From: Octopus sinensis
Lineage: Eukaryota
NCBI RefSeq assembly: GCF_006345805.1
Contig: NC_043026.1
Span: 9,858,001-9,922,000 of the forward strand
Length of the DNA stretch: 64,000 bases
Direction of reading: 5' to 3'
Under the pieces are notes generated by a model that saw only the letters and a list, made by a program, of their open reading frames with translations, did not search any database and was not told where the DNA came from. Positions 1-64,000 of the stretch are shown here, piece after piece (position 1 is the first letter of the stretch; every line of letters starts with the position of its first letter). A program made the position numbers and the translations under genes.

Positions 1-194
1 CAGAATGTCATAAAAGAATTAGACCCGGTGGAGAGCTACAAGTACCTAGGGGTAATTGAAGGGAACGGAATAAGGCATTCAGTGATGAAGGAAAGTATCA
101 GGAGAGAATGTTGTCGAAGAGTAAGAGCAATACTCAAGACAGAGCTGAATGCAAGAAACAGGATCGAAGCGATCAATGCTTTAGCCATACCAGT
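1..194 (+). mobile_element. R4/Dong-like non-LTR retrotransposon RT fragment
   Basis: ESYKYLGV...RRVRAILKTELNARNRIEAINALAIPV. Confidence 0.75.
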
Positions 195-346
195 TGAGGT
201 CGACTTTGCCTTTCATCCTTTCGGGGTCAATAAATTAAGTACCAGTTACGCACTGGAGTCGATGTAATCGACTTAATTCCCTTGTCTGTCCTTGTTTGTC
301 CCCTCTATGTTTAGCCCCTTGTGGGCAATAAAGAAACACATATATG

Positions 347-384
<38 letters not shown>

Positions 385-930
385 GACAATGGATATACGC
401 TATGCATTTTTATGTAGGTGGCGAGCTGGCAGAACCGTTAGAACGCCGGGTGAAATGCGTAGCCGTATTTCGTCTGCCGTTACGTTCTGAGTTCAAGTTC
501 CGCCGAGGTCGACTTTGCCTTTCATCCTTTCGGGGTCGATAAATTAAGTACCAGTTACGCACTGGGGTCGATGTAATCGACTTAATTCCCTTGTCTGTCC
601 TTGTTTGTCCCCTCTATGTTTAGCCCCTTGTGGGTAATAAAGAAACACATATATATACATGTATATATATATATATATATACACAGACAATGGATATACG
701 CTATGCATTTTTATGTAGGCTGCGAGCTATGTAGGCGGCGAGCTGGCAGAACCGTTAGAACCATTGCGTTCTGAGTTCAAGTTCCGCCGAGGTCGACTTT
801 GCCTTTCATCCTTTCGGGGTCAATAAATTAAGTACCAGTTATGCACTGGGGTCGATGGAATCAACTTAATCACTTTGTCTGTCCTTGTTTGTCCTCTCTG
901 TGTTTAGCCCCTTGTGGGTAGTAAAGAAAT
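195..930 (+). mobile_element. Tandem copies of tRNA-derived SINE family B (ggcggcgagctggcagaa head)
   Basis: Three units with box B-like gagttcaagttcc and shared body; unique flank co-duplicated. Confidence 0.8.
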
Positions 931-1004
931 ATATATATATATACACAGACAATGGATATACGCTATGCATTTTTTTAATAAGATGTTTATGTATAATTAT
1001 TTAC

Positions 1005-1106
1005 CCTAATGACTTGACCTCGAATCGGAGTCATCTGTCGATCATTAATCAAATGGTAATTCCCCAGACCACAGCAGTTAACTACGATATCAAAGTCAGC
1101 CATCAC
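1005..1106 (-). CDS. DAO/DDO: DAO/DDO coding exon 6
   Basis: tttctttcag|GTG...AGG|gtaaat; encodes [34 protein letters not shown]. Confidence 0.92.
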
Positions 1107-1538
1107 CTGAAAGAAAAATATTGCTGACAAGAGAAGCTGCATACAAATATATCTCTTTCAATACAAACCAAAGATTAAAAAAAAAGGGTCAGGATCTTTT
1201 CGATTTTTAAACAAATTAGATATTTATACTCTCCCTTAAACGTTCTTAAATGTTGCGGTTTTTTTTTTTTAAACGTTTTTCTAAATAGCTTACTGTAAAT
1301 CCTCGAGTATAGTCCGCCCTTGAGTATAATACGCAAGGGATTTTAGGGGGCTCTACCTCTGAAAAACCTAAAGCTTGTGTATAATACGCACCCCTTCTCT
1401 AACTTGAGTCAAGGAGGTCGATATAACGTCCTTGGTTTGTATCTCTCTATCTATTTTTCTATCTATCTATCTATCTGTCTATCTATTTCTCTATCTATCT
1501 ATCTATTTCTCTATCTATCTATCTACCTTCTACCTCTC

Positions 1539-1588
<50 letters not shown>

Positions 1589-1927
1589 GTGTGTGTGTGT
1601 GTGTGCATACATGCATATATATGTATGTATACATTCGTATATGTAAGTATATCGTATGTTGTGTATATATATATATATATATATATTTGTATTTAAGTGC
1701 TATCTGAGTATATTCCACTGATGAAGGCAGAGCATTTCTTGTGCAAAGCCAGAGATCCTGGATCTGGAATTATCCAGTAGTTTTTTTCTAGTTTATTTTG
1801 TCTTTTTGTCTTCTCTCCTGATGCTGTATGAACATTTAGTGTGGTTTTAGAGTCAAGTTTTGACTGCTATTTCCAGCGTGGAGGTATCTCTTAGATACCC
1901 TAAATTATAATTATAATTATATGTATA

Positions 1928-1970
<43 letters not shown>

Positions 1971-2300
1971 ATATATATATAGGATAGAGAGTCGAGCTTA
2001 CGATCGTGAAGTTGTGAGTTCGAATCCTGGACCGGGCTGCGTGTTGTGTTCTTGAGCAAGACACTTTATTCCACGTTGCTCCAGTTCACTCAGCTGTAGA
2101 AATGAGTTGCGGCGTCACTGGTGCCAAGCTGTATCGGCCTCTTTGCCTTTCCCTTGGATAACACTGGTAGCATGGAGAGGGGAGGCCGGTATGCATGGGC
2201 GACTGCTGGTCTTCCATAAACAACTTTGCCCAGACTTGTGCCTGGGAGGGTAACTCTCTAGATGCAATCTCACGGTCAGTCATGACCGAAGGGGGTCTCA

Positions 2301-2334
<34 letters not shown>

Positions 2335-3058
2335 ACAATTCTATATACATGCTAGATGACATTCTATTAACATGCTGGTAATTTATTAATTGAACTGACA
2401 ACCAAGGAGGAGGAGGAGGTTAGTGATGTTACACTTTGGATATGTCAACACGGTTCTAATTCTATTGACTAACTTGTGAAGATGTAAGTGTTATTGACTA
2501 TTGTTCAGTTAAGGGACATTGTCGTCATTCCGTGCCACTAAGAGGAACTGTCGCAAGACTGAGATGGTGGGGAGGTCAGAGTCATGTGAATTGGAGCAGG
2601 TGCTTCCTGATGATGATGATGTCAAAGACGATCTATGTAGCAATGGCTAACAGTAGAAATGCTATATTCTGTGGGATAGTATAGCCATCAAACACGAAAT
2701 ATCATCATCCTCATATTATTTTTATTATTACTATTATTATTATTATTATTATAATAATTATTATTATTATTACTATTATTATTACTATCATTATTATTAT
2801 AATTATTATTATTACTATTATTATTATTATTATTACTATTATTATTATGATTACTTTTATTATTATTATTATGATTATTATTATTATAATTATTATTATT
2901 ATTATTACTATTATTATTACTATTATTACTATTATTATTATTATGATTATTTTTATTATTATTATTATGATTATTATTATTATTATTATTACTATTATTA
3001 TTACTATTATTACTATTATTATTATCATTATTATTATTATTATTATGATTATTATTAC

Positions 3059-3099
<41 letters not shown>

Positions 3100-3484
3100 C
3101 TTACCTCTGACAAAGATTCTAGTTTCTTGCTTTTGACTTTTCCCCCGAGAGAAATGAATCTAGTGGACAGAATGAGAAAGAAAACAATATGTGTGCTCAC
3201 ATACACATGCATTTATGAATATATACCCATACACATAAAGCACACATGTACATGTATGTATATACACAAATATATATATATATACAAGCTATATATATAT
3301 ATATAAATATATATATATAGGCACAGGAGTGGCTGTGTGGTAAGTAGCTTGCTTACCAATCACATGGTTCCGGGTTCAGTCCCACTGCGTGGCACCTTGA
3401 GCAAGTGCCTTCTGCTATAGCCTCGGGCCGACCAATACCTTGTGAGTGGATTTGGTAGACGGAAACTGAAAGAAGCCTGTTGTG

Positions 3485-3541
<57 letters not shown>

Positions 3542-5188
3542 TTAGAGACAAAACCACTATTTTGCAAAACAAACAAGGAAAGACTTAATCAATACATAAA
3601 ATTTTAATAAAAATTAATATTAATTAATATTATATAATATTTTACTATAAAATTGGATTTAATCCTAAATCTGATTTTTTCCCTATAAATTTGGATTTAT
3701 TCCCTAATATTTATTATATATATATATATGTATATGTATGTATGTGTGTGTTTGTGTGTCTGTGTTTGTCCTCCCAGCATCGCTTGACAACCGATGCTGG
3801 TGTGTTTACATCCCCGTCACTTAGCGGTTCGGCAAAAAGAGACCGATAGAATAAGTACGCGGCTTACAAAGAATAAGTCCCGGGGTTGATTTGCTCGACT
3901 AAAGGCGGTGCTCCAGCATGGCCGCAGTCAAATGACTGAAACAAGTAAAAGAGAAAAAAAAGAAAAATACATATATATATTGTCAGGGTATCATATAAAG
4001 CACACTCTGATGCATATATATATATATATATATATACTAGCAGTTAAGCCCGGTTTCACCCGGTCTATTTGGATGATGTGGTTGTGATCATTTTCGGTTA
4101 GGCATAATCTATAACAGCGTTTCTCAGCCTTATAATTTTGGGTCCCCTGTTTTGATTGGAGCCTCCAGCTGTATGAAAATTTCCTGACCTCCACTGCCCC
4201 TTGTCAGAAAACAGCTTCAGGAGTTGTGAAGAACAAATTTGTACGTAGTCTGTTTCTGAGAGCTATTCTATTGGACCTCTGTCTAATCATTAAAACATTG
4301 ATTTAATTATGACCACAGAAAGAAATTATACATTAATCCCTATTTTGTTAGCAGCTGTGTCCGTAAAAATTTTTAATGGCATAATGAACAGGGGAATTCC
4401 ATTAGAAAAGTTTTGATCGATTTTCTCGATAACTATGGGAGCTAGAAAATAAATACAAACCGCATTGCAATCTATGTACCCATCTCCACCTGAGCGCCCT
4501 TTTTCACGTGAACCCACCCAGTCGTTTGGCTGTGAACCTCAAGACAAGAAAGAATACAATGATCACACATGTCCAATTTATATTATAGATATGTATATAT
4601 ATGATAATAATAGACCTGTGTGTGTGTATTCACTTTTCACATGAAACGGCTGTAAGAATTGGTTCGATACTTGGGATGCATGAGTAATTTAACCTTGGAT
4701 ACCTAACAGGGTTTTTATTCTATTTTTCTATTAAACATTTGTTTTGCAAGATTTTTGATGTGAAATCGTGTGTTGAAACTGATATTGTTATATTTCGGAA
4801 TGGTCATTTTGCCAGTTTAGCCAATAAAAACACACGCACTATATATTTGGTGTTATTTTGCTTCATTGTTATTTATTTTTTATATCAATCTTAATCTTAT
4901 TTCGGCCAGAAAACTTTCGTCACACTCCTGTGACCGCATCAGTGGTCCTCTGCTTTCTTCTTTCTTATTTGTGTGTCTCTCCTTACTAACCGTCAGCCAT
5001 TTTGTATTTCGTATTTCTATTGTATGTGTCTTCATTTGCGCATGCGTATATCTCTGTGTGCCTCTATGTTGAGTTAGTGTGTGTGAGGGTGGGGGAAAAT
5101 GCCTGTAATATTTGTATCTTCTGTTTATATATGTTCGTGTAATTTGTTTTTGTTTATTCTTATTTTGTTCATGTGTTTACACCCACTA

Positions 5189-5244
<56 letters not shown>

Positions 5245-5317
5245 GTATGTATAACAATAATAATAGTAATAATAATAAAAATAAAAATAAATGTATATAG
5301 TTATTTACTTCCATTTG

Positions 5318-5367
<50 letters not shown>

Positions 5368-8300
5368 TATTATTGTTATACATGCATACATAATAATAAT
5401 AATATAATAATAATAATAATAAAGATAATGATAATAATAATGATAATAAGTGGGTGTAAACACATGAACAAAATAAGAATAAACAAAAACAAATCACACA
5501 AAATATGGAAATAGAGAAGATTTACTCACCTTCCCATTAACCATTTCAGGTAGAGAGTACCACAAACTATAATACTCGTGAAAAATCTATTATTCCTGGA
5601 AAACAAAACAAACAAAAGTTATATTAAATTCGACAAACTTTAGAAATGTTTTGCAGAGTCGTTGTTTCTCACTTTAATAACCAAGCCATATTCCAGTTTT
5701 CAATGATTCTGGTATTTCTTCATTCAGCGAATGTATTATTTGACATCTGGAAGGCAAACTGGCAGAGTTGGTGGTATCTTGGGTAGAATACCTTGTGGTA
5801 TTTAGCCTTGTCCCTTTAAGGTAGTGGTTCCCAAACATCTAGATAATATCCCAGGAGAACCATGTCTCAGAGAAATCCAAAAGGTTGTGCTGACAAGTAC
5901 TGCCCACATCCTTAGAAAAAGGATCTGACTCCCTTGGCACTCAGGACACATTCCTAGTATCCACCCCCACCACACATATAGACCCCTTTCTGAAGCAAAT
6001 TCAAAGCAGCTGCATTTCACAAATCAAACTTAACCTAATTAACTTATTATTTTGTTGTTTTTACACCAATCGCCCCCTTTTGGCTACTCCCATATACATT
6101 TGACTAACAATTCTTCAAGGAGGTGCCCCAGCATGGCCACAGTCTAATGACTGAAACAAATAAAAGGTGAATAAAAATCAAAGAAATAACCAAAAATTAT
6201 ATCCGTGGGGCTTTGATGGCATGCACTGCTCTCTCACTCAATAATAATAATAATAATCAGTCAACACTGACAGAGCAATCCAGACTAATTGACCAGACAT
6301 AATTATTAAAGACAGGGAAGAAAATACCTGTAAACTAATAGATGTAAGTGTTCTCACTGATAAAAGTATTTTTGTCAAGGAATTTGACAAACTAGGTAAA
6401 TATAAGGACCTGAAAATTGAAATACAGAAGATATGGTGTCTTAAAACGAGAACCGTTCCTGTTGTTGAAAGGGCCCTAGGTATGATAGAAAAAAAATGGA
6501 TGTCAGAAACATCTAGATAACATCCCAGGAGAACCATGTCTCAGAGAAATCCAAAAGATTGTGCTGACAAGTACTGCCCACATCCTTAGAAAAACTCTAT
6601 CCATTTAAATGTCTGTGTTGTATTACATGAAGATATTTCACTACCTCCCTTCCCCAAGCTTTCAGTCATATTGTAACATCTCTTATCCTTCACTCGTCCC
6701 TGGACGCTGGGTGTGTCTCAGCAAGTGACTGTAACAAACATGTAGATTAATAGTAAAAGTAATTTTAATGATAATAACTGGCGTAATTTTGACTTACGTG
6801 TAATTTGGAAATAATTTATTCTCTTCTGGAGTCAGATCCCGTAAATTGAAGACCGTGTCTTTCCAGAAAGGATTGACCTAGTAAGAATAATAACAAGAAC
6901 AAAAATATTAAAAGCGAATTGTAGTAAAAGAAATATTGAACTAGTAACAACGACAAAAGTCACCTGGATCACCTGTATCAACAAGGCGGTTTGGTGCCGA
7001 GTTGGTTCTGCTGACCTCAGCATTTGCTCCATTCCCTCATGCTCTCCTCTATGTGGGTCCAATCATCTTTCGTAGACCAAGCTGGATGAACTGGATTTCA
7101 GGGGCTTAGCGGTTGTCCTGAAGAGCAACCGTATGAAAACCAAGTCCATACAGTCTGAGGGCACACTGATCAGTCGCCTAAAAGTCGGGAGCAATTAAAC
7201 AACAAAAGTATTAAAAGTAATTATTAACAAGAAAGAATCTAAAAAAGTATCTGTTTGATTTGAAAATCTGCTGCTCAGCTCTGGCTCTCGTAAACTGAGA
7301 GACTCTCTCTCAAGCCAGCGCCGCCCCGACTGGCTTCTGTGCCGGTGGCACATAAATAGCACCATCCGAACGTGGCCGATGCCAGCGCCGCCCCGACTGG
7401 CTCCTGTGCCGGTGGCACATAAAAAGACCATCTGAACGTTGCCAGCGCCGCCTTGGCTGGCTTCCGTGCCGCTGGCACGTTAAAAGCTCCAACCGATCGT
7501 GACCAATGCCGGACCCCCCCTGGCAGCTGTGCAGGTGGCACGTAAAAAGCACCCACTACACTCGCGGAGTGGTTGGCGTTAGGAAGGGCATCCAGCCGTA
7601 GAAACTCTGCCAGATCAGACTGGAGCCTGGAGCAGCCCCTGGCTTCCCAGACCCCGGTCGAACCGTCCAACCCATGCTAGCACGGAAAACGGACGTTAAA
7701 CGATGATGATGATGATGATGATGATGATGAAGAGGGTAGAAAGAGAGTGAGAGAGAGAAGTAACTGGTCTACTATAATTAGCATTTTCTGCTTCAGTATT
7801 TAACCCTTTCATTATCGTATTTATTTTGAGATGCTCTGTGTTTCTTTCAATTATTTTAGATGTAACAAAGAATTTAGTAAAATAACTTGGTTATCATTAA
7901 GCTAGTGTTAAGAACATAAATTGTGACTAAGGTTTGGTGGATGATTTTAATTCAAAATTAATGAAAACAAGACATTTGTACTACAAAGCCAGAGCCGGTT
8001 TCAGCCGGGTTTGTCATGAAAGGGTTAAGCTTCCTTTTACTCGCCAGCTACCCTTGTCCTGCCGTTACTCACAGTGATGAATATATAAAATTTGTAACTC
8101 TATACTTATTTAGATCTTGGTCAACTGGAATCTTCGAAAGCTCAGTTCATTGGTCACAGATAAATGCTACACATCATCAGTGACCAAACGCAGGTTTTCG
8201 ACTGCTTCGTTGGTTACAACAGTAACTATAACTGATCTCAACGTGAAGCGGAGGTCTGCTCCATGCGCATGCATATCTCCACTCCTGAAATAGTTAAGGC

Positions 8301-10615
8301 AGCTAAGTCTAACTCTCTCCCTTTATGTATCCTTATATCGCTGTTGAGGTCTTTGTGCGCGTTACGAGCAGAAGGACAATTGGGTAATGACCTTGAAAGG
8401 GGAAGGGTGAAGTGTATTCAAAATAGACCTCTTTTAATAAAATTGTGAGTGACAACCATTTATCACGGCACATAAAAGCACCATCCGCTCGTGTCCGTTG
8501 CCAGCCTTGCCTGGCCCCCGTGCCGGTGGCACGTAAAAACACCATCTGTTCATGTCCATTGCCAGCCTCGCCTAGACCCCGTGCCATTGGCATGTAAAAG
8601 CACCATCCACTCGTATCCGTTGCCAGCCTCGCCTGGCCCCCATGACGGTAGCACGTAAAAGCACCATCCGTTCATGTCCGTTGCCAGCCTCGCCTGGCCC
8701 CCGTGCCGGTAGCACGTAAAAGCACCATCCGTTCGTGTCCGTTGCCAGCCTCGCCTGGCCCCCGTGCCGGTGGCACATAAAAACACCATCTGTTCGTGGC
8801 CGTTTGCCAGCTCTGTCTGGCACCTGTGCAGGTGGCACGTAAAAAGCACCCACTACACTCACGGAGTGGTTGGCGTTAGGAAGGGCATCCAGCCGTAGAA
8901 ACACTGCCAAATCTGACTGGGCCTGATGAAGCCTTCCGGCTTCACAGACCCCAGTTGAACCGTCCAACCCATGCTAGCATGGAAAACGGACGCTAAACGA
9001 TGATGATGATGATGATGATGCAAAACTACAAGTTTGTCTGAGAGGATGCAGTCAGCTGAATCGACCGGCATCACATAAATGGACAAAGTTAGGTATCGTC
9101 AGGTGTTTAGTTTTACTTGACATCACTGTCTTTGTCTTTGAAATATTTCCTCCTCTTCTATATTCTCTCACTACATCTGGTTTTTGTAGAACCACCCCTC
9201 CAGAAATATGGGTCAGAGAGAACAAGTATTTTTACCTGTCTGCTATTGAGATGATAACCGGAGACAAGTTGGATGCCAAGCTCGGAGGCCATTGGCGATT
9301 CGTGAAGGTTGAGCAGATACTGGAATGTTTCATCGCCCCACCGTCTGATAAAAGAAAGAAAATTTCAACTAGATTCGAAACATTATGATTATACACACAC
9401 ACACACACACTCATACATGTACAATACATACACACACACAAGATTAAAGGAATGGAGTAGATAATATCCGGACTATATATCTTTCATAGTGAGCAGAACA
9501 TCGGAAGTGGTAGATATCCAAGCAAGGTGTATATAATGCAGGCTACACTTTAGGCCAAGGGTATTTTTTTATTAAGTTTACATTGTCGTAAGGAGGTACA
9601 CATCAACACAAGGACAATTTGATCAGAATGGGTAGAGAACACGGTTAGAGCGGAGAATCCTTAGTTCTTATATATAATTATTTTTGAGTAGTTTTGGCAG
9701 GCTGGAACGGATTAATTATACAGTTCTATATTTAAGAGATGAGGAATTACACTTTTACTCTTTTACTTGTTTCAGTCATTTGACTGTGGCCATGCTGGAG
9801 CACTGCCTTTAATCGAGCAAATCGATCCCTGGACTTATTCTTTTTAAGCCTAGTATTTGTTCTATCGGTCTCTTTTGCCGAACCACTAAGTTACGAGGAT
9901 GTAAACACACCAGCATCGGTTGTCAAGCGATGTTGGGGTGACAAACACAGACACACACACACATATATATACATATATACGACATAAATATATATATATG
10001 TATTTTTCTTTTTTTTCTCTTTTACTTGTTTCAGTCATTTGACTGTGGCCATGCTGGAGCACTGCCTTTAATCGAGCAAATCGACCCCAGGACTTATTCT
10101 TTTTAAACCTAGTATTTGTTCTATCGGTCTCTTTTGCCGAACCGCTAAGTTACGAGGATGTAATCACACCAGCATCGGTTGTCAAGCGATGTTGGGGTGA
10201 CAAACACAGACACACACACACATATATATATATATACATATATACGACAGGCTTCTTTCAGTTTCCGTCTACCAAATCCATTTACCGACCTTGTGTTTCT
10301 GACTCCTTAGCCTTCCTCAGTAAGGGATACCAAAGAGAGACAACTCTGAGCAGAATAGAAAGCCGTAGATTTATAGGTAGACGGACAAGCAAAAAGAAAA
10401 AATAGACAAATCGTTTCAACTCACTTGATTAAGGATATATTTGTGGAGCCCATTTTATGGGGGATCCAGAAGCCAGCAGCCACGTCAGATGTGTTGTTCG
10501 GAGAAAACTTTTCGGCAATAACTGTAACATCAACATTTTGTAAGTCTTCAAGAATTCGAACGGCTGAGTAGAGACCAATAATTCCAGCTCCTAGCACGCA
10601 AATTTTTCGGACCAT
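1005..10615 (-). CDS. DAO/DDO: D-amino-acid oxidase / D-aspartate oxidase family flavoenzyme, multi-exon and 3'-partial. Coding exons 10615-10425, 9344-9236, 6877-6798, 5595-5530, 3159-3105, 1106-1005; remaining exons lie left of the window
   Basis: Manual splicing gives one open frame: [18 protein letters not shown]...[10 protein letters not shown]...K|[10 protein letters not shown]...GIQLVSGY...Q|[19 protein letters not shown]...|...[18 protein letters not shown]|[18 protein letters not shown]|[15 protein letters not shown]...[10 protein letters not shown]. It has the GxGxxG FAD motif and the DAO-family motifs (SDVAAG, VVNCxGLG, PxRGQV). All introns are GT-AG with matching phases. DAO versus DDO specificity cannot be decided from this fragment. 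Confidence 0.93.
1712..1770 (+). ncRNA. Hammerhead-like motif with GAGA in place of GAAA (probably inactive)
   Basis: attcca-CTGATGA-a-ggc...gcc-a-GAGA-tccTgga-TC-tggaat; 6-bp perfect stem I. Confidence 0.55.
2700..3096. repeat. Imperfect (ATT)n microsatellite next to the DAO/DDO exon 5 donor
   Basis: Directly visible; source of the spurious poly-N and poly-I ORFs. Confidence 0.95.
3105..3159 (-). CDS. DAO/DDO: DAO/DDO coding exon 5
   Basis: ccactag|A TTC...GAG|gtaagt; encodes [18 protein letters not shown]; 55 nt, phase fits both neighbours. Confidence 0.88.
3319..3960 (+). mobile_element. tRNA-derived SINE family A (ggagtggctgtgtggtaag head, internal TA tract, gactgaaacaagtaaaagag tail)
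   Basis: Box A/B-like head; many copies in the window. Confidence 0.8.
4037..4589 (-). mobile_element. Non-autonomous Helitron
   Basis: A|TCTATAAT...ccgggtgaaaccgg hairpin...CTAG|T. Confidence 0.65.
4904..4948 (-). ncRNA. Hammerhead-like motif, variant core CUGAUGC
   Basis: Minus strand: ggacca-CTGATGC-g-gtcaca-ggag-tgtgac-GAAA-gttt-TC-tggcc. Confidence 0.5.
5188..5450. repeat. Alternating (ATT)n/(AAT)n microsatellites
   Basis: Directly visible. Confidence 0.9.
5530..5595 (-). CDS. DAO/DDO: DAO/DDO coding exon 4
   Basis: ttttccag|G...GGA AG|gtgagt; encodes [21 protein letters not shown]. Confidence 0.9.
6256..6770 (+). mobile_element. R4/Dong-like restriction-like endonuclease 3' end, next to a (TAA)n tract
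   Basis: [28 protein letters not shown]...[16 protein letters not shown]...PVV; a shorter related piece lies at about 5835-5920. Confidence 0.78.
6798..6877 (-). CDS. DAO/DDO: DAO/DDO coding exon 3
   Basis: ttactag|GTC...TAC AC|gtaagt; encodes [26 protein letters not shown]. Confidence 0.9.
7315..7729 (+). mobile_element. RTE 3' UTR fragment with about 60-bp internal repeats and (GAT)n tail
   Basis: Same terminal sequence (cccatgctagca...ggacgttaaacgatgat) as the RTE copy at 43700-43998. Confidence 0.8.
7804..8024. mobile_element. piggyBac-like MITE
   Basis: TTAA|CCCTTTCAT...ATGAAAGGG|TTAA. Confidence 0.82.
8245..8330 (-). promoter_or_regulatory. Inverted, diverged copy of the ZNF promoter cassette inside a DAO/DDO intron
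   Basis: Reverse complement ataaagggagagagttagacttagctgccttaactatttcaggagtggagatatgcatgcgcat aligns by eye with 14061-14124. Confidence 0.5.
8465..9019 (+). mobile_element. RTE 3' UTR fragment with 60-bp tandem repeats
   Basis: Same tail and internal repeat as 7315-7729. Confidence 0.8.
9236..9344 (-). CDS. DAO/DDO: DAO/DDO coding exon 2
   Basis: ttttatcag|A CGG TGG...CAG|gtaaa; encodes [36 protein letters not shown]. Confidence 0.9.
9752..10280 (-). mobile_element. SINE family A with duplicated 3' half
   Basis: Two tails in tandem. Confidence 0.78.
10425..10615 (-). CDS. DAO/DDO: DAO/DDO first coding exon
   Basis: ATG at 10615; GAGIIG Rossmann motif; donor AA|GTGAGT at 10424; acceptor taacag 9 nt upstream of the ATG implies an upstream non-coding exon. 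Confidence 0.93.
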
Positions 10616-10949
10616 AATGAAAATCTGTTAAAAATCTCCGGCTAAAACATAATATAATTTGTCATTCAATACAAATACAAAAAAGAAAAAAACCTCCTCA
10701 CAAAAAAAAACAAAACAAAGCAAAAGTCTGGTTGATAAATTCAGTTACATTTCAAACGACTTCCACCAATTATTAAGTTGTATAATTCTACTTGCAATCT
10801 CCTCAGTTTTTCTCTCTCTAAAAGCTTCAATTCCAATTTGCAGGAACACACACTAGTGAATTCCGTGCTGGATTTAGGAGAAATGAGGCCCTATGCTGGT
10901 CATCAGACCCCGTTACTTGGACAGTCAGGCATGCATACTTTTTTTTTTT

Positions 10950-11710
10950 ACTTTTTTACTTGTTTCAGTCATTTGACTGCGGCCATGCTGGAGCACTGCC
11001 TTCTAGTCGATCAAATCGACCCCGGGACTTATCCTTTGTAAGCCCAGTACTTATTCTATCGGTCTCTTTTGCCGAACCGCTAAGTGACGGGGACGTAAAC
11101 ACACCAGCATCAGTTGTCAAGCAATGCGAGGGGGACAAACACAGACACACAAACACACACATACATATATATGTACATATATACGACAGGCTTCTTTCAG
11201 TTTCCGTCTACCAAATCCACTCACAAGGCATTGGTCGGCCGGGGCTATAGCAGAAGACACTTGCCCAAGATGCCACGCAGTGGGACTGAACCCGGAACCA
11301 TGTGGTTGGTTAGCAAGCTACTTACCACACAGCCACTCCTGCACCTATATACATATATACGACAGGCTTCTTTCAGTTTCCGTCTACCAAATCCACTCAC
11401 AAGGCATTGGTCGGCCCGGGGCTATAGCAGAAGACACTTGCCCAAGATGCCACGCAGTGGGACTGAACCCGGAACCATGTGGTTGGTTAGCAAGCTACTT
11501 ACCACACAGCCACTCCTGCACCTATACACATATATAAACATATATACAACGGGCGTCTTTCAGTTTCCGTCTACCAAATCCACTCACAAGGCTTTGGTCG
11601 GCCCGGGGCTATAGCAGAAGACACTTGCCCAAGATGCCACGCAGTGGGACTGAACCCGGAACCATGTGGTTGGTTAGCAAGCTACTTACCACACAGCCAC
11701 TCCTGCGCCT
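10950..11710 (-). mobile_element. SINE family A with triplicated 5' half
   Basis: Head unit repeated three times. Confidence 0.8.
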
Positions 11711-11849
11711 TCATGCCCAGGAAAGTTTTCAATCTAGAAAATTATCTCACTTCAGAACGGTTAGTGACCACCAAGCACAGGAACAATCTGAAATTGTTTC
11801 CACATTTGAGAAAGCAGCCTGAATTTTCTCCTGTTTTATTATATATATA

Positions 11850-12362
11850 CTAGCAGTATCGCCCGGCGTTGCTCGGGTTTGTAAGGGAAATAACTATATA
11901 AGCATTTTTAGAGAGTTACTTCCCTTATAGATGCCAATTCAGGCTTTCTTAGCCATTTCTGTTTTGGTGTCTTCAAGCCATGAAGTCGTTGTTCTAAAAG
12001 AACGCTGGTCTCCTTGACAACGCTTTACGACGTTGATTTCCTTAAACTCCCTTCCCCACAGCTTCACGAGGGAGGGAAGAAGGGGGAGAAGCAAACAGGT
12101 GCAGGTGTGACCATGGACGCCAACTCCGCCGCCATCAACACACGAAAAATTATGCATTAAAATGGAATAAAAAATGATGTTAAATTATTTTTTAAATCGT
12201 AGACTCATCGTAGACGCGCGCTAATAGCCAGACGGGCTCGAAATGAATCACGACTATAAGATACCCGAATTTGGTTAAACTGCACCGCAAAATGTGGGAG
12301 GAGTTAGGAATCTAAATCGAAGGGGACAGACACTCACACAACTACAGTTTTATATATATAGA
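11850..12362 (-). mobile_element. Non-autonomous Helitron
   Basis: Minus strand A|TC...hairpin cccgagcaacgccggg...CTAG|T, no TSD. Confidence 0.75.
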
Positions 12363-12601
12363 TATGCCTTGGGTGGCTGAAACTTTCTTGAATGCATGCA
12401 CGGGTAGGACGGTGGACAGCCAGGTAGAAAATCTACCTTAGGCTACTCTTTGTGTCTCTCTCTTTCTCTCTAACTCCCTCCAGACCCCCTCCTCCTCCCC
12501 GTCCTTCAGGAGTAGCCAAGTATCTCATTTATAGTAAGACAACTACAATTTCAAAGTAAGGTGATTAAAATAAAAATAAGCAACAAGGATATAGAGAGGT
12601 A

Positions 12602-12690
12602 ATGCAGTACGATCGTTTCATGCAACTCCATTTAATTGAACAATGCAATCATTACATCAATTTAAAATGCAGAGCAATCTTCAGCTGCAC
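12602..12690 (-). ncRNA. Type I hammerhead ribozyme (Penelope-type), intact core, long stem II
   Basis: Minus strand: gtgcag-CTGAAGA-[long hairpin]-GAAA-CGATCG-TA-ctgcat; stem I tgcag/ctgca, palindromic stem III, GUA cleavage triplet. Confidence 0.75.
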
Positions 12691-12878
12691 AAAGACATAG
12701 AATTCAATTAGATTAGAACAGATGGACATATTATACATAAAATCTCCAAGAAGTTAAGGAGATAGACAAAGAACATGCTATGCCCACTCTAGTTTCGAAG
12801 TTACTGGATTTTTCAAGATATGTATGTGTGTGTGTGTATGTATGTATGTATGTATGTATGTATGTATGTATGTATGTA

Positions 12879-12929
<51 letters not shown>

Positions 12930-13755
12930 ATGTATGTATGTGTATGTGTGTATGTATGTATGTGTATCTATGTATGTATGTGTATGTATGTGTTTGTATA
13001 TATATAAGCACAAGCCCATAGTATCCATATTCGACTTTGCCTTTCATCCTTTTGGGGTCGATAAATTAAGTACCAGTTACGCACTGGGGTCGATGTAATC
13101 GACTTAATCCGTTTGTCTGTCCTTGTTTGTCCCTTCTGTGTTTAGCCCCTTGTGGATAATAAAGAAACAGATATAGGTTATAAATACCCGTCTAAAATAC
13201 ATAAAAAAGCATATACACACCGTCAGCGAAGGAGACTATATACACACACGTATAGATATCTATTCAACGCTACACCGTTCCTGTCTTGTTCTCGGTAAAT
13301 TTTGCAAGGGAAAAGAGAAAGCAAGTCCGAGGTGAGAAGATAAAGAGGCAAGTGGTTAAATATAGAGAAAAAAAAAATACTGACGGAGAAGTGAGGCCAA
13401 GTAGAAAAACTAGAGAAAAAGATTAAATATCTTATCAGTACAAAACAACTAAAAACGATTACAGCCTCACTCACATTAGGACCTGCACATTTTCTTTGTT
13501 GGGGACGGAACAGCAGCAGATTTACGAAGGTTAGAGAAAATGTGTGTTAGAAATTATGTAGCAACACGCTTAGGCAAATAATCTATCTATTCTACATGTT
13601 TCCCCCTTTTTCATTTATTTTGTTTTTCCATCAAATCGAGGCCAGAAAACAGGCTTCAACTAAATCAAGGTCAAATTGTATGTCTCTCCAGATAAACTTA
13701 GCAGCTGTGTTTGTTCTCATATTTTATTTACTTCCTCACACACACACATACACAA

Positions 13756-13788
<33 letters not shown>

Positions 13789-13883
13789 CATGCGTGTGTG
13801 CGAAACTGTTTTGATTGCACACACAAACACACACATAGATACACAAACACACACACACACAAACACACATACATACACAAACA

Positions 13884-13926
<43 letters not shown>

Positions 13927-14112
13927 CACACACACACACGCGCGTGTGTGAAACTGTTTTGATTGGCTGTATGCAAATGAGTTCATTACTGGGGGTCCGG
14001 AACTCTCGTGAGAAAAAAAAAATACTTCGCGTACGGGACTCACGCACAAGAGCAATATATATAAAGGGAGGTAACTAGGCATCGCTGCCTCAAGCATTTC
14101 AGGAGAGGAGAT

Positions 14113-14287
14113 ACGCATGCGCATTGAACGTACTTCCTACTTGATGCTGGTTTGCAATTAAATGTCTATTTCATGAATTTCTCTTAATCAGCTGATAAGA
14201 CGTTTATAATAGTTATAAAAGTATTCCTCAACTACCAGACACACACCCATATAACAACACTATCCTTTACGAAACAGTTCCGTAAGT
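14113..14287 (+). promoter_or_regulatory. ZNF promoter cassette, copy 1a: NRF1-like motif + ACTTCC, non-coding exon, GTAAGT donor at 14282
   Basis: acgcatgcgcattgaacgtacttcc...ccGTAAGTatta recurs upstream of every ZNF gene. Confidence 0.6.
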
Positions 14288-14327
14288 ATTAATTAATGGA
14301 AATATTCAGTCTCTTAATTCTATAGAT

Positions 14328-14506
14328 CAGTGTTTTTCAAACGTTTTGCTGGAGCGGAACCCCAAAGAAACATTCCACTGGCTCGAGGAACCCCTGTGCA
14401 ATAATTTAATAGTTTTATGCACACATATATGCACAGGAGAAATATAAATTACTGCCGATTTTAGCAGTTTTGTAAGTTCTTGCGGAACCCTGGTTGAAAA
14501 CCACTG
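14328..14506. mobile_element. hAT-like MITE (copy at 16468-16646)
   Basis: TIR CAGTGtTTTTCAA / TTGAAAAcCACTG; 8-bp TSD ctatagat/ctatagac. Confidence 0.8.
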
Positions 14507-14964
14507 CTATAGACGTTCGATTCCTGACGCGCCCATTCTTTGTCTTCCTTCTGTCTTTCATGAACGAGAGACATCCTTGATTTGTGCTAAATTTGGCGAT
14601 CTTTCGTCTCTAGTAGACCTTTCCGTCGATTTCCGTAAAAAAATTTTTTTTTTTACATATGGGCTTGCGGGAACTTTTGAAGTAATGAGAGCGAAAGAGA
14701 CTAAGAGAAAGCGATTGTATGACGAGGGAAGTTCTTTTGAAGTTATCGTGCATGGGACGCATTGATGTACATGCGTGTGTGTGTGTGTGTGTGTTTGATG
14801 GGGTGTGGGGGACAGACAGTATGTTGTGTAAGTGAAGTGCTTCTGTTAGTGTGTGTGAAGAGACAGAGAGAGTAATGTGTGAAAGAAAGAGATAACTGAA
14901 ATTTTTTACTCGGTGTATGTGTATATGTATGTATATTACTTCAAAACAAGGATATAGAGAGGTA

Positions 14965-15053
14965 ATGCAGTACGATCGTTTCATGCAACTCCATTTAATT
15001 GAACAATGCAATCATTACATCAATTTAAAATGCAGAGCAGTCTTCAGCTGCAC
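14965..15053 (-). ncRNA. Duplicate of the 12602-12690 hammerhead
   Basis: Same sequence in the second tandem-duplication copy, with one substitution next to the core. Confidence 0.75.
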
Positions 15054-16252
15054 AAAGACATAGAATTCAATTAGATTAGAACAGATGGACATATTATACA
15101 TAAAATCTCCAAGAAGTTAAGGAGATAGACAAAGAACATGCTATGCCAACTCCAGTTTCGAAGTTACTGGATTTTTCCAGAAGATATGTATGTATGTATG
15201 TATGTATGTGTGTGTGTATGTATGTGTATGTATGTATGTGTATGTATGTATGTATGTGTATGTATGTATGTATGTGTTTGTATATATATAAGCACAAGCC
15301 CATAGTATCCATATTCGACTTTGCCTTTCATCCTTTTGGGGTCGATAAATTAAGTACCAGTTACGCACTGGGGTCGATGTAATCGACTTAATCCGTTTGT
15401 CTGTCCTTGTTTGTCCCCTCTGTGTTTAGCCCCTTGTGGATAATAAAGAAACAGATATAGGTTATAAATACCCGTCTAAAATACATAAAAAAGCATATAC
15501 ACACCGTCAGCGAAGGAGACTATATACACACACGTATAGATATCTATTTAACGCTACACCGTTCCTGTCTTGTTCTCGGTAAATTTTGCAAGGGAAAAGA
15601 GAAAGCAAGTCCGAGGTGAGAAGATAAAGAGGCAAGTGGTTAAATATAGAGAAAAAAAAATACTGACGGAGAAGTGAGGCCAAGTAGAAAAACTAGAGAA
15701 AAAGATTAAATATCTTATCAGTACAAAACAACTAAAAACGATTACAGCCTCACTCACATTAGGACCTGCACATTTTCTTTGTTGGAGACGGAGCAGCAGC
15801 AGATTTACGAAGGTTAGAGAAAATGTGTGTTAGAAATTATGTAGCAACACGCTTAGGCAAATAATCTATATATTCTACATGTTTCCCCCTTTTTCATTTA
15901 TTTTGTTTTTCCATCAAATCGAGGCCAGAAAACAGGCTTCAACTAAATCAAGGTCAAATTGTATGTCTCTCCAGATAAACTTAGCAGCTGTGTTTGTTCT
16001 CATATTTTATTTACTTCGTCGGTAGTGGGACAGGTTTAATAACATTTTCACACACAAACACACACACACACACACACGCGCGTGTGTGAAACTGTTTTGA
16101 TTGGCTGTATGCAAATGAGTTCATTACTGGGGGTCCGGAACTCTCGTGAGAAAAAAAAAATACTTCGCGTACGGGACTCACGCACAAGAGCAATATATTT
16201 ATAAAGGGAGGTAACTAGGCATAGCTGCCTCAAGCATTTCAGGAGAGAAGAT

Positions 16253-16427
16253 ACGCATGCGCATTGAACGTACTTCCTACTTGATGCTGGTTTGCAATTA
16301 AATGTCTATTTCATGAATTTCTCTTAATCAGCTGATAAGACGTTTATAATAGTTATAAAAGTATTCCTCAACTACCAGACACACACCCATATAACAACAC
16401 TATCCTTTACGAAACAGTTCCGTAAGT
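16253..16427 (+). promoter_or_regulatory. ZNF promoter cassette, copy 1b (donor at 16422)
   Basis: Near-identical duplicate of 14113-14287. Confidence 0.65.
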
Positions 16428-16734
16428 ATTAATTAATGGAAATATTCAGTCTCTTAATTCTATAGATCAGTGCTTTTCAAACGTTTTGCTGGAGCGGAAC
16501 CCCAAGGAAACATTCCACTGGCTCGAGGAACCCCTGTGCAATAATTTAATAGTTTTATGCACACATATCTGCACAGGAGAAATATAAATTACTGCCGATT
16601 TTAGCAGTTTTGTAAGTTCTTGCGGAACCCTGGTTGAAAACCACTGCTATAGACGTTCGATTCCTGACGCGCCCATTCTTTGTCTTCCTTCTGTCTTTCA
16701 TGAACGAGAGACATCCTTGATTTGTGCTAAATTT

Positions 16735-17158
16735 GGCGATCTTTCGTCTCTAGTAGACCTTTCCGTCGATTTCCGTAAAAAATTTTTTTTTTTACATATG
16801 GGCTTGCGGGAACTTTTGAAGTAATGAGAGCGAAAGAGACTAAGAGAAAGCGATTGTATGACGAGGGAAGTTCTTTTGAAGTTATCGTGCATGTGAAGCA
16901 TTGATGTACATGTGTGTGTGTGTGTTTGATGGGGTGTGGGAGACAGACAGTATGTTGTGTAAGTGAAGTGCTTCTGTTAGTGTGTGTGAAGAGACAGAGA
17001 GAGTAATGTGTGAAAGAAAGAGATAACTGAAATTTTTTACTCGGTGTATGTGTATATGTATGTATATTACTTCAAAAGTTCCCGCAAGCCCATATGTAAA
17101 AAAATAAAAGTTTTTTACGGAAATCGACGGAAAGGTCTACTAGAGACGAAAGATCGCC
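16735..17158. mobile_element. Long-TIR (about 90 bp) Mutator-like MITE; truncated duplicate at 14595-14946
   Basis: GGCGATCTTTCGTCTC...GAGACGAAAGATCGCC, TSD ctaaattt. Confidence 0.82.
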
Positions 17159-17619
17159 CTAAATTTCGCTGTTTCTAATAAACAGTGAAAATATTCGTTG
17201 TTTTTAATTTCTGTAGACTTCTGGATTTTGGCGCGTCGCTTCTTTGTACGATTTCTATGTTTTAATAAACGAGGGGTGTCCTTGATTTGTGCGGGATTTA
17301 GCTGCTAGTTCTAGCTATGGATGAGAGATGTCCATGATTTTCTCAGGATTGGGTTGCTATTTGTAGCGATGGAAGAGAGATGCTATGTGTTGTGCGAGAT
17401 TTGGATGCTATTTCTAGCTATGGAAGGTACCAGGTTAGGTTTTTTTTTTTTTCCTCTTTCAGTTCGCAAAATATTCTCTAATGCACTCCAACTACCGAAA
17501 TGTTGAGGAACCGATGCTTTTTGGCATAAAAGACGGCAATATGACGTAATGGTCGTTTGCACGAACAAGCATAATTGTTGGTAATCCCATTCGTTAAAAT
17601 CACTGCCCATATACGAATT

Positions 17620-17820
17620 ACTCTTACTCTTTTACTTGTTTCAGTCATTTGACTGCGGCCATGCTGGAGCACCGCCTTTAATCGAGCAACTCGACCGCGG
17701 GACTTATTCTTTTGTAAGCCCAGTACTTATTCTATCGGTCTCTTATGCCGAACCGCTAAGTGACGGTGACATAAACACACCAGCATCGGTTGTCAAGCAA
17801 TACTAGGGGGACAAACACAG

Positions 17821-17867
<47 letters not shown>

Positions 17868-17983
17868 CATATATACGACAGGCTTCTTTCAGTTTCCATC
17901 TACCAAATCCACTCACAAGGCTTTGGTCGGCTTGGGGCTATAGCAGAAGACACCTGCCCAAGATGCCATGCAGTGGGACTGAA
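17620..17983 (-). mobile_element. SINE family A, 5'-truncated
   Basis: Family sequence. Confidence 0.78.
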
Positions 17984-19001
17984 TTCTAAACTTTCGTCAA
18001 AGAAATGTTTCGCAAAATACGGTTCTTAGAATTCGGATATGAGCAGTTATAAAAACCCTGTGCATTCTTTCGATATAGCTCGACAAAATCAAAATATTTC
18101 ACTTCGAATATTTCCGTGGGAGCAAATGACAGTTCGATTCTGTTTTCTGCTTGGAAATTTGCTTCTCTTACCTTAATTAGTCCTTTTGTTATTTTTACAG
18201 GTTAGCACTTCTTTACAGAGCTGCCAGCATCTCGCTCAGTTCTTAGGTCAAATGTTTAATTCTGCAGTTCATCTCAATAGAAATAAATCTGTATTTTTTA
18301 AGTAACCTCTACATCTTACACCAATTATTTTATCTTGTATATTGAATAATCTGATGTTATTTGGAACTAAAGTTGGGAAATTTGGGTAATTTTAGCCAAT
18401 CAACAGTGTGGCATTAGCAGCTAGTTACCATGACACCAGGATGCTGTGTTGTGGTTCACTTCACTCGTTTATTAGCCCTTCCACCCATGTCTTCATGGGT
18501 GTCCCATTTCCACGTGTTCCCTCTACTTTGAGGGATCAGCACTTCTTAGGGAGCTGTTGGCATCCAGCTTAATTGATCTCATTAGAAATGAATTTGTATT
18601 TTTTTACTAACCACAATATCTTACACTGTTGTTTCTCTATAATTTCAGAACATCAGATGACATTGACATAACAGAAGAAGCATCCTCAATATCTACCACG
18701 TTTTAAAGACTAAAAGAAGAATATTTTGCAAAGCAGATGTGTCGGATAGTTTCTAGAAATCTATGGTAGAATTCCTGTGAAACGTTTGCTCTGAAATATT
18801 ATTAGCCAAATTTGTGAACCTCCCAGGCTTGTGTTTTCAAGAAGAGGAGCCTGTGTGCTCATTGAAGTTGGATAAATTGATTGAAGTGTTGTTAAACAAA
18901 GGTAACACTGGACCGAAATACAACAGTTAAAGTACCTGTAAGGAACAAAGTACAAGAACCAAAGGAAGAAGGATATATGAACTTGGATTTGAGAGAAAAT
19001 A

Positions 19002-20756
19002 ATGGAAAAGAGTGAGAAAATTGTAGAATTGATTTTCTCTGAAGACATGATGAAAAAGATGACATCATATGACTGTGATGTATGTACAGAGTCCTTCTTT
19101 CAAGAAAGTAACCTACTTACACACAAACCTGTTCATACAGGTGACAAACCACATCACTGTGATATCTGTGGTAAATCATTCTCTCAAAGTAGTAGCCTTA
19201 CTAGGCACAAACGTACTCATACAGGAGAAAGACCATATCATTGTGATATTTGTGATAGATCCTTCTCTGACAGTAGTCACTTAACAAAACACAAACGTCT
19301 TCATACAGGAGAGAAACCATATCAGTGTGATGTCTGTGGTAAATCATTCTATCGTAGTAGTAGCCTTACTAGGCACAAACGTACTCATACAGGAGAGAAA
19401 CCATATCAGTGTGATATCTGCGGTAAATCGTTCTCTGACAGTGGTCAGTTATCACGTCACAAGCATACACACACAGGAGAAAGACCATATCACTGTGACA
19501 TCTGTGGTAAATCATTCTCTCATAGTTTTGTCTTAACTAAACATAAACGTACTCATACAGGGGAGAAACCATATCATTGTGAAATCTGTGGTAAATCATT
19601 CTCTGATAGTAGTAAATTAACTGCACACAGACGTATTCATACAGGAGAGAAATCATATCACTGTGACATCTGTGGTAAATCATTCTCTCGTAGTTATATC
19701 TTAACTAGGCATAAACGTATTCATACAGGGGAGAAACCATATATTTGTGATATCTGTGGTAAATCATTCGCTGAAAGTAGTCACTTATTGACACACAAAC
19801 ATGTTCATACAGGTGAGAAACCACATCACTGTGACATCTGTGGTAAATCATTCTCTCATGGTTCTGACTTAATAAAACACAAACGTATTCATACAGGAGA
19901 GAAACCCTATCAGTGTGATATCTGTGGTAAATCATTCTCTCAGAATTGTTTCTTAACTGTACATAAACGTTTTCATACAGGAGAGAAACCATATCAGTGT
20001 GATATCTGTGGTAAATCATTCTATCAGAATTGTGTCTTAACTAAACATAAACGTCTTCATACAGGAGAGAAACCATATCATTGTGATATCTGTTATAAAT
20101 CATTCATTGACAGTAGTCAGTTATCATGTCACAAACGTACTCATACAGGAGAGAAACCATTTGATTGTGATATCTGCGGTAAGTCATTCAGTAATAGTAG
20201 TAAATTATCAAGTCACAAACGTATTCATACGGGAGAGGAACCATATCATTGTGATATCTGTGGTAAATCATTCTCTCAAAGTAATTACTTATCAACACAC
20301 AAATATGTTCATACTGGGGAGAAACCACATCACTGTGATGTCTGTGGTAAATCATTCTCTCAAAGAAGTAACTTAACAACACACAAACATCGTCATACAG
20401 GAAAGAGACAATACCATTGTGATATCTGTGGTAAATCATTCGTTGAAAGTAGTCAGTTATCATCTCACAAACGTATTCATACAGGAGAGAAACCGTATCA
20501 TTGTGATATCTGTGGTAAATTATTCTCACATCGTTGTGGCTTAACAGCACATAAACGTATTCATACAGGAGAGAAGCCATATCATTGTGATATCTGTGGT
20601 AAATCATTCTCTTATAATTGTGCCTTAACTGCACATAAACGTACTCATACAGGAGAGAAACCATATCACTGTGATATCTGTGGTAAATCCTTCTCTCAAA
20701 GCGGTCACTTATCAAGACACAAATGTATTCATACAGGGGAGAGACCCTATCACTGA
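19002..20756 (+). CDS. C2H2 zinc-finger protein (ZNF unit 1), 20 tandem fingers
   Basis: 584-aa ORF of CxxC...HxxxH repeats with TGEKPY linkers after a 22-aa leader; acceptor tttcag at 18648 with TACTAAC branch point at 18605. Confidence 0.95.
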
Positions 20757-21121
20757 TACCTGTAAAAAACCATTCTCTCAAAATTCGGACTTAACAAAAC
20801 ACAAATATATTCATGATAGGAAAAAAGGTATTCTAGTTTGCAAAAATTTAAGAGGGGGCTGTGTGTACAAATGGATAATTGCAGACTTGCATTCAATAAG
20901 AGAGACATGGAAGTGCTAACATGAAAGCCCACTAAATGTGGCACATGACTGGGAGAGCCTTCCCAATGTGAACAAAAGAGGGTCTAGGCCAGGGTTGGGC
21001 AATCTCTGGCACGCAAAATTCTCTCTAGTAACCTTCCATTTAATGACTTTCTCTCAATAGTATATTGTGACTTTTTATCGCTCAGATACATTTTTATGTC
21101 ACAAATTACGCCTACCTTTAT

Positions 21122-21350
21122 TTAACCCTTTAGCATTTAAACCGGCCATATCCGGCCAAAAGTATTCTGCCTGTTTTATGTTCAAACTGGCCAGATCTGG
21201 TCTCTCACACCAACCCTACAATATCGCTTTAAAAATTAACAGCTACCTCATCAAAATCTCATAGATACAAGATAATGCCTGATTAGTTCTAAACAGTGTG
21301 GATAAAAAAGGATTAACTTTGGCAGAATAATGTGAACACTAAAGGGTTAA
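21122..21350. mobile_element. piggyBac-like MITE, second family
   Basis: TTAA|CCCTTTAG...CTAAAGGG|TTAA. Confidence 0.75.
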
Positions 21351-21917
21351 TGATCTCCAACCAGTGTTTTGATGTTAGGTCCCGCAACTGGTATTCACTG
21401 ACAAGACAACTGCCTCACCTATTTATTCAAAATTCCTCTCAATGCTTGCTACAGCAGTGATATCATCATTATGCCATATTCTTGCTGCGCTGAATAGAGG
21501 AAAGTGGGTTAGCAAATGAATGACAAGCAAACGGTGAGGCCGTTTAAAGTGCCGCCCAGAGTGGGTTGCCTCTACTGTCGCTCCCCCGCTACACTAGTGC
21601 GCTTCAGTGGTGTATTTAAGGAGTGATCATCAGCATGGTTTTATTATATCTTGTGCCTTATGTGACTAAGTTTGATTGATATGAATCTTGTGTGGCAACA
21701 GGTTTAATTATGCTGCCTAAACACGTGTAAAACATGTTCCAGAGTACGTATATCAGGTCAGATTAGAAATGCTTGGAAGAAGAGATAAGTTTTCTAGATT
21801 TTTTTTTCTTTCTTTGTAATACAGATTTGATCTATGTATTAAACACAAGATGAAAAATATACTTACCTTTGTGCAGTTCTTCCCTGATTTCCTATCATGC
21901 TATTTGTTATGACTTAA

Positions 21918-22130
21918 CCCTTTCGTGACCAACCCGGCTGAAACCGGCTTTGGCTCTGTAGTACAAATGTCTTGTTTTCATAAGTTTTTAATTAAAATCT
22001 TCCACCAAACCTTAGTCACAATTCCTAACAGTAGCTGAATGATAACTAAGTTATTTTACTAAATTCTTTGTTGTATTTTAAGTAAATGAAAGAAACAGAG
22101 CATCTCAAAATAAATACAGTAATGAAAGGG
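21918..22130. mobile_element. piggyBac-like MITE, same family, inverted
   Basis: TTAA|CCCTTTC...GAAAGGG|TTAA. Confidence 0.82.
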
Positions 22131-22396
22131 TTAAAGTACAGTAAATATTACAGCTTGTATACAAAAGTATCACAAATTTTTTTGACAATTTCTAATAAAT
22201 GAGCCAGTACTGTATTGTAATTTTTGTTATGTAGATCATTTGATGTCCATCAATGTTCAAGTGACTAAATCATATTTATAGAGCCGTGGGTCGATGCTTC
22301 TGAATTCAGCCTGCATGCAAGTTTGGGTACAGTTAGTTGACTGTTGCAATGTCTTCATCATAGTTGTTATGTGTACATTGTGCATATCGAGTACAT

Positions 22397-23010
22397 ATCA
22401 TCATCATCATCATCGTTTAGCGCCTGCTTTCCATGCTAGCATGGGTTGGACGGTTCAACTGGGGTCTGGGAAGCCAGGAAGCTGCACCAGGCTCAGTCTG
22501 ATCTGGCAAAGTTTCTACAGCTGGATGCCCTTCCTAACGCTAACCACTCCGTGAGTGTAGTGGGTGCTTTTTGTGTGCCACCGGCATAGGTGCCAGACGA
22601 GGCTGGCAAACGGCCACGATCGGATGGTGCTTTTTACGTGCCACCGGCATGGGTGTCAGGCGAGGCTGGCAAACGGCCACGATCGGATGGTGCTTTTTAC
22701 GTGCCACCGGCATGGGTGCCAGGCGAGGCTGGCAAATGGCCACGATCGGATGGTGCTTTTTACGTGCCACCGGCATGGGTGCCAGGCGAGGCTGGCAAAT
22801 GGCCACGATCGGATGGTGCTTTTTATGTGCCAGGCGAGGCTGGCAACGGCCACGATCGGATGGTGCTTTTTACGTGCCACTGGCATGAGGCCAGTTGGAG
22901 CGGCACTGGCAACGGCCACGTTCAGATGGTTCTTTTACATACCACCGGCACTGGTATCACAGCTGCAATTTCCATTGATGTTGATCGATTTCGATTCTCA
23001 CTTGCCTCAA
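22397..23010 (-). mobile_element. RTE 3' UTR fragment with 61-bp tandem repeats
   Basis: (CAT)n tail then the family sequence; repeats cacgatcggatggtgc. Confidence 0.8.
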
Positions 23011-23304
23011 TCGACATCAATGTATTGCATACATACGAGATCATGCAGACACCAGATTGTTAGTTCATCGGACTTGAGCTGTTATACATGTCATTGCTCC
23101 TTCAAATGATATACTGTAAGCGTTAAATTATTTATGGCCATAAAATTTCATGATTTGTTGCATGCTTTGTCCTTTCTTTACTGATCTTTACACAGTGCCC
23201 ATCCTATTATTTTGTTAGGGTAGCAAACTTTTTTTCCTGCTCTTTATACATTGTGCAGACTGTCAGGACCACCAGCTAAGGAACGATGTCATTCAACTGA
23301 AGAG

Positions 23305-23523
23305 TTTACTCTCTTTTTTTTTTTTACTCTTTTACTTGTTTCAGTCATTTGACTGTGGCCATGCTGGAGCACCACCTTTAGTCGAGCAATTCAACCCCGG
23401 GACTTATTCTTTGTGTAAGCCCAGTACTTATTCTATCGGTCTCTGTTTGCCGAACCGCTAAGTGACGGGGGACGTAAACACACCAGCATCGGTTGTCAAG
23501 CAATGCTAGGGGAACAAACACAG

Positions 23524-23568
<45 letters not shown>

Positions 23569-23735
23569 TACGACAGGCTTCTTTCAGTTTCCGTCTACCA
23601 AATCCACTCACAAGGCATTGGTCGGCCCGGGGCTATAGCAGATGACACCTGCCCAAGATGCCACGCAGTGGGATTGAACCCGGAACCATGTGGTTTGTTA
23701 GCAAGCTACTTACCACACAGCCACTCCTGCGCCTA
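23305..23735 (-). mobile_element. SINE family A, full length
   Basis: Family sequence. Confidence 0.8.
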
Positions 23736-24080
23736 TGTTTGATATGATTAAGAAAGAGAAAGCATTATGATTTTCTTTTTCGAAACTGTCATTTGTAGAA
23801 CTTCTGTAAAGAGGCATTTTGAAAGGGGTCAGAAGAACTTAAGCAATAAAACTGGAGAGGAATAAGAGAATTAATTTCTCATGAACTCAGCAAAACCAAA
23901 AAAACAGGCTGATATTTTTATAAACTTTATCTTGGGCAAGCTCAGTTCCAACTTAGTTGCTGCTGGTTTTGAGGTTTCAAAAGTTATAGTGCAACATGGA
24001 AAGCCAGTGGGTGATGGAGATTATATTAAAGAAGCTTGGCTAGAGTGTGCACCTTTCCGTTTTGGCAATTTTTCAGCACA

Positions 24081-24309
24081 TTAATCCTTTCGTTACTGTA
24101 TTTATTTTGAGATGCTCAGTGTTTCTTTCAATTACTTTAAATATAACAAAGAATTTAGTAAAATAACTTAGTTATCATTAAGCTAGTGTTAGGAATATAA
24201 ATTGCGACTAAGGTTTGGTGGTATATTTTAATGCAAAACTTATAAAAGCAAGATATTTGTACTACAGAGCCAGAGGTGGTTTCAGCCAGGTTGGTATCGA
24301 AAGAGTTAA
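24081..24309. mobile_element. piggyBac-like MITE, same family
   Basis: TTAA flanks; internal sequence matches 7804-8024. Confidence 0.78.
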
Positions 24310-24450
24310 AAGCACTTCTACATTTGGGTAGATGGACATTAGAAGCAGTTGAGAGGGTGTGGATTGAAGGAAATTTAGGCTATTATTTCTAGCATATAGA
24401 GTGACCACATTGAGGTCTCCTCTCATGTCTTCTGCTGATTATTTTTCTTC

Positions 24451-24666
24451 TTAACCCTTTGTTACCATATTTCTGTTGAGATGTTTTGTGTTTCTTTCAA
24501 TTACTTTAAATATAACAGAATTTAACAAAATAACTTAGTTATCATTAAGCTAGTGTTAGGAATATAAATTGCAACTAAGGTTTGGTCGTATATTTTAATG
24601 CAAAACTTATAAAAACAAGACATTTGAAGTACAGAGCCAGAGCTGGGTTGGTAACGAAAGGGTTAA
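24451..24666. mobile_element. piggyBac-like MITE, same family
   Basis: TTAA|CCCTTT...AAAGGG|TTAA. Confidence 0.78.
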
Positions 24667-25134
24667 AGAATTGTCTGCGAGTAGGGAAGCAGTTAAGGAT
24701 AGAATGGTGAAGTTGGAGAAGAATACTTCTGAACAATTGATGCAAGATTTGTCTTCATGTAAGTTTTTGTCTATTTGTATTGATGAAAGTACAGACATTA
24801 CATCATCGGGTGGGTTAGCCATTTTTTTAATCGATTTTGTAAAGGTGATGAAACGTGTGAAGAGATGGTTGCCATTCTAACACTGCCTGAGCATAGCACC
24901 ACGGCTGAAATAGGTGTGATACGTATACTGTTGAATAGCAAAAGAGAGGCCTACCTCTTCATGGTTATAACGAGGTTGACATCACATCTAAGTTACCGAA
25001 CACACACACACACTCTCTCTCTCTCTCTCTCTCTCTCTGGTAGAAAGAAAAAAAAAAATTTAAATTACTACCCAAAACACTTTGTAAGATTCTTTTGACA
25101 TTACAAATATCAAATTATGTATTTTGTTGTTGTG

Positions 25135-25445
25135 AAGACAGAAAAGACGTGTGCTCACATTCCGATCTGGCTCTTTGTAAAAATATCTCCCAATGATATT
25201 GACAAGATTATCTCTGCCGAGATTCCAAACCCATCTACTAAACAAACATCTCTATGAAATAGCCAAGGCGACCGTGATCTACGGGCCATGTAGGCATGGG
25301 TTCAATTTAGGCTCCCCTTGCTTGAGCAACAATATCTGCAGCAAAAAGTTTCCAAAAATATTTCTGCAGGAAACACAAACTGGCGTTGATGGATGCCCTC
25401 TGCACAGACGGGGCCAGTCTGCAGATGGTGGCTTTACCATGAAAA
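25135..25445 (+). mobile_element. Helitron RepHel coding remnant
   Basis: QKR..AHIPIWL, DKIISAEIP, IYGPC...SPCLSNNICSKKFPK...ETQTGVDGCPLHRR resemble Helitron Rep-region motifs. Confidence 0.75.
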
Positions 25446-25563
25446 TTTTGTTAATTTCACAGGGGTTTTTTTTTATTGATTTATTATTTTTTTGTAACAT
25501 ATTTGCCTTTAGTTCGTTAATTTCCTGGATCATCTAAAAATTTACATTCTGACAGTTGACTAT

Positions 25564-25966
25564 AGGCGCAGGAGTGGCTGTGTGGTAAGTAGCTTGTTTA
25601 CCAACCACATGGTTCCGGGTTCAGTCCCACTGTGTGGCACCTTGGGCAAGTGTCTTCTGCTATAGCCTCGGGCCGACCAAAGCCTTATGAGTGGATTTGG
25701 TAGACGGAAACTGAAAGAAGCCTGTCGTATATATGTATATATATATGCCTTTGTGTGTCTGTGTTTGTCCCCCTAGCATTGCTTGACAACCGATGCTGGT
25801 GTGTTTATGTCCCCCGTCACTTAGCGGTTCGACAAAAGAGACCGATAGAATAAGTACTGGGCTTACAAAAGAATAAGTCCCGGGGTCGAGTTGCTTGATT
25901 AAAGGCGGTGCTCCAGCATGGCCGCAGTCAAATGACTGAAACAAGTAAAAGAGTAAAGAAAAGAGT
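25564..25966 (+). mobile_element. SINE family A, full length
   Basis: Family sequence. Confidence 0.8.
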
Positions 25967-26571
25967 ATTGTCGACTTTTCACTACACTGGAGCGGTAGTT
26001 CCGATTTCGGTTGGATCTCTTCCGTTCGTAATGCTTCCCCTTCACTACCAGCAATAATCCACTTCATCATATTGACACAGTCTAATCTTCCTTTCATCCA
26101 AAGCTCCACGGAGCAGAAGTTCAGCCGTATGGACACCCTATGGACACCGAGTCGCCAGACCTAATGATACTCCATCTCTACTATGTAGACTGGAAGCACG
26201 ACCTTTTGACCTGTGACTTCAACCAGGATATCAATCACAAGGCAACACTTCTGGCTGTCAATTCTACCATCTACTTGTATGTTGTCAATTACAGCCCTTT
26301 TAGATCTTTTCAAGTTTGGGGCTTCTTTAAAATATTTAGCTGGTGGTTGCCCCTTAACACTAGCCCCTTCTAGTCTTCCAACTCTCCTTTGTCTTTCGTA
26401 ACCTGATTACTATCCTTCTTTCTTGAAGGGTAGCCAAAACTAAGATGTCACTTCTCACCACGTCTCACACTCTCCCCTAAGTGGTGACCTTTTCCTCCCG
26501 TCCAATAACGATCAAATCGTTATTATTGTAAGGCTTATAGCGTTCCAAATAGCCATACCAATAAAATCACT

Positions 26572-26905
26572 TCATCATCATCATCGTTGTTTAGCGTCCG
26601 CTTTCCATGCTGGCATGGGTTGGACGGTGCAACTGGGGTCTGGGAAGCCAGAAAGCTGCTCAAGGCCCAGTCTGATCTGGCAATGTTTCTACGGCTGGAT
26701 GCCCTTCCAACGCCAACCACTCCGAGAGTGTAGTGGGTGCTTTTTATGTGCCACCGGCACAGGTGCCAGACGAGGCTGGCAAACGGCCACGATCGGTTGG
26801 TGCTTTTTACATGCCACCAGCATAAGACCAGTCGGGGCGGTGCTGGCAACGGCCACGTTCGGATGGTTCTCTTACGTACCACTGGCACTGGTATCACAGC
26901 TGCAA
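26572..26905 (-). mobile_element. RTE 3' UTR fragment
   Basis: Same family tail. Confidence 0.78.
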
Positions 26906-27122
26906 AAGAAAAATACTGGTATATTAAAGAATTTTCATTTTATCAAAATTATTCATTTTACAAACTCTGGAAACTGAAACTATTCTTGAAATTGTGTCTC
27001 GTATCAAAGTTTATTAAATTATCGTTAGTGAAAATAGAGGCGAGCGAGACTAAGAGATTGTTGCAAATAAAAACGTAAGATGCAGCCGGCAACAAGTTAA
27101 TAGTGGTTATTATTAAACATTA

Positions 27123-28000
27123 AAAATTTAGTTAGTTAGTTAATTTTTTGCCGCAAAAAGCATGGCCATGTAGGGGGACATGGAGTTATGTACAGGGTGG
27201 TATTCATGTAAAGAGTTCAGGCCACTTGTGGTCAAGGGAGACTTTGAACCGAGCGGTCGTCGGCATCTTCACCATCTCATCTGGCAGCTTATTCCATGGA
27301 TCTGCAACCCGGACGGAGAAAGCCCCTTTCCTTTGATTGAGATGAAATTGTCGCAGATAGAGCTTTTCGGAGTGACCCCGCAGCCGACGCTCTGGAGCAG
27401 GAGTGAAGAACAGCTCTATTGAGAGGTTACACTTTCCGCTTATGATGGTGTGAGCAAGAATGAGATCACCTCGGCGTCATCATTTTCCTAGAGAATAAAG
27501 GTCGAGCGTCTTCAGCCTTTCTTCATAAGACAAATGTTTGAGACCAAGAACCATGCGGGTAGCCAGCTTCTGGACTCTTTCGAGATGATGTATGTCTGAG
27601 GAGATAAGGAGAAGAGGCTTGAATCCCGTACTCCAATATGGGTCTTACCAGCGTGACATAGAGCGGTAGGAATATGGCTGCTGTGAGCATTCCGAATGAC
27701 CGTCGAATCAAAAACAGAACTCCGCGTGCTTTGCTGGTAGCATGGACGCACTGGACCGAAGGGGAAAAGGAGGAATCCACTAAGATACGCAGGTCCTTTA
27801 CCTGGTCGGTCCTCTCCAGCAGCAGACGACCCGGCTCAAAATCAAGTTGAGATGCAGGAGAAGAGCCAACAGGTAGATGACAGCACTTTGACATGTTCAG
27901 ACACAGGTCCCATTCGTTAGACCATCTCCAAATTTGGTGGAGGCATCGACGAAGATCCTCTATATCTCCGCGAAGAGCGACCAGTTTGACATCAAATAGC
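27123..28000 (-). mobile_element. 5'-truncated CR1-clade LINE remnant
   Basis: LLFDVKL, KDLRILVDSSFSPS, LYVTLVRPILEY motifs with frameshifts; (ACTA)n tail. Confidence 0.85.
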
Positions 28001-28298
28001 AGGGTGTGTTGCAGTGAATGCAATGAATATTTAAATTCATCAAGAATTGAACGCAGTGAATGCCATGAGGGATGTAAGTTATCTGAAGAAGGGAGTTATA
28101 GATGGAGCGATGTAAAATGTCGTGCAGGAAAGCTGTTATCAACAACTGTTGTATTTCGTTTCATGTATGGATATATTCAGACTTGTTGGTTGGTGATTTT
28201 TGACCGGCAAACCATATTTCTACGAGTAAATGAAAATAGAACTGGAAGGGCATTGTGAGCAGTGAGGAAAAACAACATCTGATCGGATGGTCAATAAC

Positions 28299-28708
28299 TA
28301 TTTCTTAACTACCCACAAGGGGCTAAACACAGAGGGGACAGACAAAGGGATAAAGTCGATTACATCGACCCCCCCAGTACGTAACTGGTACTTAATTTAT
28401 CGACCCCGAAAGGATGAAAGGCAAAGTCGACCTCGGCGGAATTTGAACTCGGAACGTAACGACAGACGAAATACGTATTTCTTTATTACCCACAAGGGGC
28501 TAAACATAAAGGGGACAAACAAGGACAGACATACGTATTAAGTCGATTACATCGACCCCAGTGCGTAACTGGTACTTAATTTATCGACCCCGAAAGGATG
28601 AAGGGCAAAGTCGACCTCGGCGGAATTTGAACTCGGAACGTAACGACAGACGAAATACGGCTAAGCATTTCGCCCGGCGTGCTAACGTTTCTGCCAGCTC
28701 GCCGCCTT
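28299..28708 (-). mobile_element. SINE family B with tandemly duplicated body, 13-bp TSD ggatggtcaataa
   Basis: TSD at 28286 and 28710. Confidence 0.82.
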
Positions 28709-28832
28709 TGGATGGTCAATAAAGTCAGATATAAATACTTATACGAACAAATACAAATATAATTAGATGCAAAATATCAAAGCGAAAAGGGATTTAAGAA
28801 GAGTTAACCTACTTTAATATTTCAGAAGAGAC

Positions 28833-29004
28833 GCGCATGCGCATTGAACGTACTTCCTACTTGATGTCGATTTAGAATTTTTCCTTTGCGCAAATTTCTC
28901 TTTCTCTGCTCTTAATACATTTATAATATTTATAAAAGTATTCCTCAACTGCCAGATACACAAATACATAACAACACCGTCCTTTCTGAAGCATTTCCGT
29001 AAGT
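28833..29004 (+). promoter_or_regulatory. ZNF unit 2 promoter cassette (perfect GCGCATGCGC palindrome; donor at 28999)
   Basis: gcgcatgcgcattgaacgtacttcc...ttccGTAAGT. Confidence 0.68.
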
Positions 29005-29515
29005 ATTAATGAAAGTATTCGATGTTTTTAATTTGGTTTTTGACACATCGATTCTGTGTCTCTTTTATGAATAAGACATGTCCATCATTTGTGCGTGATT
29101 TGGCTGCTGTTTCTGGCTACGAAAGAAACATTTATATTATGTGTGCAAGACTTGGCTGTTTCTAACCGTGGAAAGAGAGTTGTGCGGGATTTGGTTGTTA
29201 TTTCTCGCTCTGCAATCCACCTTCTTACACACTCCATCGTTGACGCATTTAATTTTTCTTTCGTTTAAGAAATACCCTGAAATTCACTCCAAACACTGAA
29301 ATATTCAGAAACCAATAATATTATTTATCAGATCTTTGTTTCTTTGTATAATTACCGATGTGTGAATTATTTCAGCAACGAAACAAAGGGAAACAAAGAA
29401 GTGGAACGGGATTAACCAGGAGAAGATGGGTGGGGGAGGGGTTCGGTCTTTTACACTTTTTATGTTTTTTCCTTCCTTTATTCCTGTAAAAATCTGTAGT
29501 TAAATAAAAAATCTC

Positions 29516-29932
29516 GGCGATCTTTCGTCTCAAGTAGACCTTTCCGTCGATTTCCGTAAAAATTTTTTTTTTTTTACATATGGGCTTGCGGGAACTTTTG
29601 AAGTAATATACATACATATACACACACACCGAGTAAAAAATTTCAGTTATCTCTCTCTTTCACACATTACTCTGTCTCTTCACACACACTAACAGAAGCA
29701 CTTCACTTACACAACATACTGTCTGTCTCCGACACCCCATCAAACACACATACATGTACATCAATGCTTGCCATGCACGGTAACTTCAAAAGAACTTCCC
29801 TCGTCATACAATCGCTTTCTCTTAGTCTCTTTCGCTCTCATTACTTCAAAAGTTCCCGCAAGCCCATATGTAAAAAAAAAAAATTTTTTTACGGAAATCG
29901 ACGGAAAGGTCTACTAGAGACGAATGATCGCC
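29516..29932. mobile_element. Same long-TIR MITE, opposite orientation, different target site
   Basis: Same TIRs; flanks share aaaaatctc. Confidence 0.82.
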
Positions 29933-30228
29933 TAAAAATCTCTATTCTATGAAAGTAAATTGCCCTTAAAAAAGTGTATTTTACGATAGAAACCGGAAGT
30001 GACGACAGTAATATACCAAAACTTCATGAAATATGTTTGATATTCAGTAAGGGTGTTTTTATGTGTACCCATTAAATTGTTAATGATTCAATCAGTTTTT
30101 TAATCCTCTTCCACATGTTCCATCCACTTTTAGAGATTGACACTTCTCTATGGAGCTGTCAGCATCCACCTCAGTTCTTAAGTTAAGTGTTTATTTGTAC
30201 AATTTATCTCAATAGAAATAAATCTGTA

Positions 30229-30485
30229 GGCGGCAAACTGGCAGAACCGTTAGCACGCCGGGCGAAATGCGTAGCCGTATGCGTAGACGTTCTGAGTTCA
30301 AATTCTGCCGAGGTCGACTTTGCCTTTCATCCTTTCGGGGTCGATAAATTAAGTACCAGTTAGGCACTGGGGTCGATAAATTAAGTACCAGTTAGGCACT
30401 GGGGTCGATCTAATCGACTTAATCCCTTTGTCTGCCCTTGTTTGTCCCCTCTGTGTTCAGCCCCTTGTGGGCAATAAAGAAATAA
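30229..30485 (+). mobile_element. SINE family B with TSD agaaataaatctgta
   Basis: Direct repeats on both sides. Confidence 0.82.
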
Positions 30486-30917
30486 GAAATAAATCTGTAT
30501 ATTTTACATAGCTTCTACATGTTACACTGTTGTTTGTCTATAATTTCAGAACATCAGATGACATTGTTTTAACAGAAGAAACATCCTCAATATCTACCAC
30601 GCTTTAAAGGCTAAAGAAAAATATCATACGAAACAGATGTGTCGGATTGTTTCTACAAATCTGTGGTCGAATTCCTGTGAAACGTTTGCTCTGAAATACT
30701 TTTATTAGCCAAATTTATGAACCTGCCTGACAGGAATGTCAAGAAGAAGAGCATGTGTGCTCATTGTAGGATAAATTTCAGGTAAATTACTGGAGAGAAA
30801 TTACAAATTACACAGGTAACACTGGACAAAGATACAGTAAAAGTGGTATTTGTAGGGAATATCGTATAAGAACAAAAGCAAGAAAAATATATAAACTGGG
30901 ATTTGAGAGGAAAAATT

Positions 30918-32504
30918 ATGGAAATGAGTGAAAAAATTGTAGAATTGATTTCCTCTGAACACATGATAAAAGGGATGACTTCATATGATTGTGATGTCTG
31001 CACAAAGTCCTTCTTTCAAGAAAGTAACCTAATTATGCATAAATATATTCATAGGAGAGAGAAACGGTATCCTTGTGATATCTGTGGTAAATCATTCTAT
31101 CGAAGTAGTCATGTTACCACGCACAAACGTACTCATACAGGAGAGAAGCCATTTCACTGTGATGTCTGTGGTAAATCATTCTCTGAAAATACAGCTTTAA
31201 TAAAACATATTCGTATTCATACAGGAGAGAAGCCATATCACTGTGATATTTGTGGTAAATCATTCTCTCAAAGCGTTCACTTAACTGGGCACAAACGTAT
31301 TCATACAGGGGAGAAACCGTATCATTGTGATATTTGTGGTAAATCATTCTCTCATAATAATGTCTTAACTAAACACAAACGTATTCATACAGGTGAGAAG
31401 CCATATCACTGTGAGGTCTGTGGTAAATCGTTTTCTGAAAGTAGTAAGTTAACTAAACACAAACGTATTCATACAGGTGAGAAACCATATCACTGTGATA
31501 TCTGCGGTAAATCATTTTCTGTAAGTAGTACATTAACTGGACACAAATCTGTTCATACAGGAGAGAAACCATATCATTGTGATATCTGTGATAGATCATT
31601 TTCTCAAAATACTAACTTAATAAGACACAAACATCTTCATACAGGGGAGAGACCATACCAATGTGATATCTGTGGTAAATCTTTTTCTCATAATAGTTAC
31701 TTAACTACACATGAACACATTCATACAGGAGAGAAACCATATCACTGTGATATTTGTGGTAAATCATTCTCTAAAACAAATTCATTAAATAGACACAAAT
31801 CTGTACATACAGGAGAGAAACTGTATCACTGTGATATCTGTGGTAAATTATTCTCTCAGAATAGTAGCTTAATGAAACACAAATATATTCATACAGGAGA
31901 GAAACCATATCAGTGTGATATTTGTGGTAAATCATTCACTCATAACAGTTACTTAACTATACATGAACGTATTCATTCAGGAGAAAAACCATATCAGTGT
32001 GATATCTGTAGTAAATCGTTCTCTGAAAGTGGTGCATTAAATAGACACAAATTTATTCATGCAGGAGAGAAACCATATCACTGTGATATCTGTGGTAAAT
32101 CATTTTCTCGAAATAGTAACTTAACGAAACACAAATATATTCATACAGGAGAGAAAGCATGGCATTGTGATATCTGTGGTAAATCATTCTCTCATAATAG
32201 TATCTTGACTATACATAAACGTAGTCATACAGGAGAGAAACCATATCACTGTGACATTTGTGGTAAATCATTCTCTGAAAATGGTACATTAACTAGACAC
32301 AAATCTATTCATACAGCAGAGAAACCGTATCACTGTGATATCTGTGGTAAATCATTCTCTCAAAATAATAGCTTAACGAAACACAAATATATTCATACAG
32401 GAGAGAAGCCATATCGTTGTGATATCTGTGGTAAATCATTCTCTCAAAGTAGTCACTTATCAAGACACAAACACACTCATACAGGACAAAGCATATCACT
32501 GTGA
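30918..32504 (+). CDS. C2H2 zinc-finger protein (ZNF unit 2), 18 fingers; two more out-of-frame fingers to 32661
   Basis: ORF starting [12 protein letters not shown]; acceptor at 30549; 2-nt deletion in the linker near 32487. Confidence 0.93.
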
Positions 32505-32984
32505 TATCTGTGGTAAATCCTTCTCTCAAAGTGGTACACTGACTAGACACATATCTGTCCATACGGCAGAGAAACTGTATCACTGTGATCTTTGTGGTGA
32601 ATCATTCTCTCAATTTTATGATTTAAAAAAACATAAACATATTCATTCAGGGGAGAAATGAAAAAGCGAGTTTCTTATTTGTTATTTATTTTTAATATTC
32701 CTCTGTTTTATGCAATGAAATTAAAGTATTTCCATAAATTTTAGATTGTCTTGGTTTTGTTTCTGTAATTTTCACCACCTTTCTTTCCATGATGTAAGGG
32801 TCTCTACATCAAAACTCTTCCTCCTACTGACAACCCTACACATTATTCTTTATTGAATATCACATCTCTAAAATTTCTGCCTATTTATTATCTTTGAAAT
32901 GCTTCTCTCATTAAATATGTTATACAGTAACAACTGTTATGACTTTTTCATTCACAGGAATATTGTAAAGTTGTTAAATATACA

Positions 32985-33356
32985 CACGAGCACCATACAA
33001 GCGTGATCGTTGACAGAGCGGCTAACTGGCTTCCGTGCCAGTGGCACATAAAAGGCACTGTTCGAGTGTGATCGTTACCAGCAATGCCTTACTGGCACCT
33101 GTGCTTTTAGCATGTGCGAAAAAAAAATATTCGAGCCAGGTCATTGCCAGTACCGCCTGACTGGCCCCCGTGCCTGTGGCATGTAAAAAGCACCCACTAC
33201 ACTCTCGAAGTGGTTGGCGTTACAAAGGGGATCCAGCTGTAGAAACACTGCCAGATCAAGACTGGAGCCTGGTGCAGCCATCTGGTTCACCAGCCCTCAG
33301 TCAAACCGTCCAATCCATGCCAGCATGCAAAGCGGACGTTAAACGATGATGATGAT
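32985..33356 (+). mobile_element. RTE-tail element (diverged subfamily)
   Basis: aaaagcacccactacactc...ggacgttaaacgatgatgat. Confidence 0.7.
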
Positions 33357-34105
33357 ATATATAGCTTACTTGGAAAAAGATGTGTGGCGTTTGATCATAT
33401 AATAATATAAACAATATATAAATATATGCATATATACGTACATATATGTGCACTACTACATATATATGTATATATGCATGCATATTTGGGTACAGGACAT
33501 AAAAAAAAAACGTAAAAATATGAGACACGAAAACAAAGACATAGAAAACAAACTTTATCTGGAACAATGAAAGAAAGAAAGAACAAACAGAGAAGCAAGA
33601 CATACAACATAAAGAAGATTCCCTTCATAAGTTGTCCCCTGTTTTATTTACTCTGCGTTCTGAAGGTAAGGATAAGACACGACTTTGTTAAAACAGTCCT
33701 TCTTGCAAAGCAAATTAAATAAAATTTGGGACTTTTTGCAGGGAGTGAAAGTGAAAGATGTAAACTGTTTGAATTTTATGACACTGCATCCTTTAAGGCC
33801 CTCATGCTTTCCGAAATCCGCCGAAACTACACCTGATTATATATACACTTTAGATGAGTTGTAGTGCACCTGAGCACTGTACACAATTATTATTATTATT
33901 ATTATTTTAAAACAGGACCGTGAGAAAAACAGTGAGGGCTGTTAAGCCAAAACGATGTGAAATGGGGAATGCTGGGAAAACGAGCTTTGAGAAGAGACAG
34001 ATACACACACACACACACACACACACACAACAAAAAGAATGCAGTTCTGATAACGGACAGGATCAACGACTTTTGAAAATGTTTTTTCAAAAATAACTAA
34101 TTTTA

Positions 34106-34510
34106 GGAGTGGCTGTGTGGTAAGTAGCTTGCTTACCAACCACATGGTTCCGGATTCAGTCCCACTGCGTGGCACCTTGGGTAAGTGTCTTCTACTATAG
34201 GCTCGGGCCAACCAAAGCCTTGTGAGTGGATTTCGTAAACAGAAACTGAAAGAAGCCCATTGTGTGTGTATATATATATATATATTTCTTTACTACCCAC
34301 AAGGGGCTAAACACAGAGGGGACAAACAAGGATAGACAAACGGATTAAGTCGATTACATCGACCCCAGTGCGTAACTGGTACTTAATTTATCGACCCCGA
34401 AAGGATGAAAGGCAAAGTCGACCTCGGCGGAATTTGAACTCAGAACGTAACAGCAGACGAAATACGGCTACGCATTTCGCCCGGCATGCTAACTTTTCTG
34501 CCAGCTCGCT
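34106..34510. mobile_element. SINE A 5' half (+) abutting SINE B (-)
   Basis: Family sequences joined at a TA tract. Confidence 0.75.
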
Positions 34511-34647
34511 GCTGTGTATATGTATGTATATATATATATATATATTATCTTCCGCCTTTCACCATGTGTACTTCGTAAACACCAGTCGTTTTTTTCTCCA
34601 TCTCCTGTTGCCCGCTTTGGGATCTTTCTTTCCTCTCTCCTTCTTTA

Positions 34648-34684
34648 TGTTTCCGACGAAGAGCTCCGTTCGAAACGTCATACC
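34648..34684 (+). ncRNA. Degenerate minimal hammerhead-like motif
   Basis: gttt-CCGACGA-a-gagc-tcc-gttc-GAAA-CG-TC-atac; U4 changed to C and stem I weak. Confidence 0.35.
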
Positions 34685-34764
34685 TTCCTGCTTCCATATT
34701 TCCTGAGCGCCTATTAATAATAATACTGTAATTGTTCCACTGTTGTTCTTTTTTGTTTTCCCGT

Positions 34765-34817
34765 TTGGATTAAAATTATATATATATATCATATATATAT
34801 TATAATATATAATAATA

Positions 34818-34868
<51 letters not shown>

Positions 34869-34871
34869 TAC

Positions 34872-34903
<32 letters not shown>

Positions 34904-35008
34904 ATATATATATATTATAGAGAACATATATATATATATATATATTATTATATATTATATATATATACATATATATATAATATATATATATATACATATA
35001 TATAATAA

Positions 35009-35052
<44 letters not shown>

Positions 35053-35315
35053 GATATATACATAGATATTATATACATATATATGTATATATATATATAT
35101 CATAATATATATATATATAGACATATTATATATATATAGATATATATCAATAATATAAAGATAAAATATATATATAATTATACATATATAATATATATAT
35201 ATCATATATATATTATATATATATACCTATACTAATATATATATATACATATATATATAATATATATATATACATATAATATATATATCTATATACATAT
35301 TATATATATATATAC

Positions 35316-35348
<33 letters not shown>

Positions 35349-35794
35349 CATAATATATACATATATATATGGTATATATATATATACATAATATAAGGTA
35401 TAGATATATATACATATATATATGTATATATATATATACATATATATATGTATATATATATATACATATTATAGTAATATATATACATATATATATGTAT
35501 ATATATATACATATATATATGTATATAATATATACATATATATATGTATATATATATATACATATCTATATGTATATATATATATACATATATATAGATA
35601 TACCTATATACATATATATATAGGTATATATTATATACATATATATATGTATATATATATACATATATATGTTATATAGTATATATATACATATATATAT
35701 GTATATGTATATACATATATATATGTATATATGTATATACATATATATATGTATATATATATATACATATATGATATACCTATATATATGTATA

Positions 35795-35829
<35 letters not shown>

Positions 35830-35870
35830 CATATATATATGTATTATATATATACATATATATATGTATA

Positions 35871-35918
<48 letters not shown>

Positions 35919-35983
35919 ACGGGAAGCTTTATGAAAATAGACAAAAGACGAAGGCAGGTGGAAACAAACGAACAATTGTATTA

Positions 35984-36016
<33 letters not shown>

Positions 36017-36069
36017 ATAATATGTGTATATATATATATGTTGTATATATATATACATATATATATATG

Positions 36070-36117
<48 letters not shown>

Positions 36118-36750
36118 TATATGTATATATATATATACATATATATGTATATATATATATACATATATATATGTATATATATATATACATATATATATGT
36201 ATATATATATACATATATATATGTTATATATATATACATATATATATGTATATATATATATATACATATATATATATGTATATATATATACATATATATA
36301 TATGTATATATATATATACATATATATATATGTATATATTATACACACATATATATATATACACATATATATATATATATACATATATATAATATATATA
36401 TATATATATATTAATACAATTGTTCGTTTGTTTTCCACCTGCCTTCGTCTTTGTCTATTTTCATAAAGCTTCCCGTTATATACATATATATATATATATA
36501 TATACACATATATATGTTATATATATACATATATATATGTATATAATATATACATATATATATGTATATATATATATACATATATATATGTATAACATAT
36601 ATACTATATATATGTATATATATATACTATATTATGTATATATATATATATATTACATATATATGTATATATATACATATGTATATATATATATACATAT
36701 AAATATGTATATATATATATACATATATATATATGTATATATATATATAC

Positions 36751-36787
<37 letters not shown>

Positions 36788-37120
36788 ATTTTAATTGATT
36801 TGCTTTTCGCAGGAAGGAAGTTTCTTCGAAGTATACGTCTCGCTTTTATCCTTCGAACGTAGAGTAGATGAAACCTTAGCGACTGAAGAAGGGGATTTTT
36901 TTCGTTGTGCTTATTGTCCTGTATCTCTTTTTTTCTTTTTTGCTTGTCCTGTTCCTTGGTTTGTGTCTATGTTTTTCGTCTCTCTATGTGTTCGACGTCT
37001 TTTTGGTGTCCTGTACACATATTGCGTGTATATGTACATGTAGAGGTAGGTACGTACATATATGTTATATATATGCATATGTTCTATTTTATTAACATAT
37101 ATATATATATATACATACAT

Positions 37121-37168
<48 letters not shown>

Positions 37169-37196
37169 AATATATATAATATATATATATATATAT
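34765..37196. repeat. Long degenerate (TA)n/(TACA) low-complexity tract with embedded short unique islands
   Basis: Directly visible. Confidence 0.95.
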
Positions 37197-37197
37197 G

Positions 37198-37314
37198 GCT
37201 TACGACCATATCATGTTGAAAGCACCGGTTCTGGTCCGACCACCGAAGTTAAGCAACATCGAGCCTAGTTAGTACTTAGATGGGTGACCGCTTGGAAGCT
37301 AGGTGCTGTAAGCA
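37198..37314 (+). rRNA. 5S rRNA: 5S rRNA-like copy (dispersed gene, pseudogene or head of a 5S-derived SINE)
   Basis: GCTTACGACCATATCATGTTGAAAGCACCGG...GAAGTTAAGC...GTTAGTACTTAGATGGGTGACCGC...GTAAGCA; terminal helix pairs; box A and box C recognisable; short deletion near the 3' end; TTTT follows. Confidence 0.85.
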
Positions 37315-37719
37315 TTCCCTTTTAACGGCGGTGCATCAGCATGGCCGTAGCTCTGAGCTGAAACTTTAAATAAAATATATATATATAATGTTTGAGTGTG
37401 TGTCCCCCAACATCGCTTGACAACCCGATGCTGGCGTGTTTACGTCCCCGTAACTTAGCGGTTCGGCAAAATTCACCGTTAGGATAAGTACAGCGATTAC
37501 AAAGATAAAGTCCTTACGTCGATTTGCTCGACTGAAGGCGGTGCTCCAGCATGGCTGCAGTGAAAATGACTGAAACCAGTAAGAGAATAAAGTAAATGAA
37601 TGGAAATTGTAGACATGCGTGTGTTGCGTAATAAATCACTGAAAGAGAATGACTCTCCCCAGACGCAATAAAAGAGTCAAGAGGAGTTAGCTACCTTTAT
37701 ATGTTTCAGGAGAGGAGAT

Positions 37720-37879
37720 ACGCATGCGCATTGAAAGTACTTGCTACATTTTGATATCCAGGTGCGTGGATTTCTCTTAATTAGTTGATAAGACATTTAT
37801 AATAGTTCTAATGAATTCCTCAACTACCAGACACACACATACATAACAACACTGTCCTCTATGAAACATTTCCGTAAGT
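37720..37879 (+). promoter_or_regulatory. ZNF unit 3 promoter cassette (donor at 37874)
   Basis: acgcatgcgcattg...ttccGTAAGT. Confidence 0.65.
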
Positions 37880-37974
37880 ATTAAACAATGAAGATCTTTC
37901 ATGCTTTTAATTCTGTAGACTTTCGGTTTTTTGGCGCATCGATTCTTTGTTTCTCTTCTGTGTTTTATGAACGA

Positions 37975-38890
37975 ATGATGTCCTTGATTTTTGCGGGATT
38001 TGGCTGCTATTTCTAGCTATCGATGAAAGATGTCTATAATTTGTGCAAGATTTTGCTACTATTTCCAGCTATCGACGAGAGATGTCTGATTTGTGCGAGA
38101 TTTGGCTGCTATTTCTAGCTATGGATGAGAGTTGTCTATGATTTTTGCGGGATTTGGCTGCTATTCTAGCAATCGATGAAAGATGTCTATAATTTGTGCA
38201 AGATTTTGCTACTATTTCCAGCTATCGACGAGAGATGTCTGATTTGTGCGAGATTTGGCTGCTATTTCTAGCTATGGATGAGAGTTGTCTATGATTTTTG
38301 CGGGATTTGGCTGCTATTTCTAGCAATCGATGAAAGATGTCTATAATTTGTGCAAGATTTAGCTACTATTTCCAGCTATCGACGAGAGATGTCTGATTTG
38401 TGCGAGATTTGGCTGCTATTTCTAGCTATGGATGAGAGTTGTCTATGATTTTTGCGGGATTTGGCTGCTATTTCTAGCAATCGATGAAAGATGTCTATAA
38501 TTGTGCAAGATTTTGCTACTATTCCAGCTATCGACGAGAGATGTCTGATTTGTGCGAGATTTGGCTGCTATTTCTAGCTATGGATGAGAGTTGTCTATGA
38601 TTTTTGCGGGATTTGGCTGCTATTTCTAGCAATCGATGAAAGATGTCTATAATTTGTGCAAGATTTAGCTACTATTTCCAGCTATCGACGAGAGATGTCT
38701 GATTTGTGCGAGATTTGGCTGCTATTTCTAGCTATGGATGAGAGTTGTCTATGATTTTTGCGGGATTTGGCTGCTATTTCTAGCAATCGATGAAAGATGT
38801 CTATAATTTGTGCAAGATTTAGCTACTATTTCCAGCTATCGACGGGAGATGTCTGATTTGTGCGAGATTTGGCTGCTATTTCTAGCTACA
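37975..38890 (+). repeat. 52-bp minisatellite arranged as about 6 copies of a 154-bp three-monomer higher-order repeat
   Basis: gttgtctatg recurs at 38131, 38284, 38438, 38590, 38744; monomer core gatttg(t)gcgggatttggctgctatttctagcta. Confidence 0.92.
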
Positions 38891-40013
38891 GAAGGTACTT
38901 TGCCAGGTTAGCTTTTCTTTCTTTAAGTTCTAGAAATATTCTCAAATACACTCCAACCACTAAAATGAGCAGAAATCAAGATATGATTTGATCCTTTCAC
39001 CTGCACGATTTTCACAAAGAAAATGAAAAAAACTCGGATTTTTGCGTGGAATCAAGTACCCTTACCTCCTAAACATGCTGCAAACTCCTTATTTTTGTTC
39101 GGAAAAGTGTGTGTGTGTGGGGGGGGGACAGCCCTCCAATATCCTGGAATCATTGGAAATTTCTTGGTCAAACTGAAGGTTTGACCTAAGCAAAAAAAAA
39201 AAAAAAGTAGTAAACGAATATGAACGGGAGGTGGGGAGAGGACTCGGAAAATTCACACGATCAATCTCACAGAATCCGAAATCTCAACGTTGAGCCCCGG
39301 TCACAAAAATTGAAAAAGAAATGGTGTAATAGGTGTAAAACAACATGTAGTAAACGAATATGAAAAAAAAAAAAAAATGCGAGCCCTGGTAAACGTGAGG
39401 CGGGTGAGAGGACTCGGAAAATTCCCATCAAGAATGTTCCAAGTCATCTCACCACTTCCTCGTTCGCCGGCGAAATATTTTCCTTCATGTTCGTTTGCTA
39501 TGCATGTTGATGTACACCTATTGCACTCTTTTACTTGTTTCAGTCATTTAACTGTGGCCATGCTGGAGCACTGCCTTTAGTCAAGCAAATCGACCCCAGG
39601 ACTTATTCTTTGTAAGCTCAGTACTTATTCTGAAAGGTTCAGCCTCCCAAGTTCGTTTATCAGCCCTTCCCCCCATGGGTGTCCCATTTCCACGTGTTCC
39701 CTCTACTTTGAGGGATCAGCACTTCCTTAGGGAGCTGTTGGCATCCAGCTTAATTGATCTCATTAGAAATGAATTTGTATTTTTTAAGTAACCACAATAC
39801 CTTACACTGTTGTTTCTCTATAATTTCAGAACATCAGACAACATTGACATAACAGAAGAAACATCCTCAACATCTACCACGTTTCAAAGACTAAAAGAAG
39901 AATATTGTACAAAACAGATGTATCAGATTGTGTTTTAAAAATCTGTTGAAGAATTCTTGTGAAACAATTCCTCAGAAGAAAAATATATAAACTGATATTT
40001 GAGAGGAAAAATA

Positions 40014-41852
40014 ATGGAAAAGAGTGAGAAAAGTGTAGAATTGATTTCCCCTGAACCCATGACAAAAGAGATGAGTTCATACGATTGTGATATCTGTACA
40101 AAGTCCTTCCTTCAAAAAAGTGACCTAACTATGCACAAACGTACTCATACAGGAGAGAAACCCTATCCTTGTGACATTTGTGGTAAATCATTCTCTTGCA
40201 GTAGTAAGTTATCTACACACATACGTTCCCATACAGGAGAGAAGCCGTATCATTGTGATATCTGTGGTAAATCATTTTCTCGAAGGAGTAATGTTACTGT
40301 GCACAAACGTATTCATACAGGAGAGAAACCATATCCCTGTGATATCTGTGGTAAATCATTCCCTCAAAGTAATCATTTAACTGAACACAAACGTATTCAT
40401 ACAGGAGAGAAACCTTATCATTGTGACATCTGTGGTAAATCATTCTCTCAAAGTATTCACTTATCTACACACATACGTATTCACACAGGAGAGAAACCAT
40501 ATAATTGTGATATCTGTGGTAAACAATTCTCTGACAATACTGCCTTAACAAAACACATACGTATTCATACAGGAGAGAAGCCATATCACTGTGATACTTG
40601 TGGTAAACGATTTTCTAGTAATAGATCCTTAACATCACATAATCATACTCACACAGGAAAGAAGCCATATCATTGTGATATCTGTGGTAAACCATGCTCT
40701 AATAAGGGCTACTTAACTGTACACAAACGTATTCATACAGGAGAGATGCGATATCATTGTGATATTTGTGGTAAACCATGTTCTAATAAAAGTGTCTTAA
40801 CATCACACAGGCGTATTCATACGGGAGAGAAACCATATCATTGTGATATTTGTGGTAAATCATTCTCTCAAAGTAATACATTGAAGGGACACAAATCCAT
40901 TCATACAGGAGAGAAGCCATATCACTGTGACATCTGTGGTAAATCATTTTCTCAAGGTAGTCACTTAACTATACATAAACGTATTCATACAGGAGAGAAG
41001 CCATATCATTGTGATATCTGTGGTAACCCATGTCCTAATAAAAGTGTCTTAACATCACACAGAATTATTCATGTGGGAGAGAAGCCATATCACTGTGATA
41101 TCTGTGGTGAATCATTCTCACATATTAATATCTTAACTACACATAAACGTATTCATACAGGAGAGAAAACATATCATTGTGATATTTGTACAAAATCATT
41201 CTCTGAAAGTTCTGCCTTAACAAAACACAAACTTATTCATACAGGAGAGACACCATATCATTGTGATATTTGTGGTAAACCATGCTCTAATAATAGTGCC
41301 TTAATGTCACACAAACGTATTCATTCAGGAGAGAGACCATATCATTGTGATATCTGTGGTAAATCATTCTCTCAAAGTAATACTTTAAAGGGACACAAAC
41401 GTATTCATACAGGAGAGAAGCCATATCAGTGTGATATCTGTGGTACATCATTCTCTCAAGGCAATCACTTAACTGTACATAGACGTATTCATACAGGAGA
41501 AACGCCATATCAATGTGATATTTGTGGTAAACCATGCTCTAATAATAGTGCTTTAACATCACACAGACGTGTTCATACAGGAGAGAAACAGTATCATTGT
41601 AATGTCTGTGGTAAATCATTCTTTGAAAATACTGCCTTAACAAAACATAGTCGCACTCATACAGGAGAGAAGCCATATCACTGTGATATCTGTGGTGAAT
41701 CATTCTCTCATAATAATATCTTAACTGCCCATAAACGTATTCATACAGGAGAGAAGCCATATCACTGTGATATTTGTGGTAAACACTTTTCTCACAATAG
41801 TAACTTTACAAAACATAAATATATTCATACTAGGGAGAAAGGAAAAGAGTAA
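40014..41852 (+). CDS. C2H2 zinc-finger protein (ZNF unit 3), 21 fingers
   Basis: Intact [15 protein letters not shown]...HTREKGKE*; acceptor at 39829. Confidence 0.95.
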
Positions 41853-42021
41853 TTACTGCAGTTTCTTATTTGCCATATATGTTTAATATTCCTCTCTGTT
41901 ATACAATGGAAATTATGACTGAAGTATTTCCAAAATTATTAGATGTTTTCCTTTTTGCAGTTTTCTCTTTCTGTTGCTTCCTTGAACTCAAACATTTATC
42001 TCTATTTAACCAACTCACATC

Positions 42022-42069
42022 GTCTCTGATGAAGGGATATCCATAATATCCCAGAAACGGCTGTAAAAC
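42022..42069 (+). ncRNA. Minimal hammerhead, paralogue of 48288 with a stem I mismatch
   Basis: Identical core and stems II/III; 3' strand of stem I is aaac instead of agac. Confidence 0.62.
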
Positions 42070-42147
42070 TATATCTATATCTCCTTATAAATGTCCTGAA
42101 AACCCGTCACAACCTTGACTTTGTTATCTCTTTTTGTCTAATTTATA

Positions 42148-42211
<64 letters not shown>

Positions 42212-42220
42212 CATATATAC

Positions 42221-43995
42221 TAGAGGTTGGGGTCCACCAGGGTTCAGTACTCAGCCCCCTCCTATTTATCATAGTCCTACAGGCAATTACGGAGGAATTC
42301 AAGACAGGTTGTCCTTGGGAGCTCCTCTACGCTGACGACCTTGCTCTTATTGCTGAGTCACTATCAGAGCTGGAGGAGAAGTTCCAGGTGTGGAAGGAGG
42401 TTTAGAATCGAGGGGCCTTAGAGTCAACCTAGCTAAAACCAAAGTACTAATAAGTAGGAAGGTAGACAATCCACAAATGTCTTCAGGAAGATGGCCCTGC
42501 TCGATCTGTAGAAAAGGTGTACGTAAAAACTCTATAAGATGTACCCAGTGTAAGCTATGGACACATAAGAGGTGCAGCAATGTCAAATATAGGCTAACTG
42601 GGAAGATAGTTTTTGTATGTGGCAGATGCTCAGGAGCATTAACCTCCGAAAATCTGCAGAAAATAACTTCAGTCACTTTCCAAGGGGAAAAACTAGAAGT
42701 AGTTGATGGCTTCCGTTATCTAGGTGACCAAGTCAGTAGTGGAGGTGGGTGCGCTGAAAGTGTAACTGCTAGAATAAGAATAGCCTGGGCAAAGTTTAGG
42801 GAGCTCTTACCTCTGCTGGTGACTAAAGGCCTCTCGCTCAGAGTAAAAGGCAGACTGTATGATGCGTGTGTACGAACAGCCATGCTACATGGCAGTGAAA
42901 CATGGGCCGTGACTGCCGAGGACATGTGTAAGCTCGTGAGGAATGAAGCCAGTATGCTCCGATGGATGTGTAATGTCAGTGTACATACTCGACAGAGCGT
43001 TAGCACCTTGAGAGAAATGTTGTACCTAAGAGGCATCAGTTGTGGTGTGCAAGAGAGACGATTGCGCTGGTATGGTCATGTGGCGAGAATGGATGAAGAT
43101 AGGTGTGTGAGAAAGTGCCAATCCTTAGCAGTTGAGGGAACCCGTGGAAGAGGTAGACCCAGGAAAACCTGGGACGAGGTGGTGAAGCACGACCTTCGAA
43201 CTTTAGGCCTCACTGAGGAAATGACCAGCGACCGAGACCTTTGGAAATATTCTGTACGTGAGAAGACCAGGCAGGACAAGTGAGCCCAGCCCACTTATGA
43301 ATGCCTTTCCTCCCTTGGACACAAAGACCTGTTGAGGCAAGCGAAGTCGATATAGAACCTCATCCGACGACAGGCACCCATGCCAACCCCCCTTTGCTTG
43401 CGAAGACATGTTGGGGCAAGCGAAATCGAAATCGAAGTCAAAATCGAATTGAACCAGCCAGGATCCCTGGTCTGGTGGTACGTAAAAAGCACTATCCGAC
43501 TCGTGGCCGATGCCAGTGCCGCCTCCGCTGGCTTCCGTGCCGGTGGCACGTAAAATACACCAATCTGACCGTACAACAGGCACCCATGCCAACCCCCTTG
43601 CTTGCGAAGACATGTTGGGGCAAGCGAAATCGAAATCGAATTGAACCAGCCAGGATCCCTGGTCTGGTGGTACGTAAAAAGCACCATCCGACTCGTGGCC
43701 GATGCCAGCACCGCCTCGTCTGGCTTCCGTGCCGGTGGCACATAAAATACACCAATCCGACCGTGGCCGTTGCCAGCCTCGCCTGGCACCTGTGCAGGTG
43801 GCACGTAAAAAGCACCCACTACACTCACGGAGTGGTTGGCGTTAGAAAGGGCATCCAGCTGTAGAAACACTGCCAGATAAGACTGGAGCCTGGTGCAGCC
43901 TTCTGGCTTCCCAGATCCCCGGTCGAACCGTCCAACCCATGCTAGCATGGAGAACGGACGTTAAACGACGACGATGATGATGATGATGATGATGA

Positions 43996-43998
<3 letters not shown>
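42221..43998 (+). mobile_element. 5'-truncated RTE-clade LINE: RT C-terminal half, Cys-rich insert, 3' UTR, (GAT)n tail
   Basis: GVHQGSVLSPLLF, LLYADDL, FRYLG, RRLRWYGHVAR, GRGRPRKTW motifs; 1-nt frameshift near 42400. Confidence 0.93.
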
Positions 43999-44073
<75 letters not shown>

Positions 44074-44095
44074 TATAATATATATATATATATAT

Positions 44096-44126
<31 letters not shown>

Positions 44127-44694
44127 GTAGTATGTAATCATATCAAAGGGAAATGGAATTTAATTAAAATAAAAAACATTTAACTAAAAATTTACATTTC
44201 CAGTGGTCTAACATGTAAAAAAGTTTAGTCAAAGAGACTATATATTAGTCATACGATACAGTGTATATTTAAACACATAAGGAATCCACGAAAATCTAAT
44301 TCGGATTCAGCGTCAAATATCCCATCAATATGAAACATTGAAATATTCTTTTCAAGATAATTGTAAACAGTAATTAAAACCACAAAGATCCAGTTATCCT
44401 TCTCGTATCTCCTTTTCCTCCATGTGATTCCAGTGCGTAACTTGTACTTATTTAATCGATCCCGAAAGGATGAAAGGCAAAGACGAACTCGGCGGAATTT
44501 GAACTCAGAACGTAGCGGCAGACGAAATTACCGCTCAGCTTTTCGCCCAGCGTGCTAAGATTTCTAATAATTCGCTGCCCTTACTCAGATATAGATATTA
44601 ACATAAACTCACGTAAATATAATCAGGTGCAATAAACGAAAATATAAAGGGATGTAAGGAGAGTTATGTGTATCAATTATTACTGCCAGGAGAC

Positions 44695-44870
44695 ACGCAT
44701 GCGCATTGGACGTACTTCCTAATTCATGTTCGTTTTCGTTTTCGATGTCCAGGTGCGTGAATTCCTCGAAATCTTCTTCTAATACTTTTATAATTCTTAT
44801 ATCGCATTTCTCAACTGCCAGACACACACATATATAACAACACTATCCTTTATGAAGCATTTCCGTAAGT
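44695..44870 (+). promoter_or_regulatory. ZNF unit 4 promoter cassette (donor at 44865)
   Basis: acgcatgcgcattggacgtacttcc...ttccGTAAGT. Confidence 0.65.
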
Positions 44871-46567
44871 ATTAAGCAAAGAAAATTTTCATTGTTTTTA
44901 ATTCTGTAGACTTTCGGTCTTTGGCGCGTCGATTCTTTGTGTCTTTTCTTACGTTTTATGAATGGGAGATGTCCTTGATTAGTGCGGGATTTGACTGCTA
45001 TTTCTAGCTATGAATGGGAGATGTCCTTGATTAGTGCGGGATTTGGCTGCTATTTCTAGCTATGGAAGGCAGATGTCCTTGATTTGTGCGGAATTGCTCA
45101 TATACATAAGTTGGATAATATCCGATTTGAGTGGGATTTTTTCCAAGTCACGGAAATTGATTTCCACTCGCTTTTACGGCACCAAAAACCATTAAAATTA
45201 GGCGAACCTAGCGCCTAGTCCCCCCCCCCCAACAGACCTATTTTTTTTTTCTTTTGCCTGTCTCCCATATTTTCGATGACGGAGATACCGAATATGCAAA
45301 AAAAAAAAGTACGTTTTCAAAATTTTTAATTCCCCTCCAACTTGATTTTTAACTTTTTTTCGAAAGTTTTTGTTTCAATCCACGTTGAAAAATATGGAGA
45401 TTAAGAATATGGTGTGTGTGGTGGGGAGAACAAATTTTAGTCTGAAATTCTTTATGAAAAACTCCAGAATTGATCATTAACGCCCCCTCGTCATTCCATC
45501 ATGCTGTCTAAATGTGAAAACGAATGGCTGTTTTGTCCGTTTTCGCATGCGTATAATAATAATAATGAAGTTATTGTATACAGTGCTCAGGTACACCACA
45601 ACTTGTCAGAAAGTGCGTATAAAAGATATGCAGTAAAGTACAAATGTCTGGGAAGTGAACAGTGTATGAGTCAGATACATGCTTGTGTGTGTGTATGGAG
45701 GGAAGAAAATCAGGTGTAGATTTGTGCGGGATTTGGCTGCTATTTTTGAGCCAAAAAATTAACTAACTAACTACAGTTTGTTCGAATGAGCAGAGAAAGA
45801 AGTACAAAAAAATAGATTTTACATATCTGTCGTAGAAGAGTGGTCCCGGGGCGCGCACTCACGCATCCAATTATTTTACGATCAACCAATTATTTTATCT
45901 TGTAAATTGAAGAATCTGATGTTATTTGGAACTAAAATTGAGAAATTTGGGTAATTTTAGCCAATCAACAGTGTGGCATTAGCAGCTAGTTACCATGACA
46001 CCAGGATGCTGTGTTGTGGTTCACTTCACTTGTTTATCAGCCCTTCCACCCATGTCTTCACGGGTGTCCCATTTCCACGTGTTCCCCCTACTTTGCGGGA
46101 TCAGCACTTCCTTAGGGAGCTGTTGACATCCAGCTTAATTGATCGCATTAGAAATGAATTTGTATTTTTTTACTAACCACAATATCTTACACTGTTGTTT
46201 CTCTATAATTTCAGAACATCAGACAACATTGACATAACAGAAGAAACATCCTCAACATCTACCACGTTTCAAAGACTAAAAGAAAATATTGTACAAAACA
46301 GATGTATCAGATTGTGTTTTACAAATCTGTGGATTTCTGTGAAACATTTGCTCTGCAATAGTATTATTTGTAAAATTTCTGAACATCACCGACTGGAGTG
46401 TCAAGAAGAGGGGCCTGTGTGTTGATTAAAGTTGGATAAATTGATTTAAGTGTTGCTAAACAAAGGTGACACTAGACAGAAATACAACAGTAGAAGTGTA
46501 TATAAGGAATAAAGTGTAAAAACAAAAGCAAGAAAAATATATAAATTGGGATTTGAGAGGAAAAATA

Positions 46568-47314
46568 ATGGAAAAGAGTGAGAAAAGTGTAGAATTGATT
46601 TCCCCTGAACCCAAGACAAAAGAGATGAGTTCATACGATTGTGATATCTGTACAAAGTCCTTCCTTCAAAAAAGTGACCTTCTTATGCACAAATGTACTC
46701 ATAGAGGAGAGAAACCGTATCCTTGTGACATTTGTGGTAAATCATTCTCTTGCAGTAGTAAGTTATCTACACACATACGTTCACATACAGGAGAGAAACC
46801 ATATCATTGTGATATCTGTGGTAAATCATTCTCTCGAAGGAGTAATGTTACTGCGCACAAACGTACTCATACAGGAGAAAAACCATATCATTGTGACATC
46901 TGTGTTAAATCATTCTCACAAAATATTCACTTAACTGATCACAAACGTATTCATGCAGGAGAGAAACCTTATCATTGTGATATTTGTGGTAAATCATTCT
47001 CTCAAAGTATTCGTTTATCTACACACATACGTATTCATTCAGGAGAGAAACCATATCATTGTGATATCTGTGGTAAATCATTCTCTGACAATAGAAACTT
47101 AACTGTACATAAACGTATTCATACAGGAGAGAAACCATATCATTGTGATATCTGTGGTAAATCATTCTCTCGAAGTAGTCACGTTACTGTGCACAAACGT
47201 ATTCATACAGGAGAGAAACCATATCACTGTGATATTTGTGGTAAACACTTTTCTCACAATAGTAACTTTACAAAACACAAATATATTCATACTAGGGAGA
47301 AAGGAAAAGAGTAA
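46568..47314 (+). CDS. C2H2 zinc-finger protein (ZNF unit 4), 8 fingers
   Basis: Intact ORF with the same leader and the same C-terminus as unit 3; acceptor at 46214, TACTAAC at 46171. Confidence 0.93.
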   Translation: MEKSEKSVELISPEPKTKEMSSYDCDICTKSFLQKSDLLMHKCTHRGEKPYPCDICGKSFSCSSKLSTHIRSHTGEKPYHCDICGKSFSRRSNVTAHKRTHTGEKPYHCDICVKSFSQNIHLTDHKRIHAGEKPYHCDICGKSFSQSIRLSTHIRIHSGEKPYHCDICGKSFSDNRNLTVHKRIHTGEKPYHCDICGKSFSRSSHVTVHKRIHTGEKPYHCDICGKHFSHNSNFTKHKYIHTREKGKE

Positions 47315-47689
47315 TTTCTGCAGTTTCTTATTTGCCATATATGTTTAATATTCCTCTGTGTTATACAATGGAAATTATGACTGAAGTATTTCCAAAATTA
47401 TTAGATGTTTTCCTTTTTGTAATTTTCTCTTTCTGCTGCTTCCTTGACCATTCATGCATTCCTTTTCCATGGTGTAAGGACTTCTGTACCAAAACTTCTC
47501 ATCCTCCTGACGATCCTACACTTTATTCTTTATTGGAGACTGCATCCACAAATTTCTGTGAATTTATTGCTTAGAGCAGTAGAAGCAGAGAGACAGTCTT
47601 GTAAGAATGGGAGCAGTTGGTAGCTGGAACAGAAGCTAGGAAACAGGACACTTTAGCAAGGAAAAAGTAGAGTATGTATATGTATGATT

Positions 47690-48405
47690 TTGATATACGT
47701 ACATACCCATCTACATATGTGCTGGTGCATCTCTTCCTATACACCCCTCCCAACTCCTCTCCTATCCTCCCCTCACATCTTGACCATCAACTAACACTTC
47801 TTTTCTCACTTCTTTCACCCTTTCTTCACTTTCCTTTTTTTTTCACCCTTTTCAATGTTTTCTACTCTCTTTTTATTATTTTTTGTCCCTTTTCTTTTTT
47901 CCTCTCATTTTCTCTTCCTGTCTTCATTTTGACCAACCTCCTCATTCTAATCATGCACATCTCTTCCCCCACCCCCATCTATCCACAGATACTCCCAATA
48001 CATTCTCAAATTTTCATTCACACCACAAAACCCCTTTGAATGAGCAACACCGAATCCACGGCACCACACTTAGAAATAACTAAACATGAACTACTATCGA
48101 AACTTACATACCATGTATAGGAAACTTTTTTACCACTTCTATACACCACTTTACTTGAATAATGGAACTGCAACTACAATATTTTGTATTTGACTTCTAC
48201 TTTCATTCTCTTATTTCCCTCTATATTCCCTACAATAATTCCTTATTTCGAACTCAAATATTTATCTCTATTTAACCAACTCACATCGTCTCTGATGAAG
48301 GGATATCCATAATATCCCAGAAACGGCTGTAAGACTATATCTATATCTCCTTATAAATGTCCTGAAAACTCCTCACAACCTTGACTTTGTTATCTCTTTT
48401 GTCTA

Positions 48406-48410
<5 letters not shown>
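47690..48410 (+). mobile_element. Penelope-like element terminal (pLTR) remnant carrying a hammerhead; shorter paralogue at 41985-42145
   Basis: Pyrimidine-rich tract, hammerhead motif, ends in a (TA)n tract. The assignment rests mainly on the ribozyme; the 5' boundary is approximate. Confidence 0.5.
48288..48335 (+). ncRNA. Minimal type I hammerhead ribozyme (Penelope-type)
   Basis: gtct-CTGATGA-a-gggatat-ccata-atatccc-a-GAAA-CggctG-TA-agac. Confidence 0.72.
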
Positions 48411-48451
<41 letters not shown>

Positions 48452-48556
48452 TTATATATATATATACTTATATATATATATACTTATATATATATATACT
48501 TATATATATATATACTTATATATTATATATATATTATATATATATACTTATATATT

Positions 48557-48587
<31 letters not shown>

Positions 48588-48588
48588 C

Positions 48589-48644
<56 letters not shown>

Positions 48645-48782
48645 ACACACACATATGCTGATACAAGACCCACATTAAACTCCTCATATTATTATCGAAC
48701 CAAGAGTTTAACTACGTTCTGTCCATAGCACTTACTTAGTGTTACCAGCCACTCTTTGTGTCTTCTAGATACCAATACACTT

Positions 48783-50376
48783 ATCATCATCATCGTCGTT
48801 TAGCGTCCGTTTTCCATGCTAGCATGGGTTGGACGGTTCTACTGGGGTCTGTGAAGCCAGAAGGCTTCATCAGGCCCAGTCAAATCTGGCAGTGTTTCTA
48901 CGGCTGGATGCCCTTCCTAACGCCAACCACTCCGTGAGTGTAGTGGGTGCTTTTTACGTGCCACCCGCACACTTCATCATCATCATCATTTAGCGTCCGT
49001 TTTCCATGCTAGCATGGGTTGGACGGTTCTACTGGGGTCTGTGAAGCCAGAAGGCTTCATCAGGCCCAGTCAAATCTGGCAGTGTTTCTACGGCTGGATG
49101 CCCTTCCTAACGCCAACCACTCCGTGAGTGTAGTGGGTGCTTTTTACGTGCCACCCGCACTGGTGCCAGACAGAGCTGGCAAACGGCCACGAACGGATGG
49201 TGCTTTTTATGTGCCACCGGCACGAGGGCCAGGCGAGGCTGGCAACGGACACGAAACGGGGCGGTGCTGGCAACGGTCGCGAAACGGAAAGTTCTCTTAC
49301 ATGCCACCGGCACTGGTAACACATCTGCAATTTCCATTGATCGATTTCCATTGATCGATTTCGATTCTGATCCTCACTTGCCTCAATGGGTCTTCACAAG
49401 CAGAGTTTCGACATGCCACCGGCACTGGTAGCACATCCGCAATTTCCATTGATCGATTTCGATTCTGATCCTCACTTGCCTCAACACGTCTTCACAAGTA
49501 GAGTTTTGTGTCCCAAGAAGGGAAGGTATGCATACGTAGGCTGGCTCCATCCCATGTAGAAGGCCACGGGTTGTGGACTCACTTGTCCTGCCGGGTCTTC
49601 TCGCGCACAGCACACTTCCAGAGGTCTCGGTCTCTAGTCATTTCCTCAGTGAGACCTAAAGTTCGAAGGTCGTGCTTCACCACCTCGTCCCAGGTTTTCC
49701 TGGGTCTGCCTCTTCCACAGGTTCCCTCAACCGCTAGGGTGTGGCACTTTTTCACACAACTAACTTCATCCATTCTCGCCACATGACCATACCAGCGCAA
49801 ACGTCTCTCTTGCACACCACAACTGATGCTTCTTAGGTCCAGCTTTTCTCTCAAGGTACTTACACTCTGCCGAGTGTGAGTACCGGCATTACACATCCAT
49901 CGGAGCATACTGGCTTCATTCCTAGCAAGCTTACGCATATCCTCAGCAGTCACGGCCCATGTTTCACTGCCATGTAGCATGGCTGTTCATACACACGCAT
50001 CATACAGTCTGCCTTTCACTCTGTGCGAGAGGCCTTTTGTCACCAGCAGAGGTAAGAGCTCTCTGAACTTTGCCCAAGCTATTCTTACTCTAGCAGTTAC
50101 ACTTTCAGCACACCCGCCCCCGCTGCTGACTTGGTCACCTAGGTAACGGAAATTATCAACTATTTCTAGTTTTTCTCCCTGGAAAGTGACGGAAGTTGGT
50201 CTCAGAGCATTTTCAGTGTTTATTGTTCCTGAGCATCTGCCACATACAAAAACCATCTTCCTAGTTAGCCTTCCTTTGACATTGCTGCATCTCTTATGTG
50301 TCCATAGCTTACACTTGGTGCATCTTATAGAGTTTCTACCTACACCTTTTCTACAGATCGAGCAGGGCCATCTACC
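48783..50376 (-). mobile_element. 5'-truncated RTE-clade LINE, same family, with duplicated tail
   Basis: ORFs 49987-50375 and 49579-49980 match the 42390-43283 protein; (CAT)n tail at 48783. Confidence 0.93.
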
Positions 50377-50464
<88 letters not shown>

Positions 50465-50757
50465 TATGTAATCATATCAAAGGGAAATGGAATTTAATTA
50501 AAATTAAAAACATTTAACTAAAATTTACATTTCCAGTGGTCTAACGTGTAAAAAAATTTAGTCAAAGAGACTATATATTAGTCATACGATACAGTGTATA
50601 TTTAAACACATAAGGAATCCACGAATATCGAATTCGGATTCAGCGTCAAATATCCCATCAATATGAAACATTAAAATATTTTTTCAAGATAATTGTAAAC
50701 AGTAATTAAAACCACAAAGATCCAGTTATCCTTCTCGTATCTCCTTTGCCTCCATGT

Positions 50758-51460
50758 GATCCCAGTGCCTAACTTGTACTTATTTAATCGACCCCGAAAG
50801 GATGAAAGGCAAAGACGACCTCGGCGGAATTTGAACTCAGAACGTAGCAGCAGACGAAATACCTATTTCTTTACTACTCACAAGGGGCTAAACGCAGGGA
50901 GGACAAACAAGGACAGACAAAGGGATAAAGTCGATTATATCGATCGCAGTGCATAACTGGTACTTATTTAATCGACCCCGAAAGGATGAAGGCAAAGACG
51001 ACCTCGGCGGAATTCGAACTCAGAACGTAGCAGCAGACGAAATACCTATTTCTTTACTACTCACAAGGGGCTAAACGCAGGGAGGACAAAGGACAGACAA
51101 AGGGATAAAGTCGATTATATCGATCGCAGTGCATAACTGGTACTTATTTAATCGACCCCGAAAGGATGAAAGGCAAAGACGACCTCGGCGGAATTCGAAC
51201 TCAGAACGTAGCAGCAGACGAAATACCTATTTCTTTACTACCCACAAGGGGCTAAACACAGGGAGGACAAACAAAGACAGACGAAGGGATAAAATCGATT
51301 ATATCGATCCCAGTGCGTAACTTGTACTTATTTAATCGACCCCGAAAAGATGAAAGGCAAAGACGACCTCGGCGGAATTTGAACTCAGAACGTAGCGGCA
51401 GACGAAATTACCGCTCAGTTTTTCGCCCAGCATGCTAAGATTTCTAATAATTCGCTGCCC
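50758..51460 (-). mobile_element. Tandem array of SINE family B bodies (about 182-bp period, 4 units)
   Basis: atcgacccc at 50787, 50971, 51151, 51336. Confidence 0.8.
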
Positions 51461-51649
51461 TTACTCAGATATGAATATTAACACGAACACACACACACAC
51501 ACACACACGTTACTATGGAAACAGTTCTTCACAATCAGCTATGCATAACATAGTTCAGATCATTGTGGTTTCCATCACTGTTTACAATTTTGTTTCAGTT
51601 GTTTTCAAATTTGGTATACTAATCATGAAAAGAAAAATTAATTTCTCCT

Positions 51650-52041
51650 TGGCTGTGTGGTAAGTAGCTTGCTAACCAACCACATGCTTCCGGGTTCAGG
51701 CCACTGCGTGGCACCTTGGGCAAGTGTCTTCTGCTATAGCCCCGGGCCGACCAATGCCTTGTGAGTGGATTTGGTAGATGGAAACTGAAAGAAGCCTGTC
51801 GTATATATGTATATATATATATATATGTATTTGTGTGTCTGTGTTTGTCCCCCTAGCATTGCTTGACAACCGATGCTGATGTGTTTACGTCCCCATCACT
51901 TAGCGGTTCGGCAAAAGAGACCGATAGAATAAGTACTGGGCTTACAAAGAATAAGTCCCGGGGTCGAGTTGCTCGACTAAAAGGTGGTGCTCCAGCATGG
52001 CCGCAGTCAAATGACTGAAACAAGTGAAAGAGTAAAGAGTA
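51650..52041 (+). mobile_element. SINE family A
   Basis: Family sequence. Confidence 0.8.
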
Positions 52042-52414
52042 ATCAAAAAGTTAGTTTCTAAAATTTGCGAACTTTGGGTATTTTAGCCAATGAGAAGTGA
52101 GTATTTTATACACACCGTGGCGAAATTTTCTATTTCTATCGTAACAAATGCAAAGATCTTTCCATGGGATGTTTGAGGTTTTCATCCTATTTTACAATTA
52201 GCTTTAAAAAAACACTTTCTAATGTATCATGTAGATATAGTTTTTGAAGCTGAATCCGAATTTGTTATTAATTTATTCTAGAAAAATTTTGCAAAAACGT
52301 TAGAGGAATTCAAAGTTAGAACATTTTTCAGAATTTTCAGCCAATCAGAAAACAGCACTTTCGCTGCCCGTCTTTCATCAAGAAGAAGGGGGAAGGTGGC
52401 ATTGGCATGACAAA

Positions 52415-53150
52415 ATATTCTTTACTACTATATGCACTAGGCTCAAATTTATTTTGGGAAGGGACCAGTCGCTTAGATTGACCTCATCAGGCAACTGGTA
52501 CTTAATGTATTGACTCCAAAAGGATGAAAGGCAAATTCGACCTCGGCGGAATTTGAACTCAGAACGTAAAGACAGACGAACTACCTATTTCTTTACTACC
52601 CACAAGGGGCTAAACACAGAGAGGACAGACAAGGGGTTAAGTCGATTCCATCGATCCCAGTGCGTATGGTACTTATTTAATCGACAACACGAAGGATGAA
52701 AGGCAAAGACGACCTCGGCGGAATTTGAACTCAGAACGTAAAGACAGACGAACTACCTATTTCTTTACTACCCACAAGGGGCTAAACACAGAGAGGACAG
52801 ACAAAGGGGTTAAGTCGATTGCATCTACCCCAGTGCGTAACTGGTACTTATTTAATCGATCCCGAAAGGATGAAAGGCAAAGACGACCTCGGCGGAATTT
52901 GAACTCAGAACGTAAAGACAGACGAAATACCTATTTCTTTACTACCCACAAGGGGCTAAACACAGAGAGGACAGACAAAGGGGTTAAGTCGATTGCATCT
53001 ACCCCAGTGCGTAACTGGTACTTATTTAATCGACACCGAAAGGATGAAAGGCAAAGACGACCTCGGCGGAATTTGAACTCAGAACGTAACGGCAGACGAA
53101 ATACCTATTTCTTTACTACCCACAAGGGGCTAAACACAGAGAGGACAAAC
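52415..53150 (-). mobile_element. Tandem array of SINE family B bodies (about 173-bp period, 4 units)
   Basis: atttgaactc at 52551, 52723, 52897, 53071. Confidence 0.8.
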
Positions 53151-53291
53151 AATAATTCGTTGCCCTTACTCAGATATAGATATTAACACAAAACAGACAC
53201 ACACGTAAATAAAATGTAATCAGGTGCAATAAACCAAAATATAAAGGGATGTAAGGAGAGTTATGTGTATCAATTATTACTGCCAGGAGAC

Positions 53292-53464
53292 ACGCATGCG
53301 CATTGGACGTACTTCCTGCTTCATGTTCATTTTCGTTTCCGATGTCCAGGTGCGTGAATTCCTCGAAATCTTCTAATACTTTTATAATTCTTATATCGCA
53401 TTTCTCAACTGCCAGACACACACGTATAAAACAACACAATCCTTTATGAAGCATTTCCGTAAGT
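53292..53464 (+). promoter_or_regulatory. ZNF unit 5 promoter cassette (donor at 53459)
   Basis: Near-identical to the unit 4 cassette. Confidence 0.65.
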
Positions 53465-53995
53465 ATTAAGCAAAGAAAATTTTCATTGTTTTTAACTCTG
53501 TAGACTTTCGGTCTTTGGCGCGTCGATTCTTTGTGTATTTTCTTACGTTTTATGAATGGGAGATGTCCTTGATTTGTGAGCGATTTGGTTGCTATTTCTA
53601 GCTATGAATGGCAGATGTCTTGATTTGTGCGGGATTTGGCTGCTATTTTCTAGCTATGAATGGGAGATGTCCTTGATTTGTGCGAATTGCTCATATACAT
53701 AAGTTGGATAATCCGATTTGAGTGGGATTTTTTTTCAAAGTCACAGAGAATTGATTTCCACTCGCTTTTACGGCACCAAAAAACCATTAAAATTAGGCGA
53801 CCTAGCACCTAGTCCCCCACTCCCCAACAGACCTTTTTTTTTTTTCTTTTCCTGTCTCCCATATTTTCGATGACGGAGACCGAATATGCAAAACAAAACT
53901 ACGTTTCAAAATTTTAATTCCCCTCCAACTTGATTTTTACTTTTTTCGAAATTTTTCGTTTCAATCCATGCTGAAAATATGGAGATTAAGAATAT

Positions 53996-54438
53996 GGTGG
54001 TTCTTGGTCTCAAGAATTTGTCTTATGAAGAAAGGCTGAAGACGCTCGACCTTTACTCTCTAGAAAAAACGACGCCGCGCCGTGGTAATCTCATTCTTGC
54101 TCACAACATCATAAGCGGAAAGTGTAACCTCTCGAAAGAGCTGTTCTTCACTCCTGCTCCAGAGCATCGGCTGCGGGGGTCACTCCGAAAAGCTCTATCT
54201 GCGACGATTTCATCTCAATCGAAGGAGAGGGGCTTTCTCCGTCCGGGTTGCGGATCCGTGGAATAAGCTGCCGGACGAGATAGTGAAGATGCCGACGACC
54301 GCTCGGTTCAAAGTCTCCCTTGACCAAGAAATGGCCTGAACTCTTTGCATTGAACACCACCCTGTATATAACTCCATGTCCCCCTACATGGCCTTGCTTT
54401 TGCTTTTTGAGCCAAAAAATTAACTAACTAACTAACTA
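53996..54438 (+). mobile_element. CR1-clade LINE 3' end (same family as 27123-28000)
   Basis: GLKNLSYEERLKTLDLYSLE, WNKLP; (AACT)n tail. Confidence 0.85.
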
Positions 54439-55047
54439 CAGTTTGTCCGAATGAGCAGAGAAAGAAGTACAAAAAATAGATTTTACATATCTGTCGTACA
54501 AGAGTGGTCCCGGGGCGCGCACTCGCGCATCCAATTATTTTACGATCAACCGATTATTTTATCTTGTAAATTGAAGAATCTGATGTTATTTGGAATTAAA
54601 GTTGAGAAATTTGGGTAATTTTAGCCAATCAACAGTGTGGCATTAGCAGCTAGTTACCATGACACCAGGATGCTGTGTTATGGTTCACTTCACTCGTTTA
54701 TCAGCCCTTCCTCCCATGTCTTCATGGGTGTCCCATTTCCACGTGTTCCCTCTACTTTGAGTGATCAGCATTTCCTTAGGGAGCTGTTGGCATCCAGCTT
54801 AGTTGATCTCATTAGAAATGAATTTGTATTTTTTAAGTAACCACAATATCTTACACTGTTGTTTCTCTATAATTTCAGAACATCAGACAACATTGACATA
54901 ACAGAAGAAACATCCTCGTTTCAAAGATTAAAAGAAATATTGTACAAAACAGATGTATCAGATTGTATTTTAAAAATCTGTGGAAGAATTCTTGTGAAAC
55001 AATTCCTCAGAAGAAAATATATAAACTGATATTTGAGAGGAAAAATA

Positions 55048-56621
<1,574 letters not shown>

Positions 56622-57716
56622 AAAGGGTTGGTTCTCTTTTCTTATTTGCTTTATATGTTTACTATTCCTGTGTGTCATGCAATGGAAATTATGACTGAAG
56701 TACTTCCAAAAATTTTAGATTTTTAAAATTTTGTTTTTGCTCTTTTGAACTGCTGCTTCCTTGACCATTCATTCATTCCCTTTCCTTGGTGTAAGGACCT
56801 CCATACCAAAACTCGTTGTCTTCCTGGCAACCCTACACATTGTTCTTTATTATATACTGCATTCCCAAATTTCTGTGAATTTATTGCTTATAATCTTTTA
56901 AATGCTTCATCCATTAAATATATCATACAATAACAAGTTATGGCTGTTTCATTCACAGGAATTTTGTAAGATTGTTAAATATGTGCTTAAACACTAACCT
57001 CAAGTACAAAAGAGAAGAGACCACACAGTAAGGTCATGAGGCATAAGTATAGTTCAGTTACCAGACTAATTCCTTGTTAGTGTCTGAAGAATAGTTTCTT
57101 TAAATGAAACTTTGCAGAGATACATTTTCGGTTGTCTAGATTATGATGATTTTCGTAAAACTGAGAAAAAACGTTTTGGAAGAGATTCTGGTCATTCTCA
57201 ACCCCACCCTGTTTTTGTTACTACTAACTTCAGAACCTGGGGAAACCTACCAGCCACATGATTACCTATGAGTCTGATTACAGAATCCTGATTGGCTAAA
57301 TTCTCACCAGAAAGCAGGACAGGTAGATACTTGTAAATGCAAAGTTGGTCAATGGTAAAGAATGGACTTCACAGCATAGGTTATCAGTTACTGACTTGCG
57401 ACTGACAGCAAGAAAGTCACAGATTTCAACCAATCTGTAACGGAATGTCCTCGAAGCTCATGCATACTTTAGAGATGCACTAATTAAAGTCTTTGATGAA
57501 AAGAAAGAGAGGGAGGACCACTGGTAGGTCAGATGGGGCAATCCATGTTATGCTGCAAAACATATCTGTGGCTGGTGCCATGTGAAGGGTGACATGATGG
57601 TGGAGCAGGGAAATATACTGATCAGTAGAAACAGAGAGGCACTGTTGGAAGAACGGGAGCAGTTGGTAGTTAGAAGAGAAACTAGGAAACAGGACTCTCT
57701 AGTAAGCAGAGTGTGA

Positions 57717-58035
57717 GGGCGCGTGGCTTAGTGGTTAGGGCATTCGGCTCATGATCGTAAGGTTGTGAGTTCGATTCCCAGCGACGCGTTGTGTCCTTGA
57801 GCAAGACACTTTATTTCACGTTGCTCCAGTCCACTCAGCTGGCAAAAATGAGTTGTACTTGTATTTCAAAGGGTCAGCCTTGTCACTCTCTGTGTCACGC
57901 TGATTATCCCCGAGAACTACGTTAAGGGTACACGTGTCTGTGGAATGCTCAGCCATTTGCACGTTAATTTCACGAGCAAGCTGTTCCTTTGATCGTATCA
58001 GCTCGTCCGTAACCGTCGTCGTAACCGGCGGAGTC
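57717..58035 (+). mobile_element. tRNA-derived SINE family C; related copy at about 1990-2300
   Basis: gggcgcgtggcttagtggttagg...gagttcgattccc tRNA-like head, then ccttgagcaagacactttatttcacgttgctccagt shared with 2050-2095. Confidence 0.78.
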
Positions 58036-58744
58036 AAAGAAAGTAAGCAGAGTACAAAGTGGACCAAAAATATGAAGTGTTCTGGTTTGGAGAAATTGAT
58101 GTGTGAGGTGTGTGTGTGTGTGTGCAGACGGATAATGACTGACTTGCATTCAGTGATTCTGAAAGGAAAGAGCCCTGGAAGTGCATGAACTTGGATTCTT
58201 CACCTTCTACATCTTGTCCTCCGACTCAACTTGCACAACGACAGCACCGTACCTACCCCCTACTGTCTGGAACACTACCCCTTCTGCTGCTGTCCGTAAT
58301 GCCTCCTCCACGGTTTCCACTTTTCCTTTACCTGTCGCAAACACCCTACACGTTACCGCTCTCCCTTTAAAACAGCCCATCGCCCCCCACCCCACCCCGG
58401 CAGAGACAACTCCACGCTCCGCCCACCTTCCTCACCCATCCCCAAGACCTCTGGCAACTTAGCAAGGTTAACCTCTCCGCCTGTTGGCCTCACCACTCCT
58501 GCACAACTCATTCCTCCGTTCAACGCCACATCCAGTCCGTCGACCGGTCTCACCAGCTCCTCCTCCTCCGAAGTCGACAGGTCCGACTCACCGAGGCCAG
58601 AACACCCGCTCCTCCCTGCCATCTCTCGAACCACACCACCGCTGCGAACAGCAAAAATCCAAAACAATTACAAAATACAAATCTAACCCCGAAACATTCA
58701 ACCCACACAGACGCAAAAACGCGAAGCATGAGACTCGTCGTGCT

Positions 58745-59370
58745 AACATTTCTTATTTCTTTACTACCCACAAGGGGCTAAACACAGACAAGGACAGACA
58801 AACGGATTTAAGTCGATTGCATCTACCCCAGTGCGTAACTGGTACTTATTTAAACGACACTGAAAGGATGAAAGGCAAAATCGACCCTGGCGGAATTTGT
58901 ACCCAGAACATAAAGACAGACGAAATACCTATTTCTTTACTACCCACAAGGGGCTAAACACAGACAAACGGGTTTAAGTCGATTGCATCTACCCCAGTGC
59001 GTAACTGGTACTTATTTAATCGACCCCGAAATGAGGAAAGGCAAAGTCGATCTCGGCGGAATTTGAAATGAGAACGTAACCGCAGACGAAATACCTATTT
59101 CTTTACTACCCACAAGGGGCCAAACGGATTAAGTCGATTATATCGATCCCAGTGCGTAACTGGTACTACTTAATTTATCGACCCCGAAAGGATGAAAGGC
59201 AAAGTCGATCTCGGCGGAATTTGAAATGAGAACGTAACCGCAGACGAAATACCGCAAAGCATTTCGCCCGGCGCGCTAACGTTTCTGCTGCCAACTCGCC
59301 GCCTTGGCGCTCTAACGTTTCTGCCATCTCGCCGCCTTGGCGCTCTAACGTTTCTGCCAGCTTGCAGCCC
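58745..59370 (-). mobile_element. Tandem array of SINE family B with triplicated head end
   Basis: Three bodies, then ctaacgtttctgc repeated three times. Confidence 0.78.
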
Positions 59371-59487
59371 TTACTCAGGTATAAATATTCACACATAAAC
59401 ACATATAAATATGATCAGATGCAATAAATTAAAATATATTAGGGATTCAAGAAGAGTTGTCTGTCCTACAAATTACAGGCAGGAGAC

Positions 59488-59666
59488 ACGCATGCGCATG
59501 AAACGTATTTCCTATCTCGTGTCCGTTGTGAATGCTTTGTGCGTGAATTCTTTTTGTCAGCTTTTAATACGTTTTATAATATTATAAAACTTATTTGTAA
59601 TTTATTTCTCAACTCTCAGATACACACATATAACAACGCTATCCTTTATGAAGCATTTCCGTAAGT
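59488..59666 (+). promoter_or_regulatory. ZNF unit 6 promoter cassette (donor at 59661)
   Basis: acgcatgcgcatgaaacgtatttcc...ttccGTAAGT. Confidence 0.62.
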
Positions 59667-59890
59667 ATTAAACAATGAACATATTCAAGGGTTTTAATCC
59701 TGTCGACGTTCGGTTTTTCACACCTCTATTCTTAGAATCTCAACGGATTCCCATGTTTGCGATGACGGAGATTCCGAATATGCAAAAACGGAAAGACTTC
59801 CTTTTGTACCCCGAATCCCACTTTGTTTTTTGCTTTTTTTTTCTTCTCATTTTATATTTTTTACAGACACCCCAGTTTTCGGGTGCGGAG

Positions 59891-59921
<31 letters not shown>

Positions 59922-60340
59922 AATTATTGTATACAGTGCTCAGGTGCACCACAACTTGTCAGAAAGTGCATATAAATTACATGCAGTAATGTAGAAATGT
60001 CTGGAAAGCGAACAATGTATGAGTCAGATACATGCTTGTGTGTGTATGGAGGGAGAAAATCAGGTGTACTGTTGGTGAATCTCAGGAAGCATGGAAGTTT
60101 TGAAGGATGCAGTGCTCCGACAACTAACAACTGACGCAGGCAGTTTGTTCCATGCTTCAGCAACTCTCAGCGTAAAAAAATGTTTCCTGAAGTCATGGGA
60201 GCTGTGCTGTTTTCTTACTTTGTAAATATGTCCACGTGTGTTAAATGGGTGGAGTTTGAAAAGGTGCTCAGAGTTATTGTTTGTACGATGGTTGATAATT
60301 TTATGGGTGTCTGCCAAGTCAGCTGTCAGACGTCTGAAAA
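59891..60340 (-). mobile_element. CR1/L2-like LINE 3' end with (TTA)n tail
   Basis: NTRGHIYKVRKQ...RKHFFTLRVAEAWNKLPASVV. Confidence 0.8.
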
Positions 60341-61210
60341 AGAATTGGCATTTCAAACGTTTAAACAACACTTTCAAATTATCTTTCTGGACAAAGGCTA
60401 ATGTTAGTGTCCCCTATTCTGTGGTTTTATTTCAAACTGTTACACAATGTGGAGGGGTCAGTGTAGTTTACAAATATGTCAGCTTCACACAAGATTCTGT
60501 GGAGTAAATTTTGATGTCCATTGTCTATGTTGGCATGGTTGGATGGTTTGAGCAGGGCTGGGAAGCTGCAACAGACTCCAGTTTGATTCCTCATCGTTTC
60601 TACAGTTGGATGCCCTTCCCAGTGCCAACCCCTTCGCAGTGCACAGGGTGCTTTATATGGTACTGCACAGGCACTTTTAAATGGCACTGCCTGTCCGCTT
60701 TTATGAGGAACAATCACAATTGCTTTTCGTCACCAGAGGGATGAGTGTACTTCTGCTGTGGAGTACGGGTCTTCTTGAGTACAGCAAGGTGCCAGACATC
60801 TCGATCTTTGTCATATCACCTGAAACTTTCAGCATCTTAAGTTCGTTTATCAGCCCTTCCACCCATGTCTCCTTGGGTGTCCCACTTCCACGTGTTCCCT
60901 CTACCTTGAGGGATCAGCACTTCCTTAGGGAGCTGTTGGCATCGAGCTTAATTGATCTCATTAGAAATGAATTTGTATTTTTTAAGTAACCACAATATCT
61001 TACACTGTTGTTTCTCTATAATTTCAGAACATCAGACAACATTGACATAACAGAAGAAACATCCTCAACATCTACCACGTTTCAAAGACTAAAAGAAAAT
61101 ATTGTACAAAACAGATGTATCAGATTGTGTTTTACAAATCTGTGGAAGAATTCTTGTGAAACAATTCCTCAGAAGAAAAATATATAAACTGATATTTGAG
61201 AGGAAAAATA

Positions 61211-62938
61211 ATGGAAAAGGGTGAGAAAAGTGTAGAATTGATTTCCCCAGAACCCATGACAAAAGAGATGAGTTCATACGATTGTGATATCTGTAGAAAG
61301 TCCTTCCTTCAAAAATGTGACCTAACTATGCACAAACGTATTCATAGAGGAGAGAAACCCTATCCTTGTGACATTTGTAGTAAATCGTTCTCTTGCAGTA
61401 GTAAGTTATCTCTACACCAACATATTCATACAGAAGAGAAACCCTATCAGTGTGATGTCTGTGATAAATCATTCTCTGATAATGGTGCTCTAACTAAACA
61501 CAAACGTATTCATACAGGAGACAAACCTTATCAGTGTGATGTCTGTGGTAAATCATTCTTTAACATTTGCTATGTAACAAAGCACAAACGTTCTCATACA
61601 GGAGAGAAGCCATATCATTGCGATATCTGTGGTAAATCGTTCTCTCGAAGTAGTTACGTTACTGTGCACAAACGTATTCATACAGGTGAGAAACCATATC
61701 ATTGTGATGTCTGTGGTAAATCCTTCTCTCAAAGTATTCACTTAACTGGACACAAACGTATTCATGCAGGTGAGAAACCTTATCATTGTGACATCTGTGG
61801 TAAATCCTTCTCTCAAAGTATTCACTTATCTACACACATACGTATTCACACGGGAGTGAAGCCATATACTTGTGATATCTGTGGTAAATCATTCCCTGAA
61901 AATAGTAAATTAACAAGACACATACGAATTCATACAGGAGAGACACCATATCACTGTGATATCTGTGGTAAATCATTCTCTAATAATAATGCCTTAATAT
62001 CTCACAGACGTATTCATACTGGAGAGAAGCCATACCATTGTGATATTTGTGGTAAATCATTCTCTCAAAGTAACACCTTAAAGGGACACAGACGTATTCA
62101 TTCAGGAGAGAAGCCATATCAGTGTGATGTCTGTGGTAAAACATTCTCTCTAAATGGTGACTTAGAAAAACACAAACCTATTCATACAGCAGAGAATCCG
62201 TATCACTGTGATATTTGTGGTAAATCATTCTCTGGCAATTGTGCCTTAGTAGCACACAAACGTATTCATACAGGAGAAAGACCATATCATTGTGATATCT
62301 GTGGTAAATCATTCTCTCAAAGTTATCAGTTAACTGTACACAGACGTATTCATACAGGGGAGAAGCCATACCTTTGTGATATTTGTGGTAAATCATTCTC
62401 TCAAAGTAACTCCTTAAAGGTACACAAAAGTATTCATGCAGAGGAGAAACCATATGACTGTGATGTCTGTGGTAAATCATTCTCTCTAAATGGTGACTTA
62501 ACAAAACACAAACCTATTCATTCACTGTGATATTTGTGGTAAGCCATTCTCTGGCAATTGTGCCTTAGTAGCACACAAACGTATCATACAGGAGAGAGAC
62601 CATATCATTGTAATATCTGTGGTGAATCGTTCTCTCATAATAGTATCTTAACTGCGCACAAACGTATTCATACAGGGGAGAAGCCATACCATTGTGATAT
62701 TTGTGGTAAACCATGCTCTAATAATAGTGCTTTAACATCACACAGACGTATTCATACTGGAGAGAGACCATATCATTGTAATATCTGTGGTGAATCATTC
62801 TCTCATAATAGTATCTTAACTGCGCACAAACGTATTCATACAGGAGAGAAGCCATATCATTGTAATATCTGTGGTAAATTCTTCTATCAATATAGTAAGT
62901 TAACAAAACACAAACATATTCATAGTAGGGAGAAATGA
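61211..62938 (+). CDS. C2H2 zinc-finger gene (ZNF unit 6): 15-finger ORF to 62530, then about 5 more fingers to 62938 after a linker deletion and a frameshift
   Basis: ORF 61211-62530; TGEKPY linker missing at about 62520 and 1-nt loss at about 62585; terminal HSREK* as in unit 5; acceptor at 61027. Confidence 0.85.
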
Positions 62939-64000
62939 AAAGGGTAGATTCTCTTTTCTTATTTGCTTTATATGTTTACTATTCCTGTGTGTCATGCAAT
63001 GGAAATTATGACTGAAGTACTTCCAAAAATTTTAGATTTTTAAAATTTTGTTTTTGCTCTTTGAACTGTTGCTTCCTTGACCATTCATTCATTCCCTTTC
63101 CGTGGTGTAAGGACCTCCATACCAAAACTCGTTGTCTTCCTGGCAACCCTACACATTGTTCTTTATTATATACTGCATTCCCAAATTTCTGTGAATTTAT
63201 TGCTTATAATCTTTTAAAAGCTTCATCCATTAAATCCACAGACGTATCATTTCTCTCTTGTCCTGTCTTCTCGGAGATGTTTATACAATGGACAACATAG
63301 CTAATCCCTGTCTTTATGTATCAACGACTTGAAATAGTTCTTTTGCTGATAATCTAAATAAAAGCCAGTTCACCTTTGATGTATTTCTTGTCTTTTATTC
63401 AATGGATGTTTGTCAAACAGAGAGCATCCTGGCAGTATCCTTCTTCACCTAGGTTTAACCACAGTCTCCAGCAGCTTCATGGAGCCTCATGCAAGGTTGG
63501 GGTGGGAATGACATCACTCACTGAAGATTCACCCAGAGATGAGTCTTCTGTAGTCCTTCCTGCTGGTCATGACTTTGTAGTCTCTGTTGCTGTTGTCTAT
63601 GTCACGTGTTGGATCTTTTACAGTGTTCAGAAAACATTGAGCAACAGTCATAAACACATCTGAGACTGTCACCTTCTATCATTCCAGGAAGCCAGTAGCC
63701 TTCCTGACGACAACCAGGATGGCTTTTCCTGTGCATGAATTTCGATTCATCAACTTCTGCATCTTGTCCTCCAAGTTGCACAGGAGTGTACTAATATTTC
63801 GAAGTAATTATACCAATTAATAATTGCTTCTGTCTAATTCCAATTTGTCTCATTACAACACACTTTTGCAGTCCATTTCGGTCCAGTAACAAATCGACTT
63901 TGTAAGGCGAGTCAATGGTAGACGGACACCTGGGAAAAATGGAATCCTCTCGAATGGTCAGATGTCAGTTGTAAATTGAATCCTCCGCATTCGTCCTTCA

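What the first reader, a model, noticed from the sequence alone, without database searches (positions are those of the whole stretch)
41853..48335. Sense-strand hammerheads downstream of ZNF units 3 and 4: possible ribozyme-defined 3' ends
Seen: the same minimal hammerhead lies 170 nt after the unit 3 stop (42022-42069) and about 970 nt after the unit 4 stop (48288-48335). A deletion in unit 3 moved it close to the stop. I saw no AATAAA between either stop and the motif. The unit 4 copy has a perfect stem I; the unit 3 copy has one mismatch. Inference: the motif may lie in the 3' UTRs and tune mRNA stability or 3' end formation, and transcripts of the two paralogues could dimerise through stem III. 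Discontinuous 3' UTR hammerheads that lower expression are known in rodent Clec2 genes; I know of no such report for cephalopod ZNF clusters.
Basis: partly seen in the sequence, partly recalled or inferred. Interest (0 to 1): 0.72.

Follow-up and report, generated by a model that had tools for sequence, protein, structure and literature searches.

The report
Penelope hammerhead relic in zinc-finger UTRs
The two hammerhead-ribozyme motifs are one leftover end of a common jumping gene that landed behind a zinc-finger gene and was duplicated with it; the gene's RNA runs into the motif, but the motif is likely a passenger that rarely cuts.

Summary
Observation confirmed, special function not supported. 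Both motifs are complete type I hammerheads. They belong to one 5'-truncated Penelope-like retrotransposon (47728-48780) of the Hydra clade: longer copies elsewhere carry RT and GIY-YIG upstream with the Hydra motifs. The family is dispersed: 2,304 first-look candidates and 106 exact 31-mer copies. One insertion was duplicated with the gene; unit 3 then lost 804 nt. No enrichment: only units 3 and 4 of 58 ZNF arrays in 464 kb carry it, and 0 of 40 other copies lie behind a ZNF array. The motif is no better conserved than its flanks. Lack of AATAAA/ATTAAA is ordinary (22-30% of 977-nt windows). Where the RNA ends is unresolved. Published metazoan PLE hammerheads cut poorly unaided. The scan noted other PLE hammerheads in this genome before, none here.

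The parts
39996..41852 (+). ZNF unit 3 coding exon (618-aa stop-to-stop frame, 21 C2H2 fingers by regex)
41853..41985 (+). Unit 3 host-derived 3' flank, ending at the 804-nt deletion junction
   Evidence: junction also in run X17
41984..42140 (+). Remnant of the Hydra-clade PLE pLTR in unit 3 (matches 48250-48410), followed by (TA)n
42022..42069 (+). Type I hammerhead, unit 3 copy: core intact, stem I 3 of 4 pairs; predicted cut after 42065
42222..43980 (+). 3' fragment of an unrelated LINE inserted in the (TA)n after unit 3 (RTE-type label recalled, not tested; Pfam gave only a weak PHD hit); a second, inverted copy lies at about 48783-50377
44807..44864 (+). Upstream exon piece of unit 4 (or a close paralogue) with splice donor at 44864, joined to 46215
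   Evidence: X4 contig; joint in X16 and X2, 21 nt on the short side
46520..47314 (+). ZNF unit 4 coding exon (264-aa stop-to-stop frame, 7 fingers by regex)
47315..47727 (+). Unit 4 host-derived 3' UTR; at 47573/47574 it lacks a block of about 730 nt present in unit 5 (56891-57619) that holds the shared ATTAAA
   Evidence: covered by contigs
47728..48780 (+). 5'-truncated Hydra-clade Penelope-like element: 3' UTR/pLTR (47728-48410), (TA)n (about 48410-48650), pLTR continuation (48655-48778)
48288..48335 (+). Type I hammerhead, unit 4 copy: core and stem I intact; loop III carries one A>G change from the family palindrome; predicted cut after 48331
56913..56918 (+). ATTAAA about 290 nt after the unit 5 stop (also 32910 in unit 2, 63229 in unit 6): candidate ancestral poly(A) signal absent from units 3 and 4
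   Evidence: function inferred, not tested

Best explanation
The two hammerheads are the terminal-repeat ribozyme motif of one truncated Hydra-clade Penelope-like retrotransposon that sits about 410 nt behind a zinc-finger gene and was duplicated with it, and in the mRNA it is likely an inactive or rarely cutting passenger. Steps: (1, shown) the sequence 47728-48780 is the 3' end of a dispersed RT/GIY-YIG element with Hydra-clade motifs; (2, inferred from divergence: about 6% from the family consensus, about 3.5% between units) it inserted sense-strand behind the ancestor of units 3 and 4 before their duplication; (3, shown) an 804-nt deletion shortened the unit 3 copy and one substitution weakened its stem I; (4, shown by contigs for unit 4, inferred for unit 3) the transcript reads into the relic, (5, inferred) probably because the lineage lost an upstream ATTAAA; (6, inferred) with a 2-bp stem III the motif cannot fold as a monomer, needs a partner strand and possibly the element's protein, so most transcripts would stay uncut and end by ordinary polyadenylation at or beyond the relic (candidates: TATAAA 48352, ATTAAA 48674).
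For: Family membership: 41 places at E<=0.001 from 40 scored of 2,304 candidates, 87-93% identical, on many chromosomes; 106 exact copies of a 31-mer, 0 in the reversed control; variable 5' truncation and a common 3' end in (TA)n. Link to a coding PLE: the GIY-YIG C-terminus lies upstream of the same 3' region in L057, L089, L055; 12 of 20 loci chosen by that EN piece continue collinearly into the window's element; 4 of 20 loci chosen by the RT piece hold RT, EN and the window-type 3' region in order, and L121 also has the pLTR end in front of the ORF. No ZNF link: 2 of 58 arrays in 464 kb (one event); 0 of 40 pattern-chosen copies have a sense finger motif in the 7 kb fetched (39 with about 5.9 kb upstream, L085 with 1 kb), 0 of 26 blast-chosen copies within 1.5 kb; 0 of 16 other paralogue loci, L135-L140 and L143-L152. 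No extra constraint: unit 4 differs from consensus at 1 of 48 motif positions vs 18 of 298 flank positions (Fisher p=0.49); unit 3 vs 4, 1 of 48 vs 8 of 230 (p=1.0); 39 of 82 other copies also keep core and full stem I. Folding: monomer hammerhead fold is 2.8 kcal/mol above the MFE for unit 4 and 7.6 for unit 3, and stem I pair probability is 0.00 in 220 nt of context; with 10-60 nt of flank the active dimer is no longer the best dimer fold. Literature: single metazoan PLE min-HHRs showed no detectable cleavage and dimers low activity (PMC4209133); the Anolis PLE HHR did not cut without the PLE protein and no RNA-seq reads ended at its site (PMC11167929).
Against: The motif is inside a transcribed 3' region, both cores are intact (11 of 19 copies chosen without regard to the motif keep the core, 5 of 19 core plus full stem I), the loop III change keeps all 8 intermolecular pairs through G-U (duplex -9.7 vs -11.1 kcal/mol), and the isolated unit 4 homodimer's MFE is exactly the double hammerhead. 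Units 3 and 4 are 2 of only 4 arrays among 58 without AATAAA/ATTAAA in 1.2 kb, though 16-23% of random windows lack them too. The conservation tests have little power on 48 nt and a recent duplication. The published activity data are for other families; this 2-bp-stem-III variant was not assayed.
Confidence: 0.86

Rival explanations
1. Co-opted ribozyme: after losing their poly(A) signal, units 3 and 4 use the captured hammerhead to end or destabilise their mRNAs, cutting as dimers. In a unit 3/unit 4 heterodimer the unit 3 catalytic half would cut the unit 4 site with a perfect stem I, while the unit 3 site would be cut poorly.
For: Motif lies in the transcribed 3' region; shared ATTAAA missing in both units but kept in 12 of 15 aligned paralogues; intact cores; predicted dimer folds for isolated 48-mers, with exactly one stem I formed in the heterodimer; precedent for 3' UTR hammerheads lowering expression in Clec2d (review PMC2950038, passages).
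Against: Single insertion, no recurrence in 56 other arrays; no excess conservation; stem I is not formed in context and flanks out-compete the active dimer; trans-dimerisation of two low-abundance mRNAs through 8 bp is unfavourable (inference); PLE hammerheads are weak or protein-dependent in vitro; no intact ORF of this family was seen among 40 EN/RT-chosen loci that could supply the protein (top-scoring candidates only).
Confidence: 0.09
2. The element is a non-autonomous retrozyme or SINE-like repeat rather than the end of a coding PLE.
For: Most copies are short and non-coding; a preprint argues that animal retrozymes derive from PLE pLTRs (10.64898/2026.07.22.740005, part 1 of 5 read).
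Against: Copies are not tandem monomers of fixed length; they are variably 5'-truncated and grade upstream into EN and RT sequence. The preprint's criterion of at least two consecutive HHR units is not met in the window.
Confidence: 0.03
3. Chance motif, or an assembly duplicate that makes one locus look like two.
For: Rfam gave no hammerhead hit; folding z-scores are weak, -0.7 to -1.5; no compensatory changes among 14 aligned copies.
Against: Full core, three helices and palindromic loop III match the PLE-HHR description; units 3 and 4 differ by about 3.5% and both occur on scaffold C9038 and in run X17. Lack of covariation is expected for neutrally decaying copies of one family.
Confidence: 0.02

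Closest known systems
Hydra-clade EN+ Penelope-like elements, including Hydra-1_Obim of Octopus bimaculoides (Craig et al. 2021, PMC8557442; section 11 read, other passages and supplement searched)
   Same: Single RT + C-terminal GIY-YIG ORF; RWK, DKT, CxCX5C linker, no CCHH, CxxC and CxH around the catalytic E and N; canonical hammerhead near the 3' end; (TA)n at the ends.
   Different: A different family from Hydra-1_Obim: its listed hammerhead and protein read differently, and two 12-13 nt motifs of our hammerhead gave 0 hits in the supplement text. Our element is about 4 kb (L121) with a long microsatellite-laden 3' UTR, against <3 kb typical. All copies seen are broken.
Minimal and short-helix-III type I hammerheads of metazoan PLE pLTRs (Cervera and De la Pena 2014, PMC4209133; parts 1-2 of 4 read)
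   Same: 7-bp helix II, 4-bp helix I, unpaired base before stem II, G10.1-C11.1 pair, palindromic positions 15.2-16.2 and loop 3; mostly single motifs from truncated PLEs; dimer-dependent.
   Different: Here a copy lies in a host gene's transcribed 3' region and was duplicated with the gene; loop III is a G-U quasi-palindrome.
Discontinuous Clec2 3' UTR hammerheads of rodents (Martick et al. 2008, seen only through review PMC2950038 passages)
   Same: Hammerhead core in the 3' region of a tandem gene family's mRNA.
   Different: Clec2 motifs are discontinuous, found across several mammals and shown to lower reporter output by 80%; these are compact, of recent transposon origin, in one paralogue pair, with no conservation signal and no assay.
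Metazoan non-LTR retrozymes (10.64898/2026.07.22.740005, part 1 of 5 read; PMC7229834 search listing only)
   Same: Type I hammerhead with palindromic loop III; PLE-related.
   Different: Retrozymes are tandem non-coding monomers; this is a single truncated end of a coding PLE.

Membership tests
Type I hammerhead (PLE-type) | Core CUGANGA, GAAA and NUH in type I order with stems I-III | tested here: met
   unit 3 has one mismatch in stem I
Type I hammerhead (PLE-type) | Long helix II, short helix I, unpaired base before stem II, palindromic helix/loop III | tested here: met
   7 bp, 4 bp, unpaired A; family loop is a perfect 8-nt palindrome, window copies a G-U quasi-palindrome
Type I hammerhead (PLE-type) | Structure supported by covariation | tested here: inconclusive
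   0 compensatory pairs in 14 copies; 96% of cells paired, equal to shuffles; copies are too alike to inform
Type I hammerhead (PLE-type) | Self-cleavage | not testable with these tools
   only folding energies
EN+ Penelope-like element | RT plus C-terminal GIY-YIG upstream of the hammerhead-bearing repeat | tested here: met
   in family copies L094, L119, L121, L130, L132; Pfam GIY-YIG E=0.004, below cutoff; Pfam RT not hit, but YRDD and homology to 560-800 aa proteins at E down to 2e-90. The window's own copy has no coding part.
EN+ Penelope-like element | pLTR sequence on both sides of the ORF; 5' truncation; inverted partner copies | tested here: met
   L121 has pLTR end and tail before the ORF and the full 3' repeat after it; inverted partners in L108, L126, L132
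Hydra clade | RWK and DKT motifs in the N-terminal region | tested here: met
   RWK and DKT in L121; DKT in L129, L130
Hydra clade | CxCX5C linker; no CCHH between GIY and YIG; CxxC and CxH flanking E and N | tested here: met
   linker in L115, L126, L129, L130; one Cys only before YIG in L095; CKLCLKE and N..CNH
Hydra clade | (TA)n insertion preference; length generally <3 kb | tested here: inconclusive
   (TA)n at the 3' end in the window and most copies, though part of it may be internal to the pLTR; length about 4 kb exceeds the typical value
Hydra clade | Placement in an RT phylogeny | not tested
   no tree built; assignment rests on motifs and visual comparison with the paper's alignment
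Clec2-like regulatory 3' UTR hammerhead | Located in the host mRNA | tested here: met
   contigs cover unit 4 from the last finger into stem II in X15; run type is not on record, RNA inferred from a splice joint in X16 and X2
Clec2-like regulatory 3' UTR hammerhead | Conserved across paralogues or species beyond neutral expectation | tested here: not met
   one duplicated insertion, 2 of 58 arrays; no excess conservation; other species not available
Clec2-like regulatory 3' UTR hammerhead | Cleavage-dependent lowering of expression | not testable with these tools
   needs reporter assay
Non-LTR retrozyme | Tandem non-coding monomers, each with a hammerhead | tested here: not met
   single truncated copy per unit; family is protein-coding upstream

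The most novel reading that the evidence does not exclude
A zinc-finger gene pair that lost its poly(A) signal captured a Penelope hammerhead in its 3' UTR, and the mRNAs are cut only when a partner strand pairs with the palindromic stem III: the paralogue's mRNA, or any transcript of the same retrotransposon family, possibly helped by PLE protein. That would make mRNA 3' end or half-life depend on transposon or paralogue RNA, a trans-triggered ribozyme switch on a transcription-factor gene.
Probability: 0.07. Interest if true: 0.75.

Novelty: new member of a known kind. Interest (0 to 1): 0.2.

Why it matters
As it stands it is ordinary: one of thousands of Penelope ends, caught in a 3' UTR. 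It adds a second Hydra-clade family to an octopus-type genome and shows that hammerhead hits near genes in such genomes should first be checked against PLE background. Its modest value is as a ready test case: the role of PLE hammerheads is open, and here one lies in a host transcript with a known predicted cut site and a natural stem I variant. If cleavage were shown in vivo it would be a rare example of a transposon ribozyme shaping a host mRNA.

Tried and rejected
No RNA holder listed: the look-up of sequencing runs had no holder on record as RNA; RNA nature was inferred from a splice joint only. Contig stops are not 3' ends: X15 and (by depth arithmetic) X16 stop at about 48317, X1/X2/X3 at 48223-48224, X4 at 47844, and no listed piece crosses 48331; but 48195-48383 is almost fully tiled by 31-mers shared with other family copies, so the graph fragments there, table 8 is cut, and a filter can drop contigs that reach the (TA)n. 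This says nothing for or against cleavage. Contig depth was not used to infer library type. No unit 3 junction was listed for X1, X3, X15 at 95%, and at 98% could not show it; absence is not evidence. False lead: the RT next to a hammerhead in L039 and the intact 782-aa ORFs it retrieves belong to another PLE family with a different 3' repeat; RT pieces in L061 and L077 are also unrelated neighbours. Rfam scan: no hammerhead family hit. Pfam on RT pieces: nothing; EN query against longer proteins: nothing. Covariation count uninformative. The CTGAAGA..GAAAC at 57084 lacks a proper stem II and is not conserved in paralogues: rejected. ATTAAA conservation was not shown to exceed chance, since the 15 paralogues are not independent. 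Rows dropped: own copies L001-L004, L133, L134, L141, L142 were left out of family counts (one search's totals still held 3 of them; one search is the corrected count); unit 1 was left out of the alignment; only 40 of the 100 listed 31-mer hits were fetched, picked by hand (20 from C1-C3, 20 from smaller chromosomes). Not-in-print check: searches listed no title or abstract on a PLE hammerhead in a cephalopod ZNF 3' UTR; only listings were seen for most hits, and subscription journals are not covered. The bioRxiv preprint's supplements were not seen.


Full report
Observation. Each is a compact type I hammerhead: 4-bp stem I, CUGAUGA, an unpaired A, 7-bp stem II, GAAA, 2-bp stem III with a 4-nt loop, and GUA, with the cut predicted after 42065 and 48331. 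The two 48-mers differ at 1 base, which breaks one stem I pair in unit 3. Unit 3's 3' flank is unit 4's minus 804 nt; the junction has 2 nt of microhomology and also appears in scaffold C9038 and in a contig of run X17. There is no AATAAA or ATTAAA between stop and motif, but 75-79% of random 173-nt windows and 22-30% of 977-nt windows from this cluster lack them too. Rfam listed no hammerhead hit.

What the motif belongs to. A 171-nt query around the unit 4 motif gave 2,304 first-look candidates in the genome; the 40 scored gave 41 places, the non-self ones 87-93% identical and spread over many chromosomes. A 31-mer with the family's loop occurs exactly 106 times, 0 in the reversed control. 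Copies share a 3' end in (TA)n, often followed by a 125-nt continuation, and have ragged 5' ends; the window's copy spans 47728-48780. Walking upstream through longer copies reached the C-terminus of a GIY-YIG endonuclease. Of 20 loci chosen by that piece, 12 continue collinearly into the window's element, 1 is rearranged and 7 stop earlier. Of 20 loci chosen by the RT piece, 4 hold RT, EN and the window-type 3' region in order; L121 is full length, with the pLTR end in front of the ORF and the hammerhead at the far end. The family shows RWK, DKT, YRDD, a CxCX5C linker, no CCHH, and CxxC/CxH around the catalytic residues, the features by which Craig et al. define the Hydra clade (PMC8557442, section 11). 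Their supplement lists Hydra-1_Obim from Octopus bimaculoides, which has another hammerhead and protein, so ours is a second family. No tree was built. All 40 EN/RT-chosen copies are broken, and the searches' matches are 75-92% identical to the query copies. An RT beside a hammerhead in L039 was a false lead from another family.

No link to ZNF genes. In 464 kb (window plus the next 400 kb) I counted 58 finger arrays; only units 3 and 4 carry family sequence, and no other array has a descriptor-level hammerhead within 2 kb downstream. None of 16 other paralogue loci has it within about 1.5 kb. Conversely, 0 of 40 pattern-chosen copies have a sense finger motif in the 7 kb fetched (39 with about 5.9 kb upstream, one with 1 kb; one has a single antisense motif), and 0 of 26 blast-chosen copies within 1.5 kb. 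The list of exact 31-mers has none on C27 or C30, which hold most paralogues; 0.6 were expected on C30, so this shows no enrichment rather than depletion. The two motifs are one insertion duplicated with the gene: about 6% from the family consensus against about 3.5% between units.

No sign of selection, with low power. Unit 4 differs from consensus at 1 of 48 motif positions and 18 of 298 flank positions (p=0.49); units 3 and 4 differ at 1 of 48 and 8 of 230 (p=1.0). Among 82 other copies 58 keep the core and 39 core plus full stem I; among the 19 chosen without regard to the motif, 11 and 5. No compensatory changes were seen in 14 copies.

Is it in the mRNA? For unit 4, yes as far as contigs can show. 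Overlapping locus-matching contigs run from the last finger (47219) to 48317 in X15, 48289 in X16, 48224 in X1 and X2, and with small gaps to 48223 in X3; X4 reaches 47844 (4 studies). The runs are not on record as RNA, but X16 and X2 hold a GT..AG joint 44864->46215 across an intron (the joint may come from a close paralogue). X16's breaks at 47419 and 48289 coincide with the edges of 31-mer blocks shared with unit 3, which suggests unit 3 RNA reaches the motif too (inference). The data cannot place the 3' end (see Tried and rejected). A possible reason for the long UTR: an ATTAAA about 290 nt after the stop is kept in 12 of 15 aligned paralogues and lies in a block of about 730 nt that unit 4 lacks, and unit 3's deletion removes the whole region. 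Its function as a poly(A) signal is inferred only.

Would it cut? As a monomer the hammerhead fold is 2.8 (unit 4) and 7.6 (unit 3) kcal/mol above the MFE, and stem I has probability 0.00 in 220 nt of context. Isolated 48-mers do prefer the double hammerhead (-29.3 kcal/mol for unit 4 with itself; the unit 3/unit 4 pair forms the one stem I that presents the unit 4 site), and the loop III change costs only 1.4 kcal/mol in the 8-bp duplex. With 10-60 nt of native flank other dimer folds win by 2-16 kcal/mol. Published metazoan PLE hammerheads gave no cleavage as monomers and little as dimers (PMC4209133, parts 1-2 of 4); the Anolis one needed the PLE protein, and no RNA-seq reads ended at its site (PMC11167929, passages). 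Clec2 hammerheads, by contrast, are discontinuous, found in several mammals and active in reporters (PMC2950038, passages).

Verdict. A real hammerhead motif, of known kind and origin: the pLTR of an old Hydra-clade PLE captured in the 3' region of one ZNF gene and copied with it. Passenger, 0.86; co-opted 3' end or stability switch, about 0.09. Searches listed no report of this arrangement in cephalopods, but the arrangement is expected by chance for a family with thousands of copies. Earlier scan notes show no finding near this window and several other PLE hammerhead families in this genome; I did not test them. Interest 0.2.

Noticed in passing
window 37198-37314 (+): Near full-length 5S rRNA match (Rfam 98 bits) between ZNF units 2 and 3; gene, pseudogene or SINE head not determined.
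   Followed up: no
G000:C9038:33.4-57.6 kb: Unplaced scaffold carries near-identical copies of units 3-6 (unit 4 flank 99.7-100%); haplotig or true duplicate.
   Followed up: partly
window 55291-56621 and 61193-62937; ends of units 1 and 2: Finger arrays change frame (unit 5 has two overlapping ORFs; unit 6 continues in another frame after 62530): pseudogenes, alleles or assembly errors.
   Followed up: no
L041-L043, L049-L051: Open 777-782 aa RT + GIY-YIG frames of two other PLE families with a CX4CxxC linker (Neptune-like by motif, no tree), some with pLTR direct repeats and a long upstream ORF; no canonical hammerhead core by my regex.
   Followed up: partly
L011, L020, L107, L116: Other type I hammerhead-like motifs with different stems and, in L011 and L020, palindromic loop III; likely other PLE families.
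   Followed up: no
P0003: An Octopus bimaculoides protein named 'GATA zinc finger domain-containing protein 14-like' is 81% identical to this PLE family's ORF, so it is probably a misannotated Hydra-clade fragment and the family is shared with that species.
   Followed up: partly
window 42485-43288 and 49574-50377: Two 89%-identical LINE 3' fragments in opposite orientation directly behind the two PLE relics; independent insertions or a local inversion.
   Followed up: partly
window about 57714-58040: tRNA-headed SINE-like insert with an apparent 12-nt target duplication behind unit 5.
   Followed up: no
G000:C30:10.158-10.199 Mb: Seven 14-finger arrays spaced about 6.4 kb apart, a young tandem expansion.
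   Followed up: no
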